10,690 nt of DNA from Bdellovibrionia bacterium (GCA_045805065.1 JBJMMA010000127.1:1-10690); one strand, 5' to 3'; positions 1 through 10,690 are shown, counted from the stretch's first letter. The notes: generated by a model from the sequence alone, not told the origin. Numbers and translations: made by a program.

Positions 1-356
1 GCGCGTCTTTTTTTAGTCTCCTTGGAATCGGCGTGAATCATCCGCTCACGCGAGACAAAAACTCCTGGCATTCCAGGGCGATGCTCTTTGCCCATGGGCT
101 CATTCAAAACCCCGGCAGGCCCGGTTCCGCTGACATCATATCCCGCATAGCCGTCATCCCCTTCGTTCTGGCCAAATTGTGGAAGGCGTTGTCTTCCAAC
201 GTCGGCCGACGCCTGGGGAGTGCGATCCAGCCTTGCAGCCCGAGCGATCTCTGCCCTTCGATTGAGAACATCCCGAACATCTCTATGAACGCGCTCAGTT
301 CGCGCAGGCACTCGGCTCATCTGACGGGTATGACGTGTTGGCTTTTGGACTCCCAT
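1..356 (-). CDS. Hypothetical hydrophilic protein, 3' end runs off the window (MGVQKPTRHTRQMSRVPARTERVHRDVRDVLNRRAEIARAARLD...DSKETKKRR...)
   Basis: My translation of the minus strand from ATG at 356 is open for 118 codons to the window edge. It is absent from the ORF track because there is no stop. AGGAG Shine-Dalgarno at 374-370 and a GG-N10-GC element upstream. No family recognised. Confidence 0.65.
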   Translation of the reverse strand, partial: MGVQKPTRHTRQMSRVPARTERVHRDVRDVLNRRAEIARAARLDRTPQASADVGRQRLPQFGQNEGDDGYAGYDVSGTGPAGVLNEPMGKEHRPGMPGVFVSRERMIHADSKETKKRR

Positions 357-388
357 AGTTTTTTAAATTCTCCTATGAGAGCGTGAAA

Positions 389-406
389 GTGCAACGTTTG
401 CACCGA
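389..406 (-). promoter_or_regulatory. Putative sigma54 (-24/-12) promoter and palindrome upstream of the 356 ORF
   Basis: Minus strand reads TCGGTGCAAACGTTGCAC, i.e. GG-N10-GC with TTGCA at -12. It also contains the perfect inverted repeat GTGCAA-cgt-TTGCAC (389-403). Confidence 0.4.
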
Positions 407-432
407 CTATTGGCTGCCTTTACCTCTTTAAA

Positions 433-1149
433 CTATTCGCTGCCACGACAGCCGGCAATATAAAACGCGTCAATGGCTGCCTGGGGAATGGGATAACGAC
501 ATTCTTCCTTGGGCAAAACGCCTCGACTCCAGAGAAGCCGCTCGACCATGACATCAAAGAGGTACTCCAGTTTTTCCTGTACCTCCGTGCCTTCCAGAAC
601 GCCCAAAGCACGCGCAATGGCTTCGAAAGTAGAAACACTCTCAGCGTTCGGCTCGCGTCTCAATCGATAGGTGGAAAGCGCGCCAGGTGGAAGCTTCACA
701 TGGGGAATGGATGCTAGCGCTGGCTCACGTTTAGCGACTTTCTTGGCCTGTCTCCAGCTTCCATCAGGAACAATCAAGGTAATGGGTTTTCCGTAAGAAG
801 CAATCAACTCCGGCGTCAGAGTGAGCGCTTCAGGGCTTGGAAAAAGATAAAGCGATTGGCGATCCGGGGTCACCAGTCCTTCATCGTTCATGGGTTTTCC
901 TCTGACGCCGCGGATCCGGATCTCCGAGCCTTCCAGGGCAATACGCGCAAGTTTTGCCGTATTTGTCGTCAAGTTCGTCTCCCGCATATGCATGAGCACA
1001 ATGAGTTGAGTCGAGATCTTAAGCTTTGGGATGACGCCACAGACGCAGAGAACGTGTCGAAGCTGGCATCCTTCGCACCGGGTTTCCGGGGATGCGTTCT
1101 TCAGAGGAAGGCGGTTTCTTTTGGCTTTTGGTACTGCGGTAATGCTCAT
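433..1149 (-). CDS. DTW-domain protein, tRNA-uridine aminocarboxypropyltransferase (TapT/YfiP-like, acp3U)
   Basis: N-terminal RCxxCxxxxxxCxC cluster, HxxE...TNTAKL, LFPS, DGSWRQAKK (DTW motif variant), YRLRR and STFEAIARAL, all typical of the DTW family. Confidence 0.9.
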   Translation of the reverse strand: MSITAVPKAKRNRLPLKNASPETRCEGCQLRHVLCVCGVIPKLKISTQLIVLMHMRETNLTTNTAKLARIALEGSEIRIRGVRGKPMNDEGLVTPDRQSLYLFPSPEALTLTPELIASYGKPITLIVPDGSWRQAKKVAKREPALASIPHVKLPPGALSTYRLRREPNAESVSTFEAIARALGVLEGTEVQEKLEYLFDVMVERLLWSRGVLPKEECRYPIPQAAIDAFYIAGCRGSE

Positions 1150-1168
1150 TAAATCTTTTCAGGAATAC

Positions 1169-1435
1169 TTACTCTGAGACTTCGGGCGTCTTGAATAGGC
1201 CGACCTTCTCCGGAACCCCCGTCACAAGGGACTCTGGCTGGATTTCAGCCATCGCACAGAAGCTAAACCAAAGTAAAGACGAAGGCACGAGTTTTCCCGC
1301 TTCAAGCTTTGAAAGTGCGCTTTGAGAGATCCCCAGCTTGATCGCAAGCTCAGACTGAGTCCATCCGCGCTGTTGGCGGACTTCTTTGATGATTTTTGCT
1401 GACTTAGCCGCGCTTGCTCTTTCAATTGGGTTCAC
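1169..1435 (-). CDS. XRE/Cro-C1 family helix-turn-helix transcriptional regulator (~88 aa)
   Basis: IKEVRQQRGWTQSELAIKLGISQSALSKLEAGK is a classic HTH_3. Start moved from the track's 1519 to GTG at 1435 to avoid overlap with the divergent promoter region. Stop is 19 bp upstream of the DTW start, so probably co-transcribed. Confidence 0.85.
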   Translation of the reverse strand: MNPIERASAAKSAKIIKEVRQQRGWTQSELAIKLGISQSALSKLEAGKLVPSSLLWFSFCAMAEIQPESLVTGVPEKVGLFKTPEVSE

Positions 1436-1441
1436 TGAATA

Positions 1442-1471
1442 AATATAAACTGGAAGCGAGCGGCTGTTCAA
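1442..1471 (-). promoter_or_regulatory. Putative sigma70 promoter giving a leaderless transcript of the XRE gene
   Basis: TTGAAC (1471-1466), N18, TATATT (1447-1442), N6, GTG (1435). No SD. Confidence 0.45.
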
Positions 1472-1540
1472 GATTTGTCGCGCTCCATTTTCGTAAAAAC
1501 GAACAATCAAAAGACCCAAATTATGTTATTCATAATTTCA

Positions 1541-2305
1541 ATGAGTATGGCGCACGATGACATCGCTATTCTTCGTGATGGAACGACGATTTACCGCACA
1601 AAAAGCCCTCAATACTGTGCTCCAATCCAGAACGCCGCGGTAGGCCTGATCCAGGCAATCTATGATCACAAGCCCGAACAGGCCAGACGCATAGTCAGGC
1701 AACGAATTTACACGACACTGCCTTTGTCAGAATCTGTGGCGGGTATCGTGAAAGTGGCTGCCAAAAGAATCACAGGCTCACTGTCCCTCTTGGAGCTTGA
1801 GAAAATGATCGGAAAGCACGAAGAGATCGTGGATCTGAGTGCCGAGCCTATCTGGCGCCCGGAACCTGTCACGCTCCCCCTTCCCCTGCCGAGTTCAGCA
1901 CCCACGGACGCAGAGTGGATTGAACTCGCTCAAAACCTCGCAAGAAAAACCGTTCAAAAAGACTCGAAATCCCCAAGATACGCGTCGGATCGCCCGATTG
2001 CAGCTTTGCTCGTTTCCGGGGAAAACGCGCTTCTGGGGGCTGCCATCAACACGAACGCGAAAAACCGCACGCTCCATGCCGAGATGAATCTGATCGCGAA
2101 TCTGGCGGACCAGAAAATACCGCCCGGCGCGCGACTCTTCACAACTCTCAAGCCCTGCAAGATGTGCGCGGGCATGATCCACGACTCTGCGACGGATCTT
2201 GCGAGCCTGCGCGTGATCTTTGCCGAGGATGATCCGGGAACGCACGGGCGCAATACGGCTCTCGACCGCTGCCCTCACCCTATTCAGTCTCAGTTGATAA
2301 GGTAA
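1541..2305 (+). CDS. Bd3614-family nucleic-acid/nucleotide deaminase (Zn-dependent, CDA/TadA fold) with extra N-terminal domain
   Basis: NTNAKNRTLHAEMNL (HAE at 2075) and TTLKPCKMCAGMI (PCxxC), preceded by an ~120-aa N-terminal domain and a Pro-rich linker. This architecture matches the Bdellovibrio Bd3614-type deaminases. Start uncertain (ATG 1523, 1541 or 1547). Confidence 0.8.
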   Translation: MSMAHDDIAILRDGTTIYRTKSPQYCAPIQNAAVGLIQAIYDHKPEQARRIVRQRIYTTLPLSESVAGIVKVAAKRITGSLSLLELEKMIGKHEEIVDLSAEPIWRPEPVTLPLPLPSSAPTDAEWIELAQNLARKTVQKDSKSPRYASDRPIAALLVSGENALLGAAINTNAKNRTLHAEMNLIANLADQKIPPGARLFTTLKPCKMCAGMIHDSATDLASLRVIFAEDDPGTHGRNTALDRCPHPIQSQLIR

Positions 2306-2307
2306 AT

Positions 2308-3984
2308 CTAATTACCCAAGGCCTCAGAGAGCACTCTTCCCTCCGAAAGACTTGGCGCAACCGTTCCCGTTAAAAACGAGAGAGTCGGCGCAAGGTCGAT
2401 CACTTGCGCGTTCGTGGAGTAGACTCCCGTCTTGAAAAACCTACCCGTCAGGACCAGCGGCACGGTGCGGTCGTAGGTGTAGCTTGTCATATGAGTCACA
2501 TTATCCCCTGCCACCATATAATAAGGCTTAGGAATGGTAATGACGTCGCCACTGCGTCCATCAAAGTAGGTATGCAGAATCTGGCGCTCAAACATTCCAG
2601 GTGGCAGATGTCTTTGATGGTAATCGGATCGCGTAAAGACATGAGCGATCCAAGGCTCTTTGGAGAGCTCATCCTTCATCTCAGCTTCCACATCCGCGGC
2701 CTTGGCCCCACGATCGGCCAACGCACGTGGATCAATGGAGAAGTTGAACTCCCATCCAAATCCAATCCACTTGAGGCCCTTGGGTTTTCCAAATTTGTGA
2801 TTGAGTCTCTCTTCCAGGCGGGAAAGGATCGTAGCCTGATCGACCTTCCCCGCATCAATCCGACGTGCACGCGCCCAATCCGGTTGAGGTGGAATTCCGT
2901 GATCCGCAGTGAGTACGATCGCCACATCGGCAAGACCGCCTGGAACCTGTTTCTTCAAGTCGTTCAGGACGTCAGATACGACATGATCATCCGCCACAGT
3001 CATCTCTTCCATCTCACGGCTGTTGGGACCGAAACGGTGTCCCGCATAATCATGGCTTGAGAAGCTGATGGCCAGAACATCCGTTGCAGTGCCACGACCG
3101 AGCTTCATTTCACGCACGGCGCGAGATACGGTTTTTGCGGTGAGCTCTAGTCCATAGGGAGTTGCCAGCGCTTCCAGCTCACCCACTTTGGTGTGATGAG
3201 GAAACTGGGACGGGGCCTTGGCTTCGGCTCCTTCTTGAGTAAAACCTGTTCCCTTGCCGGTATAAGTCCAATTGAGCTCTTTTCCACGCTCCTGATCCAG
3301 GCTTGCGTTCAAATCATTGACCCACGTGGGAAGTTTTCCATCCGGTAGATAGAATTTACTGGAGACCCAGTGATACGATTCCTTATCCACCCAAAGCGCG
3401 ATATCCGCTCGATGTCCGCCCATGAAAATCGCCGCGCGGTCTTTCAGCGCGATCGAGACGACTTTGGATGGAAAGCCCGCATTCTTGAGCTCATCACCCA
3501 CCGTCGTTGCGATCATGTTCTTAGGTGACGTGCCCACATAGGGATCCTTGGGATGAGCGCCAACGGTCTCAACGCTTGAATCCTGAGCACAATACATCCG
3601 GTCATGCGTCGTACGATCGTACCAATCGTTGATCGGAATCCCTGCCTGATAAGGATAGGAGCCTGAGAGAATCGTCGCATGCCCGGGACCTGTCATGGAT
3701 TGCAGGATATCGTATTGCGCAAACGGGAAGTACGCGCCATGCGAGATGAGCCATCGGAATCCGCCCAGTTTTCCATCCTTCTGGACTGCTGGCAAAAAAC
3801 GGGACTGGAAGCGCGTGAGATAATCCGCTCTGAACTGGTCAAACACCATCACAACGATCAAGCGTGGCGGCTTCTTGACCAGCGACACGGAAGAAGCCGA
3901 GGCTGAAGAAGATCTTGGAGCAGCAGCAACGGCAATCGTGGATTGAACAAAAACCAGATAAAGCGCGATCCATTTTTTCATCAT
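2308..3984 (-). CDS. Secreted/periplasmic alkaline phosphatase, PafA/PhoK type (AP/NPP superfamily)
   Basis: Signal peptide MMKKWIALYLVFVQSTIAVAA; VVMVFDQFRADYL; TGPGHATILSG (Thr nucleophile as in PafA); SIALKDRAA; SFSSHDYAGHRFGPNS; LTADHG; H...YTYDRTVPL. Start set at ATG 3984 (or 3981) after an AGGA, rather than 4035. Confidence 0.9.
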   Translation of the reverse strand: MMKKWIALYLVFVQSTIAVAAAPRSSSASASSVSLVKKPPRLIVVMVFDQFRADYLTRFQSRFLPAVQKDGKLGGFRWLISHGAYFPFAQYDILQSMTGPGHATILSGSYPYQAGIPINDWYDRTTHDRMYCAQDSSVETVGAHPKDPYVGTSPKNMIATTVGDELKNAGFPSKVVSIALKDRAAIFMGGHRADIALWVDKESYHWVSSKFYLPDGKLPTWVNDLNASLDQERGKELNWTYTGKGTGFTQEGAEAKAPSQFPHHTKVGELEALATPYGLELTAKTVSRAVREMKLGRGTATDVLAISFSSHDYAGHRFGPNSREMEEMTVADDHVVSDVLNDLKKQVPGGLADVAIVLTADHGIPPQPDWARARRIDAGKVDQATILSRLEERLNHKFGKPKGLKWIGFGWEFNFSIDPRALADRGAKAADVEAEMKDELSKEPWIAHVFTRSDYHQRHLPPGMFERQILHTYFDGRSGDVITIPKPYYMVAGDNVTHMTSYTYDRTVPLVLTGRFFKTGVYSTNAQVIDLAPTLSFLTGTVAPSLSEGRVLSEALGN

Positions 3985-4016
3985 TTCGAAACTTATCCTA
4001 TTCTCTGATCTCTTCA

Positions 4017-5729
4017 TCACGCAGGGAAAATACAAGTAAAGGTTGTGCCACCGCTTGTCTCTCCTGATACAGGTCCTGAGACTGACCCAGAAACTGTAAT
4101 GCTTCCGCCATGCAATTGCATGATGTGCTTGACGATGGCAAGCCCAAGTCCCGTGCCCCCGACATCGCGTGAGCGTGCCTGATCGACCCGGTAAAACCGC
4201 TCAAAAAGCCTTGGATAATGCTCAGGCGCAATGCCAGGACCGTTGTCCGAAACCTGGAGACGCACAGCGGTCGGAAGCTTGTCCCAGCGAACCGAGATCT
4301 TCCCGCCGGTCGGAGTGTACTTGATGGCATTCTCGACCAGATTGACCACAACCTGTTCAGCTCGCCTCGAGTCCACGTCGACGCGCTCAACGTCGTAGGT
4401 GGTTTCAATCGAATGATTCTTCTCAGCACGGCGTTTTTCAAGCTGGAGAAGCGCACGCTCAGTGAGCTCGCGCGTCCCGACAGGCGTTTTCGAAAAGCCT
4501 TCCTCACCCTGCGAGGACTCAAGCCAGGAGAGATCCAAGAGATCTCGAATCAGACTCATGAGGCGATCCACGTTCTTGAGAATGATCTCAAGAAACTTCT
4601 CGGATGTGTCGTAGCGCTTGAGCGCCATGTCCTCTTTCAACGTATCCGCATAGCCCTTGATCGCCGTCAGGGGCGTTCTAAGCTCATGCGAGACATTGGC
4701 CACAAAATCGATGCGAATCTTTTCAGCACGTCTCAGCTCGGTCACGTCATGAAAAATTCCTACTGCCCCATAAACTGTCGCATCCGCGCGATGAAGCGGT
4801 GCCACGGCAAGCGTGAAATCATGAGTCACAGAATCGCCTGACATATGAAGCGAGACATTCACGTTCTGGGTTCGCCCTTCGGTGAACGCTTCCTGATAGG
4901 CGCGCAGAATCTCGGGAGCCCGAAAGATCTCACCCAAACGTGATTTGCGGGCCTGAAACTCTTTGCCGCCGAACAAAAGAGCAAAGCGGGAATTGAAGAA
5001 AAGAGGGCTGCCTTCCAGATCAACCGCGAAGATCGCGTCCGAAATCGCGCTCATGAGAGTAGCCAGCTCTTCACGCTCTCGGGAGAGCTGCTCCGTCTTC
5101 TGAATCAGATCTGATCGGATCCGGTCCAAAGCCGACTCAAGATCGCTCCACTCACCTGAATCCACCGTTGAGCTTTTTCCAGCCCAGAAAATCACAAGCG
5201 CAAAGAACAGGGCAAAAGAGAGCAATAATACTGCCAATGAGACATCATAGACGTGGATGGACTTTTGAAGCGCTCCCAGTGAGACTGCCTGACGAAGAAC
5301 CACAGCTCCCTGCTGGGCCCGAATTGCGGAATAGAGCATGTCCTGACCCAAGGTATCGCTGTGACGCTCACTTTTTCCAGACCCCTGCGCCAGCGCCTCC
5401 TGAACCTCCGGGCGATCCGAGTGATTGGTCAGGGTCGAGGCATCCCGTTCAGAATCGCAAAGCACTTTCCCATTCATGGCGATCGCGGTCAGCCGGAAGT
5501 CAGTTCCTTTGGAATGCGCATGACACCAATCCGGCGAAATCTCCGCCGGAAGATCGACACTTAAGGCCTTGAGAGTATCCTGGGCTTGTTCCTGAATTTG
5601 AAGCGAGAGATGATTCCGCAGGAATCCGCGAGCCACCATTCCGCCTACGCCTAAAGCGGCGCAAACCAGAAGGATCTCGACAAAAACAATCCGCCAGGGG
5701 AATCGGCCTTTTGAATTTCCAATGCTCAC
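4017..5729 (-). CDS. phoR: PhoR-like sensor histidine kinase (2 TM, periplasmic Cache-like domain, PAS, HisKA, HATPase)
   Basis: Periplasmic NHSDRPEVQEAL...SDTLGQDMLY, PAS domain, DFVANVSHELRTPLTAIKGY, NLVENAIKYT, DNGPGI, LFERFYRVDQARSRDVGGTGLGLAIVKH. Lies directly upstream of an alkaline phosphatase. GTG start. Confidence 0.88.
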   Translation of the reverse strand: MSIGNSKGRFPWRIVFVEILLVCAALGVGGMVARGFLRNHLSLQIQEQAQDTLKALSVDLPAEISPDWCHAHSKGTDFRLTAIAMNGKVLCDSERDASTLTNHSDRPEVQEALAQGSGKSERHSDTLGQDMLYSAIRAQQGAVVLRQAVSLGALQKSIHVYDVSLAVLLLSFALFFALVIFWAGKSSTVDSGEWSDLESALDRIRSDLIQKTEQLSREREELATLMSAISDAIFAVDLEGSPLFFNSRFALLFGGKEFQARKSRLGEIFRAPEILRAYQEAFTEGRTQNVNVSLHMSGDSVTHDFTLAVAPLHRADATVYGAVGIFHDVTELRRAEKIRIDFVANVSHELRTPLTAIKGYADTLKEDMALKRYDTSEKFLEIILKNVDRLMSLIRDLLDLSWLESSQGEEGFSKTPVGTRELTERALLQLEKRRAEKNHSIETTYDVERVDVDSRRAEQVVVNLVENAIKYTPTGGKISVRWDKLPTAVRLQVSDNGPGIAPEHYPRLFERFYRVDQARSRDVGGTGLGLAIVKHIMQLHGGSITVSGSVSGPVSGETSGGTTFTCIFPA

Positions 5730-5777
5730 CTAAAAAGCCATAACACGATTCAGAACCAGGAACACTTGAGGATCGCG

Positions 5778-6308
5778 TCAGGTCGAGAACGAAGCATATT
5801 TTTTTGGAAACTCATCGAGCCATCGAACCAGGACATCGCGCCCCAGGACATCATGGATATACTCGTAGACCGGGCGAAGCTCAGTCATCCTCTGTGCGCG
5901 AAAACCCGAAGGATCCCGCTCCTGGGCATCCGCTGCGGCCTGTTTCTGGGCTCGAGTCATGGGATAGTGATGAATGAAAAATCCGAAATGGCGGTGACAG
6001 AAGTCTGAATAGTCTTTGGTAAAGAGCAAAAACGTATGCCACATCAGATCGATGACCATCGCCTCGCTCGCAAGCGGTAGATGAGCAAAAGCGACACGGC
6101 CCTGATCGAACTCATGCTTTCGATGAGCGCAAAACCAAAGCCAGCGCTTGGTTTCGAGAAAAATTTCTTCGGCTTGAGCGATCGAGATGCCACTCGGGCC
6201 GGCAAGGTGTCCAAAGTCCTCTATAAAACGATGAGTCACCTCATCGGACCACTCTCCCCGATCAGCAAGGACTTGCTCGAGAGGAGCAAGTCTGGAGGCA
6301 GAGCTCAA
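5778..6308 (-). CDS. 'Glycine-rich domain-containing' (DUF1399/GRDP-like, TIGR04222-related) protein lacking the Gly/Cys-rich tail; putative metalloenzyme
   Basis: Motifs E(T)KRWLW and IDLMWHTFLLFTKDYSDFCHRHFGFFIHHYP match the vD.xWH.xiL.T..Y..FC...fG.xiHH.P signature of this family. Start is TTG 6308, overlapping the upstream TGA as TTGA, or ATG 6323. Confidence 0.75.
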   Translation of the reverse strand: MSSASRLAPLEQVLADRGEWSDEVTHRFIEDFGHLAGPSGISIAQAEEIFLETKRWLWFCAHRKHEFDQGRVAFAHLPLASEAMVIDLMWHTFLLFTKDYSDFCHRHFGFFIHHYPMTRAQKQAAADAQERDPSGFRAQRMTELRPVYEYIHDVLGRDVLVRWLDEFPKKYASFST

Positions 6309-6454
6309 TGTCCGCCCTTGCATCCGTCACAGCATCTTGCGCTCAAAAGAGATTGATCGAGCAAGCGCTGAATGAGCTCATCACGAGTTTCAGATTGAGC
6401 TTGAGACGCAGAGTCATGTAAATTTGGCGAATTTTGATAGGTATTTTGGTTCAT
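6305..6454 (-). CDS. 49-aa small peptide with C-terminal Cys-rich core (putative RiPP precursor or metal-binding peptide): MNQNTYQNSPNLHDSASQAQSETRDELIQRLLDQSLLSARCCDGCKGGH
   Basis: Fills the whole gap between the GRDP-like gene and the divergent PLD gene. Its stop overlaps the next start (TTGA). An extended -10 TGTTATCAT lies 8 nt upstream of ATG 6454. Alternative start ATG 6517 (70 aa) follows AAGGAG. Confidence 0.6.
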   Translation of the reverse strand: MNQNTYQNSPNLHDSASQAQSETRDELIQRLLDQSLLSARCCDGCKGGH

Positions 6455-6485
6455 GATAGAGGATGATAACAAAAGTTGGTCTTCA

Positions 6486-7106
6486 ATGAAATCACTCTTA
6501 TTGATTCTGCGTCTCATCACTCTCCTTATCACTCTCCTTATCACTTCAGGGCTCCTCTGGTCACCACCTGCTGATGCGCGATCGCGTCATCGCAAAAATT
6601 CTGCAGCACAAGAATTAGTCGACCAGGCGCTTCAAAAAGTAGATGAGGCCATGGTGTCTCCTCCTCAGGATCAGGAGACTTGTTTCTCGCCCGAAGAGCC
6701 CTGCGCCGTTAAGCTACGCAAATTCATCGCCTCGGCTCGTCAGTCCGTTGACATGGCCATTTATGACATCAACGAAGAGTCCATTGTTCACGAGCTTTTG
6801 ACCCAATCCAAAAAGATCCAGGTGCGGATCGTCGTGGACCGCAAGCAGGCCAAAGGAAATCATTCGAGCGTCCCGATGCTTATCAAGGCCGGTGCTCAAG
6901 TGCGCTTCGGAAGGCAGCGCGGCATCATGCATAACAAGTTCACAATCGTGGATGGGAAAATGGTTCAGCTCGGGTCGTTCAATTACACGCATCATGCGTC
7001 CAAGGCCAATAACGAAAACCAAATCTATTTGGCCAATCCTAAAATCGTCGAACGTTTTCAAAAGCGCTTCGAAAAGCTTTGGTCAAAAGCAGACCCGGCA
7101 GAGTAA
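6486..7106 (+). CDS. Secreted phospholipase D-family, single-HKD Nuc/Zucchini-like endonuclease
   Basis: Signal peptide (MKSLLLILRLITLLITLLITSGLLWSPPADA), FSPE, SARQSVDMAIY, and MHNKFTIVDGKMVQLGSFNYT...NNEN = HxK(x4)D(x6)GSxN in one copy only. Start ATG 6486 (6453 possible). Confidence 0.88.
   Translation: MKSLLLILRLITLLITLLITSGLLWSPPADARSRHRKNSAAQELVDQALQKVDEAMVSPPQDQETCFSPEEPCAVKLRKFIASARQSVDMAIYDINEESIVHELLTQSKKIQVRIVVDRKQAKGNHSSVPMLIKAGAQVRFGRQRGIMHNKFTIVDGKMVQLGSFNYTHHASKANNENQIYLANPKIVERFQKRFEKLWSKADPAE
6516..6545 (+). repeat. 12-bp tandem repeat ATCACTCTCCTT x2.5 (degenerate copy at 6491-6502)
   Basis: Exact copies at 6516-6527 and 6528-6539, partial at 6540-6545. Encodes ITLL-ITLL-IT in the PLD signal peptide. 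Confidence 0.9.
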
Positions 7107-7146
7107 GTCACAAATAACCCAACGCTGCGTCAGACCGCTCGACCAT

Positions 7147-7163
7147 CTGGCGAGCCGTTTGCA
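7147..7163 (+). promoter_or_regulatory. Putative sigma54 promoter of yihY
   Basis: CTGGCGAGCCGTTTGCA = TGGC-N7-TTGCA, exact -24/-12 spacing, 50 nt upstream of ATG 7214, which has a GGAG SD. Confidence 0.6.
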
Positions 7164-7213
7164 CCGTTTCCAATCTCAACCCCGAGTCTTACAAAGGCAA
7201 ACGGAGACGCACC

Positions 7214-8152
7214 ATGAGCAAGCAGCAAAATCAGTCACGGAATAAATCACCGAATTTCGTCAAGAAGCGGCTGAAAGACACCGGTTCCTTATTTAAAGAC
7301 GCAACGAACAACTGGCTCTCAGATAACGCAACGATGATGAGCGGATCGATTGCTTATTCGACTGTTTTCTCGATTGCTCCCCTTCTGATCATTGCTGTCA
7401 CGATCGCAAGCTTTGCCTTTGGTGAACAGGCAAGTCGCGGCGAGCTTCATCGCGCTATTGAAGGCCTGGTCGGAACGGATGGCGCGACAGCTATTCAAAC
7501 CATGATTCGCGCCTCGGCTAAAAAACCCGGAACCGGAACATTTGCCACGATCATCAGTACCGCGGTTCTCATTGTCGGTGCATCGTCTGCGTTCTCGCAG
7601 CTTCAGCAATCGCTCAACCTGATCTGGAAAGTCGAGGCCCCCCGTCCCGGTCATAATAAGATCTGGGAATTTGTCCGCCAACGGCTTCTGACTTTTGGAA
7701 TGGTACTCGTCATCGGCTTTTTTCTCCTGGTTTCGCTCCTCCTGACAGCAGCGCTGGCTACCATCGGGGATCATCTTCAGAACTTGCTTCCAGGCGGCGC
7801 AGGATTTTGGATGGTGGCAAACTCGGTCATTTCGTTTGGAGTCGTGACCGCCCTTTTTGCCGCAATTTATAAGATCCTTCCGGACGCGAAACTTCGCTGG
7901 AAAGACGTTTGGGTTGGCGCGGCCGTGACTGCCCTACTCTTTACGATCGGTAAGCTCCTGATCGGCGTCTATATCGGCCACAGCAGTATTGCCTCAAGCT
8001 ATGGCGCCATGGGATCGCTGGTCGTTTTCCTGGTCTGGGTTTATTACTCCTCTTCCATCCTGCTTTTTGGAGCTGAGTTCACGCGCGTCTGGACCGAAAG
8101 TCATCGAAAGTCTGTGCCCCCTGCAGACTACGCCAAGCGAATTGCAGCTTAA
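7214..8152 (+). CDS. yihY: YihY/virulence factor BrkB family membrane protein
   Basis: SIAYSTVFSIAPLL, ASSAFSQLQQSLNLIW, LFAAIYKILPD, VWVGAAVTALLFTIGKLLIGVY, SYGAMGSLVVFLVWVYYSSSILLFGAEF; multiple TM helices; GGAG SD at 7203-7206. Confidence 0.92.
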   Translation: MSKQQNQSRNKSPNFVKKRLKDTGSLFKDATNNWLSDNATMMSGSIAYSTVFSIAPLLIIAVTIASFAFGEQASRGELHRAIEGLVGTDGATAIQTMIRASAKKPGTGTFATIISTAVLIVGASSAFSQLQQSLNLIWKVEAPRPGHNKIWEFVRQRLLTFGMVLVIGFFLLVSLLLTAALATIGDHLQNLLPGGAGFWMVANSVISFGVVTALFAAIYKILPDAKLRWKDVWVGAAVTALLFTIGKLLIGVYIGHSSIASSYGAMGSLVVFLVWVYYSSSILLFGAEFTRVWTESHRKSVPPADYAKRIAA

Positions 8153-8177
8153 ACCCAAGTCGTGATACCCATCGGGT

Positions 8178-9401
8178 ATGTCCCAAACTCTGACTGCAGC
8201 CATCATCGGCTCAGGCCCTGCAGGCCTGATGGCCGCCGAGCAACTCTCGCGCCTGGGAGCGCAAAGAGTAAAGGTCACTCTTTTTGAAAAACGAAAGGGC
8301 CTGGGACGAAAACTGCTGGTTGCCGGAAGCTCAGGGCTCAACATTACCTACGATTGCCCTGAGAACGAGTTTGCGGGTTTTTACCGCGGGTCTAAATCTC
8401 ATTTTCAAAAACTCTTTCAAGCGTTTGGCCCAAAAGACTGGCTGAACTTCATTGAGAAGGACCTTGGGATCCCCACCTTTAAAGGAACTAGCCGTCGTTA
8501 TTTTGTCGAAGGAATGAAGGCGTCCATTCTTTTAAAGAACTGGACAGATCGACTGAAGAAGGCGGGCGTCGAAATCGTCTCAGGTCATGAGCTTCTGGAC
8601 TTTGATAAGAACGAGGCAGGCCTGGTCCGGCTGAAACTCTCCGAACTGGGTGAGAAGGAATTTCATACCGTCATCTTAGCCTTAGGCGGCGGAAGCTGGG
8701 AACCGCAGGAAAAACCACTCCGCTGGGTGGAGTTGCTCAAGCGCAAGGGTCTTACCTTTACCGAATTTCAATCCGCCAATTGTGGTTATGAAATCGATTG
8801 GCCGCAAAAGCTTTTGGAAGAAGCAGAAGGAAAACCGATCAAGAACATCGTCCTCACTTCTCCCAAAGGAAAGAGAAGCGGCGAGCTCGTGATCACTCGT
8901 TATGGTCTTGAAGGAACGCCAATTTATTTTGCCGGAATGACAGGCACGGTTTACCTGGATCTTAAGCCAGAGATGACACCTCAGGAGCTTCTGGCTCGAT
9001 TGAACTCCGGCAGGGAAAACCTCTCCCCCATTCGCCGTGTGAAGAAGCATTTGAAGCTCAGCGAGGGGGCCGATGCTTTTGTGTTCCACATGCTTCCGGC
9101 CGAAGCACGCGGTGACTTGAAGAAGCTTGCTGAAACTCTCAAGAAGTTTCCCGTCACGCTCAAACAACCCAGACCTCTCGAAGAAGCGATCTCCTCTTCA
9201 GGAGGCCTTTCATTCAGCGAGCTCGATGAGCGCCTGATGGTCAAGAAGTTTCCCGGGATTTTTGCCGCCGGAGAGATGCTGGATTGGGATGCGCCTACAG
9301 GCGGATTCCTGATTCAGGCATCGATCTCACAAGGGGCCTTTGTTGCGGCTCGGGCAGCGGAGCTTCTCGCAGGGTACCCATCAGGCGGTCCCAGAACGTA
9401 A
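8178..9401 (+). CDS. TIGR03862 / HI0933 (YhiN/BaiN-like) family FAD/NAD(P)-dependent flavoprotein
   Basis: IIGSGPAGLMAA dinucleotide fold, GRKLLVAGSSGLNIT, LALGGGSW, GELVITRYGLEG, AISSSGG, AGEMLDWDAPTGGFL. Confidence 0.88.
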   Translation: MSQTLTAAIIGSGPAGLMAAEQLSRLGAQRVKVTLFEKRKGLGRKLLVAGSSGLNITYDCPENEFAGFYRGSKSHFQKLFQAFGPKDWLNFIEKDLGIPTFKGTSRRYFVEGMKASILLKNWTDRLKKAGVEIVSGHELLDFDKNEAGLVRLKLSELGEKEFHTVILALGGGSWEPQEKPLRWVELLKRKGLTFTEFQSANCGYEIDWPQKLLEEAEGKPIKNIVLTSPKGKRSGELVITRYGLEGTPIYFAGMTGTVYLDLKPEMTPQELLARLNSGRENLSPIRRVKKHLKLSEGADAFVFHMLPAEARGDLKKLAETLKKFPVTLKQPRPLEEAISSSGGLSFSELDERLMVKKFPGIFAAGEMLDWDAPTGGFLIQASISQGAFVAARAAELLAGYPSGGPRT

Positions 9402-10089
9402 AGTAGAGTCCGTAGTTTCCGCGGAAGAGCCTGTGATGGTCGTTATGAAAGGTGGAGCGATTGAGCCAGCCCAGCACGGGATGAGCGCGCCAGCGATCCG
9501 GATAAATCTCCACGCCCAGATGTCCCATGACATTAAAGAGCAGAGAGATGATCGAAAAGACGATCGTCATTCCCACATGCATGGGGACGATGAAGAACAA
9601 GGGCACAATCCAGACGAACTCAAGAAAGGCTTCCGTCGGATGAAAGGCGAAAGCTGCAAACGGCGTCGGATTCGTTGAGAGATGATGCACGCGATGGATG
9701 CGCTGAAACCAGAACGGACGATGAACAAAACGGTGCATCCAGTAAAAGTACGTGTCGTTGATCACCAAAAGACCCAGCAGCGAGATGATCCACCAGCCCA
9801 CGCCGTAATCCGAAACATGATCATAGAGCTTTGTGTAAGGACGAACGGACGAAAGAAAAGGAACCGTGAAGACGGCGGTATAGAGAGCCAGCGAGACGAT
9901 CGAGTAGAAAACCTCGCGTCGAATATCAGTCGCCTTGAAGTCCTTGGGTTGCAGGCGGTGAAGCTTGCTCCACTCCACTTTCCACTTCCAAAAGCCCACG
10001 TACGCAAGTCCCGTGATCAGAAAATACCGAATCGTGATGCTGATACCGATAATGAAGGCGATTTGAAACCATGGAATCTGAGCTGGCAT
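9295..10089 (-). CDS. Sterol desaturase / fatty-acid hydroxylase superfamily membrane di-iron enzyme
   Basis: Histidine boxes DTYFYWMHRFVH, HRVHH, GHLG, HNDHH, then GNYGLYFTFWDRLMGT; hydrophobic helices. Confidence 0.92.
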   Translation of the reverse strand: MPAQIPWFQIAFIIGISITIRYFLITGLAYVGFWKWKVEWSKLHRLQPKDFKATDIRREVFYSIVSLALYTAVFTVPFLSSVRPYTKLYDHVSDYGVGWWIISLLGLLVINDTYFYWMHRFVHRPFWFQRIHRVHHLSTNPTPFAAFAFHPTEAFLEFVWIVPLFFIVPMHVGMTIVFSIISLLFNVMGHLGVEIYPDRWRAHPVLGWLNRSTFHNDHHRLFRGNYGLYFTFWDRLMGTLREAPLPEPQQRPLVRSMPESGIRL

Positions 10090-10115
10090 ATCGCGGGCAC
10101 TTTACCACACTTCGT

Positions 10116-10472
10116 TTACTTATAAAATGCAACCGCAACCGCGCCAAAGATCAGTGAAAAGGAGATTAAGTGCTTGAAACTAGGCGTTTCTCCAAGCGCC
10201 AGCCAGGCAAAAAGCATAAATATACCCAGGGTAATCGCCTCCTGGAGGATCTTGAGCTGATAGGCGCTCAGCGTGCCATAACCCAGTCGATTGGCAGGAA
10301 CCTGAAGCACGTATTCAAAGAATGCCAGCCCCCAGCTTGCCAAAATCGCAATCCAAAGTGGCGCTGACTTGAACTTTAAATGACCGTACCATGCAACGGT
10401 CATAAAGCAGTTCGAGGCAGTCAGCAGCAATACGGTTCTAAGAACTGGCCAGCTCAAGAAGGATGCATTCAT
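10116..10472 (-). CDS. DMT family small membrane protein (DUF486-like)
   Basis: TVLLLTASNCFMTVAWYGHLK, ILASWGLAFFEYVLQVPANRLG, QLKILQEAITL. Start moved to ATG 10472 (118 aa) because the track's extension overlaps the divergent reductase gene. Confidence 0.88.
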   Translation of the reverse strand: MNASFLSWPVLRTVLLLTASNCFMTVAWYGHLKFKSAPLWIAILASWGLAFFEYVLQVPANRLGYGTLSAYQLKILQEAITLGIFMLFAWLALGETPSFKHLISFSLIFGAVAVAFYK

Positions 10473-10548
10473 AAGTCGGATCTTAGCTTGTTCTCGTCTG
10501 CTTGGGTAGAGCGTGTCAGGGTCTTCTGTTTGCATAAACAAGAGCGCA

Positions 10549-10690
10549 ATGCCCAAAAAGATCGCGGTTCTCGTTGGAAGCTTAAGAAAAGAGTCATTTA
10601 ATCGAAAGATGGCGCACATGCTTATGTCACTTGCGCCAAAAGATCTCGAGCTGGAGATTGTCGAGATTGGTCAGTTGCCTCACTATAACC
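10549..10690 (+). CDS. NAD(P)H-dependent FMN reductase / chromate reductase (ChrR/YieF-like), 5' part only
   Basis: My translation from ATG 10549: MPKKIAVLVGSLRKESFNRKMAHMLMSLAPKDLELEIVEIGQLPHYN, containing the GSLRKxSFN FMN-binding loop and LPxYN. Runs off the window, so not in the ORF track. Confidence 0.88.
   Translation, partial: MPKKIAVLVGSLRKESFNRKMAHMLMSLAPKDLELEIVEIGQLPHYN

Follow-up and report, generated by a model that had tools for sequence, protein, structure and literature searches.

A conserved pair of adjacent minus-strand genes, encoding a short peptide with a Cys-containing C-terminus and an all-helical protein of family PF27765, was identified in a 10,690-nt stretch of DNA from a Bdellovibrionia bacterium (GCA_045805065.1, JBJMMA010000127.1:1-10690; hereafter the window), which constitutes one entire contig of a genome of 4.2 Mb in 262 contigs. 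As judged from sequence comparison, this peptide + PF27765 pair recurs across many bacterial phyla and is what stays the same in RiPP-like clusters of otherwise varied content. We consider it moderately probable that the Cys pair of the peptide is modified in a leader-guided and probably metal-dependent manner, and that the two genes represent a new RiPP-like class, the chemistry of which we infer. The features of the pair are collected in Table 1.

Table 1. Features of the peptide-protein pair in the window (partner residues are numbered in the 176-aa form with the TTG start)
Feature	Position	Strand	Basis
PF27765 (UCP032817-like) protein, eight helices, all-alpha	5778..6308	-	Homologue annotation, AlphaFold2 model
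Motif D87-x2-W90-H91...Y100...C104...G109...H113-H114-x-P116	5961..6050	-	53-sequence alignment; putative metal/active site
C-terminal helices, residues 137-165, predicted leader groove	5814..5900	-	Complex-model interface; conserved L155, G156, W163
Precursor-like peptide gene	6305..6454	-	49 aa from ATG 6454; conservation beside partner-gene homologues
Leader helix, peptide residues 24-37 (RDELIQRLLDQSLL)	6344..6385	-	Motif [K/R]xxLIxxL[LIM]; alignment A3
Cys core, peptide residues 41-49 (CCDGCKGGH)	6308..6334	-	C41, C42 = invariant pair (A3)
TTGA overlap, peptide stop/partner TTG	6305..6308	-	TGA overlaps in-frame TTG of next gene

The peptide gene and its conservation

The preliminary description of this DNA had reported a 49-aa frame with all three Cys residues at its C-terminus, as well as an overlap of its TGA with an in-frame TTG of the next gene, and both are present on the minus strand. 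The frame starts at ATG 6454 and ends with RDELIQRLLDQSLLSARCCDGCKGGH, followed by the stop codon at 6307-6305, and its three Cys residues all fall within the final nine positions. No clear Shine-Dalgarno sequence was found upstream of ATG 6454. Locus L002, the nearest relative whose DNA was compared for the peptide start (the partner proteins are 72% identical), has ATA as the codon aligned to this ATG, and neither ATG, GTG nor TTG occurs there before the leader helix. As the frame further remains open, without a stop, back to GTG 6544, which would give 79 aa, the start codon of the peptide is uncertain and ATG 6454 is regarded as a candidate start. No RNA run was listed as containing this DNA, and four DNA runs yielded only short, identical contigs of low depth, which are uninformative about variants and about the start codon. 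A scan for promoters and terminators gave no signal exceeding shuffled expectation, and Pfam, NCBIfam and PADLOC scans returned no match for the window peptide.

Conservation was analysed in a first set of 80 genome loci encoding relatives of the window partner protein, in which tblastn searches with the peptide found matching frames adjoining the partner gene. An iterated peptide profile yielded 50 matches at E<0.01 in 46 of these loci, on the same strand and within 1.5 kb of the partner gene, and only two other matches, which were same-strand tandem peptides farther upstream in locus L061. The unchanged profile was then applied to 80 metagenome loci, fetched later and outside profile training, where it produced 37 matches spread over 30 loci, without exception on the same strand; these loci are partly redundant (L091 equals L006 and L087 approximates L005, both from the genome set; L094 and L095, as well as L111 and L112, approximate each other), so that the independent count is smaller. 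In the metagenome scan, no relative was closer than 47%. In reversed-sequence controls, the profile matched none of 16,194 ORFs from the genome loci and none of 8,669 from the metagenome loci. For the 34 genome loci devoid of a profile match, six of which have less than 350 nt of upstream DNA, a looser pattern detected a peptide in 16, with controls giving 1 and 2. Neither profile nor looser pattern found a peptide in 18 of the 80 genome loci, five of which have less than 300 nt of upstream DNA. The check for Cys-rich small ORFs beside homologues that had been proposed earlier was thus positive in both collections.

Within the window's own genome, the sole profile match among 132,254 six-frame ORFs was the window ORF (E 7e-7; next best E 0.075). 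Comparison of the window with L002 over the last 29 peptide codons revealed, by manual count on the alignment, ten synonymous and two conservative changes, and the peptide region ahead of the leader was poorly conserved. Judging from these comparisons, the small ORF is a real, conserved gene, far beyond what chance would produce.

The anatomy of the peptide family was derived from 88 peptides, reduced to 75 upon removal of duplicates and of two without recognisable motif. An alignment of 35 peptides (A3) has in common the motif [K/R]-x-x-L-I-x-x-L-[LIM]-x-K, with nearly invariant K/R24, and two invariant Cys residues. In 74 of the 75 non-redundant peptides, the first Cys follows the leader K by 16-24 residues, with a mode of 17, and at least two Cys are present in 72; the first two are adjacent in 35 peptides and 1-3 residues apart in 32. 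The segment from the first Cys to the end of the peptide is variable and spans 2-53 residues. In the window clade, the cores read ...ELD[FY]KCCG..., with one peptide terminating right after CCG, and Bacteroidota peptides carry KGG immediately preceding CC, which resembles double-glycine leaders. Tandem peptide genes, two to four per protein gene, occur at L051, L076, L080 and L111/L112. An NCBIfam scan of 23 further peptides returned sub-threshold noise only.

Where same-strand peptides of the genome loci lie upstream of the partner gene, the closest have stop-to-match distances of -34 to +42 nt, the others being farther away; these short distances, together with the TTGA overlap, suggest translational coupling. 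The arrangement expected of RiPP systems, in which a short precursor combining a conserved leader with a variable core is encoded beside the processing protein, was found here.

The PF27765 partner and its remote relatives

The partner gene, which ends at 5778, starts either at ATG 6323 (181 aa) or at the in-frame TTG 6308-6306 (176 aa), and the start of the closest database homologue, P0001 (89% identical), aligns with TTG 6308. In a collection of 5.8 billion proteins, precomputed PF27765 (PF27765.1) annotation was present on all 55 of 55 homologues, which are up to 89% identical. The exact window sequence is also included in a protein atlas, which names the family UCP032817-like (Pfam 38.1), and the atlas structure match for the window protein reaches the bar for that name. 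Through this homologue annotation and atlas match, the window protein is assigned to PF27765 (UCP032817-like). Direct scans of the window protein with Pfam, NCBIfam (June 2026, E<=1) and PADLOC gave no match; in particular, Pfam and NCBIfam detected no known RiPP enzyme family and no PqqD/RRE domain, and no such domain was listed in the fold searches of the all-helical model, which is not proof of its absence. A profile built from 53 diverse members retrieved 7,499 representatives (50%-identity level) at E<=0.001 and 2,016 at E<=1e-10, most of which are stand-alone proteins of about 150-230 residues.

The partner contains the motif DLMWHTFLLFTKDYSDFCHRHFGFFIHHYP, and the WH...Y..FC...HH.P signature, claimed before, was found in the protein. 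Across 53 aligned relatives, the motif does not vary at D, W, H, Y, C and H. The invariant residues comprise F50, D87, W90, H91, F93, Y100, C104, H114, G156 and W163, with H113 and P116 nearly so. The AlphaFold2 model of the partner (pLDDT 94.8, pTM 0.90) consists of eight helices. The Foldseek comparison of this model with the PDB, another check proposed earlier, identified no fold match at E<=0.001 (best E 1.0), an absence that is not proof of a new fold. VIA-align against 48,161 chains gave a best Z of 4.3 and none of at least 5, and a sequence profile search of the PDB returned one spurious match with E 0.47.

The preliminary description had further labelled the partner as GRDP/DUF1399-like. 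GRDP-like or DUF1399 domains (PF07173) are known from plant glycine-rich domain proteins. The window protein gave no PF07173 match at E<=0.1, the gathering cut-off being 22.7 bits, and PF07173 searches of the window's own genome plus 40 relatives, of five other PF27765-carrying genomes and of 151 genomes of another phylum found none. Among the 53 aligned relatives, a single one matched, with E 0.22. PF07173 matches were obtained in four of 301 Pseudomonadota genomes, in four proteins, three of which exceed the cut-off; these same four proteins also match the PF27765 family profile (A2) with E-values of 1e-16 to 1e-9. Alignment of A2 with the four by hhalign gave 98.4%, with E 7.6e-15 over 88 columns.

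The likeness between PF27765 and GRDP-like proteins resides in a common core motif, D-x2-W-H...T...Y...C...G...H-H-x-P, and, in some cases, in low-complexity C-terminal tails, which on the bridging proteins are Gly/Cys-rich (L173) or made of 11-residue repeats (L170). Some atlas clusters contain both PF27765 and PF07173. The difference is that the window protein lies under the PF07173 threshold. On these alignments, the GRDP-like label is right as a remote superfamily relation and wrong as family membership. The DUF1399 literature found, in the parts accessible, deals with plant, fungal or animal genes only.

The proposed kinship with TIGR04222 did not hold and was rejected: NCBIfam gave no TIGR04222 match for the window protein at E<=1, and the TIGR04222 matches in three PF27765-carrying genomes are located at other positions than the PF27765 genes. 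The one inspected, at L082, belongs to a membrane protein that lacks the WH...HHxP motif.

Predicted complex, fusions and gene neighbourhoods

The complex model of the window peptide with its partner attained an ipSAE of 0.85 (0.86, 0.85 and 0.83 in the individual runs), compared with 0.03 for the best of three controls. Of 157 solved complexes, 116 attain this ipSAE mark, as do two of 215 mismatched pairs; these counts are only rough here since own protein and peptide alignments were supplied. The runs had at least 75% of contacts in common, and the pLDDT of the peptide was at least 59. The lowest-error contacts involve peptide residues 24, 27-28 and 31-32, so placed that the leader residues R24, L27, I28, L31 and L32 contact protein residues 137-165. 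Peptide residues 34-45, including C41, C42 and C45, contact protein residues 60, 76-84, 87 and 113-117, a set that contains the invariant Asp87 and His113-His114-x-Pro116. The confidence of the Cys core is low, with a peptide pLDDT of about 60 in the complex, and Cys104 and Tyr100 fall outside the confident contact list. A comparable gradient was observed in the model of a natural fusion, P0069, in which the leader helix of the tail has a pLDDT of 92-93, the linker 67-75 and the Cys end 42-63.

According to these models, the partner very probably binds the leader of the peptide, and a match between the fixed leader-to-Cys distance and the distance from groove to conserved motif is supported. 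The Cys region is predicted to reach the vicinity of Asp87/His113/His114, at the low pLDDT of the Cys core.

A fused C-terminal tail, comprising a linker, a leader-like helix and a Cys-rich end, was recognised by inspection in 13 of 204 family proteins, and such tails often end in C-G-x-Y-C-[ST]-C. In the window and most other loci, leader and Cys peptide are encoded by a separate adjacent gene, which is consistent with the earlier proposal that the Cys segment is supplied in trans. The order of the parts is domain then peptide in fused forms and mostly peptide then domain in split forms. Other fusions in the family, also assigned by inspection, comprise TauD-type, SAM-methyltransferase-like and glycosyltransferase-like regions; the L042 fusion, the sole one scanned with Pfam, matched glycosyltransferase family 4.

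For the analysis of neighbours, the ORFs of the 80 genome loci were clustered and one representative per cluster was scanned with Pfam. This revealed C39-peptidase/ABC transporters in 12 loci, HlyD in nine, methyltransferases in seven and P450 in six, mostly Pseudoalteromonas, as well as S9 peptidases in five and TauD in four. Six Bacteroidota loci encode an ATP-grasp-like protein, with a weak MvdD-type match, together with a weakly SPASM-like protein. Locus L018 adjoins a heavy-metal P-type ATPase.

The window itself encodes, downstream of the pair, a PAS/HisKA histidine kinase and a type I phosphodiesterase, and upstream a divergent PLD-like protein, a BrkB/YihY-type membrane protein and an HI0933-like flavoprotein. 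Pfam detected no protease, exporter or second enzyme typical of peptide clusters on the window ORFs, and DUF692 (MNIO) was absent from those ORFs of at least 90 aa taken as genes. The clade of the window has named relatives from Bdellovibrionota and Myxococcota, and no protease or exporter is conserved across the 21 loci of it that were compared. They have no third gene in common except for a histidine kinase in four, and the following ORF is on the opposite strand in 17 of the 21. In the window, L002 and L016, a same-strand histidine kinase comes after the pair. Judged by these neighbourhoods, the pair is a stand-alone two-gene unit in the window clade, in line with the minimal system without adjacent protease or transporter that had been described before. 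Among the named entries of the genome collection, an uncultured Bacteriovoracaceae bacterium is the closest relative.

Proposed mechanism, alternatives and known systems

In the reading that we favour, the two genes would be a cassette for a peptide and a protein whose translation is coupled, and the cassette would belong to a widespread RiPP-like kind. Its 49-aa product would be a precursor-type peptide with a variable N-terminus, an amphipathic leader helix, a Cys pair some 17 residues on and a short variable tail. Modelling and comparison suggest that the C-terminal helices of the PF27765 protein would clamp the leader helix, and the clamped leader would hold the Cys pair against Asp87, His91 and His113-114, with Cys104 and Tyr100 near in sequence. 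The Asp/His/His cluster may bind a metal, and this site would modify the Cys pair. The likeliest modification would be oxidative, such as a disulfide, a heterocycle or a cross-link, and simple metal loading is another candidate. As the window lacks a protease, an exporter and a second enzyme, the peptide need not be processed, and in the window clade the product would probably stay in the cell, for instance as a small peptide with a redox or metal-binding role. Clusters of other phyla are built around this constant pair and add exporters and tailoring enzymes to it.

The same observations may be read as a two-chain metalloprotein, in which the peptide is a permanent small subunit, that is, a split-off C-terminal tail, and nothing is matured or released. 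Its Cys pair would complete a metal or iron-sulfur site together with Asp87, His91, His114 and Cys104, and the complex would function as a redox or metal sensor, store or chaperone. The fused single-chain forms, the tight complex predicted and the dearth of protease, exporter or tailoring genes in the window clade would suit such an assembly, as would the P-type ATPase of L018 and the same-strand histidine kinase that comes next in the window, L002 and L016. However, a permanent subunit does not account for several different tandem peptide genes per protein gene, nor for the hypervariable sequence after the Cys pair, the GG-ended leaders and C39-ABC/HlyD exporters of other family loci, or the variable tailoring enzymes attached. 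The order of the parts, too, differs between fused and split forms. We consider this alternative unlikely, although it keeps more weight in the window clade with its lack of an exporter, as does the adaptor reading below.

A second alternative, to which we accord a rather low probability, retains the precursor peptide and leaves the PF27765 protein as a non-catalytic leader-recognition domain, analogous to an RRE, that presents the peptide to enzymes encoded elsewhere. The best-defined contacts of the complex model are indeed those of the leader, and varied enzymes adjoin the domain. The fusions to TauD-type, methyltransferase-like and glycosyltransferase-like regions would fit a pure leader-binding adaptor equally, which is a counter-point to the enzyme reading. 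Yet the binding of a helix does not need invariant Asp, His, His, Cys and Tyr residues, and these belong to a motif that is kept in GRDP-like relatives despite their different tails. Moreover, the sole invariant feature of the peptide cores is a Cys pair at a fixed distance, and many loci have no other enzyme nearby.

Finally, that the small ORF is a chance frame, or that both ORFs are a single frameshifted gene, is hardly credible: the lack of a clear ribosome-binding site ahead of ATG 6454 and the ATA codon of L002 would be compatible with it, but the peptide is conserved with mostly synonymous changes relative to L002, its profile matches are confined to the vicinity of partner genes with controls at zero, and natural fusions carry the peptide part at the C-terminal side of the domain and not ahead of it, which excludes a broken fusion as the origin of the window pair. 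The frameshifted gene was rejected based on this fusion order and the synonymous changes.

The leader-guided logic of the favoured mechanism is that of known RiPP systems. Leader-guided RiPP maturation uses a PqqD-like RRE as recognition element, and the pair resembles it in the short precursor, the helical leader, the variable core, the neighbouring protein predicted to bind and, in part of the PF27765 family, the C39-domain exporters. It differs in that PF27765 is all-helical without a solved match and combines recognition and a putative active site in one domain of 160 residues.

In DUF692/MNIO systems, such as methanobactin MbnBC, TglHI and the bufferins, a metal enzyme targets conserved Cys residues, and the products often bind metal. 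Ribosomal peptides with conserved Cys residues as target of a metal enzyme, which is putative here, are likewise encountered in the pair, although the window has no DUF692 protein or partner subunit, and the size and fold of PF27765 differ. In borosin-type systems, the enzyme bears its own substrate as a C-terminal tail. The PF27765 family similarly has fused forms, with domain, leader and core in one chain, and split forms with a separate peptide gene, but it is not a methyltransferase, and the window peptide is encoded upstream, in trans.

Literature searches, with subscription journals outside coverage, found nothing on PF27765, UCP032817 or PIRSF032817, and the RiPP papers found, in the parts accessible, did not link the PF27765 family to peptides. 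The window protein is a member of an existing family, but no literature was found that connects this family with a Cys-pair peptide, be it encoded next door or fused, and enzyme family, fold and Cys-pair rule are new relative to the sources searched.

More tentatively, and with a probability that we would place clearly on the doubtful side, PF27765 and GRDP-like/DUF1399 may together make up a single ancient superfamily, whose members would be metalloenzymes of a new fold that modify peptide tails, and the Cys-pair peptides a new RiPP class with new chemistry. If so, the substrate segment would be either fused to the enzyme or encoded next door, and the fused substrates would include Cys-rich and Gly/Cys tails as well as tandem repeats, perhaps also the glycine-rich tails found in GRDPs of plants. 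Predatory bacteria such as the source of the window would then make an intracellular modified peptide, such as a cofactor, a metallophore or a redox signal, and not an exported antibiotic.

PF27765 is large, present in many phyla, uncharacterised and without a solved relative, and the Cys-pair peptide provides it with a concrete candidate substrate. The pair points to ribosomal natural products of a possible new class, one that would presumably escape detection by rules derived from the known RiPP enzyme families, and for the related DUF1399/GRDP domain found in plants and fungi it would be the first clue to a function. Cultivable carriers of the family include Pseudoalteromonas luteoviolacea and Cystobacter fuscus.

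Peptide variants and domain fusions

The cysteine-bearing part of the candidate peptide varies among relatives of the family. In the L111 and L112 loci, a single PF27765 gene is surrounded by four tandem peptide genes, the products of which have nearly identical leaders and different Cys cores. The peptide of Candidatus Uabimicrobium amorphum (locus L018) carries C-x3-C repeats in a long run, and its cluster is directly preceded by a heavy-metal P-type ATPase and followed by an ABC transporter and a DUF1854 protein, a setting that hints at a metal-related role.

The PF27765 domain is also found fused to other regions (proteins P0140, P0177, P0180, P0111 and P0131, and the gene at L042:1588-3369), the partners being a TauD-type region, SAM-methyltransferase-like regions, recognised by reading, or glycosyltransferase-like regions. 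Among these fusions, the Pfam scan covered only L042, which gave glycosyltransferase family 4. In L042, a peptide ORF with leader and Cys also lies immediately upstream of the fusion gene.

Coordinates of the features considered in this part
Feature	Position	Strand	Remarks
DTW-domain protein, small HTH protein and Bd3614-like deaminase-domain protein, grouped	window 433-2305		left contig end
PLD-like gene	window 6453-7106	+	divergent from peptide ORF; PADLOC DrmC-type PLD models, best E 7e-11
Perfect 12-base direct repeat, GTGATAAGGAGA x2	window 6521-6544	-	upstream of peptide ORF
Peptide frame in L002	1796-1948	+	conserved; nearest of the relatives covered at DNA level
Ca. U. amorphum peptide and surroundings	L018:1-2148 and 2772-2915	+	C-x3-C peptide
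Tandem peptide genes, L111/L112	from ~600 nt before the PF27765 gene to 300 nt after it
GRDP-like (PF07173) protein, Pseudomonadota	L173:1390-2112	+	tail after domain shared with PF27765
GRDP-like (PF07173) protein, Pseudomonadota	L170:1369-2268	+	tail after domain shared with PF27765

Tails of GRDP-like proteins

In one of the two pseudomonadotal proteins, the tail begins with hydrophobic segments and finishes in a stretch rich in Gly and Cys; in the other, it is made up of an 11-residue repeat in approximately 14 tandem copies. Both tails look like fused substrate segments, and the idea that the family domain acts on a fused or neighbouring peptide may be extendable to the whole superfamily.

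Peptide start and neighbouring genes

In the window, a single CATG holds both the peptide ATG (6454, minus strand) and the first ATG of the PLD-like gene (6453, plus strand), the synteny of which is kept in L002. A later candidate ATG of the latter gene, at 6486, begins a signal-peptide-like stretch. The L002 peptide frame has ATA at the place of the window's ATG, and no ATG, GTG or TTG occurs in it ahead of the leader helix. Use of a rare start codon, a fault in the assembly or decay of the gene could account for this.

The GTGATAAGGAGA repeat resembles a ribosome-binding site in appearance. It is probably coding sequence of the PLD-like gene, because its opposite strand encodes LITLLITLLIT within the hydrophobic N-terminus of that protein. 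The DTW/HTH/deaminase group is unrelated to the peptide–PF27765 pair.
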